The notes under the pieces: generated by a model
Seen by the model: only the letters and a program-made list of their open reading frames with translations
Told to the model about the DNA's origin: nothing
The model's database searches: none
Assembly: GCA_965228855.1 (NCBI GenBank)
Contig: CBDDIJ010000002.1
Span: 32,001-96,000, forward strand
Source: Candidatus Obscuribacterales bacterium
GTDB lineage: Bacteria > Cyanobacteriota > Vampirovibrionia > Obscuribacterales > Obscuribacteraceae
Reading direction: 5' to 3'
Length of the DNA stretch: 64,000 nt
Shown here: positions 1 through 64,000 of the stretch, in pieces
Numbering within the stretch: the stretch's first letter is position 1
Layout of the letters: the number at the start of each line of letters is the position of its first letter
Translations under genes and position numbers: made by a program

Positions 1-1230
1 TCGGTCGAGCGCTTGCTGCGGATCAACCAGGGCCCCGCCAACCTCTTCGCCGACGTGCTGGCGCCCGGCGCTGTCGCGGCGGTCGATGCCAAGACGGTGA
101 AGTTCACGCTGTCGAAGACGTTCGCGCCGTTCCTGGCGACCGTGCCGGCGGTGTTCATCCTCAACGAGGAAGTGGTGAAGGCCAACGAAGGTTCGGACGA
201 CGGCCAGACCTACCTCGCGACCAACGTGGCCGGCGCCGGCGCCTACACGCTGAAGAGCTGGGACCGCGGCGCGCAGATGACCATCGTGCGCAACAAGGAC
301 TACTACAAGGGCTTCGGCGAAGGCCCGATCGACGAGGTGCGCTGGATCGTCACCAATGACGAAGCCACGGTGCGCTCGCTCGCCGCTTCCGGCGAACTGA
401 CGATGACCAGCCAGTACCAGTCGCCGGAGACGTACAAGGCGCTGCTCGACATGGGCCGCTTCAATCTGGCCAAGGAAGAGACCTCGACTGCGTTCTACCT
501 GAAGCTCAACACCAAGGTCGCGCCGACCGACGACATCCACATCCGGCGCGCCATCGCGCTGGCGACCGACTACCAGACGATCCGCGACGTGATCTTCCCG
601 GGCGGCGTGCTGTCGACGCCGCTGCCCAAGGCATTCGCCGACTTCCACGCCGACGACGTGCCGGAGCCGAAGTTCGACATGGAAGCCGCCAAGGCGGAGG
701 TCGCGCAATCGAAATATGCCGGCGCGCCGATCCCGATCACGCTGGGCTACGTCGCCGGCACCAAGTTCGAGGAAGAGATCAGCCTGCTGATGCAGGCCAA
801 CCTCGAACAGCTGGGCTTCGTCATCACCCAGCAGGCCGACCCGTGGAACCGCATCACCGAGCTGACCACCAAGGTGGAGACCACGCCGGCGGTGAACCAG
901 ATCTTCTTCGGCCCGACCTACCCGTCGCCGGATTCGATGTTCTTCACCCAGTATCACTCGAAGGCCGCAGGCACCTGGTCCTCGGCGGAATGGCTGCAGA
1001 ATCCCGAGATCGACGCGATGATCGACGAGGCGCGTGGCACCGGCGACGCCGCCAAGCAGGCCGAGATCTACAAGAACCTGCAGCGCAAGCTGGTCGAGCT
1101 GCAGCCGGACGTGTTCCTGCTCACCCAGACCGTGCAGCATGCGATGGACAAGTGCCTGACCGGCTTCGCGGCGGTGCCAATGCAGTCGTTCGACTACGAC
1201 TTCGTCCGCTACAGCTGGACCTGCAAATAA
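1..1230 (+). CDS. ABC transporter substrate-binding protein, peptide/nickel (family 5); 5' end truncated by the window edge
   Basis: Frame open from base 1. DppA/OppA-like segments (GAGAYTLKSWDRG, IRRAIALATD, NPEIDAMIDEAR). Followed by permease and ATPase genes. Confidence 0.9.
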   Translation, partial: SVERLLRINQGPANLFADVLAPGAVAAVDAKTVKFTLSKTFAPFLATVPAVFILNEEVVKANEGSDDGQTYLATNVAGAGAYTLKSWDRGAQMTIVRNKDYYKGFGEGPIDEVRWIVTNDEATVRSLAASGELTMTSQYQSPETYKALLDMGRFNLAKEETSTAFYLKLNTKVAPTDDIHIRRAIALATDYQTIRDVIFPGGVLSTPLPKAFADFHADDVPEPKFDMEAAKAEVAQSKYAGAPIPITLGYVAGTKFEEEISLLMQANLEQLGFVITQQADPWNRITELTTKVETTPAVNQIFFGPTYPSPDSMFFTQYHSKAAGTWSSAEWLQNPEIDAMIDEARGTGDAAKQAEIYKNLQRKLVELQPDVFLLTQTVQHAMDKCLTGFAAVPMQSFDYDFVRYSWTCK

Positions 1231-1242
1231 CCACGCGACCGC

Positions 1243-1322
1243 GGCGGCGCATGACCTGCGCCGCCCGTTCGGAGACCCTGGCGCGGCGGCGCATACCGTC
1301 CTGCGGACGATCGCTGCCGCGC
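1243..1322 (+). other. GC-rich hairpins between the binding-protein and permease genes (possible mRNA-stabilising structure)
   Basis: ggcggcgca-tgacc-tgcgccgcc (1243-1265) and gcgcggcggcg...cgctgccgcgc (1281-1322); no U-tract. Confidence 0.4.
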
Positions 1323-1355
1323 TAACCCACCCAAACCTGACGACGGGACAGGCCC

Positions 1356-2378
1356 TTGGAATTCCTGCTCTTCCTCCTGAGGCGCGTGCTGTGGTCGCTG
1401 CTGGTCCTGTTCGGGCTGTCGGTGGTGATCTTCGGCATCGCGCGCGGCATACCCGGCGATCCGGCGCGGCTGGCGCTCGGCCCGCGGGCAAGCCCCGAGC
1501 AGGTCGAGCAGTTGCAGGAGAAACTCGGGCTCAACCGGCCGATCATCGAACAATACGGCCTGTTCATCGCTGGCCTTGCACGCGGCGACCTCGGCCGCTC
1601 GCTGCTGACCGAGCGGCCGGTGAACGACGACATCCGCGACACCTTCGCGGCGACGTTCGAGCTGGTGCTGTCGACGATCACCATCGCCTTCCTGATCGGC
1701 GTGCCGCTCGGCGTCGCCGCGGCGCGGTGGAAGGACCGCTGGCCCGACAATCTGGTGCGGCTGATCGCCATCTTCTCGGCGGTGACGCCAAGCTTCTTCC
1801 TGGCGCTGCTGCTGCAGATCCTCGCCGGATACGTGCTGCACATCCTGCCGACCACCGGGCGGCTGCCGCCGAGCATGGTGTTCACCGCCGACATCACCGG
1901 CCTGCTGACGATCGACTCGCTGCTCCGGGCGCGCTTCGACGTGTTCGTGGAATCGCTGCGCTACCTGCTGCTGCCGTCGCTGGCGCTGGCCGCCGCGACG
2001 CTCGGCCAGATCGCCCGCATCACCCGCTCGTCGATGATCGACGTGTCGAGCCAGGATTACATCGAGGCAAGCCGCGCCTTCGGCGTGCCGGAGCCGGTGC
2101 GGCTGTTCAAATACATGCTGCGGCCGAGCTTCGTGCCACCGCTCACCATTCTCGGCCTCGAATTCGCGTCGCTGATCGGCAACGCCTTCGTCGTCGAGCT
2201 GGTGTTCGCCTGGCCCGGCATGGCTGCCTACGGCATCCGCACCATCCTGCAGAAGGACCTCAACGCGGTGATGGGCGTGGTCATGGTGTCCGGCGTGTTC
2301 TTCGTGATGGTGAACCTCGTCATCGACGTTCTGGTCGGCTTCGTCGACCCGCGCGTGCGCATCCGGGGGAGCCGCTGA
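1356..2378 (+). CDS. ABC transporter permease (DppB-like)
   Basis: PGDPARLALG, GDLGRS and the EAA loop (DYIEASRAFG); multiple TM segments; TTG start. Confidence 0.92.
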   Translation: MEFLLFLLRRVLWSLLVLFGLSVVIFGIARGIPGDPARLALGPRASPEQVEQLQEKLGLNRPIIEQYGLFIAGLARGDLGRSLLTERPVNDDIRDTFAATFELVLSTITIAFLIGVPLGVAAARWKDRWPDNLVRLIAIFSAVTPSFFLALLLQILAGYVLHILPTTGRLPPSMVFTADITGLLTIDSLLRARFDVFVESLRYLLLPSLALAAATLGQIARITRSSMIDVSSQDYIEASRAFGVPEPVRLFKYMLRPSFVPPLTILGLEFASLIGNAFVVELVFAWPGMAAYGIRTILQKDLNAVMGVVMVSGVFFVMVNLVIDVLVGFVDPRVRIRGSR

Positions 2379-3262
2379 TGGTCGACATCGCTCCCGAAGC
2401 CGAACCGCGCCGGCTCTCCAACGCTTACCAGAACTGGTACCGCTTCTCGCGCAACCCGACGGCCGTCATCGGCGCGGCGATCGTCATCATCTGCGTGCTG
2501 GCGGCGATCTTCGCGCCGCTGATCACCCCCTACCCCGAACATGTCGGCGCGGTGGTGAATTTCCGCGCCCGCCACCTGCCGCCCTCGGCGGAATACTGGT
2601 TCGGCACCGACAATGTCGGGCGCGACATCTTCACCCGCGTGGTGTTCGGCATGCGCGTGTCGCTGCTGCTGGCGCTGGTGGTGCTCGGAACCGCCATCCC
2701 GGTCGGCACCATCCTCGGGCTGCTGGCCGGCTACTATGGCGGCTGGGTCGAGATCGTCATCATGCGCATCACCGACATCGCGCTCGCCATCCCGCCGCTG
2801 GTGATGGCGCTGGCGGTCGCGGCGGTGCTGTCGCCCGACCTGATCAACTCGATGATGGCGATCGCGGCGCTGTGGTGGACCTGGCACACACGGCTGATCT
2901 ACTCGATCACCCGGCAATTGCGCGGCCAGGAATTCGTCGAGGCGGCCGAGACGCTCGGCGCCTCGAAGTTCCACATCCTGTTCCGCGAGATCCTGCCGAA
3001 CTGCGTCTCGGCGCTGGCGGTGAAGACCTCGCTCGACTGCGGCTTCGTCATCCTCGTCGGCGCCTCGCTGTCGTTCCTCGGCCTCGGTATCCAGCCGCCG
3101 ACACCCGACCTCGGCACCATGGTGTCTTCGGGTTCGGCGTTCCTGCCCGACTACTGGTGGGAATCGGTGCTGCCCGGCTGCGCCATACTGTTCGTCGCGC
3201 TCGGCTTCAACCTGCTCGGCGACGGGCTGCGCGACCTCTTCGACGTGCAGGAGGTCCGGTGA
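2378..3262 (+). CDS. ABC transporter permease (DppC-like)
   Basis: TGATG overlap with the upstream stop; WFGTDNVGRD, EFVEAAETLGA, FNLLGDGLRD. Confidence 0.92.
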   Translation: MVDIAPEAEPRRLSNAYQNWYRFSRNPTAVIGAAIVIICVLAAIFAPLITPYPEHVGAVVNFRARHLPPSAEYWFGTDNVGRDIFTRVVFGMRVSLLLALVVLGTAIPVGTILGLLAGYYGGWVEIVIMRITDIALAIPPLVMALAVAAVLSPDLINSMMAIAALWWTWHTRLIYSITRQLRGQEFVEAAETLGASKFHILFREILPNCVSALAVKTSLDCGFVILVGASLSFLGLGIQPPTPDLGTMVSSGSAFLPDYWWESVLPGCAILFVALGFNLLGDGLRDLFDVQEVR

Positions 3263-4104
3263 GCCAGGCCCTGCTCAGCGTCCGCGACCTGTCGGTCGAG
3301 TTCACCACCTACGGGCGCACCAACCCGGTGCTGAAGCAGGTGTCGCTCGACGTGCCGGCGCATTCGCAGATCGCGCTGGTCGGTGAAAGCGGCTCCGGCA
3401 AGACGGTGACCATGAAGGCGATCATGGGACTGCTGCGGCAGCCGCCGGCAGCGATCACCGGCGGCCAGATCTTCTACGACGGCCGCGACCTTCTGACGAT
3501 GCCGGCGGCCGAGCGCATGAAGCTGCGCGGCACGGCGATGTCGATGGTGTTCCAGGACCCGATGAGCTCGCTCAACCCGGTGTTCACCATCGGCGACCAA
3601 CTGGGCACCATCCTGAAATACGCCGACCGCCGGCTCGGCCGCAGCCGCGGCCGCCGCGAACGCATGGCGCGCGTGTACGAGGTGCTGGCGCAGGTGCGGA
3701 TGCGCGAGCCGGAGCGGGTCTCGGCCTCCTATCCGATCATGCTGTCCGGTGGCATGCGGCAGCGCGTGCTGATCGCCATGGCGCTGCTCAGCGAACCCAA
3801 GCTGCTGATCGCCGACGAGCCCGGCACGGCGCTCGACGTGACGACGCAGGCGCAGATCCTCAAGCTGCTGAAGGACCTGGTCGAAGCGCGCGGGCTGGCG
3901 CTGCTGATGATCACCCACAATCTCGGCGTGGTGCGCGAGACCTCGAGCTACGTCTACGTGATGAACAAGGGCACGGTGGTCGAGCACCGGCCGACGGCCG
4001 AGCTGTTCGCGGCGCCGCGCGAGGACTACACCAAGGCGCTGATCGCCGCCGTGCCGCGGCTGACCGGCGGCATGCGGTTCGGCTCGGCGGAGGCGGCGTC
4101 ATGA
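3259..4104 (+). CDS. ABC transporter ATP-binding protein (DppD-like)
   Basis: GTGA overlap; Walker A GESGSGKT, LSGGMRQR, IADEP, ITHNLG. Confidence 0.92.
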   Translation: MSQALLSVRDLSVEFTTYGRTNPVLKQVSLDVPAHSQIALVGESGSGKTVTMKAIMGLLRQPPAAITGGQIFYDGRDLLTMPAAERMKLRGTAMSMVFQDPMSSLNPVFTIGDQLGTILKYADRRLGRSRGRRERMARVYEVLAQVRMREPERVSASYPIMLSGGMRQRVLIAMALLSEPKLLIADEPGTALDVTTQAQILKLLKDLVEARGLALLMITHNLGVVRETSSYVYVMNKGTVVEHRPTAELFAAPREDYTKALIAAVPRLTGGMRFGSAEAAS

Positions 4105-5006
4105 GCCGGCCGATGCTCGAAATAACCAATCTCGTGAAGACGTTCCCGGTGCGCAACGCGTTCGGACGCCAGAGCGGCGAGGTAAAGGCCGTCAATGACG
4201 TATCGTTCTCGATCGAGCGCGGCCATGTCTACGGGCTGGCCGGCGAGAGCGGCTCGGGCAAGTCGACCATCGCCCGGATGATCATGGGGCTGACGCTCCC
4301 GACCGCCGGCGAGATCCTGCTCGACGGCCAGAACATCGCCGGCGCGGTCGGCTCGCGCGAGCATGGCCGCAAGGTGCAGATGGTGTTCCAGAACCCCGGC
4401 TCCTCGCTCAACCCGCGGCGCACGGTCGGCCAGTCGATCACGGTGCCGCTGGCCGCCCACGGACATGCCCGGAACGACCGCCAGCGGCGCATCGGCGAAC
4501 TGCTGGAGATGGTGCAGCTGCCGGCCGATTTCGCGCAGCGTTTCCCGCACGAACTGTCGGGCGGCCAGAAGCAGCGGGTGGCGATCGCCAGGGCGCTGGC
4601 GGTTGCGCCGAAGCTGCTGGTGCTCGACGAGCCGACTTCAGCCCTCGACGTCTCGGTGCAGGCGCGGGTCATCGACCTGCTGGTCGATCTCGGCCGCCAG
4701 TTCGACCTCACTTTCCTGTTCATATCGCACGACCTCAGCCTGATGCGGAACTTCGCGCAGAAGGTCGGCGTGCTCTATCTCGGCGAGATCGTGGAAACCG
4801 GTCCGACGGCCGAAGTCTTCGAGCGGCCCCGACACGACTACACCAGGCTGCTTCTCGCATCCGTCCCGGTGGTCTCGGCGGAAGAAGAGGCGATGCGGCC
4901 CGTCATTCCGCTGATCGACGGTGAAATCCCGACGGCGGACAAGCTCATCGCCCTGCGCAAGGCAGGGAAACTCCAGCAAACGTCCCAAGAGGTTCAGACA
5001 AAATGA
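4101..5006 (+). CDS. ABC transporter ATP-binding protein (DppF-like)
   Basis: GESGSGKS, LSGGQKQR, LDEPTSALD, ISHDL. Confidence 0.92.
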   Translation: MSRPMLEITNLVKTFPVRNAFGRQSGEVKAVNDVSFSIERGHVYGLAGESGSGKSTIARMIMGLTLPTAGEILLDGQNIAGAVGSREHGRKVQMVFQNPGSSLNPRRTVGQSITVPLAAHGHARNDRQRRIGELLEMVQLPADFAQRFPHELSGGQKQRVAIARALAVAPKLLVLDEPTSALDVSVQARVIDLLVDLGRQFDLTFLFISHDLSLMRNFAQKVGVLYLGEIVETGPTAEVFERPRHDYTRLLLASVPVVSAEEEAMRPVIPLIDGEIPTADKLIALRKAGKLQQTSQEVQTK

Positions 5007-6547
5007 TCAGGATAGGCATCGACGTGGGCGGCACAAACACCGACGCGGTGGTCATGGACGGCGCGAAGGTCATCGCCGGCGTGAAGTCAGCGACGACATC
5101 CGACGTGATGAGCGGCGTCGTCAACGCGCTGAAGGCCGTGCTGGAGGCGTCGAAGATGAAGGCGTCGAGCGTCGACGTGGTGATGGTCGGCACCACCCAC
5201 TTCACCAACGCCGTGGTGCAGCGGCGCGACCTGGCGCAGACCGCCGCGGTGCGGCTCGGCCTGCCGGCCACCGCCTCGCTGCCGCCGATGGTGGACTGGC
5301 CGGAAGACCTGAAGCTGTCGATCGGCAACCACGCCTATCTGGCGCATGGCGGCAACGAGTTCGACGGCCGGGTGATCTCGCCACTCGACGAGAAGGAACT
5401 GCTCGACATTGCCGCCGACATCAAGGCGAAGGGCATCAAAACGATCGCCATCACCTCGGTGTTCTCGCCGGTGAGCAACGAGTTCGAGAAGCAGGCCGGC
5501 GCGATCTTCGAGAAGGCGCTGCCCGGCGCGCATGTCACGCTGTCCAGCGAGATCGGCCGCATCGGCCTCCTGGAGCGCGAGAACGCGGCGATCATGAACG
5601 CCTGCCTGCGCGACCTCTCGGCGCATGTCATCGCGGCCTTCCGCAAGGCGATCAGCGAGGCCGGCATCAAGGGACGCTTCTACCTGACGCAGAACGACGG
5701 CACGCTGATGGACGCGGCATTCGCCGAAAAATTCCCGGTGCTGACCTTCGCCTCCGGCCCGACCAACTCGATGCGCGGCGCCGCCTTCCTGTCGGGCGTC
5801 TCGGACGCCATCGTCGTCGACATCGGCGGCACCACATCGGATGTCGGCTCGCTGCACAAGGGCTTCCCGCGCCAGGCGACGGTGGCCGTCGAGGTGGGCG
5901 GCGTGCGCACCAATTTCCGCATGCCGGACGTGTTTTCGATCGGGCTCGGCGGCGGCTCGCACGTGGTCGAGACGGACAAGGGCATCAAGGTCGGCCCGAC
6001 CTCGGTCGGCTACCGGCTGGTGACCGAGGCGCTGATCTTCGGCGGCTCGACGCTGACCACCTCCGATGTGATGGCGGCGGCCGGGCGCACCGATTTCGGC
6101 GACAGGGCCAAGGTCGCACATCTCGGCCAGGATTTCGTCAAGCGTACCCAGGCACGGATCATGGAGATGCTCGAGGATTGCGTCGAGCGGTCGCGGCTGT
6201 CGCCGGAACCGCTGCCGGTGATCGTCGTCGGCGGCGGCTCGATCCTCGTCGACGGACCGATCGGCGGGCTGGACGTGATCAAGCCGAACCACTTCGCCGT
6301 GGCCAACGCGGTCGGGGCGGCGATCGCACAGGTTTCGGGCGAGATCGACCGGGTTTACGCGCTGGCCGAGATGGGCCGCGACAATGCCCTGGCGGACGCC
6401 AAGCAGCGCGCCGTCGATGCGGCGGTGGCCGCGGGCGCATCGCGGGACTCGATCGAGATCGTCGATGTCGAGGACGTGCCGCTGGCCTACCTGCCCGGCA
6501 ATGCGACGCGCGTCCGCGTCAAGGCGGTGGGAGAGCTCCATGTCTAA
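5003..6547 (+). CDS. Hydantoinase/oxoprolinase family protein (HyuA-like, actin-like ATPase fold)
   Basis: IGIDVGGTNTDAV, GTTHFTNA, ASGPTNS, DIGGTTSD, ANAVGAA. Confidence 0.88.
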   Translation: MIRIGIDVGGTNTDAVVMDGAKVIAGVKSATTSDVMSGVVNALKAVLEASKMKASSVDVVMVGTTHFTNAVVQRRDLAQTAAVRLGLPATASLPPMVDWPEDLKLSIGNHAYLAHGGNEFDGRVISPLDEKELLDIAADIKAKGIKTIAITSVFSPVSNEFEKQAGAIFEKALPGAHVTLSSEIGRIGLLERENAAIMNACLRDLSAHVIAAFRKAISEAGIKGRFYLTQNDGTLMDAAFAEKFPVLTFASGPTNSMRGAAFLSGVSDAIVVDIGGTTSDVGSLHKGFPRQATVAVEVGGVRTNFRMPDVFSIGLGGGSHVVETDKGIKVGPTSVGYRLVTEALIFGGSTLTTSDVMAAAGRTDFGDRAKVAHLGQDFVKRTQARIMEMLEDCVERSRLSPEPLPVIVVGGGSILVDGPIGGLDVIKPNHFAVANAVGAAIAQVSGEIDRVYALAEMGRDNALADAKQRAVDAAVAAGASRDSIEIVDVEDVPLAYLPGNATRVRVKAVGELHV

Positions 6548-7640
6548 GGGCTACGTGCTCAAGGAAGCCGACCTGCTGCCGCTGTCGATCGGCGCGGCGC
6601 TGCTCGGCACCGGCGGCGGCGGCAATCCGTATGTCGGTATGCTGCGGACGCGCGAGCTGATGCGCAAGGGCGCCAGCGTGACGATCCTGCCGCTCGACGC
6701 GCTGCCCGACGACGCATGGATCAGCGAAGTCGGCGGCATCGGCGCGCCGGTCGTCGGCGTCGAGAAGATCGAGGAAGGCGGCGAATGCTACCGCGCCATG
6801 CGCGCGGTGGAGGAAGCGACCGGCGTCAGGATGTCGGCGATGATCTCGGCCGAGATCGGCGGTTCCAACTCGATGGAGCCGATCATCGCCGCGGCGATCG
6901 CCGGGCTGCCGGTGATCGACGGCGACGGCATGGGCCGCGCCTTTCCCGAAGTGCAGATGACGACGTTCTTCATCTACGGCGCCCAGGCCGCCCCCGCGGC
7001 GATCGCCGACGAAAAGGGCAACGTCGTGGTGTTCCAGAAGGTCATCGACATGTACTGGCTGGAGCGCTTCGCGCGGTCGACGGCGGTCGACATGGGCGCC
7101 GGCGCCGGCCTTGCCATCGCGCCGATGTCGATGGAGTTCGTGCGACGCACCGCGGTTCCCGGCACGGTGACTCTCGCGCTGGAGATCGGCCAGACCGTTC
7201 TCGATGCACGCGCCAAGCGGCAGAACGTGGTCGAGCGGGTGATCCGCAAGGCCAACGGCAAGCTGTTCTTCACCGGCAAGATCATCGACATCCGCCGCGA
7301 ACTGACCGGCGGGTTCGCCCGCGGCCACGCCATCGTGTCGGGCATCGATGACTGGACCGGGTCGGAAGCACGCATCGCCATCCAGAACGAGAACCTGGTG
7401 CTGTGGATCGACGGCCAGCCGGCGATCATGGTGCCCGACCTGATCATGAACCTCGAGCTCGACACCGGCGAGCCGATCACCACCGAGATGCTGCGCTACG
7501 GCCAGCGCGTCGCCATCATCGGGCTGCCGGCGCACGACCTCCTGAAGACGCCCAAGGCGCTGGAAGTCGTCGGACCGAAGGCATTCGGCTACCCCGAGCT
7601 CACCTTCGAACCGCTATCCGTGAAACCGCTCGCCGCTTGA
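6540..7640 (+). CDS. DUF917 family protein (S-methyl thiohydantoin desulfurase-like)
   Basis: LGTGGGGNP, EIGGSN, DGDGMGRAFPEVQM, QNENL, PDLI; ATG overlaps the upstream gene. Confidence 0.85.
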   Translation: MSKGYVLKEADLLPLSIGAALLGTGGGGNPYVGMLRTRELMRKGASVTILPLDALPDDAWISEVGGIGAPVVGVEKIEEGGECYRAMRAVEEATGVRMSAMISAEIGGSNSMEPIIAAAIAGLPVIDGDGMGRAFPEVQMTTFFIYGAQAAPAAIADEKGNVVVFQKVIDMYWLERFARSTAVDMGAGAGLAIAPMSMEFVRRTAVPGTVTLALEIGQTVLDARAKRQNVVERVIRKANGKLFFTGKIIDIRRELTGGFARGHAIVSGIDDWTGSEARIAIQNENLVLWIDGQPAIMVPDLIMNLELDTGEPITTEMLRYGQRVAIIGLPAHDLLKTPKALEVVGPKAFGYPELTFEPLSVKPLAA

Positions 7641-7651
7641 GAGAGGCTGCC

Positions 7652-8728
7652 ATGAAAATCCTGCGCACGATCCACGCCGAGGACCTCGAAGACATCGCCA
7701 TCGGCGGCGCCATCCTCGGCACCGGCGGCGGTGGCGATCCCTATGTCGGCAAGCTGATGGCCCAGCAGGCGATCAAGAAGCACGGCCCGGTTCGGCTGAT
7801 CGACGTCGAGCAACTGCCCGACGGCGCGCTGGTCGTGCCGGTGTGCATGATGGGCGCGCCGACGGTGATGACCGAGAAGCTGCCGCAGGGCGACGAGTTG
7901 ATGAACGCCTTCCGCCAGCTCGAACAGCTGCTCGGCCGCAAGATCGACGCGGTGCTGTGCGGCGAGGCCGGTGGAGTCAACTCGACGACGCCGTTCGTGG
8001 TCGCCGCTGCCAGCGGCCTGCCGCTGGTCGACGGCGACGGCATGGGCCGCGCCTATCCCGAATTGCAGATGGTGACGTTCACCATGCACGGCGTGTCGGC
8101 GACGCCGATGGTGCTGTGCGACGACAAGGGCAACTCGATCGTGCTGGAGACAGTGAGCAACGCCTGGACCGAAAGGCTGGCGCGCGCCGCGACCGTCGAG
8201 ATGGGCGGATCGGCGCTGCTCGCCTTCTATGCCATGAGCGGCGCGGTGGCCAAGAAGGCGGTGGTGCGCGGCACGCTGTCTCTGTGCTCCAAGCTCGGAC
8301 AGACCTTGCGGGAAAGCCGCGCCGCCCATGGCGACCCGGTGGCGGCGGTCGCCGAACTGCTCGACGCCAAGGTGATCTTTCACGGCCGCGTCAAGGACAT
8401 CGACCGGCGCACGGTCGGCGGCTTCGCACGCGGCACCGCCAGCTTCGACGGCGTCGAGGAATGGAAAGGACACAGCTTCAAGCTGGAGTTCCAGAACGAA
8501 TTCCTGATCGCCCATCGCGACGGCAAGGTGCTGGTGACGACGCCCGACCTGATCACGCTGGTCGAGGCCGAGAGCGGCAATCCGGTGACGGCTGATTCTA
8601 TCCGCTACGGGCTGCGCCTCGTCGCGCTGGCCTTCCCGTGCAACCCGCAATGGCAGAGCGAGGCGGGCATCAGGCTGGTCGGCCCGCGCTACTTCGGCTA
8701 CGACGTGGACTATACGCCCTACGTCTGA
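7652..8728 (+). CDS. DUF917 family protein, second paralogue
   Basis: LGTGGGGDP, EAGGVN, DGDGMGRAYPELQM, QNEFL, PDLI, VGPRYFGY; RBS gagagg. Confidence 0.85.
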   Translation: MKILRTIHAEDLEDIAIGGAILGTGGGGDPYVGKLMAQQAIKKHGPVRLIDVEQLPDGALVVPVCMMGAPTVMTEKLPQGDELMNAFRQLEQLLGRKIDAVLCGEAGGVNSTTPFVVAAASGLPLVDGDGMGRAYPELQMVTFTMHGVSATPMVLCDDKGNSIVLETVSNAWTERLARAATVEMGGSALLAFYAMSGAVAKKAVVRGTLSLCSKLGQTLRESRAAHGDPVAAVAELLDAKVIFHGRVKDIDRRTVGGFARGTASFDGVEEWKGHSFKLEFQNEFLIAHRDGKVLVTTPDLITLVEAESGNPVTADSIRYGLRLVALAFPCNPQWQSEAGIRLVGPRYFGYDVDYTPYV

Positions 8729-8899
8729 ACTCCACCACTGGCCCCGCCCGAGGCGTGATGCAACCGCGCCGGGAAAATGCTTTCCTCGGCAACAACTGAT
8801 GCCTTTCCGGCATCACCCCTGATCATAATCTGTTCCAGCGTGCAGCAATAAATCGCGTTAACGTTGCTTCCAACCGAAGCATCTTTGGGCGAGGCTGCA

Positions 8900-10564
8900 A
8901 TGCAGTTATTGTCGTCGAGAACTTTTGTTTACGGTTTTTTTACCACGTTATTCGTGGGAGTGAACCCGATCCCGGCCATAGCCGACGGCTGCTTCTCGGC
9001 GCCGTATTCATGCTATCCGCCCGGTGACATCTCTCCGCAGACACCGCGCCAGTACGCACCGCTGGCGAGCGCCTACGCCGACATGGCGTGGCTCGATTTC
9101 CTGGCGCTGAACTCTCCGGCGGCGACCGACGCGTCGGGCAACTACCTGCCGCAGCCGAGCACCGTGAACGGCCTCAACTACAATGCCGGCAACTACGTCG
9201 CGGTATGGCAGACCTGGACCGAGGCGCGCGAGCTGTTCCTGCCCAACGGCGCGAAACCCGACCCGTTCGGCTCCGGCCACGACCTGCCGGCCGCCTGCCA
9301 ATCGCTCGGACGGCCCGATGTCACCATGCTGCTCAGCCGGTCGTCGAAGGCCGGCGAAGTGGCCGCGCACGACACAACCAAGGACAAGGTCGGCGCGCCG
9401 AAGACACAGGCGCAGGTACTGGACGAATATGTGCAGGCGCTGCGCATGGGACCGGTCGTCGATCAGAACGGCCAGTACGTCCGCTTCGGCCTCAACTTCA
9501 ACGGCACGATGTACGATTATGTCGTCGACAACGTGCTGTACAACAAGGAAGGCCAGGAAGCCTTCGACAGAGACGATCCCAACCGCGACAAGAACCCGGT
9601 CGACTGGCCGCGCGGGCAGTATCAGGGCGCGGTCGGCTCGATATTCGTCAAATCGTCGTGGAAGATCCTCGGCAATGGCGACAATCCGGCGCTGTTCTCG
9701 CGGGTCACCGCCTACATCTACGACGAGGCGGGCGGGCCGTTCGGCGACGAGCCGACCGTCATCGAGAAGTGCGAGGTCAAGGAGGTCGGGCTTGTCGGCT
9801 TCCACATCGTCCATCGCAGCAACTCGGCGCCGCAATGGGTGTGGTCGACCTTCGAGCATTACTACAACGCGCCCTGGCTGGTCGACTTCCGAGCCGGCAC
9901 GCCGCCGTGGAAATACAGCTTCTTCAACCAGGCCACCTGCCCGCCGGTCGGCGGCTTGCCGTCATGCGCCTACAATTCGGTGCCGGCACAGCCGTGGAAC
10001 CCGCAGCGGCCCGGCCAGGCGCCGACCCAGATCGTGCGGATCGCCGCGCCCGGCGAATACGCCGAGAGCGCCAACAGCGTCTACCAGAACGCCTTGCGCA
10101 TGTCGTTCGGCGGCACGGTGTGGGAGAACTACTTCCTCGTCGACGTGCAGTTCCCGACGGTGGTGGACGTGGTCAATCCGGGGACCGGGCTCGCCAACGA
10201 GAACCCTGCCTATCCCGACGGCGTGCCGTCGCCGTCCTTCCTCGCCAACTCGACGCTGGAGACCTACATCCAGGGCGTCGGCGAGGGCGCCGTGACGACC
10301 AACGGCAACGCCGTTCCCTATGACGACCAGATGCAGAACATCATCGTCAGAGGTCCCGTCGTGAATCCGTTCCAGCCCAGCATCTTCAACCAGTCCGGCG
10401 GTTCCGAAAGGCTGACGTCGAGTTGCGTCAGCTGCCACTACGACGCCGCCATGACCACCGGCACCAACGCGAACTTCGTGTTCTCGCTGAGCCGCGCGCA
10501 GAGCACCCAGACCAGCGCGACCGAGCCGACGGCCGAACCCGCCGCCGACAAGCCCGCGCAATAG
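8900..10564 (+). CDS. Exported mono-haem cytochrome c-like protein
   Basis: Signal-peptide-like N-terminus; one CxxCH (CVSCH) near the C-terminus; WVWSTFEH and ANSTLETY motifs; several additional Cys. Confidence 0.65.
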   Translation: MQLLSSRTFVYGFFTTLFVGVNPIPAIADGCFSAPYSCYPPGDISPQTPRQYAPLASAYADMAWLDFLALNSPAATDASGNYLPQPSTVNGLNYNAGNYVAVWQTWTEARELFLPNGAKPDPFGSGHDLPAACQSLGRPDVTMLLSRSSKAGEVAAHDTTKDKVGAPKTQAQVLDEYVQALRMGPVVDQNGQYVRFGLNFNGTMYDYVVDNVLYNKEGQEAFDRDDPNRDKNPVDWPRGQYQGAVGSIFVKSSWKILGNGDNPALFSRVTAYIYDEAGGPFGDEPTVIEKCEVKEVGLVGFHIVHRSNSAPQWVWSTFEHYYNAPWLVDFRAGTPPWKYSFFNQATCPPVGGLPSCAYNSVPAQPWNPQRPGQAPTQIVRIAAPGEYAESANSVYQNALRMSFGGTVWENYFLVDVQFPTVVDVVNPGTGLANENPAYPDGVPSPSFLANSTLETYIQGVGEGAVTTNGNAVPYDDQMQNIIVRGPVVNPFQPSIFNQSGGSERLTSSCVSCHYDAAMTTGTNANFVFSLSRAQSTQTSATEPTAEPAADKPAQ

Positions 10565-10596
10565 ACGTCGCAGCAAGCGTTCGAGGAGCGCACGCC

Positions 10597-11217
10597 ATGA
10601 CCTTAGACCGCCGCCAGATCATCAAGGGTGCCGGAACGCTGGGCGGGGTGCTGCTGGCGCAGAACCTGCCGCTCTGGGCCCATGCCGACGTGCGGCCGAC
10701 GGCGGCCGCCCCGGGCACCTTCATCATGATGTGCTCGGCGCTGACCGGCATCCCGCCGGGCTCGCTGCAGCCGGTCGTGTCGGAAGACAACCTGCCGATC
10801 GCCGACGTCTATTTCTACGCCCTGCAGTCCGGCAGCCCGGCCTATTGGTCGCAGTTGCTGACCGCCTACAACACATACGCCAACCAGGGCATGAGCCCGC
10901 AGCAGATCGCCCAGGCGATGCTGGCGGTCAACAACCAGATGCGCGTCGACTATGTCGGCACGCTGTCGCGGCTGACGGCGATGATGTGGATGTTCGGCGG
11001 CTGGTACGGCGCGCTGGAGAACAGCAACAATTCGAAATACGCGCCGGCCTGGCTGGCGCCCGGCTACCTGACCGACATGGTGCTGTCGTCGCGCGCCTAC
11101 AAGACCGGCTGGGTCTGGCGCGTCGCTCAGGCCCATCCGATGGGCTTCAGCCAGTTCGCCTTCGGCAGCTGGGCCGACGAGCCACCCACCCTTTCCGACT
11201 ACGGCGTCATCTCCTGA
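10597..11217 (+). CDS. Tat-exported small subunit of a sugar/sorbitol dehydrogenase-type complex
   Basis: Tat motif (DRRQIIK); MCSALTG; C-terminal AYKTGWVW...AHPMG...FGSWADEP typical of these small subunits; RBS gaggag. Confidence 0.75.
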   Translation: MTLDRRQIIKGAGTLGGVLLAQNLPLWAHADVRPTAAAPGTFIMMCSALTGIPPGSLQPVVSEDNLPIADVYFYALQSGSPAYWSQLLTAYNTYANQGMSPQQIAQAMLAVNNQMRVDYVGTLSRLTAMMWMFGGWYGALENSNNSKYAPAWLAPGYLTDMVLSSRAYKTGWVWRVAQAHPMGFSQFAFGSWADEPPTLSDYGVIS

Positions 11218-11261
11218 CGCCAGCGACCATCCGACCGTACCCGGCTCAACGGAGCTCAGCC

Positions 11262-13082
11262 ATGGCAAATTCGGGTCCCTACGACATCGTCATCGTCGGC
11301 GCAGGCTATGCCGGCGCCAACCTCGCCTATCTGCTGGCGCTGGCGAAGAAGCGCGTGCTGATCGTCGAATCCGGCCCGGAAGCACCGCACAGCCGCGAAG
11401 ACTACATGGAGAACTTCTACCTCAACACGTTCAAGTCGCCGTCGTCACCCTACCCGCCGAACGACAACGCGCTCGACCCGTCGCACACCAACCTGCCGCG
11501 ACCGACCATCCAGGCGCTGGTCGAAGCCTGGAACGATCCCTCGAAATCCTATTTCGAATACACATCCGGTTCAGATGCGTTCGCCAGTACTTACGAAAGA
11601 CTGTCCGGCGGCACCGGCAACCACTGGATGGGCACCTGCCTGCGCATGCTGTCCAACGACATGAAGCTGAACACGCTTTACAAGCAGGGCCGCGACTGGC
11701 CGATCGACTATTCCGACCTGATGGACGCCTATGGCCAGGCCGAATACCTGATCGGCGTGTCGGCCGATGTCGACGAGCAGCAGAAGGTCGGAACGGTCTT
11801 CCCGCCCGACTACCAGTATCCGATGCCGGCGCTGCCGAAGTCGGTCAACGACAAGGTGTTCGACAAGATCGTCGGACCGCCGCTCACCTCCGAGCAATAT
11901 TCGATCAACGCGACGCTGGTGACGGCGACACCAGCCGGGCGCAATTCCCGGCCCTACCAGAACCGGCGCGTCTGCCACGGCAACACCAATTGCACGCCGA
12001 TGTGCCCGATCCAGGCGAAGTACGACCCGACGATCACACTCAGCCTGGCGCTGGACACCGGCTATGTCGACGTCATCTACAAGAGCGTGGTCGACTACAT
12101 CACCGTGGACGGCGGCGGCAACGTCAACGGCGTGCACTACAAGACCTTCACCGACATGAACGTGCCAGCGACGAGCGGCCAGACCGGCGAGGGCTGGGCC
12201 TACGGCACGATCTACGCGCTGGCCGCCCATTCGGTCGAGAACGCCAAGATCCTGCTCAACTCGGCGCGCGTCACCGGCGTTCGCATCGCCAACAAGAGCG
12301 ATCAGGTCGGCCGCAACCTGATGGACCACCCGGTCTACCTGGCGTGGGGCCTGATGCCGTCGAGCAGCCGCAACTACCCCTATCGCGGGCCGATCTCCAC
12401 CTCGGGCGTCGAGTCGCTGCGGGACGGGCCGTTCCGCGTCAACCGCGCAGCCTGGCGCATCGAGATCGGCAATGAAGGATGGAACTGGCCGACGACCGAT
12501 CCCTACACCACCGCGCAGGACTATCTCTACGGCACCAACAATGGCGGTCTCAACGAGGTCAGCAGCATCTACGGCAACGTCAAATACCTGGCGACGCTGA
12601 ACGACCTTTTCACCCGGCAGTTCCGCGTCGGCTACCTGGTCGAGCAGGACGCTCAGCCCGGCAACCGCGTGCAATTGTCGACCACGCTGACCGACAATCT
12701 CGGCATTCCCCGCCCGCTGGTGACCTACAATCTGTCGAACTACACAAAGGCCGGTTTCCAGCAGGCGCGCGCCGCAACCTCGGAGTTGATCAACCGCCTG
12801 GACGCCGTCGAATACACCAGCAAGAAACCCGCTTCGGGAACCAACTTCGACTACAACGGCCAGAACTACAATTTCCAGGGCGCCGGCCATCTCTGTGGCA
12901 CGCATGTGATGGGCACGGATTCGTTCACCTCCGTGGTGAATTCATTCCAGCGCTGCTGGGACCACCAGAACCTCTATCTGGTGGGCTGCGGCTCGATGCC
13001 GAGCATCGGCACGGAAAACCCGACGCTCACCATGGTGGCGCTGACCTGGCGCACGGCGCAGGAGATGATCGCGCGGCTGTAG
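11262..13082 (+). CDS. GMC-family FAD oxidoreductase, large subunit with a 3Fe-4S-type Cys motif
   Basis: DIVIVGAGYAG, GGTGNHW, CHGNTNCTPMCP, VGRNLMDH, GHLCGT, ENPTLT; no signal peptide of its own. Confidence 0.9.
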   Translation: MANSGPYDIVIVGAGYAGANLAYLLALAKKRVLIVESGPEAPHSREDYMENFYLNTFKSPSSPYPPNDNALDPSHTNLPRPTIQALVEAWNDPSKSYFEYTSGSDAFASTYERLSGGTGNHWMGTCLRMLSNDMKLNTLYKQGRDWPIDYSDLMDAYGQAEYLIGVSADVDEQQKVGTVFPPDYQYPMPALPKSVNDKVFDKIVGPPLTSEQYSINATLVTATPAGRNSRPYQNRRVCHGNTNCTPMCPIQAKYDPTITLSLALDTGYVDVIYKSVVDYITVDGGGNVNGVHYKTFTDMNVPATSGQTGEGWAYGTIYALAAHSVENAKILLNSARVTGVRIANKSDQVGRNLMDHPVYLAWGLMPSSSRNYPYRGPISTSGVESLRDGPFRVNRAAWRIEIGNEGWNWPTTDPYTTAQDYLYGTNNGGLNEVSSIYGNVKYLATLNDLFTRQFRVGYLVEQDAQPGNRVQLSTTLTDNLGIPRPLVTYNLSNYTKAGFQQARAATSELINRLDAVEYTSKKPASGTNFDYNGQNYNFQGAGHLCGTHVMGTDSFTSVVNSFQRCWDHQNLYLVGCGSMPSIGTENPTLTMVALTWRTAQEMIARL

Positions 13083-13142
13083 GCTCGCAGAGCTGGCGGG
13101 CGACGGTATCGCGTCGCTCCGAACGCTGCTCAGGGATGCGGC

Positions 13143-14075
13143 TCAGGCGGTGCGCCGTGCCGCTTCCGTCGCCGATCCCTGTCCCGAAAGGCCGGCGTCG
13201 GCCAGCGATGCGGCAAGCGCTTGCGCATCGGCCGCGCCAAGCGGCGACAGCGGCGGCATGGTGCGCGACCAGCCGGCCTTGCCGGAACTCCAGGCGAGCG
13301 CGGCCTTCACCGAAGCGACCAGCGGGAACTTCGCGATCAGGCCGCGCAGTTCGACAGCTTTCGCCAGCCCGGCAGGCTGCGCCTCGCCCGACCCGCTCCA
13401 AGCGGCCTGCGCGAACGGGCCGGTGAGGTTGGCAGTGGCCGAAATGCAGCCGGCGAAACCGAGTTCCTTTGCCCGGCCGAGTGCGCCCTCGGCGCTTGGG
13501 AATACCGCGAAACCAGGCAGCGCCGAAGCCAGCCCGGCGGAGTAGTCGAGGTCGCCCGAACTGTCCTTCAGGCCAAGCACCGTGTCGGGGAAAGTTTCGC
13601 GCAAACGCCTCACGACATCCGGCGCGAACGGCACGCCGGAATTGGCCGGGAAGTGGTAGAGATAAAGCGGCAGGCCGGCGGCGCCGACGCGGCCGATCAG
13701 CGCTGCCAGATAGGCGTAGAGCCCCTCGGCATCGAGCCCCTTGTAGTAGAAGGGCGGCAGGACGAGCGCGCCGGCGAAGCCGAGCGATTTCGCCTCCGCC
13801 GTCAGCCGCGCTGTATCATCCAGCGCGGCCGTGCCGGTGCCAACCATGAAACGCCGCAGGTCGAGACCCGACCGCGCCACCGCGCGCATCGCGGCGATGC
13901 GTTGGTCGACGCCGAAGGACGTCGCCTCCCCGGTCGTGCCGAGGAGGTTGATGCCGTCGCAGCCGCCGTCGCCCAGCAGATATCCGCAATGCTCGACCAG
14001 ACCTTCGAGATCGATCGACAGGTCGTCGCGGAGCGGCGTGGCGGCGGCGGCGATCACGCCGTGCAATGCGGTCAT
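13143..14075 (-). CDS. Dihydrodipicolinate synthase/KDG aldolase family protein
   Basis: LGTTGEA, PPFYY, LYHFP, GLKDSSG (Schiff-base Lys). Confidence 0.88.
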   Translation of the reverse strand: MTALHGVIAAAATPLRDDLSIDLEGLVEHCGYLLGDGGCDGINLLGTTGEATSFGVDQRIAAMRAVARSGLDLRRFMVGTGTAALDDTARLTAEAKSLGFAGALVLPPFYYKGLDAEGLYAYLAALIGRVGAAGLPLYLYHFPANSGVPFAPDVVRRLRETFPDTVLGLKDSSGDLDYSAGLASALPGFAVFPSAEGALGRAKELGFAGCISATANLTGPFAQAAWSGSGEAQPAGLAKAVELRGLIAKFPLVASVKAALAWSSGKAGWSRTMPPLSPLGAADAQALAASLADAGLSGQGSATEAARRTA

Positions 14076-14101
14076 GGCTGTGGAGTCCTTCTGGTCAGTG
14101 G

Positions 14102-15538
14102 TCAGGGCAGCGTGTAGGCCGTCTTGACCGTCGTGTAGAATTCGGCGGCGTAGCGCCCTTGCTCGCGCGGTCCGTAGGACGAGCCTTTGCGGCCCCCGAA
14201 CGGCACGTGGTAGTCGACACCGGCGGTCGGCAGATTGACCATCACCATGCCGGCCTGGGCGTTGCGCCGGAAATGGCTGGCGTGCTTCAGGCTGGTGGTG
14301 CAGATGCCGGCCGACAGGCCGAAGGCGGTGTCGTTGGCGGCGGCGAGGGCCTCGTCATAGCCGGAGACGCGCTGCACGCCGGCCACCGGCCCGAAGATTT
14401 CCTCGCGGTTGATGCGCATGTCGGCGGTAACGTCGGTGAACAACGCCGGCTGCAGGTAGAAACCCTGCTTGTCCTTGCCGAGGCGTTCGCCACCCCAGGC
14501 GAGGTTCGCACCTTCCTTCTTGCCGATCTCGACATAGGAAAGATCCTGGTCGAGCTGAGACTGGTCGACGACCGGGCCGATGTGGGTACCGGCCTTCAGC
14601 GCGTCGTCGATGACGAGGCCTGACAGGCGCTCCTTCATTGCTGCCACGAAACGATCGTGGACACCATCCTCGACGATCAGGCGCGACGACGCGGTGCAGC
14701 GCTGGCCGGTAGAGAAAAACGCACCGTTCACGCAGGCTTCGACCGCGGTCTTCAGATCCGCGTCGGCGAGCACCACCATCGGATTCTTGCCGCCCATTTC
14801 GAGCTGGACCTTGCGCATATGGTCGATGCTGGCGACGGCGACCTTCCGGCCGGTCGCGACCGAGCCGGTGAAGGTGATGGCGTCGATGTCAGGGCTGTTC
14901 AGCATGGCGTCGCCGACGACCGAGCCGCGGCCCATGACGAGGTTGAACACGCCAGCGGGGACGCCGGAACGCGCGATGATGTCGGCCAGCGCCCAGGCGG
15001 AGCCCGGTACCAGATCGGCGGGCTTGAACACAACGGTGTTGCCGTAGGCGAGCGCCGGCGCGATCTTCCATGCGGGGATGGCGATCGGGAAGTTCCACGG
15101 GGTGATGATGCCGACGACGCCGACCGGCTCGCGCGTCACCTCGACCTCGATGCCGGGACGCGTCGACGGCAGCTTCTCGCCAGCCAGCCGAAGGGTCTCA
15201 CCGGAGAAGAAGCCGAAGATCTGGCCGGCGCGCACGACCTCGCCGATCGCCTCGGGAAGGGCCTTGCCCTCCTCGCGCGCCAGCAGGCGGCCGAGCTCGT
15301 CGCGGCGGGCGAGAATCTCGTCGCCGATCTTCTTCAGGACGTCATGACGCTCCTGGATGCCGGAGCGCGACCAAGAAGGCAGCGCCGCCTTGGCGGCGGC
15401 GATCGCCTCCAACGCATCCTCGCGCGAGGCGCGGACATAGGCGCCGACCACGTCGCTGGTGTCGGAGGGGTTGATGTTGTCGGCGGCGTCGGCCGCCTCG
15501 GTCCAGCGGCCGGCGATGAAATTCTGATGAACTGTCAT
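14102..15538 (-). CDS. Aldehyde dehydrogenase family protein
   Basis: ITPWNFP, FTGS, LEMGGKNP, GQRCTA, EEIFGPV. Confidence 0.95.
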   Translation of the reverse strand: MTVHQNFIAGRWTEAADAADNINPSDTSDVVGAYVRASREDALEAIAAAKAALPSWSRSGIQERHDVLKKIGDEILARRDELGRLLAREEGKALPEAIGEVVRAGQIFGFFSGETLRLAGEKLPSTRPGIEVEVTREPVGVVGIITPWNFPIAIPAWKIAPALAYGNTVVFKPADLVPGSAWALADIIARSGVPAGVFNLVMGRGSVVGDAMLNSPDIDAITFTGSVATGRKVAVASIDHMRKVQLEMGGKNPMVVLADADLKTAVEACVNGAFFSTGQRCTASSRLIVEDGVHDRFVAAMKERLSGLVIDDALKAGTHIGPVVDQSQLDQDLSYVEIGKKEGANLAWGGERLGKDKQGFYLQPALFTDVTADMRINREEIFGPVAGVQRVSGYDEALAAANDTAFGLSAGICTTSLKHASHFRRNAQAGMVMVNLPTAGVDYHVPFGGRKGSSYGPREQGRYAAEFYTTVKTAYTLP

Positions 15539-15876
15539 TTTTGTGCTGCACTTTTCCCTTCGACCGCGGCCACTTCGGCATGGTCGCGATCGGTTCGATA
15601 GACGGCACTGGCGCCGCCGGGCTCACCCCAGTTGGTCACCTGCGGGCCGAAGAATTCCGCGTTGATGCGCTGGAACTCTATCTCAGGCGGCGGCAGGTCG
15701 TCCTCGGAAAAGATGGCAGCCACCGGGCAGATCGATAGGCACAGGCCGCAGGAGATGCATTCCGTGGGGTGGATGTACATCATCCGCCCACCCTCGTAGA
15801 TGCATTCGACCGGGCAGACGTCCTGGCAGGCGCCATCCTTCACGTCGATGCAGGCTGAGGCGATGACGTAGACCAC
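15535..15876 (-). CDS. 7Fe (3Fe-4S/4Fe-4S) ferredoxin
   Basis: CIDVKDGACQDVCPVEC and CISCGLCLSICP; GTG start; overlaps the ALDH start. Confidence 0.88.
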   Translation of the reverse strand: MVYVIASACIDVKDGACQDVCPVECIYEGGRMMYIHPTECISCGLCLSICPVAAIFSEDDLPPPEIEFQRINAEFFGPQVTNWGEPGGASAVYRTDRDHAEVAAVEGKSAAQK

Positions 15877-15885
15877 GCTGCACCC

Positions 15886-16665
15886 TCAACGGCCGCGCCA
15901 GACCGGCGGCCGCTTTTCCTGGAAAGCCTGGACCCCCTCGTTCTGGTCCTCGGAGGCCAGTGCCTCGACCAGCTCGGGCAGCCGAAGCATCTGTGCCTCG
16001 CGCGGCGACATGCCGGCACCGGCGCGCAGCATTGCCTTGATGGCGCGGACCGATAACGGCGCGCAGGCAAGGATGTCGGCGACCCAGCGGTCGACCGCGG
16101 CGTCGAGGTCGGCGAGCGGCACGACCTCGTTGACGAGCCCGAACCCATGCGCCTGCGCGGCCGAAATGCGCTTGCCGGTGAGCAGCATGCCCATGGCGTG
16201 GACATGCGGGATGCGCCGCGCCAGTTGGGCGATGCCGCCGTCCAGCGCCAGCCGGCCGACGCGCGGCTCGGGCAGGCCGATGGTGGCGTTCTCGGACGCC
16301 ACGACGATGTCGCAGCCGAGCATCATCTCCATGCCGCCGCCGAGTGCATGGCCGTTGACACGGCCGATGACCGGCACGTTGAGGGTTTCGCGCAGCGAGA
16401 TGCCGCCGAAACCACCCGGCCTGGGTGCTGCCCAGTATTCGAGGCCGGACAGGCTCTTGCCACCACCCTTCATGTCGGCGCCGGTGCAGAAAGCGCGTTC
16501 GCCGGCGCCGGTCAGAACGACGACGCGAACGTCGCGATCCTTCTCGATCTCCTCCCAGATGCGGATGAGCTCGGCTTCGGTGGCGAGATCGACGGCGTTC
16601 ATGCGGTCGGCGCGGTCGATCGTCACGCGCGCGACGTTGTCCCGCCTGGTGAAGAGGACGCTCAT
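15886..16665 (-). CDS. Enoyl-CoA hydratase/isomerase family protein
   Basis: AFCTGADM, NGHALGGGME, GLPEPRVG, AFQEKRPP. Confidence 0.92.
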   Translation of the reverse strand: MSVLFTRRDNVARVTIDRADRMNAVDLATEAELIRIWEEIEKDRDVRVVVLTGAGERAFCTGADMKGGGKSLSGLEYWAAPRPGGFGGISLRETLNVPVIGRVNGHALGGGMEMMLGCDIVVASENATIGLPEPRVGRLALDGGIAQLARRIPHVHAMGMLLTGKRISAAQAHGFGLVNEVVPLADLDAAVDRWVADILACAPLSVRAIKAMLRAGAGMSPREAQMLRLPELVEALASEDQNEGVQAFQEKRPPVWRGR

Positions 16666-17870
16666 GCCGCGGCGCCGCGCCTGTCGCCGGCGACGATGCC
16701 GGCATCGATGAGCGCCTGGATGCGCTCCGACGAATACCCCGCCTCGGCCAGCACGGCGCGACCGTCGCCACCGAGCACCGGCGGCAGGTGCCGCATGCGG
16801 AAGGCGGACGGGTCCATCGTCAATGGCGAGCGCAACAATTGCCGCGGCTTGCCGTCGACGTCGATCACCGAGCCATTGGCCTCGGTCTGGCCGTGTTCAA
16901 GCGCCTCGGCTAGGGTCAGCACGGGCGCGCAGAGCAGGTCCTGCTCCTCGAGCTTCGCCAGCCAGTGGGCGGTGCTGCCGGAGGCGAATTTCTCGCGGAA
17001 GATGGAATGCAACGCCGCCTTGTTCTCCATCTGGGTGGCGAAAGACGAGAAGCGCGGCTCGAGCGACAGGTCGTCGATGCCGAGCGCGGCCGAGATGTCC
17101 TTCAGCGGGTTGGCCTTGAATGCGCCGACCAGCACGATGGCGCCGTCGGTGGTCTCGAACACGCCGGTGAGCGGGAATGCCGCCCAATTGAGGTTGGCGT
17201 CGCGCTGCAGCAGCATCGCGGCTTCCTGCACCTGCATGGCCAGCATCGATTCGAACAGCGACACCGACACCGCCTGGCCCTTGCCGGTCTTCTCGCGCTG
17301 GAACAGCGCCAGCAGGATAGCCTGCACGAGGTGCATACCCGCGGTGTAGTCGGCCAGCGCGGTGGGGTAGATCGTCATCGGCGTGGACTCGTCTGCCCGC
17401 CGCGACATCACGCCGGACAGAGCCTGGGCGAGGATGTCCTGCCCACCCTTGTGGGACAGCGGCCCGACCGTGCCGAAACCCGAACCGAAAGCCCAGATGA
17501 TGCGCGGGTTGACCGCCGACAGGGCGTCGTAGCCGAAACCCATACGTTCCATGACCCCGGCGCGGAAGTTGCTCACCACCACGTCGGCGTCACGGACGAG
17601 ATCGAGCACCACCGCTTTGGCCTCTTCCTTGCGCAGGTCGAGCGCGATCGAGCGCTTGTTGCGGTTGAGGCTCTGAAAGACCGGGTTCTGCGGGCCGGCA
17701 GGATCGTCGGCGATCGAGGTGCGCGACAGGTCACCGGCGCCCGGACGTTCGATCTTGATGACGTCAGCACCGTAGTCGGCCAGCGTCTGGGTGCAGACCG
17801 GTCCCAGCATGACCTGGGTGAAATCGACGACCTTGATGCCCGAAAGCGGTTGAGTCTCGGATGCTTGCAT
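16662..17870 (-). CDS. CaiB/BaiF family III CoA transferase
   Basis: PLSGIKVVDF, GADVIKIE, NRNKRSIALDL, NFRAG, LADY. Confidence 0.92.
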   Translation of the reverse strand: MQASETQPLSGIKVVDFTQVMLGPVCTQTLADYGADVIKIERPGAGDLSRTSIADDPAGPQNPVFQSLNRNKRSIALDLRKEEAKAVVLDLVRDADVVVSNFRAGVMERMGFGYDALSAVNPRIIWAFGSGFGTVGPLSHKGGQDILAQALSGVMSRRADESTPMTIYPTALADYTAGMHLVQAILLALFQREKTGKGQAVSVSLFESMLAMQVQEAAMLLQRDANLNWAAFPLTGVFETTDGAIVLVGAFKANPLKDISAALGIDDLSLEPRFSSFATQMENKAALHSIFREKFASGSTAHWLAKLEEQDLLCAPVLTLAEALEHGQTEANGSVIDVDGKPRQLLRSPLTMDPSAFRMRHLPPVLGGDGRAVLAEAGYSSERIQALIDAGIVAGDRRGAAA

Positions 17871-17882
17871 GTTCTCGCTGCC

Positions 17883-19235
17883 TTATTCCGCCGCTACGGG
17901 AAGTGTTGCGTTCGCTGCCGGCTGGTCACCCGGGTCAGCACCTTGAGCCCGCAGCGTCGCCTGCAACTTTGCCACGTCGACGCGGTTGAGGGGAACGTTT
18001 TCGTTGATCGCCAAAGCGGCCGCCACACCGGTCGCCTCGCCCATCGCCATGCAGGGCGGGATTTCACGGGAGATGCGCTGCGCCGCCGCCGTCGAGGAAT
18101 AATGCCGGCCGGCGACCAGCATCTGCGACAGGCCCTTTGGCAGCATGGTGCGGTAGGGATAATAATAGTCGCGGCCGCGCGCGACGCTGTCGGGGAAATG
18201 CCGGCGCAGCGCGACGTCATCCTTGGTCAACACGTACTCGCCCTCGAGCAGACGGCTCTGCCGCACGCCGACCTGCGGCGCGACATCGACGATGAAGGCG
18301 TTCTCGAAGCCGGGCATCTTGGCGCGGGCGAAAGCCAGCAGCTCGGCGATGCGTTCGCGGCCCTTGAAGTCGGCCTTGGTCAGGTCCTCGACCGAGGTGC
18401 CGTTCAGTCCGGCCATGTGCGGGCAGTTGCACCAGACGATGCCGGGCAGCGGCGTCTTCAACCACCAGCGCTCCCACGAGCCGCCCATGATGCGCTTGGC
18501 CTCGCGGTCGAGCGCGGCGAAGGTTTCCGGCTCGCCATATTCGAAGCGCTCGGCCGCCTCGGTGTCGACACCGCCGAGGCGGAACACCGTGGTGACGATG
18601 AACGACCCCTGCGAATAGGCCGCACCAGCCGACACCGCCACGTCGAGGTCGCCGGTCGCGTCGATGACGACCGAACCGAGGATTGCCTGGCGTCCGCCCT
18701 TGGTGTCGCAGATCACGCCCTTGACCACGCCGTCCTCGACGATGGCGCGCGAGAACCAGCTGTGCAGCCGCAAATTGACCTTGGCTTCCGCCACCATGTC
18801 GTTCGAGGCGCGCTTGAAGCCGTCCGGATCGAACGCCGAGGCGTAGCAGACCGGTTGCGGCTTCTGGTGCGAATGGAAGTTGTAGACGCCCCAGCGCGCC
18901 CATTGCTGGAACTTCACGGTGTCGGAGACCCAGTCCTGCTCGGGCGGCGTCACGCACAGGCCGAGCCGGGTCATGCGTTCGATCAGCTCGCTGCACAGTC
19001 CGCGCACAGTCACTTCCGGCCCGTCGCACATGTCGTCGAGCACCAGCACCATGCCGCCGGAAGCGAGGCCGCCGAGATAGGCGTAACGTTCGAGCAAGGT
19101 GACCGACAGGCCGTTGCGCGCGCCGGCAACCGCGGCTGCGATGCCGGCGGGGCCGCCTCCCACCACGACGAGGTCGGTCTCCGCGACGACCGGCACCTTG
19201 CCTGCCGGCTCGTCGATCATGCGTATCGCGGTCAT
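17883..19235 (-). CDS. FAD-dependent oxidoreductase
   Basis: VVGGGPAGIAAA, LGGLASGG, IDATGDLD, LVAGR, CMAMGEATG. Confidence 0.88.
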   Translation of the reverse strand: MTAIRMIDEPAGKVPVVAETDLVVVGGGPAGIAAAVAGARNGLSVTLLERYAYLGGLASGGMVLVLDDMCDGPEVTVRGLCSELIERMTRLGLCVTPPEQDWVSDTVKFQQWARWGVYNFHSHQKPQPVCYASAFDPDGFKRASNDMVAEAKVNLRLHSWFSRAIVEDGVVKGVICDTKGGRQAILGSVVIDATGDLDVAVSAGAAYSQGSFIVTTVFRLGGVDTEAAERFEYGEPETFAALDREAKRIMGGSWERWWLKTPLPGIVWCNCPHMAGLNGTSVEDLTKADFKGRERIAELLAFARAKMPGFENAFIVDVAPQVGVRQSRLLEGEYVLTKDDVALRRHFPDSVARGRDYYYPYRTMLPKGLSQMLVAGRHYSSTAAAQRISREIPPCMAMGEATGVAAALAINENVPLNRVDVAKLQATLRAQGADPGDQPAANATLPVAAE

Positions 19236-19268
19236 GCTAAGGACTCCAGATTTCTCAGGTTTGCGTGG

Positions 19269-20117
19269 TCAGCCCGTACGGCCGACGTTCCAGGTGAGCA
19301 CCCGGCCTTCGATCCAGGTGATGATCCCGAAGAAGGTGGCCGAGAACACCGAACCGACGACGATGGTGGCGTAGAGCAGCGGTGAATCGAATGCGTAGGT
19401 GGCCTGGATGATCAGCGCGCCGATGCCGGCGGTCGAGCCGATCCATTCGCCGACGATGGCGCCGATGACGGCGGTCGAAGCGGCGATCTTCAGCGCCGAG
19501 AACAGATAGGGCAGCGAGTTCTTGAGCCGCACCTTCTGGAACACCTCGCGCGGCGAGGCCGACAGCACGTGCATCAGCTCCAGCTGCTGCGGGTTCACGT
19601 CGCGCAGGCCGCGCGTCATGTTGACCAGCGTCGGGAAGAAGCAGATCAGCGCGGCGATGGCGATCTTCGGCTCCATGCCGTTGCCGAGCAGCAGCACCAG
19701 GATCGGCGCCTTGGCGACCACCGGGATGGTGTTGACCATGACGGCGATCGGGAAGAACGCTTCCTCCAGCGTGTCCTTGTAGGCGAAGGCAATGGCGATG
19801 GTGATGGCCGCGACGTTGCCGATGATGAAGCCGGCGATCGCCTCGATGGCGGTCGGCAGCAGGTTTGCCATCAGCATCGGGAACTTGCTCACCAGCACGG
19901 TGAAGATGGCGCTCGGCGCCGGGGCGATGAACGGCTTGATGTCGAAGACATGGACCGAGACCTCCCAGACGACCAGCAACACGAGAAGGGCGGCCAGCGG
20001 CAGCAGGCGGCGGCGCCATTTCAGCCGGCGCTTGTTGGCGATGTATTTGGCCTGGGCGTCGCCATCGGTGGCGAAGGCACCGCCCATTGCGACCGCGTCG
20101 TTCACGGCGATGGACAT
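19269..20117 (-). CDS. NitT/TauT-family ABC permease
   Basis: PAPSAI, FFPTLVN, AIVGEWIG; TGATG coupling with the upstream ATPase gene. Confidence 0.9.
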   Translation of the reverse strand: MSIAVNDAVAMGGAFATDGDAQAKYIANKRRLKWRRRLLPLAALLVLLVVWEVSVHVFDIKPFIAPAPSAIFTVLVSKFPMLMANLLPTAIEAIAGFIIGNVAAITIAIAFAYKDTLEEAFFPIAVMVNTIPVVAKAPILVLLLGNGMEPKIAIAALICFFPTLVNMTRGLRDVNPQQLELMHVLSASPREVFQKVRLKNSLPYLFSALKIAASTAVIGAIVGEWIGSTAGIGALIIQATYAFDSPLLYATIVVGSVFSATFFGIITWIEGRVLTWNVGRTG

Positions 20118-20932
20118 CAGCATGTCTCCAGGACACGGCGCAGATGCGAAACCAGCGCGACGAATTCCGGCGTCTCGCGCATCGCGATCTTGCGGGGGTG
20201 GGGCAGGTTGACGGGGACACGTTCACGCACCCGGCCGGGGCGTGCGGCGAGCAGCAGCACCTCCTGGCCGAGGAACGCCGCCTCGTAGATCGAGTGGGTG
20301 ACGAACAGGATCGTCGTGCCGGTGCGCTCCCACACCGCCAGAAGCTCTTCATTGAGCCGGTCGCGGGTGATCTCGTCGAGGGCGCCGAAGGGCTCGTCCA
20401 TGAACAGCAGCTTCGGCGCCGACACCAGAGCGCGGGCGATCGAAACACGCTGCCGCATGCCGCCGGAGAGTTCGTGCGGGAACGCTTTCTCCCATCCCGA
20501 CAGTCCGACGAGCTGCAGCAGTTCGCGCGGGTCGCGGGCACGCCCGTCCGGCGCACCGCCGCCGACTTCCAGCGGCAGCATCACGTTCTCGATGACGTTG
20601 CGCCACGGCAGCAGCGCCGCATCCTGGAAGACGAAACCGATGTCACGGCGCGACCGCGCCGCCGACGGCGTGCCTCCGAGAACCCTGGCTGTCCCGGAAC
20701 TCGGCGGGACAATGTCGGCGGCGACACGCAGCAAGGTGGACTTGCCGCAGCCGGACGGACCGAGCAGCGTCAGAAACCCGCCCTTCGGAACGACGAGGTC
20801 GATCCCGTCGAGCGCGGTGACCGTGCCGCGCTCGGTGGTGAAGCGGACGGACACCTGATGGAGATCGACCGCGCTCGCAGCCTCGTCCCCGGTGGGGGAC
20901 TCGGCCACGCGCTTTTCGAATGCCAGCGCCAT
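20117..20932 (-). CDS. NitT/TauT-family ABC ATP-binding protein
   Basis: GPSGCGKS, LSGGMRQR, MDEPFGALD, VTHS. Confidence 0.92.
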   Translation of the reverse strand: MALAFEKRVAESPTGDEAASAVDLHQVSVRFTTERGTVTALDGIDLVVPKGGFLTLLGPSGCGKSTLLRVAADIVPPSSGTARVLGGTPSAARSRRDIGFVFQDAALLPWRNVIENVMLPLEVGGGAPDGRARDPRELLQLVGLSGWEKAFPHELSGGMRQRVSIARALVSAPKLLFMDEPFGALDEITRDRLNEELLAVWERTGTTILFVTHSIYEAAFLGQEVLLLAARPGRVRERVPVNLPHPRKIAMRETPEFVALVSHLRRVLETC

Positions 20933-20942
20933 CGTCTTAGCC

Positions 20943-21977
20943 TCAGCCGAGTTTCGGGCGGTCGGCGGCAGTCGCATCGAGGATGGCTGTGGAGATCACC
21001 GCGTCGATCTTCGGCGCTCCCGCCGAGAACTGTCCGAGCTGGTCGTAGAGATCGATCTGGGCCTGCCAGACCGCCGGGTCGAACGTGCCCCAGCCATTGG
21101 CGGCCGTTGTCGCGGTGAAGACGTGCGGGAGCAGAACGCCTGCGGCAGCGACTTCATCGGCCTTCACCAGGTTCGGGAAGTCCTTGAGCAGCAGGTCGAC
21201 CGCGGCTTCCGGATTGGCCTTGGCGTATTCCCAGCCACGGCCCGCCGCCTTGAGGAAGCCGGCCAGCACTTCCGGGCTCTTCTCGATGAAGTCGGTGGTG
21301 GCATAATACGGATTGGCGTAGAGCTGCACGCCCTGGTCCCACAGCTTCATCGCGATGCGATCCGGCCCGAGCACCGACAATGCCGTGGTGTTGGTCAGCC
21401 AGCCGGTGACCGCGTCGACCTGGCCGGTCAGCAGCGGCGCCATGTCGGCGCCGATGACGATGACCTCGACGTCGCTTTCCGGGATGTTGTGCTTCTTGAG
21501 CAGCGCCGACAGCAGGATCTTGCCGGTCGCCTGGATGCCGATCTTCTTGCCGACCATGTCCTGCGGCGTGTTGATCGGCTTGGCCGGCAGCGACACGAAG
21601 GCATAGGGGTGCTGCTGGGCGCAGACCGCGAACGACTTGACCGGGATGCTCTGCGAGGCCGCCAGCATGAGCGACGGGCTGGACGACACCTGGCCGATCT
21701 CGAAACGGCCGGACGCCACGATGGCGACGCCGTCGATGCTCGGACCACCCGGCTGGATCACGAAGTCGAGTTTTTCCTCCTCGAAATAGCCGAGGTGCTT
21801 GGCCGCGACTTCACCGAGCTGGTTACCGCCGCCCAGCCATCCGAGCTGCATGTTGATGGTCTTGGTACCCGACTGCGCGAACACGCCGCGCGTCAGGATG
21901 GTCGGCGTCGCAAGTGCGCCGGCGAGCGCGGCGCCGGATTTCAACAGGCTGCGGCGCGAGAAAGGTGCTGTCATCAT
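20943..21977 (-). CDS. NMT1/THI5-like ABC substrate-binding protein with Tat signal
   Basis: SRRSLLK Tat motif; MQLGW, GYFEEEKLD, PGGP, LLTGQVDA. Confidence 0.85.
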   Translation of the reverse strand: MMTAPFSRRSLLKSGAALAGALATPTILTRGVFAQSGTKTINMQLGWLGGGNQLGEVAAKHLGYFEEEKLDFVIQPGGPSIDGVAIVASGRFEIGQVSSSPSLMLAASQSIPVKSFAVCAQQHPYAFVSLPAKPINTPQDMVGKKIGIQATGKILLSALLKKHNIPESDVEVIVIGADMAPLLTGQVDAVTGWLTNTTALSVLGPDRIAMKLWDQGVQLYANPYYATTDFIEKSPEVLAGFLKAAGRGWEYAKANPEAAVDLLLKDFPNLVKADEVAAAGVLLPHVFTATTAANGWGTFDPAVWQAQIDLYDQLGQFSAGAPKIDAVISTAILDATAADRPKLG

Positions 21978-22184
21978 CGGAGTTCCCCTGAATGGCCGAC
22001 CAACTTCGGCTCGTTGCTTCGGATCAAGCATTCGTTGGCCTGCAGTTCACCATCCGGCGTGCAGGCAATAGCCATTTTCCGAAGATCGGAGTTGAGTTTA
22101 TGAGCGAGCGGCCGCACTCTGGAAGAACAAAATTTCGATAGTGGTGATGCCAATCCAGCATCACCCACGGGAGGCCGTCACCCA

Positions 22185-23111
22185 ATGCATGCCGTCGTTC
22201 TGCGCTACATCGACCAGGTCGCCCGCCTGGGCTCCATCCGCCGCGCCGCAGGCGCACTCAACGTCGCATCGTCGGCGGTAAACCGGCAGATCCTCAAGCT
22301 GGAGGCGGAAATCGGTACGCCGCTTTTCGAGCGCGTCGGCAATGGCGTCAGGCCGACGGCGGCGGGCGACTTCGTCATCCGCCACGCCCGCGACACGCTC
22401 GCAAAATGGCAGAACGTGCGCACCGACATCTCGGCGCTTGCCGGCGATGTCCACGGCGAGGTCCGCATCGTTTCGATCCCGGCGCCGATCGTCTCGATGA
22501 TCCCGCGCGCCATACAGGCAGCTTCGCGCAGCCATCCGCATATCGTCTTCCACGTCATCGACGCGGCGCCGAACCAGCATGCCGAGGAACTGCGCGCGGG
22601 CAGGCCCGACATCGCGCTGCAGTTCATCGACAAGCGCCAGAAGGGTTATCAGGTGATCGCCCGCATCAAGCTGAGGCTCGGCGCGGTGATGCGGCCAGAG
22701 CACCCGCTGGCCCGCCGCAAGGAACTGACGCTCACCGAATGCGCCGCCTATCCGGTGTGCATGCTGAGCGACCCGTGGATCCTCAACGCCACGGCCGAGG
22801 CGGAATTCACCCACAGCGGGGCGCAGTTCCGCACCGTTCTGCTCAGCAACTCGCTGGCGATGACGCGCGAAAGTCTGCTCGCCGGGCTCGGCATCGGCTT
22901 CTTCACGCCGACCGGTTTCGTCGAGGAACTGAAATCGGGGGAACTGGTGCATGTGCCGCTGGCCGAGCCGGAACTGTCGGCCAGCGAAATCGGACTGCTG
23001 ATCCATCGCGAACGGCAGTCGTCGCCGGCCGTGCGGGTGCTGGGCCAGCGCCTGATGGAGGAGTTCGAGTCGCTGCAGCGCGACATCGACCACATCGGCC
23101 AGCGCTCTTGA
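22185..23111 (+). CDS. LysR-family transcriptional regulator
   Basis: N-terminal HTH (GSIRRAAGALNVASSAVNRQILKLE...LFER); divergent from the ABC operon. Confidence 0.93.
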   Translation: MHAVVLRYIDQVARLGSIRRAAGALNVASSAVNRQILKLEAEIGTPLFERVGNGVRPTAAGDFVIRHARDTLAKWQNVRTDISALAGDVHGEVRIVSIPAPIVSMIPRAIQAASRSHPHIVFHVIDAAPNQHAEELRAGRPDIALQFIDKRQKGYQVIARIKLRLGAVMRPEHPLARRKELTLTECAAYPVCMLSDPWILNATAEAEFTHSGAQFRTVLLSNSLAMTRESLLAGLGIGFFTPTGFVEELKSGELVHVPLAEPELSASEIGLLIHRERQSSPAVRVLGQRLMEEFESLQRDIDHIGQRS

Positions 23112-23118
23112 GCCAGTC

Positions 23119-24108
23119 CTATCCGAGCCTGACCGGCTTGCCGGAAAAACAGGACTCGGTCGCGGCGTCGGCCAGCATCTGGGCGCGCAGCCCATCGTGT
23201 CCGGACGGCGACGGCGCCTTGCCGTTCTCGACCGCGTCGATGAACGCCTCGACCTCGTTGCGGTAGGCGGCGGCATAGCGTTCGAGGAAGAAGTTCTGCA
23301 CCGGATCGGCCGACACGCCGCCGGCGCCGGCAAAGGTGACCGTCGTCTCGAACACGTTTCCAGCCGACAGCATGCCCTTCGAGCCATGCACCTCGATGCG
23401 CTGGTCGTAGCCATAGGTGGCGCGGCGCGAGTTGGATATCTGGCATATCCTGCCGCTGGCGGTCTTCAGCAGCACCGCGGCGGTGTCGACGTCACCGGCC
23501 TGGCCGATCTCGGGGTCGACCAGCGACGAACCGACGGCGTGCACCTCCACCGGCTCCTCGCCGAGCAGGAACCGCGCCATGTCGAGATCGTGGATCATCA
23601 TGTCGCGGAACAGCCCGCCCGAACGCGCGACGTAGGAGGCCGGCGGCGGGGCCGGGTCGCGCGACAGGATGGTGACGAGTTCGACGTTGCCGGCCAGCCC
23701 GTCGTCGAGGCGTTTCTTCAGCGCCGCAAAATTGGGGTCGAAGCGGCGGTTGAAGCCGATCATCAGCGGCACGCCGGCCTTGGTGACGCGCGTCAGCGTC
23801 TTTTCGATGCGCTCCGAACTGAGGTCGACCGGTTTTTCGCACAGGATCGCCTTGCCGGCTGCGGCCGCCTTGTCGATGAAATCCGCATGGGTGTCGGTCG
23901 GCGTGGCGATCAGCACGGCATCGATACCCTCGTCGGAGAGCAGATCGTCGACCTCGCGCACCGGCGCTCCGGTGGCAGCCGACAGCGCCCGCGCGCCGTC
24001 GGGCAGCGGGTCGGCGATGCCGGCCAGCCTGGCGCGCGGCGACGCGGCGATGGCGCGGCCATGGATCTGCCCGATGCGGCCAGCGCCGAGCAATGCGATC
24101 GAAATCAT
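23119..24108 (-). CDS. iolG: myo-inositol 2-dehydrogenase
   Basis: GAGRIG, CEKP, GFNRRFDP, SGGLFRDMMIHD, YGYDQRIEV; adjacent to the iol operon. Confidence 0.93.
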   Translation of the reverse strand: MISIALLGAGRIGQIHGRAIAASPRARLAGIADPLPDGARALSAATGAPVREVDDLLSDEGIDAVLIATPTDTHADFIDKAAAAGKAILCEKPVDLSSERIEKTLTRVTKAGVPLMIGFNRRFDPNFAALKKRLDDGLAGNVELVTILSRDPAPPPASYVARSGGLFRDMMIHDLDMARFLLGEEPVEVHAVGSSLVDPEIGQAGDVDTAAVLLKTASGRICQISNSRRATYGYDQRIEVHGSKGMLSAGNVFETTVTFAGAGGVSADPVQNFFLERYAAAYRNEVEAFIDAVENGKAPSPSGHDGLRAQMLADAATESCFSGKPVRLG

Positions 24109-24145
24109 CTCTACATTCCCTTCCCGAAACAGGCACGATTCAAAA

Positions 24146-24193
24146 CAGAATAAACATTCCAGATTGACCAATCAATGGAATTTGTGTTTCATT
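24146..24193. promoter_or_regulatory. Putative IolR operators in the iolG/iolC divergent promoter region
   Basis: cagaataaacattccag (24146-24162) and aatggaatttgtgtttcatt (24174-24193) resemble the rhizobial GGAA-Nx-TTCC IolR motif and flank TTGACC at 24164. Confidence 0.55.
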
Positions 24194-24263
24194 CTTGAGC
24201 CCGAAGCCGCACCGTGCGAAGTCTTCAATCACAGCTTCACGAGCCCGCACATAGAGGGGCCGC

Positions 24264-26186
24264 ATGTCAAGGGAGGACCCCGTGCTCGACGTCATCACCA
24301 TGGGGCGCGCTTCCGTCGACCTCTACGGCCAGCAAATCGGCAGTCGGCTCGAGGATGTCACCTCCTTTGCCAAGTCTGTGGGCGGGTGCCCGGCCAACAT
24401 CGCCATCGGCACCGCGCGTCTCGGTCTGAAGTCGGCTATCATCACCCGCGTCGGCGACGAACAGATGGGCCGGTTCATCCGCGAGCAGATGTTGCGCGAA
24501 GGCGTCTCCGACCGGGGTATCGTAACCGACCGGGAAAGGCTGACCGCATTGGCCATCCTGTCCGTCGAGAGCGACCGCAGCTTTCCGCTGCTCTTTTACC
24601 GTGAGAACTGCGCCGACATGGCCCTGTGCGAGACAGATGTCGACGCGGCATTCGTGGCTTCGGCGCGCGCGCTGGTGGTCACAGGCACGCACTTCTCGCG
24701 ACCCGGCACCGACGCGGCGCAGCGCAAGGCGATACGGCTCATCAAGGCTGCCGGTGGGAAGGTCGTCCTCGACATCGACTACCGGCCGAACCTCTGGGGA
24801 CTGGCCGGCCACGCGGCCGGCGACAGTCGCTACATCGCGTCCGAGACCGTTTCCAACCACATGAAGACCGTGCTCGCCGACTGCGACCTCATCGTCGGCA
24901 CCGAGGAAGAGGTGCTGATCGCATCCGGTGAAAGCGATCTTTTGCCGGCTCTGAAGACGATCCGGGCTCTGTCCACCGCGACCATCGTGCTGAAGCGCGG
25001 TCCGATGGGCTGCATCGTCTATGACGGCGCGATCTCCGACGACCTGGAGGACGGCATCGTCGGCACCGGTTTCCCGATCGAAGTCTACAACGTGCTCGGC
25101 GCCGGCGATGCCTTCATGTCGGGTTTCCTGCGCGGCTGGCTGGGCGGCGAGAGCCTGCGGACGGCGGCGACCTTCGCCAACGCGTCGGGAGCCTTCGCGG
25201 TTTCGCGCCTGCTCTGCTCGCCCGAGATCCCGACCTTCGAGGAACTGCAGTTCTTCCTGAAGAACGGTAGCCCGCACCATGCGCTGCGCAAGGACGAGGC
25301 GATCAACCATGTCCATTGGGCAACCACGCGCCGGCGCGCCGTCCCCTCGCTGATGGCGCTCGCCGTGGACCATCGTGGGCAACTGGAAGAGATCGCCGCC
25401 CGCGTGGGCGCGCCGGCAGGCCGGATCGGCGACTTCAAGGTGCTGGCGGTGAAGGCGGCGGCGCGCATCGCCGGCGGCCGCGACGGCTACGGCATGCTCA
25501 TCGACGAAAAATACGGCCGCGCCGCGATGTTCGAATACGCCCGTCATTCCTTCGCCTGGCTGGGCCGGCCAGTCGAATTGCCGGGCTCGCGCCCGCTGCG
25601 TTTCGAGTTCGGCCAGGACATCGGCTCGCAACTCGCCGAGTGGCCGGTGGATCATTGCATCAAATGCCTGTGCTTCTACCATCCCGACGACCCGCCGGCG
25701 CTGAAGCAACAACAGCAGGAAAAGCTTCGGGCGCTTTTCGAAGCAGCCCGCAAGGTCGGCCGCGAATTGCTGATCGAGATCATCGCCGGCAAGCACGGGA
25801 CGCTAGCCGAGGACACCATCCCACGCGCCCTGGAAGAGCTCTATGCACTCGGCATCAGGCCCGACTGGTGGAAGCTCGAGCCGCAGGCCTCGGCCGCGGC
25901 ATGGCGCGAGATCGAGACGGTGATCGCCCGCAACGACCCGTGGTGCCGGGGCGTCGTGCTGCTCGGCCTCGAAGCGCCGCATGACGAACTGGAAGCGGCA
26001 TTCGCCGCCACCGCCGACGCGCCGATCGTCAAGGGATTCGCCGTCGGCCGGACGATCTTCATGGACGCGGCGGAAGCCTGGCTCGCCGGCAGGATCGGCG
26101 ACGACCCCGCGGTCGACGCCATGGCCGAGCGTTTCGGCCGGCTGACCGAGGCCTGGCTTGCAGCGCGCGGGCGCAAGGCGGCATAG
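24264..26186 (+). CDS. iolC: 5-dehydro-2-deoxygluconokinase with C-terminal aldolase-like (DUF2090) domain
   Basis: MGRASVDLYG, DIDYRPNLW, NVLGAGDAF, PDWWKLEP, KGFAVGRTIF. Confidence 0.95.
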   Translation: MSREDPVLDVITMGRASVDLYGQQIGSRLEDVTSFAKSVGGCPANIAIGTARLGLKSAIITRVGDEQMGRFIREQMLREGVSDRGIVTDRERLTALAILSVESDRSFPLLFYRENCADMALCETDVDAAFVASARALVVTGTHFSRPGTDAAQRKAIRLIKAAGGKVVLDIDYRPNLWGLAGHAAGDSRYIASETVSNHMKTVLADCDLIVGTEEEVLIASGESDLLPALKTIRALSTATIVLKRGPMGCIVYDGAISDDLEDGIVGTGFPIEVYNVLGAGDAFMSGFLRGWLGGESLRTAATFANASGAFAVSRLLCSPEIPTFEELQFFLKNGSPHHALRKDEAINHVHWATTRRRAVPSLMALAVDHRGQLEEIAARVGAPAGRIGDFKVLAVKAAARIAGGRDGYGMLIDEKYGRAAMFEYARHSFAWLGRPVELPGSRPLRFEFGQDIGSQLAEWPVDHCIKCLCFYHPDDPPALKQQQQEKLRALFEAARKVGRELLIEIIAGKHGTLAEDTIPRALEELYALGIRPDWWKLEPQASAAAWREIETVIARNDPWCRGVVLLGLEAPHDELEAAFAATADAPIVKGFAVGRTIFMDAAEAWLAGRIGDDPAVDAMAERFGRLTEAWLAARGRKAA

Positions 26187-26208
26187 TCCAGCGCGGAGGA
26201 GCAGAAAA

Positions 26209-28059
26209 ATGACCACCACGATCCGCCTGACCATGGCGCAGGCGCTGACCCGCTACCTGTCGCGCCAGATGACCGAGATCGACGGCGAACGCGTGCCGCT
26301 GTTCGGCGGCGTCTGGGCGATCTTCGGCCACGGCAACGTCGCCGGCATCGGCGAGGCGCTGTACCAGGTGCGCGACGAACTGCCGACCTTCCGCGCCCAC
26401 AACGAGCAAGGCATGGCGCATGCGGCAATCGCCTACGCCAAGGCACATTTCCGCCGCCGGATGATGGCGGCGACGACCTCGATCGGACCAGGCGCGGTGA
26501 ACATGGTCACGGCGGCGGCGCTGGCGCATGTCAACCGGCTGCCGGTGCTGCTGCTGCCCGGCGACGTGTTCGCCAACAGGGTTCCCGACCCGGTGCTGCA
26601 GCAGGTGGAAAGCTTCGGCGACGGCACCGTCTCGGTGAACGACTGCTTCCGCCCGGTGTCGCGCTATTTCGACCGCATCACCCGACCCGAGCAGATCATC
26701 CCGGCGCTGGCGCGGGCGATGCAGGTGCTGACCGATCCTGCCGAATGCGGGCCGGTGACGCTGGCGCTGTGCCAGGACGTACAGGCGGAGGCCTGGGACT
26801 ACCCGGCAAGTTTCTTCGACGAGGCGGTCCACACGATCCGCCGGCCACGGCCGGATCTTGCCGAGCTGAAGCGCACGGCGACGCTGCTGAAGAAGGCGAA
26901 GAAGCCGCTGATCGTCGCCGGCGGCGGCGTGCTCTATTCCGGCGCGTCCGCCGTGCTGGCGAAATTCTCGGCCGCGACCGGCATCCCGGTGGCGGAGACG
27001 CAGGGCGGCAAGTCCTCCCTGCCCGACGACGACGCGCTCAACATGGCGGCGATCGGCGTGACCGGCACTTCCGCCGCCAACCGGCTGGCCGAGGAGGCCG
27101 ATCTGGTGCTCGCCGTCGGCACACGGCTGCAAGACTTTACCACCGGTTCGTGGGCGCTGTTCAAGAACGAGGGCAAGACGATCGTCGGCCTCAACGTCCA
27201 GCCCTTCGATGCCGGCAAGCACAAGGCGGTGACGCTGGTCGCAGACGCGCGCGAGGGGCTGAAAGAACTCGCCGCCGCCATCGATGGCTGGACGGCGCCG
27301 GCGGCGTGGACCGCCAATGCGAAAAAGGGCAAGGCGGAGTGGCGCAAGGCAGCGGCGCAGGCCACCGCCGCGACCAATGCGGCGCTGCCTTCCGACGCGC
27401 AGGTGATCGGCGCGGTGCAGCGGGCGACGGGCAGCGGCGTGACGTTGCTCAACGCCGCCGGCGGGTTGCCCGGCGAGTTGCACAAGCTCTGGCAGGCCAG
27501 GTCGCCCGGCTCCTATCATGCAGAATACGGCTTCTCGACCATGGGCTACGAGATCGCCGGCGGGCTCGGGGTCAAGATGGCAAAGCCCGACCGCGACGTC
27601 ATCGTCATGGTCGGCGACGGCTCGTACCTGATGCTCAACTCGGAGCTGGCGACCTCGGTGATGCTCGGACTGAAGCTCACCATCGTGCTGCTCGACAATC
27701 GCGGTTACGGCTGCATCAACCGGCTGCAGATGGCGACCGGCGGCGCCAGCTTCAACAACCTGCTGAAGGACACCCGCCACGCGACCTTGCCGGAGATCGA
27801 CTTCGTCGCCCATGCCCGGAGCCTCGGCGCGATCGCCGAGAAGGCGGCATCCATCGCCGACCTCGAAGCCGCGCTGAAGAAGGCAAGGACGAACGACCGC
27901 ACGACGCTGATCCTCATCGACACAGACCCGCTGGCCTCGACAGATGCCGGCGGCCACTGGTGGGACGTCGCGGTGCCGGCGGTGAGTTCCCGCAAGCAGG
28001 TCAAGGCGGCGCGCAGGGAGTATGAGCGTAAGCTGAAGCTGCAGCGGGTGGGAGACTAG
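26209..28059 (+). CDS. iolD: 3D-(3,5/4)-trihydroxycyclohexane-1,2-dione acylhydrolase
   Basis: IRLTMAQAL, IFGHGNVAG, HNEQGMAH, TPP motif GDGSYLM...DNRGYGCI, WWDV. Confidence 0.96.
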   Translation: MTTTIRLTMAQALTRYLSRQMTEIDGERVPLFGGVWAIFGHGNVAGIGEALYQVRDELPTFRAHNEQGMAHAAIAYAKAHFRRRMMAATTSIGPGAVNMVTAAALAHVNRLPVLLLPGDVFANRVPDPVLQQVESFGDGTVSVNDCFRPVSRYFDRITRPEQIIPALARAMQVLTDPAECGPVTLALCQDVQAEAWDYPASFFDEAVHTIRRPRPDLAELKRTATLLKKAKKPLIVAGGGVLYSGASAVLAKFSAATGIPVAETQGGKSSLPDDDALNMAAIGVTGTSAANRLAEEADLVLAVGTRLQDFTTGSWALFKNEGKTIVGLNVQPFDAGKHKAVTLVADAREGLKELAAAIDGWTAPAAWTANAKKGKAEWRKAAAQATAATNAALPSDAQVIGAVQRATGSGVTLLNAAGGLPGELHKLWQARSPGSYHAEYGFSTMGYEIAGGLGVKMAKPDRDVIVMVGDGSYLMLNSELATSVMLGLKLTIVLLDNRGYGCINRLQMATGGASFNNLLKDTRHATLPEIDFVAHARSLGAIAEKAASIADLEAALKKARTNDRTTLILIDTDPLASTDAGGHWWDVAVPAVSSRKQVKAARREYERKLKLQRVGD

Positions 28060-28075
28060 CATTGTCGCCTTTCGT

Positions 28076-28203
28076 CCCCTCCACCACGCTTCGCGTGATC
28101 CCCCTCCCCCGCTTCGCAGGGGAGGATCCAGTTCGCGGCCGGCCGCTTCGCGGGTCCTCCCCCGTTTACGGGGGAGGGGGACCGCCGGAGGCGGTGGAGG
28201 GGG
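28076..28203. repeat. Alphaproteobacterial intergenic palindromic repeat (two inverted units)
   Basis: cccctccaccacgcttcgcgtgatccccctcccccgcttcgcaggggagga and an inverted partner tcctcccccgtttacgggggagggggaccgccggaggcggtggagggg. Confidence 0.75.
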
Positions 28204-28227
28204 CATGACGGCGCGAAGGAGAGCAGC

Positions 28228-29145
28228 TTGAAAGCAAAACTCGGCATGTCCCCCATCGCGTGGTGGAACGACGATCTCGCCGAACTTTCCGACGACGTCT
28301 CGCTGGAAGAATGCCTACGGCAATCGCGCTCGGCGGGTTTCACCGGCATGGAGATGGGCCGGCGCTTCCCGAGCGACCCTGCAGTGATGCTGCCGATTCT
28401 CAAGGCGGCCGACGTGACGCTGTGCGGCGGCTGGTTCTCCGGAACGCTGGTGAACGAGGACCTCGCCGCCAACAAGGACCGCATCCAGCCGATGATCGAG
28501 CTGTTCAAGTCGGTCGACGCGCCGTGCATCGTCTATGGCGAGGTCGGGCGGTCGATCCAGGGCGACCGCTCGAAACCACTCGCCACCAAGCCGAAACTCG
28601 CCGACGACGAGATGAAGGCCTATGCGCGCAAGGCGACCGAGTTCGGCGAATGGTGCGCGGAACAGGGCATGCCGCTCGCTTACCACCACCACATGGCCGC
28701 GGTGGTCGAGACCGAGCCGGAGCTCGACGCGTTCATGCGCCATTCCGGCGACGGCATCCCGCTGCTGCTCGACGCCGGCCACCTGGCGTTCGCCGGCGGC
28801 GACGTGCTGGCGGCGATCGACAAGCATCACAAGCGCATCAATCATGTGCATGTTAAGGACATCCGCCGCGCGGTGATCCACGGCCTCGACCACTCGAAGC
28901 AATCCTTCCTCGACGCCGTGGCGCTGGGAGCCTTCACCGTGCCGGGCGACGGCTCGCTCGATTTCGGCGCCATCGTCCAGCGCTTCGCCGACCACGGCTA
29001 CGAAGGCTGGTTCGTGGTCGAGGCCGAGCAGGACCCGCGCAAGAACCCGCCGCTCCGGATGGCCGAGGTCGGCCACAAGGAACTGATGCGGGTGATGACC
29101 GCCGCAGGCTATACCGTCGAGACCCAGGGGTTCCCCGCGACGTGA
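28228..29145 (+). CDS. iolE: myo-inosose-2 dehydratase
   Basis: SPIAWWNDDL, YHHHM, DAGH, HVHVKD, FTVPGDG, VEAEQDP; TTG start after aggag. Confidence 0.95.
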   Translation: MKAKLGMSPIAWWNDDLAELSDDVSLEECLRQSRSAGFTGMEMGRRFPSDPAVMLPILKAADVTLCGGWFSGTLVNEDLAANKDRIQPMIELFKSVDAPCIVYGEVGRSIQGDRSKPLATKPKLADDEMKAYARKATEFGEWCAEQGMPLAYHHHMAAVVETEPELDAFMRHSGDGIPLLLDAGHLAFAGGDVLAAIDKHHKRINHVHVKDIRRAVIHGLDHSKQSFLDAVALGAFTVPGDGSLDFGAIVQRFADHGYEGWFVVEAEQDPRKNPPLRMAEVGHKELMRVMTAAGYTVETQGFPAT

Positions 29146-29152
29146 GGCCGAA

Positions 29153-29371
29153 ATGACCCCCGACAACGAAAATCCGTTCTTCCAGCCATTGTGGCGGCGC
29201 ATCGCCATCGTGGCGGTGTGTTTCGGCTGGGCGATTTTCGAATTTTCCACCAACGCACCGTTCTGGGGAACGATTGCGCTGGGTTTCGGCGCCTATGGCA
29301 TCTGGCAGTTCTTCATCGCCTGGAAACCACGGGCCGACAACGCCGCGCCGAACGATCCCGGTAAGGAGTGA
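29153..29371 (+). CDS. Small two-TM membrane protein (DUF3329-like)
   Basis: PFFQPLWRRIAIV...W..FE; position between iolE and iolB. Confidence 0.65.
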   Translation: MTPDNENPFFQPLWRRIAIVAVCFGWAIFEFSTNAPFWGTIALGFGAYGIWQFFIAWKPRADNAAPNDPGKE

Positions 29372-29376
29372 GAAAC

Positions 29377-29538
29377 ATGTCGAAACTGCTGGTGAAACCG
29401 AGCGGCAGGCATGGCCGCGTCAACCATGTGACGCCGCAAAGCGCCGGCTGGACCTATGTCGGCTTCGACCTGCATCGCCTCAGGCCCGGCGAGACGGCGG
29501 CATCGGAAATCATTCACGATTGGACGCGCAAACCCTGA
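29377..29538 (+). pseudogene. iolB: 5-deoxy-glucuronate isomerase, truncated at the junction near 29,510
   Basis: RBS aaggag then ATG; reads MSKLLVKPSGRHGRVNHVTPQSAGWTYVGFDLHRLRPGETAASE, then unrelated sequence and TGA. Not in the supplied ORF track. Confidence 0.88.
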
Positions 29539-30277
29539 CCCCAACTGGAATTGGCCGGAACCACCCATGCTGTTCCACTGGCAAAAGGTTCCATCATCCA
29601 TCGGCGAAACAGCCGCGACCTTGCTCTGGCTGCGGCAGTACGACGAAGCGTTCAAGTATGCGACCGGTAAAGTTCCGCAAGAAATCAAAGCCTGGGTCCT
29701 GTTGAAACAAGGTCAGACTCTCAAAGCCAACGCCAACGCATCCGTCAATCTTGAGGGGCACCCGCAACAGACACCTCGCTGGAGGTTCGCATTCCCACTG
29801 GCATACGGCAATATCATCGAGCGCGAAGCACGCAAAAACAATCTCGATCCGCTTCTGATTCATGGACTCATCCGCCAGGAGTCTCGTTACGATTACAAGG
29901 CGCTGAGCCGATCCAACGCGATGGGTTTAATGCAATTATTGAAGGGCACCGCCTATGGTGTCGCCAAACATAATGGCATCACGCTCAACGCAACCGAAGA
30001 TATCTTCACACCCGACATCAACATCCGGCTCGGAACCGCCTATGTTGCCTCGGTCTTGAAGCGAGCCAACAATAACGCCATGCTCGCAGTGGCGAGCTAC
30101 AACGGCGGTCCAAACGCCGTCGCCAGGTGGCTTAAACAGCACCAGGCGCAGGGCATCTCAGACATGGACGTCTACGTCGAAAACATCCCGTACGATGAGA
30201 CACGCGATTACGTTCGCAAAGTGTTCTCGCATTACTGGAACTACGAACAGCTCTACCTGCATCAACACAAAAACTAA
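29510..30277 (+). CDS. Slt-family lytic transglycosylase, C-terminal part only (5' end lost at the junction)
   Basis: IRQESRY (catalytic Glu), AMGLMQL, NIRLGTAY, SYNGGP, IPYDETRDYVRKV. Confidence 0.88.
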   Translation, partial: SFTIGRANPDPNWNWPEPPMLFHWQKVPSSIGETAATLLWLRQYDEAFKYATGKVPQEIKAWVLLKQGQTLKANANASVNLEGHPQQTPRWRFAFPLAYGNIIEREARKNNLDPLLIHGLIRQESRYDYKALSRSNAMGLMQLLKGTAYGVAKHNGITLNATEDIFTPDINIRLGTAYVASVLKRANNNAMLAVASYNGGPNAVARWLKQHQAQGISDMDVYVENIPYDETRDYVRKVFSHYWNYEQLYLHQHKN

Positions 30278-30291
30278 CTCGCCCGCCCCGA

Positions 30292-30382
30292 GACCGGCAC
30301 TATCAGCTCCGCCTCGCGGCCGCAACTGCCTAGCTCAGCGACCGGCACTATCAGCTCCGCTCCGCGACAGCCACGGCCTAGC
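30292..30382. repeat. Two-copy imperfect 48-bp tandem repeat
   Basis: gaccggcactatcagctccgc at 30292 and 30340; each unit continues to gcctagc. Confidence 0.75.
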
Positions 30383-30497
30383 GCTATCGCTTTGCGCAGA
30401 AAATCTAACCCACAGCAGTCCAGCAAACAAAAAACGCGGCATCTAATGAACCGCGTTTCGAGTGCCACCACGGGCGGGGCACGAACATTTGTATAAA

Positions 30498-30710
30498 CTA
30501 GCTTAGAGCTGGGTTCTCATCGCGCTTCGTGTCATTTTGACTGAAGCCAAGTACCTTCGCCCAAACATTGCCCTTACGGTTCAATGACTTCGACTCTTGC
30601 TCCACAGGCGCACTGGCAGCCGATTTCGGCACTTCATACCCGCACGTGTGGCAAGTTCTGCGATTGCCTGGGACTTTAAAATTACAACGCGGGCATAGAA
30701 AGTACTGCAT
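30498..30710 (-). CDS. Small zinc-ribbon protein
   Basis: CPRC...CHTCG at the N-terminus; gagg upstream of the ATG. Confidence 0.6.
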   Translation of the reverse strand: MQYFLCPRCNFKVPGNRRTCHTCGYEVPKSAASAPVEQESKSLNRKGNVWAKVLGFSQNDTKRDENPALS

Positions 30711-30895
30711 AGTAAACCTCTCATTCTATTCGCAGTATAACACCGGAAAATCAAGCAGGGAAGCGAGCTCTCACAAATCTATCGGGATTTCGAAAATTTT
30801 TTACCTGTAGCTAACTTTCCCAAAAACCGTCCGATAAAATCCCCTGACATGCTATTTTGTTCAACAATTTCAGAAACAACGAAGGTCCGCAGCGC

Positions 30896-31132
30896 ATGCG
30901 AATTATCATCACTTTTGAAACGACGCACAAAGTGCTTGCCGCCGAAAAGGCGCTGAAGTCGGCGAAAGAAATGAACTTTCGTTTTCGTCCAACTCCCACT
31001 CCGCCTGGTCTGACAGACTCGGTTTGCGGAATGGCTCTCGAAGTTCTGAACAAGGAGCAGAAACAAGTCATCGTCGACTTCCTGACGTCTCAACAAATTT
31101 CGCCTCAGGGTGTCTTCGAAGTCGAGCGCTGA
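30896..31132 (+). CDS. DUF3343-like small protein
   Basis: IITFETTH...AEKALK...PTPPGL...CGMAL pattern. Confidence 0.65.
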   Translation: MRIIITFETTHKVLAAEKALKSAKEMNFRFRPTPTPPGLTDSVCGMALEVLNKEQKQVIVDFLTSQQISPQGVFEVER

Positions 31133-31883
31133 AAGGCGCAAACGGTTTCGTTCAAAAACGGCTTGAAGCGGCTCCGCATAAACCCACCGGGTGGACACGA
31201 TCGCTCTATCACAGTGCTTCGCTGCCACTTAAGAGTTCATGCGGCTTTTGGAATACAGCAAAAACTGCAAACCACACTTCCGAAGATTCGGAACCGCCTG
31301 AACCGCAACGTCGGCTTGCGTCCGCAGTCTCAGTCTAAATCTTCCTCCATCACAGGGTCTTTGCTATCTACGGCAAGCTCACAAGTTTTAGGAGACTTGC
31401 CGAACACTCGCTTGTCAAGAGATCTTTGACGGCAGAAATTTTTGAAACGACGACCTGCCTAGCGCGACATGACGCGAGCAAAAACACCATTCCGCATCCT
31501 CTTGCAAACCCTCGCCCCCACACACGCTTCGCGTGCGCTTCCGCGCTCCGACAATCGAACCACTGCATAAGTTGAAATGAGATTTAGATTTGAAATTGAG
31601 AATAAACGGCTTTAAACCTTGCTTGGCAACTTAGCTAATTCCTATTCTCCCCTTATACATCTTCTTCTGTTCTTAAACTCACCGCGACAGCCTAGTTTCA
31701 TCTCACAAGCCTTACAGATCTCCCAGCGCGTCTATTTTGTGCGTCTGGAAGAGAGTCGGATTTGGTCGTCGCGCGTGAGTCTCTACGGCGTGGTGCGGTC
31801 GTGACCCGATTTGCAGCCTCCGCCGATTTCATGTACCCCGCTCACCACGCGGGTTCTCGCTAACTCAATAGAGAGGACATGAT

Positions 31884-32843
31884 TTGAGCAACACTCAAAC
31901 CGAAGCCGGTTCGGGCGATACCATCGCCGCAAGCCGGCAGCGCGTTCTTGTCGTCGTGAAACAGCCGCTCAAAGCGCTGGCTGAAGCATCCGACGATCAG
32001 CGGCTCAAGAAACTCCTGGTGCCGAACTCGGCTGACCATGAGCGTCTTGTGCGCACGCAGCTGGAGCACGACCAGTCGCTTCAGCACGTGGTAAGTGTTT
32101 TGAGCGATCATGGGATTGACGCTCGGTGCGTCATTCGGCATCCTGGCGAGCATTTCGAGATTCGCGACGACGAGAAGATGGTCATCACCGTAGGCGGTGA
32201 CGGCACCTTCCTCGACGCGTCACACTCGGTGCTCAATGATGTGCCGATGCTGGGCGTGAACAGCGCTCCGCATTCCAGTTTCGGGCACTTCTGCCTGACC
32301 GATCGCAGCGGTTTCGAAGCCGCTCTCAGTTCGATTCTTTCGGGACGTCGAAAACCCTCATCGCTCCTTCGTCTCAAGCTGACGCTGGACAACGAGGTCG
32401 TCGACATCCCTGTTCTCAACGAGGTTCTCCTCGCGCACATCATCCCGGCTGGAACCAGTCGCTACAAGCTCGATGTGGGAGGCGAGACGGCGAGCCACAA
32501 ATCGTCCGGTCTCATCATCTCCACCCCGAGCGGCTCGACCGGCTTCATGCGTTCGGCGGCGGGTCCCATCGCCGACATCACCGACGAGACGTTCGCCTTC
32601 TGGGTGGACAAACCGTTCAAGACGCCCGGCGTCAGCTTCCCTCTGCGGGGCGGCGAGGTCGTCGACGGCAAGCTCGTCGTCACATCCGAGATGATCGACG
32701 GCATGTTGTACATCGACGGAGCGCACATCCAGCGCCCGTTTCCGCACGGCGCAAAACTGACCGTCACCGTGCATGAGTCTCCGCTCCGCGCCTACGTCGA
32801 CCCGGCGTGCCACGACCGCTACAAGTCGGATTCGTGGGCGTAG
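31884..32843 (+). CDS. NAD(H) kinase
   Basis: GGDGTFL, LGVNS, VLNE, SSGLIISTPSGST; RBS gagagg then TTG. Confidence 0.88.
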   Translation: MSNTQTEAGSGDTIAASRQRVLVVVKQPLKALAEASDDQRLKKLLVPNSADHERLVRTQLEHDQSLQHVVSVLSDHGIDARCVIRHPGEHFEIRDDEKMVITVGGDGTFLDASHSVLNDVPMLGVNSAPHSSFGHFCLTDRSGFEAALSSILSGRRKPSSLLRLKLTLDNEVVDIPVLNEVLLAHIIPAGTSRYKLDVGGETASHKSSGLIISTPSGSTGFMRSAAGPIADITDETFAFWVDKPFKTPGVSFPLRGGEVVDGKLVVTSEMIDGMLYIDGAHIQRPFPHGAKLTVTVHESPLRAYVDPACHDRYKSDSWA

Positions 32844-32880
32844 AGCCAATCGCAACCCGAAGATTCCTATGGAGAAACGC

Positions 32881-34251
32881 ATGAAACTCTTTTCGAATAT
32901 CACGAGGATGCTCGTGATCGCGGTTGTCGCGCTGCTCGCAATGGCCCCGTCCATGGCGTCAGCGCAGACCACCCCGTACCGGCCCAATTTCAGCGCCGGC
33001 ACGCAGGTCTACATCGACCCGGCAGTGGCGAATCATCCGGACTTTCCGGTGTCGCTCTCCGGGCTCGAATCCAAGCTCAAAGACGCCGGCTCCGCGCACG
33101 GTGTCGTCTTCATCTCGGTCGCCGTCCAACAAACGACCGAGCGTGGCGGCGGCAATCTCGCAGCCGATTGGCTCGACCAGCTGCTTCTGCGGTGGGGCGG
33201 CGCCAACGGTTTCCCCTCGGACAACTATGTCCTGATGGTCTGGATGCGTAGCGCATCGAACCCGTCGGAAGGCTGGGTCGCGGTCAACGCCGGCGCCAAC
33301 CTGAAGACGTACGGTCTGGGCAAGAGCATGCTCGATGCCGCTGACGGTCCGGTCGTTCCGGCTGTGCGCAAGTACATGCCGCAGGATCCCAAAGGCGCCT
33401 TCCTCGGTATCGCGGGCGGTGTCAACAAGGTCGTCGACGACTACAACGCCGCGCAGCAAAGCGCCAAGGACCGCTCCGACTTCATGGGTCAGCTGCCGAT
33501 CTACTTCCTGATTCTGCTTGTCGCCGGCGGCGCCGTCGCCTTCTTCGTCGTGCGCTCCAAGGGCGCCAAGGACCTCAAGGCGCAGGTCGAGCCGCTCTTC
33601 AACGAGTGGAACGAGAAGATGGAGTCCGCCAACGCGCTCTACCTCAAGCTTCGCGGTGGCTACCTGGGCTTCATCCAGGACCAGGGCGACTGGAAGGGCA
33701 AGTTCTCGGGCTCGACCAAAGCCCAGTACGAAGCGGCTCTCACCAACTTCGCCGACTTCTCTGCCCGTCGTTCGAAGGCGAACGCGCATCTCGAAGAGGC
33801 GCACAAGCTCTGGCAGAAGGGCGACTACAAGGGCGTGCGCGAGATGCTGCAGAACCAGACCATCTCGGTCACCGGTGCGGACATCGCGCTCGAGGACGCC
33901 ACGCTGTTCGGTGGGCTGGTCGTGAAGAACGACTACAAGCCGTCCGAGCTGCTCAACTCGATGGCGACGCTGTTCGACCAGACCAACAAGGCGCTGGCCG
34001 GCATCATGAAGTCGCTCAACGAGGCGCTCGCCGCCGGTTCGGAGCTGGACGCCGTGCAGGCGGACATCGAGATGAAGTGGGCGCAGGCGGGCGACAAGTC
34101 GTTCGCTCCGCACAAGGCCGAATTCGACGCCATCAACGTCGAGGAAGTCCAGGTGCGGCTCACCTACAAGAGCGACCCGCTCGCCGGCAAGGCAGCGATG
34201 CTCGCCCTCGTCGCTCGCGCCAAGACGATCCAGTCGAAACTGGCAGCCTGA
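32881..34251 (+). CDS. Membrane protein: signal peptide, TPM-like domain, TM helix, helical domain (short paralogue of 38915-41914)
   Basis: RBS ggaga; signal peptide ending ASA-Q; TM LPIYFLILLVAGGAVAFFVV; many motifs shared with 38915-41914. Confidence 0.7.
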   Translation: MKLFSNITRMLVIAVVALLAMAPSMASAQTTPYRPNFSAGTQVYIDPAVANHPDFPVSLSGLESKLKDAGSAHGVVFISVAVQQTTERGGGNLAADWLDQLLLRWGGANGFPSDNYVLMVWMRSASNPSEGWVAVNAGANLKTYGLGKSMLDAADGPVVPAVRKYMPQDPKGAFLGIAGGVNKVVDDYNAAQQSAKDRSDFMGQLPIYFLILLVAGGAVAFFVVRSKGAKDLKAQVEPLFNEWNEKMESANALYLKLRGGYLGFIQDQGDWKGKFSGSTKAQYEAALTNFADFSARRSKANAHLEEAHKLWQKGDYKGVREMLQNQTISVTGADIALEDATLFGGLVVKNDYKPSELLNSMATLFDQTNKALAGIMKSLNEALAAGSELDAVQADIEMKWAQAGDKSFAPHKAEFDAINVEEVQVRLTYKSDPLAGKAAMLALVARAKTIQSKLAA

Positions 34252-34296
34252 GCGAGCCGACTGTGCGCGCTTGTTCTGAACAGTGCGCACAAATTT

Positions 34297-34341
34297 CGCG
34301 AACCAGGGGAGCCCATGCGGCTCTCCTGGTTTCGCGTTTTT
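34297..34341 (+). terminator. Intrinsic terminator
   Basis: cgcgaaccaggggagc-ccatgcg-gctctcctggtttcgcg followed by ttttt. Confidence 0.7.
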
Positions 34342-34429
34342 GTCGCTCATTCGCGACATCGTATAGTAGTAGATCCCGCTTCCGCCAAACGCGTTTTGAA
34401 CTGCCCCCGAAGTTCACGAACACCCGAGT

Positions 34430-35145
34430 AAATCACCCAGTCCCGCCGAGGATTTTGAAAATGTGGCAAAAATCGATCCGATCACTAAATTACCCTGGGC
34501 CGAAAGAGGACTTTGGAAATGTGGCAAAAACCGATCCGATCACTAAATCACCCTGGGCCGAAGGAGTACTTTGGGAAATGTGGCAAAAACCGATCCGATT
34601 TTGAGAAATCTTGATCTGTTTTTCACACACTTACCGGATGGCGCACGCACACTTGTAATTTCGTCCGCCGCTGGCGAGGTCAGTTCGAGTCGTGAACTCC
34701 AGGTCCCTGAGGGCGAGCTAGCTCGAGTCATGACCTCCGGGTCCGGCGGGTCGAGCTAGTTTGAGCCCTGACGAAAGAGGACTTTGAGAATGTGGCAAAA
34801 ACCGATCCGATTTTGAGAAATCTTGATCGGTTTTTCACACACTTACCGGATGGCGCACGAACACCTGTAATTTCGCCCACCGCTGGCGAGGTCAGTTCGA
34901 GTCATGACCTCCGGGTCCTGCGGGGCGAGCTAGCTCGAGTCATGACCTCCGGGTCCTGCGGGGCGAGCTAGTTTGAGCCCTGACCTCCGGGTCCTGCGGG
35001 TCGAGCTAGCTCGAGTCGTGAACTCCGGGTCCCGGCGGGTCGAGCTAGTTTTAGCCCTGACGAAAGAGGACTTTGGAAAATGTGGCAAAAATCGATCCGA
35101 TTTTGAGAAATCTTGATCGGTTTTTCACACACTTACCGGATGGCG
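34430..35145. repeat. Nested modular repeat array (non-coding)
   Basis: atgtggcaaaaa(c/t)cgatccgat x5 (34461, 34519, 34578, 34790, 35080); 38-bp unit tcgagtcatgacctccgggtcctgcggggcgagctagc x6 (34685, 34723, 34897, 34935, 34973, 35011). Confidence 0.9.
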
Positions 35146-35367
35146 AGTCTGTGCGACAGTTTTGATGAAAGGGGTCTTGCCAGACGCGTCGGTTGCATGC
35201 AATAGGCGCACAAAAATTTCTTCGTCAAGTCTTGCCACTTTCCGCAGCCAGAGCCAATAGGCGACGTTTTCATCCTGCGTGTTTTCCGCATTGGCACGCC
35301 GCAAACGTCGGAGTAATTTCTGAAGGAAACCAGCGGTCGCTACCGGCTCAATGAGAGTTATCCGACA

Positions 35368-36312
35368 ATGAAAAAGCCAAACAATCCTCCCGTCTCGCAA
35401 GCACTCACCGACGAGTTGTTCTGGAGCTTGTTCTACGGTGACCTGGATCAGGTAGTTGGTCATGTCGTGATTCAGTCCGCGTTTCTCTGGGACGCGCGAA
35501 TGAAAAAAATCGAGAGACGGATAGAAGAAGCCATCACCCGTGGTGCCACCGTCTGTGTCTTCATTCAGGCACCAAGCAGCTGGTATAAAGAAACCTTGAC
35601 CGACCAGCAACAGGAGGAGTTGCAGGGCTTCTACAACAGATGCCTGGTCCTGCAGTCCTGGGGAGTGCACCTCAATCTGAAAAACAAAATACATCAAAAA
35701 ATTGCAATACTCGATGGGAAGGTTCACTACGAGGGCAGCTTGAATATCATGTCCCATCGGGACACAGGAGAGAACATGCGTCGCTTCTCAATTCCGACTG
35801 AAGCCGACGTCATTGCAAACCTCCATGGCTTGGACCTTTGCTTGATATGCAACCAGGCGAGAATCAAAAATGGAACCGGTAGCCTAGAAGAAAACGCATT
35901 GGCAAAAGTTGGTGAATGCATTAAGCGTCAACGTAGGCATCTTGGGCTTTCCCAGGGGCAACTGAGTGCGCGCTGCGGAGTTGAAAGAACTCAGTTGTCA
36001 CGGCTCGAAAGACTGTTCACCTCGAGCCTCTCGGTTTTCGCAAACATAATCGGCGCGCTCGACCTGGAGATCCTGCTCGTGCCAAAGCGGCACATTCTAT
36101 GCGTCAGCGATTTTCTCGACCGCTTGCTCAACAACGAATTGACGGAGCGCCCAAACCGTTGGGTGACGAGTCGAGTCGAAGAAATCTACCGACTCTCGCC
36201 ATTCTCGCTACATCTGCCCCCGGGACTGGCTGAGCGCAATACCCAGCAAAAAAGGGCGCGCTTTCGAGGAAAACCATCGGAGCCTTCTTCGCAATCGAAC
36301 GATGAAGCTTGA
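35368..36312 (+). CDS. PLD-like (single HKD) domain fused to an XRE-family HTH
   Basis: IHQKIAILDG...EGSLNI; IKRQRRHLGLSQGQLSARCGVERTQLSRLER. Confidence 0.78.
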   Translation: MKKPNNPPVSQALTDELFWSLFYGDLDQVVGHVVIQSAFLWDARMKKIERRIEEAITRGATVCVFIQAPSSWYKETLTDQQQEELQGFYNRCLVLQSWGVHLNLKNKIHQKIAILDGKVHYEGSLNIMSHRDTGENMRRFSIPTEADVIANLHGLDLCLICNQARIKNGTGSLEENALAKVGECIKRQRRHLGLSQGQLSARCGVERTQLSRLERLFTSSLSVFANIIGALDLEILLVPKRHILCVSDFLDRLLNNELTERPNRWVTSRVEEIYRLSPFSLHLPPGLAERNTQQKRARFRGKPSEPSSQSNDEA

Positions 36313-36592
36313 GGACTTCGGTCTCGTTGCGGACCATTGACTCCCACACACAAACCACTCCTACCAGCGCCTGCCGCGGAGGTCTCAAAGCTACAGCGAT
36401 TCGGATGTGTGGAGAACGGATCCGATCAGCACAAAACCTACCACGGCATCTAGTACCACTCCGTCCGAACAGACAGGGGACCAAAGTCACCGGCTAACGC
36501 CGATGAACCTCGCTCCCCTGCTGTGAATGAGTCAAACCCGCCGCTGCCTCATAACGAAACAATGGCGAGTCAAATTTTCCAGAAAACCTGTG

Positions 36593-37246
36593 CTACTTCG
36601 AGCAAACGTCCTTCTTCGCAGCCTTGCCGTCCTTGTCCTTGGGCTTCCCATCGGACTTCGACGGCTTTTCGACATCGGCGCACACCCCACACGGCTTCTT
36701 GGAACGGCGCTCCTTGGTGAGACCGGCGTTCACATGGCGTTTGCCCTGCGGAGTCGTGAGAAGCTCGATCTCGATGACACCATCGCCACCCTTCGCTTCG
36801 AGCACGTCTTCGGCGACGCACTTGATGATGTGGGCGGTGGGCATCAGACCGAGACTCGACGACGTGAGCCGGTCCGGCATGATGGGGATCGTGATGCGTT
36901 CGCAGCGGGCAGCCACGACGCGATTCATGGCGACCTTGATGGTATCGCGCACGGTGCCACAATCGAAACGTCCAGCCTTGCCGAGACCGACGATCAGCAC
37001 CTTTTTCTGCTTGCTCTTGTCGCCGAGCGTGATGGTCAGGTGTTCACCCAACTCACCCGTGAAACCACTCGTCGACAGCTGCTCCGAGACTTTCTCTTCG
37101 GAGCTTGCCACCAGACCTTTGAGATCGGCGGCCAGGTTCATCCCAGAAAACTTCGCGAGCATGAGCATAGGAGTGACGGGTTCCGGTGCTTGAACGCGAT
37201 CCTTGCCCGCTTTCAGCGTGGCAGATACGGTAAATTTAGCCTTCAT
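36593..37246 (-). CDS. Stand-alone M17 (leucyl aminopeptidase) N-terminal-like domain protein
   Basis: FTGELGE...KKVLIVGLGK motif; no catalytic M17 domain; RBS aggag. Confidence 0.65.
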   Translation of the reverse strand: MKAKFTVSATLKAGKDRVQAPEPVTPMLMLAKFSGMNLAADLKGLVASSEEKVSEQLSTSGFTGELGEHLTITLGDKSKQKKVLIVGLGKAGRFDCGTVRDTIKVAMNRVVAARCERITIPIMPDRLTSSSLGLMPTAHIIKCVAEDVLEAKGGDGVIEIELLTTPQGKRHVNAGLTKERRSKKPCGVCADVEKPSKSDGKPKDKDGKAAKKDVCSK

Positions 37247-37893
37247 GGAGAACTCTCCTGTTTGGACCGACGACCGCTACATCGCCAGCCCTGGTTGCCT
37301 TCCCAAACCAATGCCACCGCGGATGACACCAGCCCGGAAGTGGATTACTTAACTTGAACCAAAATCGAACCGACGCGACGCACTCACCACTCTTCACCAG
37401 GAGCGCAAGTTCGCAGCTACAACTCGACCATCAGACAAGTCCAAATATTCGGTCAACCATCCTTCCCCGCACACCTGACGCCACCCATGTCGCTGATACG
37501 ACGGCGTTTTCTTATGGTGAATGTAAGACTGGATGCGGTTTTCGCGGAAGAAGTCCTGTTGGAGCAGAAAGTGAAGTTGACCAGTCAACGTATAAAAAAC
37601 TACTGGTATAGTGCAATAACTACTTCCCTTAAACAGCACTAAAGTCTGCACAGTTAGCGCGATCCTGCCTACAAGTTCCAACGAATGCACTAAATGAATT
37701 GCGTCTCCTAAATCCGAAGAGCTGCTTCAAATAAACCTTTTCAGACCACGCTAGCGCAAAAGATAAAGGAAAAATTGAACCCTAGCGCAACTTCTCGCTG
37801 CCCGTTACGTAACTCAACAACCGCTTCCTGAGCGGCGCTTAAGGGTTAGATGAATCGACCGCTCGGCCTGCAATACGCGACATCGACTTATCG

Positions 37894-38067
37894 GTTTCGA
37901 GCAGACAGTTGCCTGGTGTCGGAACCCCGATGAGGAGCGTCAAAGTTCTATGGATCGTTGTCTATTTAGAGTTGAGAGATAACTGGTGTCTGAAACGATG
38001 AGGGACAAGCTCTGTGGAGCACAGTCCGTTTCAAGTCGACAGATGCCTGGTGTCGAAATCGATGCCG
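37894..38067. repeat. Degenerate three-copy tandem repeat (periods 70 and 64 bp)
   Basis: Core ctggtgtc at 37913, 37983 and 38047, with similar flanking sequence. Confidence 0.55.
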
Positions 38068-38914
38068 TGGTGTGGAGACGGTTCAAAGACATCCTTCCGT
38101 AGAACATTTGCCCCGCATCGATACCCCGGTCACACAGAACACTTGCCGCCCGCATCGATACCACAACCATTTATAGATGATCCAGACTAGGTCGCGAATT
38201 GTCACCGCATTTAGTATCACCCATATCACTTGCGCGACAACAACAAGCCGCCATCTAATCGTCCATTAGTAGCAACTCACCCAACCGGCGAATTCGCGCT
38301 GCGCTAACGACGCTAGTCAAGCACCTCTTAAATTCGGTCACATCATGAACATATAACGTTGTCATGAAATCCATAGCGCCTCTTGTTTGATATTGTCCCG
38401 CGGTCGTTTCGGCCACGCTGAATCCGGAGAACCGCGTACCGTTAACCCCAGATAAGGTTCACAAGCGGCAACAAACCTTGGGGCAGCGCATCGCCGATTT
38501 GTAGATTGCATAGGTCCACTTTTTTCACACCTTGCGACTTCTCTCCGCCTCCAGACATCTAACCTGAACCGATTCGCCAGACCACCCGCAACAGCGTGTG
38601 GTTTCTGCACGTCTAAGGTCCGATGAAGAGCGTCGTCGCGAGATGGTTTCTTCTAAACGCACACGGCTAGCCGTTCCTGTCACCAACGTGGTCCCGAGGA
38701 ACGGCACGAGGGCGTCTCATCGCTTCGCACGGTCCGTCGACACGCAGCACTCCATGCTCGTGCCCGCGCGACTTTCAGAAACCGCAATCCGCTGTTGCAG
38801 TCGAGTTCGTTACGACGAACCACGCCAACTGCGGACGACCTTCTGACGAGGCAGCTTTCGACACAACGCGTCGATGACGGCGCGCTGAACCGACACCAAT
38901 TGCTGGGAGAACCT

Positions 38915-41914
38915 ATGTTGTTCAGAAATCTCACGCATGTGCGCGGTGTCCTGGTAATGGCTCTGCTCCTTATCATCTCGGTGATAGGTGCACAGCCGGC
39001 ATTCGCGCAGAACCAACAGACGTGGCTGCCGGACTTCAGTCCGGACCGGCACGTCTACGTCGATCCCCTGCTTTCCAACAACCGGCAGGCGCCCGTGAAT
39101 CTGAGTTCCATCGAATCCGATCTCATCCGCGAGGGTGAGCGGCACGGGCTCAAGGTTTACGTGGTCGCCACGCAGCAAGGTTCCGACCTGCTGCAGTCCG
39201 ACATCCCCGGTCGAGACGCGCTCGACAAGCTCGTCTTGAAGTGGCAGTCGCGACCCGGTTTCCCGTCCGACAACTATCTCGTCGTCATGTGGGTCCGCCG
39301 AGCGGACAATCCCAATAAGGGTTCGGTTGCAGCCAACGGCGGCAACTGGTTCTCCGATTGGAACATGACCGGCGCCTATTTCTCGGACCCGCAGAACGGT
39401 CCGGTCATCCCCAACCTGCGCCGCTTCATGCCGCAGGACCCGGCCGGCGCCTTCGTCGCAGTTGTCCAGACGGTCAACAGCGATATCGACACCATCAAGG
39501 CTCGCCAGGCGAAAGCCGAGGCGGACCGCAAGCTCCAGGAGATGATGCCGTACTATCTCGGCGGCGGCGGGCTCGCCATCGCCTTCCTCGGCACGCTCAT
39601 CTGGCTGCTCATGCGCAACTCCTCGCGGCGCAAGCGCGCTCAGAAGCTGATCGCCGACTTCGAGACCAGCCTCAACAGCGCCAACGAGCTCTATCTGAAG
39701 CTGCGCGACTATCGCGGTTTCCTCACCGATCAGGGTGACTGGAAGTCGCGTTTCAAAGGTCGCACGCTCTCGACGTTCACGGCGGCCTGCAAGGACTTCG
39801 CCGACTTCTCCGTTCGGCGTAAGGTCGCCAACGACACACTGGAGGCGGCGAAGAAGGCGTTCGAGCGCAATCGGTTTCCGTCCATAAAAGGTCTGACCGA
39901 ATGCGAAGAGCTGCTCAGCAAGCGTGTCATCACCATCACCGGTGACGACCTGCCGCTGGAGGAAGCGACGCTGTTCGGCGGTCTGGTCGAGAAGGCGGAC
40001 TACGAGCCGGGCGCGCTGCTCAACGCCATGTCGGAACTCTTCGACAAGACGAACAAGGCGCTGTCCGGCATCGTCAAGGCGTTCGAAGGCGCGCGCCAGA
40101 ACAAGACCGACGTCGAACATCTCGACGCGCAGATCGACGCCCAGCGCAAGGACATCGAAGCCGCCGAACTCACGATGGCGCCCTACGAGGCAACCATCGC
40201 CGAGCTCAAGCGCGGTCAGGCGGCGTTCGTCGCCATCCTGTCCTCGGACCCGCTCGAAGCTTTCAGCGGGTCGGAAACCGTGGAAGCCGGCTTCAAGGCT
40301 CTGGGCGAGAAACTCATCCGCGCGATCGGCATCAAGAAGTCGCTGCCCGCGGTGAAAACCCAGATCGACGGCTCCGAGACCAAGGCAACCAAGAAGCGCG
40401 GCGAAGACGCGGTCTACCTGTACGTTCTCGGCGAGGGCGAAAGCCAGCCGCAGACCGCGCAGGGCGCCAAGTTCATGCTCGCCGAGAAGGGCTCCAATCC
40501 GGATACCTTCGTCGCCGATGCTCGCGGCAGCCTGAAGAACGCGCACGAACTCGTCTACGCCGCCAAGCTGGACGAAGCCGTGACCGCGAAGGAGAAGGCG
40601 GAATCGCTCGCCAAGCAGGCAAGCGACCTGGTGGACGACATCGTCGCCGCCAAGGCCTGGGTGGAAACCAAGGTCACGCCGGCGCGCAACACGCTCGCCA
40701 GCCTCCGCACCGAGCTTCCCGACGCCGACACGGCTGTCGTGGAGCTCAAATCGGACTTCCTGGCCAAAAACTATGGAAGCCATCCGACTGCGGTCGACGA
40801 GTCGCATGCGACCGAGAAGGGCACTCCGAGCCTGCTCGCACAGGTAAAGGTGCTCTACGACGCGCAGAACTTCGTCGGCGCCCGCGCGCTCGTGAAGAGC
40901 ACGCAAGCCGCGCTCGACGGCGCCCGCACCAAGCTCACGCAGGCTCACGCCCTGCTCAAGGAGCTGCGCCGCCTGCGCCAGGACAGCCGCGACACCGTGG
41001 CGACGTGCCTGACGACCGCTCAGCGCCTGCGCGCCAAGCTGCGCGACAACGCCTTCACCACGGCAGCTGCAACCGACAACGCATTCGCCGAGGCCGACCG
41101 CAAGCTCGGTCTGCAGAAGGCGGAAGCGGACAAGAAGATCGCCGATTGGCCGGCGGTCAACAAGGCGGTTCACGAGGTCGTGGCCAGCTTCGATGGTTTC
41201 GACAAGGCGATCGACGCGCAGCGTCGCGCTTACGACCAGGCCAAGGAAGACTTCGCGGTTCTCGACGCAGCCATCGGCTACGCCGCACCGAAGGTCGCCA
41301 ACGACGTCACCACCGACGATACCAAACGGGCGCTCGCGTCCGTGCGGACCGCGCGTGGACAGCTCCAGAACAAGCTCAACACCGCCAAGTCCGACTGGGT
41401 CGCACTCAGCCGCGAGATTGGCGAACTGAAGGCTGACGCGGATGGAGCCAAGGAGCAGGCCGAGCTCGAGATCAAGACCTGTGCCGAGGCGCAGTCGGCC
41501 TACCAGTCGGCAAGCGAGAAGATCAACGAGGTCAACCGCCGGTCATACGGCGAAGGCGTCGATGCGGACCTCTCGACCGCAAACTCGCGCCTGCGCGAGA
41601 GCTCCTCGTACTTCCGCAACAAGGACTACGCCGAGGCGAAGTCGAAAGCCAAGCAAGCCTACAAGGCAGCCGAAGAGGCTGATGATGCAGCCGAGAGCCT
41701 CGCTCGTCGTCGCAAGCGCGACCGCGAAGAGGCTGCGGCAGCTGCGGCTCGCGCTGCGGCAGCCGCCCTCCGCGCCTCGCAGCAACGCAGCAGCGGTGGC
41801 GGTTTCAGCGGTGGCGGCTCGCGTACCGGTGGTGGCAGTTCCGGCGGAGGGGGCTTCAAGTCCAGCTCCGGCGGCAGCAGCTACAGCGGCAGGAGCGGCG
41901 GCGGCAACTACTAG
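38915..41914 (+). CDS. 999-aa membrane protein: signal peptide, TPM-like domain, TM helix, long coiled coil, Gly/Ser-rich tail
   Basis: RBS ggaga then ATG at 38915; signal AFA-Q; TM YYLGGGGLAIAFLGTLIWLL; about 700 aa of helical sequence; tail GGGFSGGG...SGGGNY typical of TPM-family proteins. Confidence 0.72.
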   Translation: MLFRNLTHVRGVLVMALLLIISVIGAQPAFAQNQQTWLPDFSPDRHVYVDPLLSNNRQAPVNLSSIESDLIREGERHGLKVYVVATQQGSDLLQSDIPGRDALDKLVLKWQSRPGFPSDNYLVVMWVRRADNPNKGSVAANGGNWFSDWNMTGAYFSDPQNGPVIPNLRRFMPQDPAGAFVAVVQTVNSDIDTIKARQAKAEADRKLQEMMPYYLGGGGLAIAFLGTLIWLLMRNSSRRKRAQKLIADFETSLNSANELYLKLRDYRGFLTDQGDWKSRFKGRTLSTFTAACKDFADFSVRRKVANDTLEAAKKAFERNRFPSIKGLTECEELLSKRVITITGDDLPLEEATLFGGLVEKADYEPGALLNAMSELFDKTNKALSGIVKAFEGARQNKTDVEHLDAQIDAQRKDIEAAELTMAPYEATIAELKRGQAAFVAILSSDPLEAFSGSETVEAGFKALGEKLIRAIGIKKSLPAVKTQIDGSETKATKKRGEDAVYLYVLGEGESQPQTAQGAKFMLAEKGSNPDTFVADARGSLKNAHELVYAAKLDEAVTAKEKAESLAKQASDLVDDIVAAKAWVETKVTPARNTLASLRTELPDADTAVVELKSDFLAKNYGSHPTAVDESHATEKGTPSLLAQVKVLYDAQNFVGARALVKSTQAALDGARTKLTQAHALLKELRRLRQDSRDTVATCLTTAQRLRAKLRDNAFTTAAATDNAFAEADRKLGLQKAEADKKIADWPAVNKAVHEVVASFDGFDKAIDAQRRAYDQAKEDFAVLDAAIGYAAPKVANDVTTDDTKRALASVRTARGQLQNKLNTAKSDWVALSREIGELKADADGAKEQAELEIKTCAEAQSAYQSASEKINEVNRRSYGEGVDADLSTANSRLRESSSYFRNKDYAEAKSKAKQAYKAAEEADDAAESLARRRKRDREEAAAAAARAAAAALRASQQRSSGGGFSGGGSRTGGGSSGGGGFKSSSGGSSYSGRSGGGNY

Positions 41915-42121
41915 CCTTCGCTCAGCGTCGAGACAAAAATCTCGACGCCAATGTTGTTGTTTAAACCAAAGGAGGCGGTGCAAAACAGCGCCTTCTGTTC
42001 GTAGCGAAATTAAACGGCTTGCCTCGTGGCGAGCCGTTTTCGACTCCAATCCGTCGACTGTTCGGAACCACTCCGGCAGCGACTCAACGACCCAATGGGT
42101 CACACGAAAGGTTCAATCACT

Positions 42122-42880
42122 ATGACACCCGGCACCATCATCACCATCGCCGCCCTCGTCGGTCTCGTCGTCCTCGTCTGGAAGTGGGACGCCCTCCGCC
42201 AGCTGCTCCGCATCAAGGGCAGCCAGGCCGTCGCCTCCGGCACCACCGCCGTCGAGCGCAACAAGGACCGCTACAAGCAGCTCAAGGCACTCCTCCCCGC
42301 CCAGCGCAACAACGTCGCCAACTGCATGGCCACCGTCGATGACGTGACCAAGGAACTCGGCGAAGCCGAGAAGGCCCTGGACACCATCAAGGACGAGTAC
42401 AAGACCGCCACCGAGATGGGCGCCTCCGAAGCCGCTCTCGACACCCTCGGCAAGCGCTTCGAAGCCGGCGAGCAGAAGGTCGACCGCATCAAGGGTCGCC
42501 TCGCCGAAGCCAAGTCCGCCTCCGACGAAGCCCAGACCGCCCTCGATTCCACCATCGAGAGCATCAAGGCCTTCGGCGACAAGATCGAGGACAGCGAGCT
42601 CGCCAGCAACCTGACCAAGGCCCTCGAGACCGCCGCCGCCGCCAAGCAGCAGGCCAAGGACATCAACGACAAGCTCTCCGAGGCCTCGGCCGACTTCGAC
42701 GCCGTCGACCACGACCTCAACGTCGCTCGCGCCAAGAACAAGCTCGGTGACGGCACCGCCGCAGACCGCGAGCTCGACGAGATCAAGAAGAAGGCCGGCG
42801 CCAAGTCGGGCCGCTCCAAGCTCGACGCGCTGACCAAGGGCACCTCCAACCCGCCCGCCGGCGACCAGCCCCAGAGCTGA
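42122..42880 (+). CDS. PspA/IM30 (ESCRT-III-like) protein with N-terminal hydrophobic anchor, copy 1
   Basis: 252 aa; residues about 6-20 hydrophobic (IITIAALVGLVVLVW); the remainder follows PspA helix register by manual alignment. Confidence 0.75.
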   Translation: MTPGTIITIAALVGLVVLVWKWDALRQLLRIKGSQAVASGTTAVERNKDRYKQLKALLPAQRNNVANCMATVDDVTKELGEAEKALDTIKDEYKTATEMGASEAALDTLGKRFEAGEQKVDRIKGRLAEAKSASDEAQTALDSTIESIKAFGDKIEDSELASNLTKALETAAAAKQQAKDINDKLSEASADFDAVDHDLNVARAKNKLGDGTAADRELDEIKKKAGAKSGRSKLDALTKGTSNPPAGDQPQS

Positions 42881-43234
42881 TCGGCATCGTCGTCAACGCT
42901 GAGCTGAACAGCTCCGCTTGAGCTGACTCGCCACTGGCATCAGCATGAGCTGAATTGCCCTCGGCGCCCAGCAGTTCAGAGTTCCGCTGCTGGCTGGGCT
43001 TCCATGCTCAGCCAGCAGTTCCAATCAGAAATAAGCGGTATCACATCCGGTACCGCGCCCTTGTCAGGGTCGCCTATCGCATCACGCCTCGCGTGGTGAG
43101 AGTTTTCCGCGGCACAGCCGTCGCTTGCCGCAGTCTGAGCCTGGCATCGGCTCGTCCGTCGATGCCTTTCCAGGCACGAGCATCCCGCTCTGCCTCACAG
43201 GACCAACGTGTCCAATCTGACTGGAGAAATCAAC

Positions 43235-43993
43235 ATGACCCCCGGTACCATCATCACCATCGCCGCCCTCGTCGGTCTCGTCGTCCTCGTCTGGAAGTGG
43301 GACGCCCTCCGCCAGCTGCTCCGCATCAAGGGCAGCCAGGCCGTCGCCTCCGGCACCACCGCCGTCGAGCGCAACAAGGACCGCTACAAGCAGCTCAAGG
43401 CGCTCCTCCCCGCCCAGCGCAACAACGTCGCCAACTGCATGGCCACCGTCGATGACGTGACCAAGGAACTCGGCGAAGCCGAGAAGGCCCTGGACACCAT
43501 CAAGGACGAGTACAAGACCGCCACCGAGATGGGCGCCTCCGAAGCCGCTCTCGACACCCTCGGCAAGCGCTTCGAAGCCGGCGAGCAGAAGGTCGACCGC
43601 ATCAAGGGTCGCCTTGCCGAAGCCAAGTCCGCCTCCGACGAAGCCCAGACCGCCCTCGATTCCACCATCGAGAGCATCAAGGCCTTCGGCGACAAGATCG
43701 AGGACAGCGAGCTCGCCAGCAACCTGACCAAGGCCCTCGAGACCTCCGCCGCCGCCAAGCAGCAGGCCAAGGACATCAACGACAAGCTCTCCGAGGCCTC
43801 GGCCGACTTCGACGCCGTCGACCACGACCTCAACGTCGCCCGCGCCAAGAACAAGCTCGGTGACGGCACCGCCGCCGACCGCGAGCTCGACGAGATCAAG
43901 AAGAAGGCCGGCGCCAAGTCGGGCCGCTCCAAGCTCGACGCGCTGACCAAGGGCACCTCCAACCCGCCCGCCGGCGACCAGCCCCAGAGCTGA
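43235..43993 (+). CDS. PspA/IM30-like protein with N-terminal hydrophobic anchor, copy 2
   Basis: Same protein as copy 1 except one A-to-S change (LETSAAAK); RBS ggaga. Confidence 0.75.
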   Translation: MTPGTIITIAALVGLVVLVWKWDALRQLLRIKGSQAVASGTTAVERNKDRYKQLKALLPAQRNNVANCMATVDDVTKELGEAEKALDTIKDEYKTATEMGASEAALDTLGKRFEAGEQKVDRIKGRLAEAKSASDEAQTALDSTIESIKAFGDKIEDSELASNLTKALETSAAAKQQAKDINDKLSEASADFDAVDHDLNVARAKNKLGDGTAADRELDEIKKKAGAKSGRSKLDALTKGTSNPPAGDQPQS

Positions 43994-44360
43994 TCGGCGA
44001 CCAGGCGTTCGGCTGGCTTGCTGTAAGGCAGGCCGGTCGACGCCAAAACGCCACCAGCATGTTCGTCTGATATGCAAACAAGCTGAGTGGCTCAGTTGAA
44101 AGTACGTTGTTCAGCTGAATTCCGCTGCCGCCTGGGCTTCACGCTCAGTCGGCAGTTTGGTTGCGTATCGACACCGCACCCAGTGTCACCGCATGCTCGC
44201 ACGCGACTTGCGAGTAGTCGAGTTTTCTAAACCGTTCCCAGGTTTGCGAACGGTCGCCTCAGTTCACTTCGCGTCGGCAACATCGCCGGCGTTTTCCGGC
44301 ACGAGCATCCCGCTCGCGCTCCAACGGACCAAGTGTCCAATCTGACTGGAGAATTCAAAC

Positions 44361-45119
44361 ATGACCCCTGGCACCATCATCACCATCGCCGCCCTCGTCG
44401 GTCTCGTCGTCCTCGTCTGGAAGTGGGACGCCCTCCGCCAGCTGCTCCGCATCAAGGGCAGCCAGGCCGTCGCCTCCGGCACCACCGCCGTCGAGCGCAA
44501 CAAGGACCGCTACAAGCAGCTCAAGGCGCTCCTCCCCGCCCAGCGCAACAACGTCGCCAACTGCATGGCCACCGTCGATGACGTGACCAAGGAACTCGGC
44601 GAAGCCGAGAAGGCCCTGGACACCATCAAGGACGAGTACAAGACCGCCACCGAGATGGGCGCCTCCGAAGCCGCTCTCGACACCCTCGGCAAGCGCTTCG
44701 AAGCCGGCGAGCAGAAGGTCGACCGCATCAAGGGTCGCCTCGCCGAAGCCAAGTCCGCCTCCGACGAAGCCCAGACCGCCCTCGATTCCACCATCGAGAG
44801 CATCAAGGCCTTCGGCGACAAGATCGAGGACAGCGAGCTCGCCAGCAACCTGACCAAGGCCCTCGAGACCGCCGCCGCCGCCAAGCAGCAGGCCAAGGAC
44901 ATCAACGACAAGCTCTCCGAGGCCTCGGCCGACTTCGACGCCGTCGACCACGACCTCAACGTCGCTCGCGCCAAGAACAAGCTCGGTGACGGCACCGCCG
45001 CCGACCGCGAGCTCGACGAGATCAAGAAGAAGGCCGGCGCCAAGTCGGGCCGCTCCAAGCTCGACGCGCTGACCAAGGGCACCTCCAACCCGCCCGCCGG
45101 CGACCAGCCCCAGAGCTGA
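44361..45119 (+). CDS. PspA/IM30-like protein with N-terminal hydrophobic anchor, copy 3
   Basis: Protein identical to copy 1; RBS ggaga. Confidence 0.75.
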   Translation: MTPGTIITIAALVGLVVLVWKWDALRQLLRIKGSQAVASGTTAVERNKDRYKQLKALLPAQRNNVANCMATVDDVTKELGEAEKALDTIKDEYKTATEMGASEAALDTLGKRFEAGEQKVDRIKGRLAEAKSASDEAQTALDSTIESIKAFGDKIEDSELASNLTKALETAAAAKQQAKDINDKLSEASADFDAVDHDLNVARAKNKLGDGTAADRELDEIKKKAGAKSGRSKLDALTKGTSNPPAGDQPQS

Positions 45120-45236
45120 TCGGCGCCTGACTGACTCCGGAAACATCAATCGCGGTTGATGTTTCACCGGCTGGCTGCGTAACTGATTGGAATAAACTTC
45201 CGTCGGTTCCAGCCAGCCGGTTCGGTCGTCAGTCTT

Positions 45237-45279
45237 TCGAAACGGTTGTAGGACCTGGTCCTTCAGTCGTTTCGATTTT
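45237..45279 (+). terminator. Probable intrinsic terminator after the third PspA-like gene
   Basis: tcgaaacggttg...cagtcgtttcga hairpin followed by tttt. Confidence 0.55.
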
Positions 45280-45496
45280 CAAACCAAGTCTGCTAAATGC
45301 CCTAGTAGAAGATTTCGATTGTGTCAATGACAGAGCGACGAAATCTGCTAAATCCGTCGCTATGGGATCGACGGAGCTGGTTCTACAATCGGTCTGTCAA
45401 TGACACAGCGACGGAATCCGCTAAATCCGTCGCTCTAGGATTGACACTGCAGGTCGGCAAAAGAAACACCGGCAGGCACAGCAGTCCAGCCCGTCC

Positions 45497-47568
45497 TTAC
45501 TGCTTGATCACCCAGCGCAACCAGCGCATCGCTTCGGCAACTGCAGTCGCCGAAGCCGGGCAGCCACGCGGCAGCTGCGGTCGGTTTCCGTCAAACATTT
45601 CAGAAATCGAATTCAAACAATCCTCGCTCGAGATATGGTCGAAGATAGGCTGCCAGAGCAGCCGAATGCGATTCACCGTTTCAGGCATCGGCCCGAAAAC
45701 ATTAACGAGCGCATCGCAATACTGCCCAATCAACCAGGGATACGCAGTTCCCTGGTGCCTCGACAAATCCCTGTGATACGGATCCGGATGGGCGAGCCCG
45801 CACCCAAAAACGCCTTGATAGCTCGGGTCCGAAGGCGACAAAGTCCTCACTCCCATCGGAGTAAGTAACTCCTCCTCCACCACCCGCAGTATCGCTTTTT
45901 CCTGATCGACGGAAACGCACGATACGGCAACGACACTGCCAGCAGCTGATTACAGCGGACACTATCGTCCTTCCTCTTACTCTGCGGCACACCCGTATCG
46001 ATAATATCGAACAGGCAAGAGCGCTCCTCGTTCCAAAACTTGCTCATCGAATTCTTGGCTTGCTCAGCCAGTTTCCTCACTCGCGTCGCATCGTCGTGCG
46101 TGACGGTTTCGGCAAAAAAGGCTACTGTTTCCAGGAAGTTATACCAGAGAGCACATAGCTCCACAGCCTTGCCGGAGCGCGGCGTAATCGGCATGCCCTC
46201 TACTTTGGTGCCCATCCAGGTGAATGCTCTGTCCTTATCTGCACATCGAAGCAAACCGTCATCCGGGTCGACGGAAATCCCCTGGTTCGTTCCGTTCACA
46301 AAATGGTCGATTGCGGAAATCATCTCCGGAAGCTGCTCGGCGACCAACTCCTTGTCCTGAGCAACACGGTAATATTTATATAGAGCCCATCCCCACCACA
46401 GAGTCACGTCAGCAGCTTCATAATCGAATCGCGGCTCAGTTTCGCCACTTTTAAGATCCAGCACCCAGTTCGGCATGATACCGTTTTTAATACCAGTCGC
46501 CTGGGCGCGAAAAATGTCTTTAGCGGCATCGAACCGCCGCGTCGAAACAGTCAATCCCGGCAGAGCCAGCATGGCAGCGCGTCCGCCGCTGTTATACCAG
46601 GGATATCCTTCTATAACTGATTTCATCGGTTCATCGTTCCTAGTCGTAACAAGAAACTGATCGCATGCAAGCAGCATCATATCTGCCCTCTGCGAATTAT
46701 CCAGATTTGACCGATCGATAAGTTCCTTTTGACGCGCCACCACCTCTTTCAGAGCAACGCCACAATCCGGCGCCTGCAGAGGCTTTTCATAACTCGCACC
46801 CAAACAAAATGACTTGTCAGCCTGCAACTTCGCCGAAACAGACCCAACTAAATAAAGATCCTCAGTATTCGGAAGTCCCCTGATAGACTCGATCGGCCAG
46901 TCGAAATCCCACCACCACTGCTTCTGCGATTCATATTTGCCATCACCCCAGGTCAGGCACAGACGGCTGTTCTCATCCAATATAATCACGCTCTGATTGG
47001 GAGATACAAACTGCGCATAGGTTTTATCCGCCGACCCATGCAGCTCTCCATGCATATCTCGGAAGCCCACCAAAAATTTGCAAGTCAATTTGACGTCGTT
47101 GCGCGCCGAATCATCTTCCGGAATCCAGTGATATCCCATATGCACTTGATCGGTGCCCCACGGGTGTACCAACTGTTTCACCAAATAGTTTCCATCAAAC
47201 TCGAAAACCCAGGTCGGACAGGGCAGTGGCGTAAACGACTCCATGAACTTATAACCTGTCGGTGATACCACGCCTGATTCCCAATGGTTGGTAGACAGCT
47301 CATAGTCTCGCCCGTTGATTCGCAACACTTCTTCCACGCGAGACAAGATCAGATGCCGGTTCACCATCGGCTTGACAGCAGAAACCAATACCGCATGATA
47401 CCGCCGGCGGTTCGCGCCGGAGATCGTCCCCATCGAAAAACCGCCCAGTCCATTCGTCACCAACCATTCGCGGTTATCCGGCCTGTCGCGCGACGGATAG
47501 ACGACGGGGATCTCGTAATTGAGCTCCGGATATTGAGATTTCAGCCAGCCGATTATGCCGAAAGTCAT
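45497..47568 (-). CDS. Glycogen debranching enzyme (amylo-alpha-1,6-glucosidase) with a single frameshift near 45,913
   Basis: REWLVTNGLGGF, RRYHAVL, GYPW, TPRSGKAVELCALWYN, RCNQL; continues in another frame as LLTPMGVRTL...HQGTAYPWLIG...SEMFDG...PRGC. Confidence 0.88.
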
Positions 47569-47795
47569 GCCCAACTCTCGCTAAAAAACGCGTGCCGTTT
47601 CATCCAATTTTTATGCGCCATAAGTCCCAGGTTGGAATCGTCGAATCTCTTGTGGTACTTCGTTCCCGGCAGAAACTTTTTCCAACCTCAAATACATAAA
47701 GCTTGGCGCCGGAGCAGTTTAAAAGTTACCTTTCGATTCAAACAAATGCGCCCACCAGCCTACATACGCGATTTCGAAAGCGATACGCCCTGCAA

Positions 47796-48332
47796 TTAAA
47801 CCTTAATCAGAGGCACGCTCTCACTGGAAAGTTTTGAGCGCCGCCACTCCGACGTGTTCCGCGAATGCGAGCCAGCGTCGAGTTTTTGGGCCTCGTCGAA
47901 GCGTTTTAACAGTGTTAAAACATCGCGATAGTTACCCAAAATCATCTTAGTTTCCGGATGGTTCCTTCCCAACATGCGCTCTTTAATTGCGAGCGCTTGT
48001 TTGTAGAACGGCTCCGCATCCGCATATTTGCCCCAGGCGTGATAGAGCATCGCCATGTTGTTCGCAACGATCGCGACGTCAAAGTGATCGCGACCGAGCT
48101 TGCGCTCGTACTTGCGCAAAAGGCGACGCAGCAGAGGCGCCGCCAGGGAAAACTTTTGCTGATACCAGAACGTCTCCGCCAGACTTTCCAAGGTGTAGGT
48201 CAGTCGAACGTCGTCGCCGTTGCCCTCTGCAACTTCAAGCGCTGCCAGAAAATGCTGCTCAGCCGATGGGTAATCGCCAGCCGCGACTGCGGTTTCAGCG
48301 GCACTTATGAAAACGTCGTATTCATCTGGCAT
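47796..48332 (-). CDS. Tetratricopeptide repeat protein
   Basis: ANNMAMLYHAWGKYADAEPFYKQALAIKERMLGRNHPET (kinesin-light-chain-type TPR). The start is placed at MPDEY because the upstream extension of the ORF is repeat DNA. Confidence 0.85.
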   Translation of the reverse strand: MPDEYDVFISAAETAVAAGDYPSAEQHFLAALEVAEGNGDDVRLTYTLESLAETFWYQQKFSLAAPLLRRLLRKYERKLGRDHFDVAIVANNMAMLYHAWGKYADAEPFYKQALAIKERMLGRNHPETKMILGNYRDVLTLLKRFDEAQKLDAGSHSRNTSEWRRSKLSSESVPLIKV

Positions 48333-48380
48333 GGCGCAGCACCTGCAAATCCAATTGGAAATATATTGTACCACCGCGTC

Positions 48381-49014
48381 TACTATAAAGCTCCGCACCC
48401 GACACGCTTCGAAACCCGGCATATGCCAACACTCCATCCCTACTATAAAGCTCCGCACTAGACATGCCCCGAAAACAGGCATACGCCTGCACTTACGCTC
48501 AACGAACGCTCTCGCTCACCGCGTTTGTCTATGACAGAATGCCGGAATTCGCGAAATCCGTCGCTCTCTCGTAGCCACGGCATCTCTACTATAAAGCTCC
48601 GCACTAGACAGGCCCTGGAAACAGGCATACGCCCGCACTTACGCTCAACGAACGCTCTCGCTCACCGCGTTTGTCTATGACAGAATGCCGGATTTCCCAA
48701 AATCCGTCGCGCTCTCGTAGCCACGGCATCCCTACTATAAAGCTCCGCACCCGACACGCTTCGAAAACAGGCATACACCTGCACTTACGCTTCACGAAGG
48801 CTCTCGCTCACCGCGTTTGGCTACGACAGAATGCCGGATTTCCCAAAATCCGTCGCTCTCTCGTAGCCACGGCATCCCTACTATAAAGCTCCGCACCCGA
48901 CACGCTTCGAAAACAGGCATACACCTGCACTTACGCTTCACGAACGCTCTCGCTCACCGCGTTTGTCTATGACAGAATGCCGGAATTCGCGAAATCCGTC
49001 GCTCTCTCGTAGCC
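48381..49014. repeat. Tandem array of 146-bp units (four copies, the last slightly truncated, plus a 60-bp partial copy)
   Basis: tactataaagctccgcac starts at 48381, 48441, 48587, 48733 and 48879; the period is exactly 146 after the first. Confidence 0.93.
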
Positions 49015-49269
49015 AAAACGCCCACGAGAATCTGCCTCAATAGATGCACATACTCAAGAAGCTCAGAGGCAAAGGCTTTCAAGGTTTCGTCCCCAAGAAC
49101 TCTTATTGCGCTCTATAGTACTAAGAGGTGTAGCACGCAAAGACAAAAGTGACAGCAAAGAAAAAACGGGCTCGTTAGCCGACCATGCCCAAGGGTTTCC
49201 CCTTGAGACATGGCCGGCTTCGAAACCGCTGATTCTTTAGCCGTCTTTTTCATACTGCTCCTTGCAGAA

Positions 49270-50145
49270 TCAGTCGAGGTTGCGGTGGACCGCGATGGTC
49301 TCGGTGGGAACCCAGGCGCCCTTGCCGTTCTTGGCGTTCTTGTCCCACTTGTGGCGAACGCTGTTGAATTCGAGGCGGAAGTAGTACCCGAAGAACCGCG
49401 CACCCTTGCCGCATGCGAAGAACGAATCCGCGAACCAGTCGAGGGTCACGATCTCTTCGATGTTGGCGATGCGCTCGTCGACTTCCAGCTTCAGGACGAT
49501 GTCGCCCGTGCGGCTGGTGGTGTCGTCGGGCAGGTCCAGAACCAGGTTCGCCTTCTTGATGGAGAAGTTCACCCGGTCGTGAGCAGCATTGCCCCACCAG
49601 TTGTACCTGGCGAGACTCCACTTGCTTCCCCAACCGAAGAACCGCGCCAGCCGAAGGGCAAACGCCTTGTCCGGGCGAACCCGTCCTTCGTCACCGATGC
49701 ACTTGTCGGCGATTACCACAATCGCGTGTTCCGGGGATTGAATCCCGCGCTTGATCACCTTGCCGGCGCGATGCAGGCCGATGATTTCGCAAACACGCGC
49801 GCGCAGGTCGTTCGGAACGCCCTTCCGGTCCAGGTATCCCTTGGCCAGAATTGCGCCTTCGACGTCGTGACGGTCCAGGTCAATGGAACGCCCGATGTCG
49901 TGAAGCCACGCGGCAACCGGAATGACGAACTCCTTCGTGACCTCGTCCATCATGCCCGGAAAAGCCCGGTCAAGCTGAGCGGTCAGACTGAGAGCAAGGT
50001 CGCGCACTTCGTCACCGTGGACGTAGTCGTGGCGCGTCTGCCCCTTCGAGTTCTTGTCACCCTTCTCGTAAACTGCGAGGAGCTCGGGGTCGCGATACAT
50101 CGCGTCCCGAATCTTGATGAGCTCCTGAATGGTCATAGTCGTCAT
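49270..50145 (-). CDS. HD-domain phosphohydrolase
   Basis: VHG...AAWLHDIG...RHDVEGA...GLH...IADK; RBS agggag. Confidence 0.82.
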   Translation of the reverse strand: MTTMTIQELIKIRDAMYRDPELLAVYEKGDKNSKGQTRHDYVHGDEVRDLALSLTAQLDRAFPGMMDEVTKEFVIPVAAWLHDIGRSIDLDRHDVEGAILAKGYLDRKGVPNDLRARVCEIIGLHRAGKVIKRGIQSPEHAIVVIADKCIGDEGRVRPDKAFALRLARFFGWGSKWSLARYNWWGNAAHDRVNFSIKKANLVLDLPDDTTSRTGDIVLKLEVDERIANIEEIVTLDWFADSFFACGKGARFFGYYFRLEFNSVRHKWDKNAKNGKGAWVPTETIAVHRNLD

Positions 50146-50810
50146 AATCTCCCTTGGTTTAGAGACGAACACCACCGTGGTGTCCGCCTGTGTTTGTTGA
50201 AAACGAAAACGATGTTCTCGGCGCAGTTTCGGTTTGGACGAACGAACGAGACCCGATCAGCGAAATGCTTAACTACATCTGGCTATTCGGCTTGTCTGTT
50301 TTTCTTTGTCTCTAGTTGTCCTGGTTTTCTTATGCGCTTAAATGAACAACTCAACCTATCAAGCGCCTTTGCGAGATCTCAAGAGGAGCAACATAAACTC
50401 CTACTCATATCCGTCCTTCTACTAAATCCCAAAGTATCAACAATCTCCCAAAGCATCCGCAAAACGGGCCTTTCAGGACGGTCAACTCTCCCGACGCTCT
50501 TCGTTGTCTATGAGCGATAGATGCGATGACGATTTTCCAAAAATTCGTCTCGTAAATAGGGTTAAGGACGTTACCGCCCGGCACCCGCCTTCCAAAAGTC
50601 AGTCAAAAAAAAGAGTGATACCTCAATCGGTACCACTCTTTCAAATTGCTCGCAGGACCGGTGCTGCCCTCGGTAGAAACCATCCCTGGTTACTCTCTTC
50701 TGGAGTACCTGCGTCACGTCAGTCAAACTCTAATTCGGATGATACCGAACTAGAATCTAACATCTCTTTTATGCCCAGTCTGTAGGGTTTTTACGAGAAA
50801 TTGCAGATAA

Positions 50811-52028
50811 TTACGCGGGCGGACCATAAGGTGGTGATGGTGGCGGAGGCGGCGCGCCGCCCTCTCCATGCGAAGAATCGCCAGCTGAGCCAGGTTGAGA
50901 GGCACTACCCGTACCACCAGGAGTGGTATCGAAGTCATCCTCGTCGTAAAACTCATCGCCCTCACCATCAGCGTTATCAGCAACGTCGGCGTTCATCTCT
51001 TCTTCATTTGTGGCATGAAAGGACATCTCAGCTGCAGGCTCTGATGGAGGCATGGGAGCTGGTGTAACCGCAGCTGGTTGGCGTTCTGAGTTTATGAGTG
51101 TCACCAGATGCGCCACCAGACGTTCCGCCTGACTGCGCCCTAATTCGTCCCAGTGAGGGATTCCAAATGTTTTTTCCGAGTATTCATCGGCTTCTTCGTC
51201 AGTCCATCCTATTAAATCGAGGGCGCGACCAAGAACAGTCAAATAGTTTTGGTCAGTGACTTCTCCGAGAGTTACGGCTTCCGAAACGGGCGCCGGAGCA
51301 AATGCCGGCGGCGGCGGTGCCGATGCCCCAGGTGTCGCAGGTGCGCCAGGTGTTGCTGAGGTGCCTGGAGCGCTCGGTGAACTGGAACTCGGAACGCCAA
51401 TCATTGTAGGTGGCGTTGCAGATGTTGATGGACTCTGCTGTTGCGCTGCTGCAGCGGCGGTAGCAGCAGCGGCTGCGGCGGCCGCTGCCTGTATGTGCGG
51501 CGGCGGAGCAGAGGTTCTGATCTCGGGTCCAAGAGTAATTTCTTGAGGAGGCAGGACCGGTCTCGGTTCCTCGCGAACCGGCTCGGCGGGCTCCATTGGC
51601 TGCCAGGGCGAGTCTGTTTCACCCGAAAGTTCTTGCTTCAAAGATAGCGAGATGACGAGCTGTCTGAGTTCATCGATCTGCCTGGAGATCTCGATGAACC
51701 GCCGCTCGCAAAATGTTCGCATTCCGATTAGCGATTCGAGGACGACTTCCGGATTTCCGGGCGGCGTAGGCATGCCGATTAGCTTCGGCGTAATCAAACC
51801 TTCCGCTTCAATCTGCGGGCGAATCTGAGATGTCGGCCACCCCTGCTCGACGAGTTCCTTGATTCGCTCAAGTATGGTCAAATCTTCGGGGCGATACTGA
51901 CGCTGCTGCCCGCGCCCCCGTTTGATTTCCAAGCCGAACATCAGTTCCCAGCGCCGAAGCTGGTGAACCGAGAGCCCCAACCTGGCGGCTACTGTGTTGA
52001 TAGACATCATATGGTCTTGAGACACCAT
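50811..52028 (-). CDS. MerR-type HTH protein with coiled coil, Pro/Ala-rich linker, small helical domain and acidic tail
   Basis: SINTVAARLGLSVHQLRRWE...RGRGQQRQY; RBS aggag. Confidence 0.78.
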   Translation of the reverse strand: MVSQDHMMSINTVAARLGLSVHQLRRWELMFGLEIKRGRGQQRQYRPEDLTILERIKELVEQGWPTSQIRPQIEAEGLITPKLIGMPTPPGNPEVVLESLIGMRTFCERRFIEISRQIDELRQLVISLSLKQELSGETDSPWQPMEPAEPVREEPRPVLPPQEITLGPEIRTSAPPPHIQAAAAAAAAATAAAAAQQQSPSTSATPPTMIGVPSSSSPSAPGTSATPGAPATPGASAPPPPAFAPAPVSEAVTLGEVTDQNYLTVLGRALDLIGWTDEEADEYSEKTFGIPHWDELGRSQAERLVAHLVTLINSERQPAAVTPAPMPPSEPAAEMSFHATNEEEMNADVADNADGEGDEFYDEDDFDTTPGGTGSASQPGSAGDSSHGEGGAPPPPPSPPYGPPA

Positions 52029-52540
52029 ACACTCTCCTGTCGTCTGGACCGAAAACGTCAACCTCTACTAGGTTACACGAACTAGCGAAGCTAAGCTAGC
52101 TATGCATTTCGTACCCGCTATTCACGGTTCTAACCGTCCCTTTTTTATCGGAAACCGAAAACTGCCTACTAGATCCATCAGTATCTAGTTTCTCCCGGCA
52201 AGCCCATACTCGGCACCGCTTCGGTTTCGCATCAAATTTCCCGGTCGCCTTTGGCTACGCCACAATGACAGATTTCGCCAAAAGCGGCATTCTGTCATAG
52301 ACAAACGCATCGAAGGCGGATCCATCTATCTCCCGAAAGCTAGACCAGAACAGCGACTTGCGATTTAAATTTATACTTCTGCATATAGTAGCGAGATTCC
52401 TAATTCCCGAAAGCCAGCCCAGAACGTCCGCTCCAGCTGTAACGGATACCAACGCATATAGTAGCACAACTTCAAAAGCGAAGAGGCAGAGACCTGATGG
52501 TCTCTACCTCCCGCCCGCCGTCAGGGCTTAATCTGACGAC

Positions 52541-52984
52541 TTAGCGAACGACGCGCAGCTGACCCATCTGGTCCGTGTACACGTAGCCGCCGTAGCGGTA
52601 GTCGTAGTAGGCGGTCACCAGGCGGTAGCGGCCGGTTTCGCAGGGGCGACCCCAGCGATCGAAGACGACTTCGGGCACGCGCACGGTGATGGCTTCCGAA
52701 CCACCGCAGCCGGTGTTGCAGCGGTCACGGTAGACGGGCGCCGGCGTGTAAACGCGCGGGTAGTCGTAGCGACGGTTGTCGTAGCCGCGGCGATCCCAGC
52801 CACGATTGTCCCAGCGACGGTTGTCCCAGCCGCGGTTGTTCCAGCCGCCGTGATGGTGACCGGAGTAGATCGACAGCCCGCTGCGGCCATCGCCGATGCG
52901 GATGGAGAGACTCTGTGCCTGAGCCGTGCCGCCGACGAAAAGAGCCGCCGCGAGGACGGACAGAACGATTGCGAACTTTCTCAT
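52541..52984 (-). CDS. Small secreted protein with Trp/Tyr-Asp-Arg repeats
   Basis: MRKFAIVLSVLAAALFVGGTAQA signal; GWNNRGWDNRRWDNRGWDRRGYDNRRYD; RBS aagga. Confidence 0.72.
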   Translation of the reverse strand: MRKFAIVLSVLAAALFVGGTAQAQSLSIRIGDGRSGLSIYSGHHHGGWNNRGWDNRRWDNRGWDRRGYDNRRYDYPRVYTPAPVYRDRCNTGCGGSEAITVRVPEVVFDRWGRPCETGRYRLVTAYYDYRYGGYVYTDQMGQLRVVR

Positions 52985-53502
52985 GGTATTTGTCCTTTGT
53001 GAGGCGTCCGCCTGAGAGGTTGTCACCGAACACACGTTCAGTTTCCGAACCAAACAAGGAGACGCCTGTGGTGATACAGGCTGTTTGTGCCAGACAGCGC
53101 CAGTGCCTGTGATGACTGGTGCTGTTTCCAAAACAGAAAGCCTGCCTCTCTAGAACCCGGTCTCGACCCGCTGCTCAAAATTCAGTGTAGAAGTCCTGAA
53201 AAAGCACAACGGATATGGGTTTTTGAAAAGCCTACTTACAGTGGAGCGCGAGAAAAAATAGTGATATGACGGTAGCAAAGGCGAAACCTGGTAAGCAATC
53301 AGGAATAAGCAATATTGAGCGGTTTCATGTGCAAACTACGAAGAAAAACCTTTGAGATATCACCTCTTTACAATTAGCAGACAGAAAAACATATCTAGTA
53401 ATTTCATGACGTATAGACAGGAGAATAGTAAACTCCAGAGGTCGCATTCGGCAGGCGTCTGCGCAGCCGACGAGGCGGCGTGCTCGTGTTGGGAGGTTCA
53501 CC

Positions 53503-54750
53503 GTGTCAGAAAACAAGGCAAACAGAAGAGCCATCGTTATGGTTATCGACGGCTGCGGTATAGGCGCTGCGCCGGACCATGAGGCGTTTGGCGACCTGTC
53601 GAACTGCCATACGCTAGCTAACGTAGCTCGCGAAACTGGCGGTCTCACCCTGCCAAACCTTGCGCGACTGGGTCTCGGACAAATTTCCCCCATAGAAGGC
53701 GTCGACAAGTCGGCGACGAAGCTCGGGCTCTTCGGCAAGCTTGAAGAGGTTTCCAACGGAAAGGACACTCAGACCGGACACTGGGAGATGATGGGAGTCG
53801 TCAGCGAGACCGCGTTTCCGATGTACCCGAACGGTTTCCCAAAAGAAGTTATCGATGAATATTGCGAGTTGACCGGAGTTTCCGGCGTACTCTGCAACAA
53901 GCCGGCGTCCGGCACCACCGTTCTGGAAGAACTCGGCGAAGAACACCAGCGCACTGGACTGCCGATCGTCTACACATCAGGCGACAGCGTTTTCCAAATC
54001 GCGACCCACGTCGACACCGTGCCGCTACCTAAACTGTACGAATGGTGCGAAACCGCTCGCAAACTCCTCGACGGTCCTCACCGCGTCGGTCGGGTGATCG
54101 CCAGACCGTTCACCGGCACTCCCGGCGCCTACAAACGACTGTCGGGCGACCGCCGCGACTACGCTGTTCCACCACCGCGCAAAACCTTCCTGGACGTTCT
54201 CAAAGACGAAAAGCGCGGCGTGTTCGGCGTCGGCAAAATCGAGGACATCTTTGTCGGTCACGGTCTCAGCCACGCCAAACACACCGGCAGCAACAAAGAA
54301 GGTCTGCAAATCACGCTCGACACGATAGCGAATCAATACGCCCTCAAAGACTGCCGCATCGGCGGAGCTCAGGACGACAAACTCTCGATGATCTTCACGA
54401 ACCTCGTCGATACCGACTCGCTTTACGGTCACAGGCGCGACCCCAAAGGTTATGCCAAGGCACTCGTCGAGATAGACGAATGGCTCGGCAAAATCCTTGC
54501 GGCGATGCAGCCCGAAGATTTGCTGCTCATCTCGAGCGACCACGGCAACGATCCGACCGCCAGAGGCACGGACCACACTCGCGAGTTCGTTCCGATCCTG
54601 GCTTACAGCCCGAGTTTCGAGAAGCAAGCGGTTGACGTCGGCATCAGAAACGGTTTCGCGGATGTCGCAGCAAGTCTTGGAGACTGGCTGGGCGCGGACT
54701 GGAAGGGACCAGGCGTCTCATTTGTTTCCAAACAGCAAGTCGCATCTTAG
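53503..54750 (+). CDS. deoB: Phosphopentomutase
   Basis: VIDGCGIG, GKDTQTGHWE, YTSGDSVFQ, RVIARPF, NLVDTDSLYGHRRD, SDHGNDP, DHTRE. Confidence 0.95.
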   Translation: MSENKANRRAIVMVIDGCGIGAAPDHEAFGDLSNCHTLANVARETGGLTLPNLARLGLGQISPIEGVDKSATKLGLFGKLEEVSNGKDTQTGHWEMMGVVSETAFPMYPNGFPKEVIDEYCELTGVSGVLCNKPASGTTVLEELGEEHQRTGLPIVYTSGDSVFQIATHVDTVPLPKLYEWCETARKLLDGPHRVGRVIARPFTGTPGAYKRLSGDRRDYAVPPPRKTFLDVLKDEKRGVFGVGKIEDIFVGHGLSHAKHTGSNKEGLQITLDTIANQYALKDCRIGGAQDDKLSMIFTNLVDTDSLYGHRRDPKGYAKALVEIDEWLGKILAAMQPEDLLLISSDHGNDPTARGTDHTREFVPILAYSPSFEKQAVDVGIRNGFADVAASLGDWLGADWKGPGVSFVSKQQVAS

Positions 54751-54832
54751 AATCGAAACCGTTTCGAGTTAACGCCTGAAAGCGTCGCCGCATTGCCACT
54801 CATAGATCACAATTTTAGAAAAGGAAGTACTC

Positions 54833-55378
54833 ATGCCCTCTCTGAAAAATGCCACCAAGATCGACTTCACATCAAGCCTTGACGGTTTCAATCATGCCAA
54901 ACAGTTTGACCAGAGCGTTATCGATTTGATTCGCGCAAACAAGGACAAGAAAATGGTTGTGATTGTCGATAGCGGGCATGAGCTCCCCTCTGATACACCA
55001 CATGTGGTATCGGATCATTTAAACCTGACCGGTACGAATCCGCTAATAGGACCTACTTACGAGGGCGGTCCGCGCTTTCCCGTGATCAACGACGTTTACG
55101 TCAAAGTGATCGATACACTCGACCCGAAGAAAACAATGCCACTCAACAATCCTTTGGGCAGCCTGCCTTCGGGAATCGTGGCCGGTTTGAAAGAGGGAGT
55201 GGTTCCGACCGCGGAGGACATCGAAGCGATGCGCGAGATGGGCGCAGAGTTCTACTGTTACAACCTCGTACCGGCGATGCTGGTGGCTGGTCAAATCGGT
55301 TTAAAAGTTCTGGGTATCGTCGTTCCGGCAGGTCAGAAGCTGGATAAAGACACGGCCAAATCGCTCAAAGGAGAGTAG
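54833..55378 (+). CDS. Truncated, probably non-catalytic PNP-family paralogue
   Basis: Retains DHLNLTGTNPLIGP...GPRFP..NDVY; lacks GSG, GRxH, GPSxE, GMS and the catalytic TN. Confidence 0.7.
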   Translation: MPSLKNATKIDFTSSLDGFNHAKQFDQSVIDLIRANKDKKMVVIVDSGHELPSDTPHVVSDHLNLTGTNPLIGPTYEGGPRFPVINDVYVKVIDTLDPKKTMPLNNPLGSLPSGIVAGLKEGVVPTAEDIEAMREMGAEFYCYNLVPAMLVAGQIGLKVLGIVVPAGQKLDKDTAKSLKGE

Positions 55379-55383
55379 TTGAG

Positions 55384-56211
55384 ATGCACGACACTTTGGT
55401 TAAACCAGTCGATTCAATCGTGGAATTTCTGTCGAAAGCCGGTCCAAAACCGGACTTCGCGGTCGTGCTCGGCTCGGGCGTTCAGGTCCTCGATCAGTTG
55501 CACAATTCGCGGTCGTACATGTACAAGGAGGTCTTCGGCATCGGACCGAGCGTTGAGGGTCACACCGGCTCGCTTACCATCGGTCAGTTGAGTGCCGAGC
55601 CATCGCCTGTGGTGGCAATCTTTCGCGGACGGTTTCACCTCTATGAGGGTCACGATTGGTCCGTAGTCACACTCCCCACACAGGTTGTTACCACGTGGGG
55701 GATTCCGAAGTTGCTTTTGACGAATGCGGCAGGGGGGCTGAACAAAAGCTTCTCGGTGGGCGACTTGATGGTAGTGACTCACTACCGCGACCATCTCAAT
55801 CCTAAGCTCAAAGCCGAGCGCGGTCTTCTGGACCAGCTCAGGATGCAACCGGAATCGTGCGAAAACGGTTTTTCAAAACAGATACAGCAAGTGGGCAAAC
55901 GTCTGGAAAGCGACGGGCTTCGACCGTTGCAAGCCGGAACTTATGCGGCTTTACTCGGTCCAAGCTACGAAACACTGGCTGAGATTGAGATGCTCAGACG
56001 CATGAAAGCCGATGCCGTGGGGATGTCGACGGTTCCCGAGCTGCTCACAGCCAGAGGCACCGGCACCGAGGCGGCGGCGATTTCCGTCATAACGAACGTT
56101 TGGAACGACCAGCCCATGGGTGGTCACGAAGAGGTTCTCGAAGCTTCGCGCGAGGCATCGCAGCGCCTGAATACGCTGCTGAAGCATTTGGTCAACGAAA
56201 CTTCATCGTGA
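55384..56211 (+). CDS. punA: Purine-nucleoside phosphorylase, trimeric (PunA/XapA) type
   Basis: VLGSG, GRFHLYEG, TNAAGG, GPSYET, DAVGMST, ITN, HEEVL. Confidence 0.88.
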   Translation: MHDTLVKPVDSIVEFLSKAGPKPDFAVVLGSGVQVLDQLHNSRSYMYKEVFGIGPSVEGHTGSLTIGQLSAEPSPVVAIFRGRFHLYEGHDWSVVTLPTQVVTTWGIPKLLLTNAAGGLNKSFSVGDLMVVTHYRDHLNPKLKAERGLLDQLRMQPESCENGFSKQIQQVGKRLESDGLRPLQAGTYAALLGPSYETLAEIEMLRRMKADAVGMSTVPELLTARGTGTEAAAISVITNVWNDQPMGGHEEVLEASREASQRLNTLLKHLVNETSS

Positions 56212-56595
56212 CAACATATTGCTTTTGCTTTACGGTGATCGACTCTTAATCACCAGCGATCGAAGCGTAAAAGTCAGCTCTAGCGTGCGTTTCCAGAAAG
56301 AAATGCAAACCCTCGCGCAAGCACGCTAGCGGACTTGCTCGCATAAGAAGAAATATTCGTATTAAAAGCTCGCACGCGCTGCTTATTTTTAGGGCGCTTA
56401 CTGCCGCCCTTCACTGCGAAAACTTTCACTGCCGAAACTCCTCTCAACGACCAACCAACAAATAAGAAACTTCGGTTCTGCATGCGTGTTTGTGCAGTTC
56501 TCGGAGAGCGGAATTCGAACAACTGTCGCTGAAGGGCATCGCCAACAGGGGTCGCGCATCAGTGCGAGCCTTAACCAAATTTACGAGGAGTACCA

Positions 56596-57180
56596 ATGAT
56601 CCACGCCACAATTCTGACCGGCAAAGACCGTCAAAAAGCGGAAACTTTCATTCGGGGCACCAAGCACGTCGTGTGCCTGTCCGACATCGTCGGGTCAGTG
56701 CTCACCGTCTCTGTTTCCCGGTCTGCGTACATGCAGGTCAAGATTGACGAGGAAGACATTCTGGGCGTCGAGGTGAAACCCGACACCCGCGATTTCGACC
56801 TCGCCCAGCTTCTGACTCGTCCGAAGAAGCCGGCGCCTCGCCGCTCGCTCTTCCAGTCGCTGCGCCGTGCCGAACCGGAGGAGAACGAGGGTCCCGCCCG
56901 TCAGTTCACTCTGATGTTCCGCGACGGCAGCCCGACTGCCCGCATCGTTGCGACTTACGAGTTCCAGCTGCTCGAAGCGCATACGTTCACCTCCCAGTAC
57001 AGCTCCCACTTCGACCTGGTCGAAGGCACCACCAAGCCGGCCCGCTTCACCACCGACGCTCGCAACGTCGCGACGGCGCGGGACTGCTGGCATTGCGGTG
57101 CAGCTGTGAAACCGGGCACCACCTGCCGCAACTGCGGCAACTACCAGCCCGCCGTGGAAGAGCACGCCGAAGACGAGTAA
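56596..57180 (+). CDS. Hypothetical protein with C-terminal zinc ribbon
   Basis: RBS gaggag; CWHC...CRNC. Confidence 0.68.
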   Translation: MIHATILTGKDRQKAETFIRGTKHVVCLSDIVGSVLTVSVSRSAYMQVKIDEEDILGVEVKPDTRDFDLAQLLTRPKKPAPRRSLFQSLRRAEPEENEGPARQFTLMFRDGSPTARIVATYEFQLLEAHTFTSQYSSHFDLVEGTTKPARFTTDARNVATARDCWHCGAAVKPGTTCRNCGNYQPAVEEHAEDE

Positions 57181-57310
57181 CGCAGTTTCTTTCGGGTGGA
57201 TGCGGCTCCGACACTCACTCTAGAGTCCTGCTCACGAGGTGGTTCTCTCGAGGGTGAGTTGCTGTCCGCATCCACCGATAAATCTAATAACCGAAAGGTA
57301 ACAGCCAAGT

Positions 57311-58237
57311 ATGAACGTGCTCCTGATAGCACCTCGTCGCGAACGTTTCCTGCCCGTCTTCCGCACCATCAAAGCGAAGCTGGGACGCGACAAGCTCACG
57401 TGGTTTTCCGGCGCCGCATCCGACCTGAAGAAGAGCCTCGCCGACGGCAAGGTCTTTCTCAATCGCGTCAACGTGCGCGCCGGGACCGACAGTGATGCCG
57501 AACAGGTCTCGTTCGCCGACTACGACTTAGCCTTTGTCGACCAATCGCTCGACCCGGAAGCCCCGACCATGCTCGACTTCGCAGGCACCGCCCGCGGAAC
57601 CGAACTGGTCGAGGCGTTGACCCGGGCAGGTGTGGTCGTCATCGGCATCAGCCGCGATGGCGCATGCAATGACGTGCTGGCTGACGCCGGCGCAGTCATG
57701 ACGCTCGCTCACGAGGACGCCGAAAAGCGCCTCACATCGATGCTCTACGAAGCTCGCCGCATGGTGCGGGACAACACCGCGAACCCGGGCGAACTTCTCG
57801 CGCTCACGCTTCGACAGCCGTGGGCCGCATCGGTGTTCATCGGCGGAAAGGACGTGGAAAACCGCGTCTGGCCCGCTCGCGTGCGTGGCACCATCGCCAT
57901 CCATGTGGCAAAAGATCAACCCCGCGGGTCCTTCGACAACGGCGCACGGCTCGTGCGTCAGGTGTTGAAGAAGACCGGTTACGACCGCGTCGTCATCCCC
58001 GCACAGGACAAGCTGCCGAAGGGCGCGATCATCGGTCTGGTCGACATCGTCGACTGCGTCGATTCGTCGTCGTCCGCCTGGTTCGAGGGCCCCCTCGGGT
58101 TCAAGCTCGCCAACCCGCGCGTTCTGCCGACACCCATCCCGGTGTCCGGCAAACGCCGCTTCTGGCGCGTGCCCAAGACCATCGTCACCAAGATCCGCAG
58201 GCAGCTCATGGAGGCCGGTCAACCCGTTAGCTTCTAG
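57311..58237 (+). CDS. Receiver-like domain fused to an ASCH domain
   Basis: C-terminal half: ALTLRQPWA...GGKDVENRVW...GAIIGLVDIVD...PIPVSGKRRFW (ASCH). N-terminal half: MNVLLI...YDLAFVD...GTELVEAL...VIGIS (receiver-like). Confidence 0.72.
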   Translation: MNVLLIAPRRERFLPVFRTIKAKLGRDKLTWFSGAASDLKKSLADGKVFLNRVNVRAGTDSDAEQVSFADYDLAFVDQSLDPEAPTMLDFAGTARGTELVEALTRAGVVVIGISRDGACNDVLADAGAVMTLAHEDAEKRLTSMLYEARRMVRDNTANPGELLALTLRQPWAASVFIGGKDVENRVWPARVRGTIAIHVAKDQPRGSFDNGARLVRQVLKKTGYDRVVIPAQDKLPKGAIIGLVDIVDCVDSSSSAWFEGPLGFKLANPRVLPTPIPVSGKRRFWRVPKTIVTKIRRQLMEAGQPVSF

Positions 58238-58330
58238 TCAGTGGTAGTAGGCACGCTGACGACGAAGTAGACTGACCTCCGGCGAGAGACGAGACCCCAC
58301 AAGGGTTTCGCCTCTCGCATTGTCTGATTT

Positions 58331-58447
58331 TACTACTATAGAATCTAGGATTCACCATTCCTCGAAAGCCTCTCGCATCGAGCTTCTCAGCGATCTACTA
58401 CTATATAATTTAGGAGTTATCATCCCTCAAAAGCCTCTCGCATCGAC
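58331..58447. repeat. Two-copy imperfect 65-bp tandem repeat
   Basis: tactactata...agga...aaagcctctcgcatcga starting at 58331 and 58396. Confidence 0.7.
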
Positions 58448-59113
58448 ATTCTTGGGATTTCAGCCATTTCACTAGCCCGATTTTGGCTATCTGGCAATGA
58501 CGCTTTTCCCAAATTCCGTCATTCTGAGAGCGACAGCGATTCGCAGCGACAGTCCGCTTCGCGGTTCAGCATAGCGACGGGAGACACCGCCTGGATGAAG
58601 ACACCTCCAACTTCACCCCCCCTCTCGCGCTAACTGACACTAGAGATCTTGAGCGGTTTTTCTTTCATAAAAAAACCAAAATCGCCTGTCGCAACTCTAA
58701 AATCCAACAGCTACGATCTTTCAAGCTTCGCATGAAGAGCCAGCTTCACGCAACTCGACATTCACAGATTAGCTCCATACTATCTTTCGCGAGCGCATAA
58801 ATCGTCGCTAACCCCTGCCGAAACCTATTGAGCAGCTTGGGTTTCAAACCGTAGGGTTTAGACGCTTATCTCTTAAAAACTCAGAGTTTTAAAACTTAGA
58901 ACAGAACGTTAAATACCCCGAACTCTCTTATTACCTGGAGCCCCGCAGGCTCTCGCAGTTCACAGCGGTAAACCATTGCATTGCGTGTCAACGACGTCAA
59001 AACGTCGCGCGACGCAGCGTTCACCTGACGATTCATCCGGGCTCACCAAGCTGTTTGGCGAAGTGAGTCACTTTCACTAACTCGTGCGTGTCAAACGCTA
59101 GAAGGAGGGCAAA

Positions 59114-60958
59114 ATGGCCCATGTTATTCTCAGTTCGGCGCTGCCGGACAAAGTTTTGCTCGCGTCCCTTGCCCACTCAGGTTGGTTTTGGACGTTGTTC
59201 GCAGGCTCTGTGCTCGCCTGCATCGCTGTCTATCTGATTCTCTGCACAAGTCGAGGCGTCTGCCCGTTTCCTCACGGACGCAAGAAGAAAGCCGTCACGC
59301 ACGCGAAAGAGCCGCTTTCCATCAGCCGGTCCACTGACAGAGCACGTTCGGCACCCAACACGACGAACGCCGAGACCGCTCCAATGAGCACCATGGACGG
59401 GACGGTGAGCCTGACGGACAAAGACGAGACGGAAACCTCGCTCGCATCCGGTGTCGCTGCATCAGTCCCGACGCAGCAATCGGTTCCGCTTGCAGCTTCC
59501 GACCCGATTCGCCAACCGCTCCTCAACGACTTGCAAGGAAACATTCTGAGCGGTCACGGTCGAGACCACGCGGTTCACCTGTTCATCAGCTTCTCCACCG
59601 ACGCTGAAACCGCTCGCGCCTGGTTGCGGAAAACGGCCGAGACCTACGTGGTATCAGCTGCGGTGCAACAGGCACGATCAAGGGCATTCAAACTGCAGAA
59701 GACAGACGGCGGCATCTTCGGTCACATCTCACTGTCTGCAGCGGGCTACACTGCGCTCGGATTTACTCCGGCGCAATTTCCGCAGGCGGTGAATCCACAA
59801 CGTCGCACCACACATGGTGGCTACAGCGACGTTTTTGCAGCGGGCATGAAGTCCCGTCAGCGCTACCTGCTGGACCCGGCTGTCTCGAATTGGGACGAGG
59901 GCTTCCGCACCGAAATCCACGCACTCGTCATTCTCGCCGGTGACAACGCGGACAGCGTCCAATCTGCAGCCAGCACTCTCACCGCCTCACTCACCAATAC
60001 CACCGGCGACACCATCGGCAAGGTTGTCGCTCGCGAGAACGGCACAGGGCTGACACGCCAGCTCGACAAAAACAATCCCGGCTCTGTCGCTCACGTCGAA
60101 CACTTCGGTTACGTAGACGGTCGCAGTCAGCCACTCTTCCTCGAAGAGCAATTAGAGGCGGAGAAGCGCGCCGGTGGAATCTCCACCTGGGACCCTAGCG
60201 CGCCGCTCTCCCTTGTCCTTACCAGAGACCCGCTCGGCAAGAGCGATACCAGCTTCGGCAGCTTCCTGGTTTTCCGCAAACTGGAACAGAACGTGCGCGG
60301 ATGGAACCGCGCCGTTTCAGCTCTGGCTGCGGAACTTGGCGTGGACGATGAACTCGCCGGTGCGATGGCGATGGGTCGCTTCAAAGACGGCACTCCGGTG
60401 GTCGAACAAGGCACATCGGGTCGCACGGATGTGCATAACGACTTCGACTTCTCTGGCGACAAAACTGGCCGGCGCTGTCCGTTTCAGGCGCACATCCGCA
60501 AGGCAAACCCGCGCGGAGAAGCCGTCGGCGAAGGCGATCTCACGCTGGAAGCAGAGCGCGGTCATCGCATAGTGCGCCGTGGCATCCCGTATGGCGGCGA
60601 CCTTACCACTTCTGCCAACGCGGCAGACCAGCCGGAAGGTGGCGTCGGCTTGCTGTTCTTCTGTTACCAGGGCGACATCTGGGAACAGTTCGAGTTCATC
60701 CAACGCCGCTGGTGCAATAACCCGTACTTCCTGGAACCCCAGAAGTCGAAGGCACCAGGCTACGACGCCACCGGTCTCGACCCCGTCATCGGTCAGGCTC
60801 ACCCGACCAGCCCGAACCCGGCAAAACCGGCAGCAAACTGGCCCAAAGGCTGGGACAGCGAACCGGCGAAAGTTCAGGAGCAACTCGCAAACTTCGTCAC
60901 CATGAAGGGCGGAGAATACTTCTTCTCGCCCAGCATGAGCTTCTTGCTCAATTTATGA
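59114..60958 (+). CDS. DyP-type (dye-decolourising) peroxidase with N-terminal TM helix and linker
   Basis: DLQGNIL, EHFGYVDGRSQP, RKLEQNV, AHIRKANPR, RRGIPYG, GGEYFFSPS; strong RBS aaggagg. Confidence 0.9.
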   Translation: MAHVILSSALPDKVLLASLAHSGWFWTLFAGSVLACIAVYLILCTSRGVCPFPHGRKKKAVTHAKEPLSISRSTDRARSAPNTTNAETAPMSTMDGTVSLTDKDETETSLASGVAASVPTQQSVPLAASDPIRQPLLNDLQGNILSGHGRDHAVHLFISFSTDAETARAWLRKTAETYVVSAAVQQARSRAFKLQKTDGGIFGHISLSAAGYTALGFTPAQFPQAVNPQRRTTHGGYSDVFAAGMKSRQRYLLDPAVSNWDEGFRTEIHALVILAGDNADSVQSAASTLTASLTNTTGDTIGKVVARENGTGLTRQLDKNNPGSVAHVEHFGYVDGRSQPLFLEEQLEAEKRAGGISTWDPSAPLSLVLTRDPLGKSDTSFGSFLVFRKLEQNVRGWNRAVSALAAELGVDDELAGAMAMGRFKDGTPVVEQGTSGRTDVHNDFDFSGDKTGRRCPFQAHIRKANPRGEAVGEGDLTLEAERGHRIVRRGIPYGGDLTTSANAADQPEGGVGLLFFCYQGDIWEQFEFIQRRWCNNPYFLEPQKSKAPGYDATGLDPVIGQAHPTSPNPAKPAANWPKGWDSEPAKVQEQLANFVTMKGGEYFFSPSMSFLLNL

Positions 60959-61773
60959 CATGCACGCGGCTTGAGACAGCACCGCCTACGGTGGCGAAGC
61001 GAGTAAGCCACTCACGAGTGGCTAGTTGAACCATTACTAACTTTGGTCACCAGGTCGTGGCGCCAGGACATGCTGGAGACCGGCAAGCACTCGCTCGGCT
61101 CATTGCATCAACATTCGCGCTGGGTCATCTTGCTGGCTCTAAAGCGTCGGCTCGCGGTGTCGGCTCACAGCATTGGCTCGCACGACTGTCTAAACAAAAG
61201 GCGCAGAAGCAGCTCGTTCCCAAACGACTGCTTCTGCCGCTTTTTGTCATTTCAGCTAGAGCTGTTTGCGGAACAGAGCCTTTTCGGCGCTCTTAATTTG
61301 GTTCGCACATCATTAAGACGAGCTTTCGAGACACCCTAACCCTGAAGGCCGGACCATCTTGGTGCGAATTTATATAAATTGCGCTAGCCCCGCGAGCCGA
61401 TACTCAGCTGTCCTTCGTAATACAAGGACGCTAAAAGCCGCCAGTCAGACAAGCGGATTCGCCGGAACAACTTAGCCTGCGGGGCTTCAAGCATTTGTAA
61501 AGAGGACGCGGACCATAAATAGAATTGCGCCCACCGCGACTGCTAGCAAAAGTAGTCACTTGGCATTTCTCCTCTCTCGAGTCCGGCAACAACTTTCACC
61601 AGCACCACCGCTCGAAAAACCAAACCATCCGCCTCTAGCAACCGCTATGAGGGGAGATATTGCCATGCCGTGATACCGCAGCGATGCGAAATCACACAAC
61701 TGTCCTGGCGAGCTTGTGACGAGGCTCGTCGACTCTGCAGAAACTGCAACTTCACAAAACGGAAGGTACATCT

Positions 61774-63924
61774 ATGCTCGATCAAATCCTGGCTCTCTGG
61801 TGGGCGATTCCCGCCGTCATCGCGTTCCTCGCTCTCGCCTTCTTGGCGTTCAAGTGCATCAAGAACATCGGCGGTACCGAAATCGCAATCACCGAGCGTC
61901 AGTTCATCGGCGCCGAACTCCCCCCGAATCGCGCCTACGCCCTGCCCGGCCAAGTCGGCATCCAGGCGCGCTATCTGGCGCCCGGTCTGAAGTTCATCCC
62001 CTGGCCCTTCGTCCGCGTCGTCGAACGCCAGCCGTTCTTCACCGTCGGACCGGATGAACTCGGCATCGTCACCTCGACCGACGGCGAACCGCTGCCCCAC
62101 GGCCGCATCTTCGCCGAAGACAAGGCCGAGGAGAAGCACGACAACTTCCAGGATCCGCTGGGCTTCATCAACAACGGCGGCGTCCGCGGCGAGCAGCTTC
62201 GCTATCTGACCAACGGTCAGTGGAAGCTGCACAGCAAGCTGTTCCAGGTCCGCAAGATCAAGAAGACGTACATCCCCGACGGCAAGATCGGCGTGGTCTA
62301 CGCTGCCGACGGCGCCTCGCTGACCGCTGGTCAGCTGGTCGGTCGCTCGGTCGCCGGTCACGACAACTTCCAGAAGGCGGAAGTCTTCCTGCGCAACGGC
62401 GGTCAGAAGGGTCCGCAGGTCGACATCCTGCTGCCCGGTACCTACAACATCCACACCGGCATGTTCAAGGTCGAGATCAAGGACGCGATCGCGATCGAGG
62501 ACGGCAAGATCGGTGTCGTCGAGGCGCTCGGCGGTGAGGCTCTGCCCAAGGGCGACGTCATCGCGGATTCGCCGGACGGTCACTCGAACTTCCAGGACGG
62601 CGAAGCCTTCCTGAAGAACGGCGGCAAGCGCGGTCCCCAGACCTCGATCCTGGCGCCGGGCCGTTACTACGTGAACCCCTACCTGTTCCAGGTGACCACG
62701 CGTCCGCAGACGACGGTGTCGCAGGGTCAGGTCGCGGTCCTGATCGCCAACCACGGCAAGGACCCGTCGGAAGACGTCGTGCTGGACGGCGAGGGCAACC
62801 CCGCTCCGAACCAGCCGCGCAAGGACAACGGCCCGCTCGAGGGTCAGGCGAAGGACGGCGCCGAAAACCACCTGAACGACGGCAACCGCACCCGCCACGT
62901 CGTGCCGGCCGGCTACCGCGGCATCCAGAAGGATGTGCTCGGACCCGGTCGCTACAACATCAACCCGCTCGTTCACCAGGTCGTGATCGTTCCGACGACC
63001 ACGCGCTCGCTGCACTGGGCGCAGGAAGGCGAGAAGGGCGCCATCGCGTTCGATCCGTTCGAGGTCGTGTCGCATGACGGCTTCTCCATGAAAGTGGAAG
63101 TGCGCTGCCAGTATCGGGTCCTGCCCGAGAACGCGCCGTACGTCATCGCCAAGCTCGGCTCGATCGAAGAGCTGGAGCGCAACGTCATCCACCCGCAGAT
63201 CGACGGCATCTTCCGTGCCGAGGTCTCCAAGTCGCCGGCGATCAACTACCAGCAGTCCCGCGCCGACGAGCAGCGCAAGGCCGAGGCGGAAGTCCGCACC
63301 GACCTCGCCAAGTACAAGGTGGAAGTGGTCTCGGTCATGATCACGAACATCCACCTGCCCGAAGAGCTGATGAAGACGACGCAAGAGCGCAACCTGGCCG
63401 AACAGCGCAAGTCGATGTTCGACGCCCAGGAGACTGCCGAGAAGCGCCGCATCGAGCTCGAGCAGACCAAGGCCAAGGCCAACAACCAGGCGCGCATCGT
63501 CGAAGCCGAGACCGGCATCACGGTCGCCGAGCACGTCGCCGCGCAGAAGGTCAAGACCGCCGAAGGCGAGGCGAAGCAGATCCGTCTGACTGCCGAAGCC
63601 AATGCGGACGCGACCAAGCTGGCCGGTGACGCCGAAGCGACCGCGAAGCGCGCCGTCGGTGAAGCGACCGGTGACGCCTACAAGCGTCAGGCGGACGCCA
63701 TGGGTCAGGGCAACATCGCGCTCGTCGAGGCCCTCAAGGTCGTCGGCGAAGCCGGTCTGCGCATCACCCCCGACATCGTCGCCGGCGGCAGCGCTGGTGG
63801 CGACGCGGGCGGACTCGGCGCGGTGCTCGTCGCGCTGCTCACCCAGCAGATCGCAGCCAGCCAGAAGGGCACGGCTCCGACCACCGAAGCGGCTCCGGCT
63901 GCCGAAGGCTCGGACGCGAAGTAA
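61774..63924 (+). CDS. SPFH/flotillin-like membrane protein with tandem N-terminal repeats
   Basis: N-terminal TM; repeated HxNFQ..F..NGG..G.Q...L.PG.Y; band-7 core (SHDGF...); AEGEA-rich coil; ITPDI C-terminal motif. Confidence 0.88.
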   Translation: MLDQILALWWAIPAVIAFLALAFLAFKCIKNIGGTEIAITERQFIGAELPPNRAYALPGQVGIQARYLAPGLKFIPWPFVRVVERQPFFTVGPDELGIVTSTDGEPLPHGRIFAEDKAEEKHDNFQDPLGFINNGGVRGEQLRYLTNGQWKLHSKLFQVRKIKKTYIPDGKIGVVYAADGASLTAGQLVGRSVAGHDNFQKAEVFLRNGGQKGPQVDILLPGTYNIHTGMFKVEIKDAIAIEDGKIGVVEALGGEALPKGDVIADSPDGHSNFQDGEAFLKNGGKRGPQTSILAPGRYYVNPYLFQVTTRPQTTVSQGQVAVLIANHGKDPSEDVVLDGEGNPAPNQPRKDNGPLEGQAKDGAENHLNDGNRTRHVVPAGYRGIQKDVLGPGRYNINPLVHQVVIVPTTTRSLHWAQEGEKGAIAFDPFEVVSHDGFSMKVEVRCQYRVLPENAPYVIAKLGSIEELERNVIHPQIDGIFRAEVSKSPAINYQQSRADEQRKAEAEVRTDLAKYKVEVVSVMITNIHLPEELMKTTQERNLAEQRKSMFDAQETAEKRRIELEQTKAKANNQARIVEAETGITVAEHVAAQKVKTAEGEAKQIRLTAEANADATKLAGDAEATAKRAVGEATGDAYKRQADAMGQGNIALVEALKVVGEAGLRITPDIVAGGSAGGDAGGLGAVLVALLTQQIAASQKGTAPTTEAAPAAEGSDAK

Positions 63925-64000
63925 CCGCGGCGGCTAGCGATTAATCGTCGCCGACCGAACGCAAAGGCTGCCACCAATCGTGGTGCCAGCTACGGGGGCG

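Follow-up and report, generated by a model that had tools for sequence, protein, structure and literature searches.

A transmembrane-anchored, array-encoded PspA/Vipp1 relative behind a large membrane protein in Obscuribacteraceae

Organization of the locus

The window, a stretch of 64,000 nucleotides, comes from Candidatus Obscuribacterales bacterium, a source in line with the initial annotation's conjecture of a non-photosynthetic relative of cyanobacteria as host. The locus consists of a gene for a 999-aa protein (the partner, 38915..41914) followed by three genes for a 252-aa protein, here TM-PspA: copy 1 (42122..42880), copy 2 (43235..43993) and copy 3 (44361..45119). All four open reading frames are present as first described, on the plus strand. 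Pairwise comparison of the three TM-PspA genes gives 7, 4 and 5 nucleotide differences. Copies 1 and 3 encode identical proteins, and copy 2 carries the only amino-acid replacement, Ala to Ser at residue 171. Spacer 1 (354 nt, 42881..43234, plus strand), which ends with a GGAG ribosome-binding site, is 70.6% identical to spacer 2 (367 nt, 43994..44360, plus strand); their identities to the orthologues in the same-genus genome G043 are 92% and 91.6%, respectively. A 9-bp hairpin with a T-rich run behind it (41925..41948, plus strand), resembling a terminator, separates the partner gene from copy 1, although terminator-like hairpins are not enriched at the locus (13 versus a shuffle mean of 9.6, sd 2.9). 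A short partner paralogue of 461 aa (32866..34251, plus strand) is 37% identical to partner residues 2-447, and this short form is also found in G043, G046, G047 and other genomes.

In read graphs of runs X1 and X2, which may be a single data set or the source sample itself and in which no single piece covers the whole array, the repeat forms one 752-nt unitig with a depth of 21.7 and 21.5, and the unique spacers have a depth of 7-8, a ratio of about 3:1. Three copies each are likewise present in the congeneric genomes G043, G046 and G047. An assembly artefact is ruled out by the unique spacers, the depth ratio and the three congeners, and the proposed three-copy array is genuine.

TM-PspA is a divergent relative of PspA and Vipp1

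In copy 1, a signal anchor (residues 1-20) precedes helix 0 (about 23-40), H1 (43-98), H2-H4 (103-209) and H5 (213-238). PspA/ESCRT-III proteins are described as having 200-250 aa and helices H1-H5, the hairpin being built from H1 and H2/H3 (PMC7619361). When the 54-sequence family alignment is compared with 30 PspA/Vipp1 sequences in hhalign, a match of 96.2% (E 2e-9) extends over 215 columns, against a maximum of 5.9% for the controls (reversed and 20 block-shuffled). The family HMM has Vipp1 as its best match among PDB sequences (E 4e-6, positions 25-237) and a canonical PspA as its best match among the host's other called ORFs (E 6e-5). The AF2 model (pLDDT 84.5) is in a predicted open state featuring a long hairpin, and ranks 1-8 in Foldseek are all Vipp1. 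Helices H1-H5, including the H1-H2/H3 hairpin, are recovered by hhalign, AF2 and Foldseek alike, bearing out the PspA homology first proposed from a manual alignment. The manual register also coincides with that of hhalign, pairing W22 with PspA F2 and RNNVANCMA with RQAVAQAIA, and agreeing in the helix-4/5 region. Residues 22-40 lie opposite PspA helix 0, the lipid-binding N-terminal helix of the superfamily, with a weaker amphipathic moment (0.53 versus 0.74 in canonical proteins). Superfamily members have three flexible hinges; the shallow model of TM-PspA shows helix breaks at 153-157 and 205-210, and in the deeper model helix 103-209 is unbroken. Alignment and modelling together support the 252-aa protein as a probable divergent PspA/Vipp1 (bacterial ESCRT-III) relative with full-length H0-H5.

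The family shares with PspA/Vipp1 (IM30; PF04012; PDB 6zvr, 7o3x, 7abk) the co-linear H0-H5 and the predicted open long hairpin, but it differs in its added N-terminal anchor, weaker helix 0, near-identical tandem copies and identity of only about 13%. It also lacks the C-terminal extension with an additional helix that is a trait of Vipp1 (PMC11304991): H5 of the model ends at 238 and is followed by a short coil. The window protein has no match at the PF04012 (PspA_IM30) cut-off of 33.9 bits, and this profile picks up 2/54 family members at an E threshold of 0.1, with 0.0034 as the lowest value. A shallow 17-sequence alignment yields no PspA match in Pfam or PDB sequence searches, and weak fold matches. 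Because the family is invisible to Pfam, surveys based on PF04012 miss it.

Distribution and ancestry of the family

TM-PspA is seen in 34/107 genomes of the order, only among Obscuribacteraceae-level relatives, mostly as tandem arrays of 2-3 copies that are near-identical within each genome, a pattern of homogenization. Compared with G046 and G047, 99 and 154 differences, respectively, are fixed in all three copies, with 0 position-shared variants; some global identities below 15% reflect alignment failures and are disregarded. The host additionally encodes two full-length canonical PspA proteins on another contig. In a quick tree of 47 rows, which omits one PspA sequence bearing a long extension, the family forms one clade on a stem of about 3.3 changes per site to canonical PspA, a length that makes its attachment point unreliable. 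The suggested bearing on Vipp1 evolution is not upheld, given the single long-stem clade, the missing Vipp1-type tail and the canonical PspA genes elsewhere in the host; a link to the origin of Vipp1 finds no support in this tree.

Such divergence is also compatible with TM-PspA being a PspA-derived coiled coil that is tethered to the membrane and does not polymerize, an EzrA-like spacer or tether that possibly acts only as a subunit in a complex with the 999-aa rod. Consistent with this reading, the top single-sequence Pfam matches, none of which reaches cut-off, are to EzrA and further coiled-coil families, and the 54-member alignment has no invariant column. However, length, helix order and H5 spacing remain co-linear with PspA over the 215 columns, and several gene copies to one partner gene would be more in keeping with a polymer than with a subunit in 1:1 ratio, which leaves the tether improbable.

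The N-terminal segment resembles an uncleaved signal anchor

No charged residue occurs at positions 1-20, before helix 0, and the highest Kyte-Doolittle mean over 19 residues is 2.25, in agreement with the hydrophobic segment first noted there. An N-terminal 19-residue mean of at least 1.6 is found in 54/54 family members versus 0/30 canonical PspA/Vipp1 proteins; canonical PspA, Vipp1 and LiaH are soluble, without a transmembrane helix, a property that, on this measure, no family member shares. The mean charge is -0.24 before the segment and +2.7 after it across the 54 members, a signal-anchor pattern of the N-out/C-in type. A basic n-region occurs in 5/54 members, an AxA motif in 19/54 (near or within the hydrophobic run) and a lipobox in none; in the partner family, by comparison, the corresponding counts are 18/18 for the basic n-region and 15/18 for AxA. 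By this charge and motif heuristic, a cleaved signal peptide is unlikely, and the permanent tether that had been postulated appears sound. The charge pattern predicts that the N-terminus faces outside and the ESCRT-III body lies in the cytoplasm. Bacterial ESCRT-III-type domains with membrane-spanning parts have been described as SIG+TM+Snf7 in Archangium gephyra and as Snf7-RND fusions in Actinobacteria (PMC11237479); as described there, these differ from TM-PspA in their Snf7-type annotation, their phyla and their neighbourhoods.

Codon bias and the gene class around dnaA

With an ENC of 24.1, the TM-PspA genes are more strongly biased in codon usage than any of the 4340 other called genes that have at least 200 codons (lowest 28.9, median 55.6), and the extreme bias reported earlier is confirmed. 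It differs from the host ribosomal-protein type and places the genes within a separate, bimodal high-GC3 class around dnaA, for which no description was found. Because the bias marks this separate class, the 'constitutive' scaffold of the initial annotation does not follow; a state-specific programme is as likely as constitutive production. Of the runs looked at for expression, X18 resembles DNA and X21 contributes no reads; no convincing promoter motif shared by the class is detected. Enrichment in 'digestive' functions is not significant (p = 0.20): hand counts give peptidases in 28/251 high-GC3 genes versus 9/135 low-GC3 genes from that region, with one scan at E 1e-4 and the others at 1e-6. 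A LemA identity for another multi-copy gene of the class finds no match in PF04011 or PDB.

The composition of this class bears on whether the locus belongs to a domesticated, giant-phage-like or mobile gene pool near the replication origin, in which TM-PspA would stabilize the membrane or exclude competitors on behalf of the element rather than the cell. The class contains a sigma-70, S1 paralogues, TyrRS and a CCA-type enzyme of its own, some members match PHROGs 1383 and 200, the presence of the family is patchy, and the next-nearest clusters in the Atlas are of PspA, with 70-83% viral membership. In huge phages, pspA lies near SPFH and TPM genes within accessory DNA (10.64898/2026.10.24.761521); section 9 of that work mentions no TM-anchored form. 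The present module is, in contrast, chromosomal, and its class is interleaved with dnaA, dnaN and tRNA synthetases and includes TCA and beta-oxidation enzymes. The terminase PF03237 is absent from 5/5 genomes, and no capsid, portal, tail or terminase family is listed among the 251 class genes scanned, in an analysis that covered PF03237 as terminase family and about half of the region's genes. A phage origin of the family finds no support in searches of viral contigs and GenBank phages, in which no member is found, and a BFVD fold search returns one unnamed, uninformative match (E 5e-4, rmsd 36 Å). An element-serving function is decidedly improbable.

The 999-aa partner and its linkage to TM-PspA

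The partner is composed of a putative signal peptide (about 1-31, with an AFA motif), an extracytoplasmic alpha/beta domain (about 32-195), one transmembrane helix (about 214-233), a cytoplasmic helical rod of about 710 aa and a Gly/Ser-rich tail ending in GGGNY; short relatives carry Gly/Cys tails. The earlier TPM-like label holds for the architecture (signal peptide, domain, TM and low-complexity/coiled-coil tail) and is marginal at the profile level: PF04536 (TPM) has no match anywhere in the genome, the TPM profile reaches 1/18 partner-family members (E 0.029), and hhalign of the extracytoplasmic domain gives 10%, then 4.4%. The Atlas similarity to TPM/DUF5129 (0.82-0.83) serves as a lead only. 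The proposed linkage is conserved, with a TM-PspA gene at most 1.5 kb downstream of 38/52 near-full-length partner genes, and across 20 array loci the partner alone recurs beside the arrays.

This arrangement recalls Bacillus subtilis pspA-ydjGHI, which likewise combines a PspA-family gene with a secreted-domain/TM/Gly-tail protein (YdjH, SIG+TPM+TM). YdjH interacts with PspA and is required for PspA membrane foci (PMC8581546), and YdjH homologues with a long coiled coil have been described by Ravi et al. (PMC11237479). In the present module, by contrast, the PspA relative has its own anchor, and the partner lies upstream and is 999 aa long. The locus may accordingly be read as an envelope-stress repair pair in which the anchor replaces the recruiters and patches seal damage without forming lasting tubules, a reading favoured by the pairing of PspA with a membrane-bound, long coiled-coil TPM protein already reported in PMC11237479 and by the SPFH, TerC, FtsH, Bax-inhibitor and vWA/MoxR genes of the high-GC3 class. 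Yet no conserved regulator, SPFH (YdjI) or zinc-ribbon (YdjG) gene flanks the module at the 20 loci, the nearest SPFH gene found being 16.6 kb away; the two canonical PspA genes are already available to the host; and the homogenized arrays with the lowest ENC would seem to exceed the need for a repair factor. A repair pair is, on balance, rather unlikely.

A candidate membrane-integral ESCRT-III coat

The combination of an integral-membrane, array-encoded PspA/Vipp1 relative with a large membrane protein upstream points to an undescribed, mass-produced membrane-shaping system. At a little below an even chance, judged from sequence and models, TM-PspA would be an integral inner-membrane, ESCRT-III-like coat subunit made in bulk, with the 999-aa protein as its positioner or nucleator. 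The added hydrophobic helix would have turned a divergent PspA/Vipp1 subunit into an integral inner-membrane protein, and adjacent subunits may line up laterally, each H5 holding the hairpin of its neighbour, as in the membrane-remodelling polymers of the PspA/ESCRT-III superfamily. Because every subunit would span the bilayer, the polymer would be possible only as a membrane coat. Tubulation by PspA is driven by H0 binding (10.1101/2025.06.13.659447). The TM-PspA coat could bend the inner membrane inward, giving tubules or folds with a lumen continuous with the periplasm, and the linkage and the Bacillus YdjH precedent suggest that the partner positions or nucleates it. The near-identical arrays and the strongest codon bias suggest a bulk need, perhaps during the cell state that expresses the high-GC3 class around dnaA, and the role would be distinct from that of the ordinary stress PspA encoded elsewhere. 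A broader version is speculative and unlikely: a second gene programme near the origin, distinct in codon usage, sigma factor and S1 proteins, would operate in Obscuribacteraceae, and its most abundant product would be a bilayer-spanning ESCRT-III that builds standing coated inner-membrane tubules. A possible purpose of the proposed tubule system is, for example, feeding or a host-associated stage.

As described so far, ESCRT-III, PspA and Vipp1 depend on an amphipathic helix and on partner proteins to reach membranes. Bilayer-spanning subunits would change the mechanics, as no polymer could assemble or depart without membrane, and the family would offer a natural experiment on the roles of helix 0 and of recruitment. 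If the broader version is true, a membrane-integral ESCRT-III coat and undescribed internal membranes would exist in the sister class of the thylakoid-bearing cyanobacteria. In conclusion, the dosage of TM-PspA suggests that it is a major structural protein in this uncultured lineage, whose cells would then be predicted to show a membrane feature that can be seen.

Organization of the two-gene module

On the forward strand, ORF calls place the 999-aa partner gene at 38915-41914, followed by three copies of the gene for the 252-aa anchored protein TM-PspA at 42122-42880, 43235-43993 and 44361-45119. TM-PspA is homologous to PspA/Vipp1, carries a hydrophobic anchor on a predicted ESCRT-III fold, is multi-copy and partner-linked, and belongs to a distinct codon class. 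The copies lie 4-7 nt and one residue apart and are the only matches to the protein in the 8.2-Mb genome, in which the partner has two paralogues. In sequencing runs X1 and X2, perhaps not independent of the assembly, the repeat forms one collapsed unitig at a depth of 21.7 and 21.5, respectively, against 7-8 in the adjoining spacers. Three copies each are also present in the congeners G043, G046 and G047. Read-graph depth and congeners together rule out an assembly artefact, and the three-copy array of the initial annotation is real.

N-terminal anchor and topology

In all 54 aligned members, the N-terminus combines an uncharged run of at least 17 residues with a hydropathy that averages 1.6 or higher over 19 residues, a combination seen in 0 of 30 canonical PspA/Vipp1 proteins. 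Charge before the hydrophobic run is neutral or acidic (mean -0.24), and after it basic (mean +2.7; at least +2 in 44/54); the same script returns the opposite, classical pattern for the partner family. The positive-inside rule is the established basis for deriving topology from flanking charge. By this rule the TM-PspA N-terminus is, on this charge/hydropathy heuristic, an N-out, C-in signal anchor with a cytoplasmic PspA body. Across the 54 members, lipoboxes are absent and AxA is not conserved, as fits an uncleaved anchor; the initial annotation described a hydrophobic helix ahead of H0. H0 is itself kept, with amphipathicity below canonical (0.53 vs 0.74). That the anchored protein is a tether and not a polymer is improbable.

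Architecture of the partner

The partner consists of a signal peptide, a ~165-residue extracytoplasmic domain and, after one TM segment at ~214-233, a long helical rod that leads into a Gly/Ser tail terminating in an aromatic residue. This architecture matches that of the YdjH-type proteins described in PMC11237479. The TPM identity given by the original 'TPM-like' label is marginal. PF04536 gives no match to the partner, hhalign of its domain against TPM gives 10% over 75 columns, exceeding all 21 controls, but only 4.4%, the level of the best shuffle, once the alignment is deepened, and Atlas similarity to TPM/DUF5129 is 0.82-0.83. A third partner paralogue (1033 aa, 30% identical) lies at L127:15361-18462 (host C2:291361-294462), with no TM-PspA copy adjoining. 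Short relatives of the N-terminal domain, some in tandem, occur in other family members (L223 in G060; L225-L242) and comprise a signal peptide, the domain, a TM segment and a Gly/Cys-rich tail.

An origin-proximal codon class

The ENC of TM-PspA, 24.1, is the lowest seen, bearing out the extreme codon bias noted initially. The pattern is not that of ribosomal proteins, which prefer AAA, CAA and GAA where TM-PspA prefers AAG, CAG and GAG; it marks the far end of a distinct gene class. This class (>200 genes, GC3 >0.72) is confined around dnaA, to host C2:62000-1140000 together with the terminal 0.45 Mb of C5. C2:62 kb-1.14 Mb, which includes dnaA and the skew switch, holds 227 genes above 0.72, and contig C3 none above 0.70. 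Class genes are interleaved with ordinary genes (loci L118-L137, L158-L192). In sampled stretches of G004, G037 and G040 the class is elevated near dnaA and absent far from it, and in G013 it is weak; the array lies 0.09-0.94 Mb from dnaA in the host, G004, G037 and G042.

The 251 scanned class genes include peptidases, phospholipases, glycosidases, beta-oxidation and TCA enzymes, permeases, SPFH, TerC, clustered vWA/MoxR, a sigma-70 and S1 paralogues. Relative to 135 of 273 low-GC3 neighbours, by hand counts, vWA/MoxR genes are enriched (17 vs 0, p = 0.001), regulators are depleted (1 vs 13), and peptidases show no significant enrichment (p = 0.20). A 716-aa SPFH gene of the class (61774-63924; ENC 29.5) lies 16.6 kb downstream of the array. 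A second multi-copy family, helical, N-terminally anchored and very low in ENC, has four copies with one tandem pair 97.5% identical (L180:211-1684 and L126:16399-17088, at host C2 ~936-937 kb and 270-273 kb; L221:12863-14227). It looks LemA-like and matches phrog_1383 (E 2e-26), but has no match to PF04011 or in PDB; G013 carries a pair 4 kb away from a partner homologue.

That the protein serves a mobile element is quite improbable. Although two class families match PHROGs, PF03237 terminase was found in none of 5 genomes, and viral collections yielded no TM-PspA member.

Distribution and evolution

TM-PspA is present in 34/107 genomes of the order, a lower bound because fragmented assemblies lose repeats (the G073 copy runs into an N gap). 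In a class-wide scan of 251 genomes, convincing matches are limited to the host's family, with two weak, partial matches outside it in long frames; the nearest proteins bear the source name 'Candidatus Obscuribacterales bacterium'. The partner is present at 17/20 fetched loci, a level at which no other gene recurs, and a TM-PspA copy lies within 1.5 kb downstream of 38/52 near-full-length partner genes (43 genomes; tabulated by hand). In the survey of relatives suggested at the outset, 14 fetched arrays hold 2-3 intact copies.

The tree groups copies mostly by genome. The two spacers of the array studied here share 70.6% identity with each other and 92% with their G043 orthologues, and coding copies are >99% identical. 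Differences common to all three copies number 99 against G046 and 154 against G047, with none position-shared; between the host and G043, three position-shared variants remain. The simplest reading of these sequences is gene conversion acting on a standing array, and more distant genome pairs may reflect independent recent triplications.

TM-PspA forms a single clade (SH-aLRT 100) whose stem spans ~3.3 changes per site, a length that makes its attachment point unreliable, and the predicted structure is without the Vipp1 extension as defined in PMC11304991. None of these results addresses the origin of Vipp1, and the anticipated bearing on Vipp1 evolution is not supported. In the open literature, with subscription journals mostly outside its scope, no description of the family was found and none joins 'Obscuribacterales' with 'PspA'. 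PMC11237479 reports that >98% of PspA homologues are single-domain but lists a SIG+TM+Snf7 protein in Archangium; the term 'transmembrane' is absent from section 5 and other passages of PMC7619361. Related work includes PMC11188069 and 10.64898/2026.10.24.761521 (pspA of huge phages).

Surroundings of the array

Positions 1-29500 (66% GC; peptide ABC transporter, hydantoinase and iol genes) probably represent a foreign sequence attached to the contig, because GC falls sharply at ~29.5 kb and G043 DNA past this junction continues into the counterpart of the host C5 end; the segment may instead be an inserted island. A two-unit palindromic element at 45321-45447 (folding z -5.4 as DNA) has 33 genome matches of at least 40 nt, 24 on C2 inside the origin region, and is REP- or MITE-like. 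The glycogen debranching gene (45497-47574, reverse strand) is split in two frames, probably through assembly error, since a single additional base near 45912 is present in both X1 and X2. Elsewhere in the host, contig C4 passes from 28-38% to 61-66% GC within 182 kb (genome 50%) and is likely contamination or a chimera, and tRNA arrays lie at C3:724500-728000 (21 genes called) and 1529700-1530700 (5).

A putative inner-membrane coat

TM-PspA would polymerise as PspA and Vipp1 do (PMC7619361), and H0 would give membrane curvature, a role described for H0 in 10.1101/2025.06.13.659447. The product would be a coat on inner-membrane folds, because anchored subunits would be unable to assemble off the membrane. 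By analogy with YdjH (PMC8581546), the partner may act as a positioning factor, and TM-PspA may be synthesised in bulk in a particular state. As a whole, this reading is tentative, at slightly under even confidence; that TM-PspA instead forms a repair patch, with no lasting structure, is rather unlikely. TM-PspA is a genuine bacterial ESCRT-III variant with a membrane anchor, restricted to its lineage and encoded in a conserved module of two genes.
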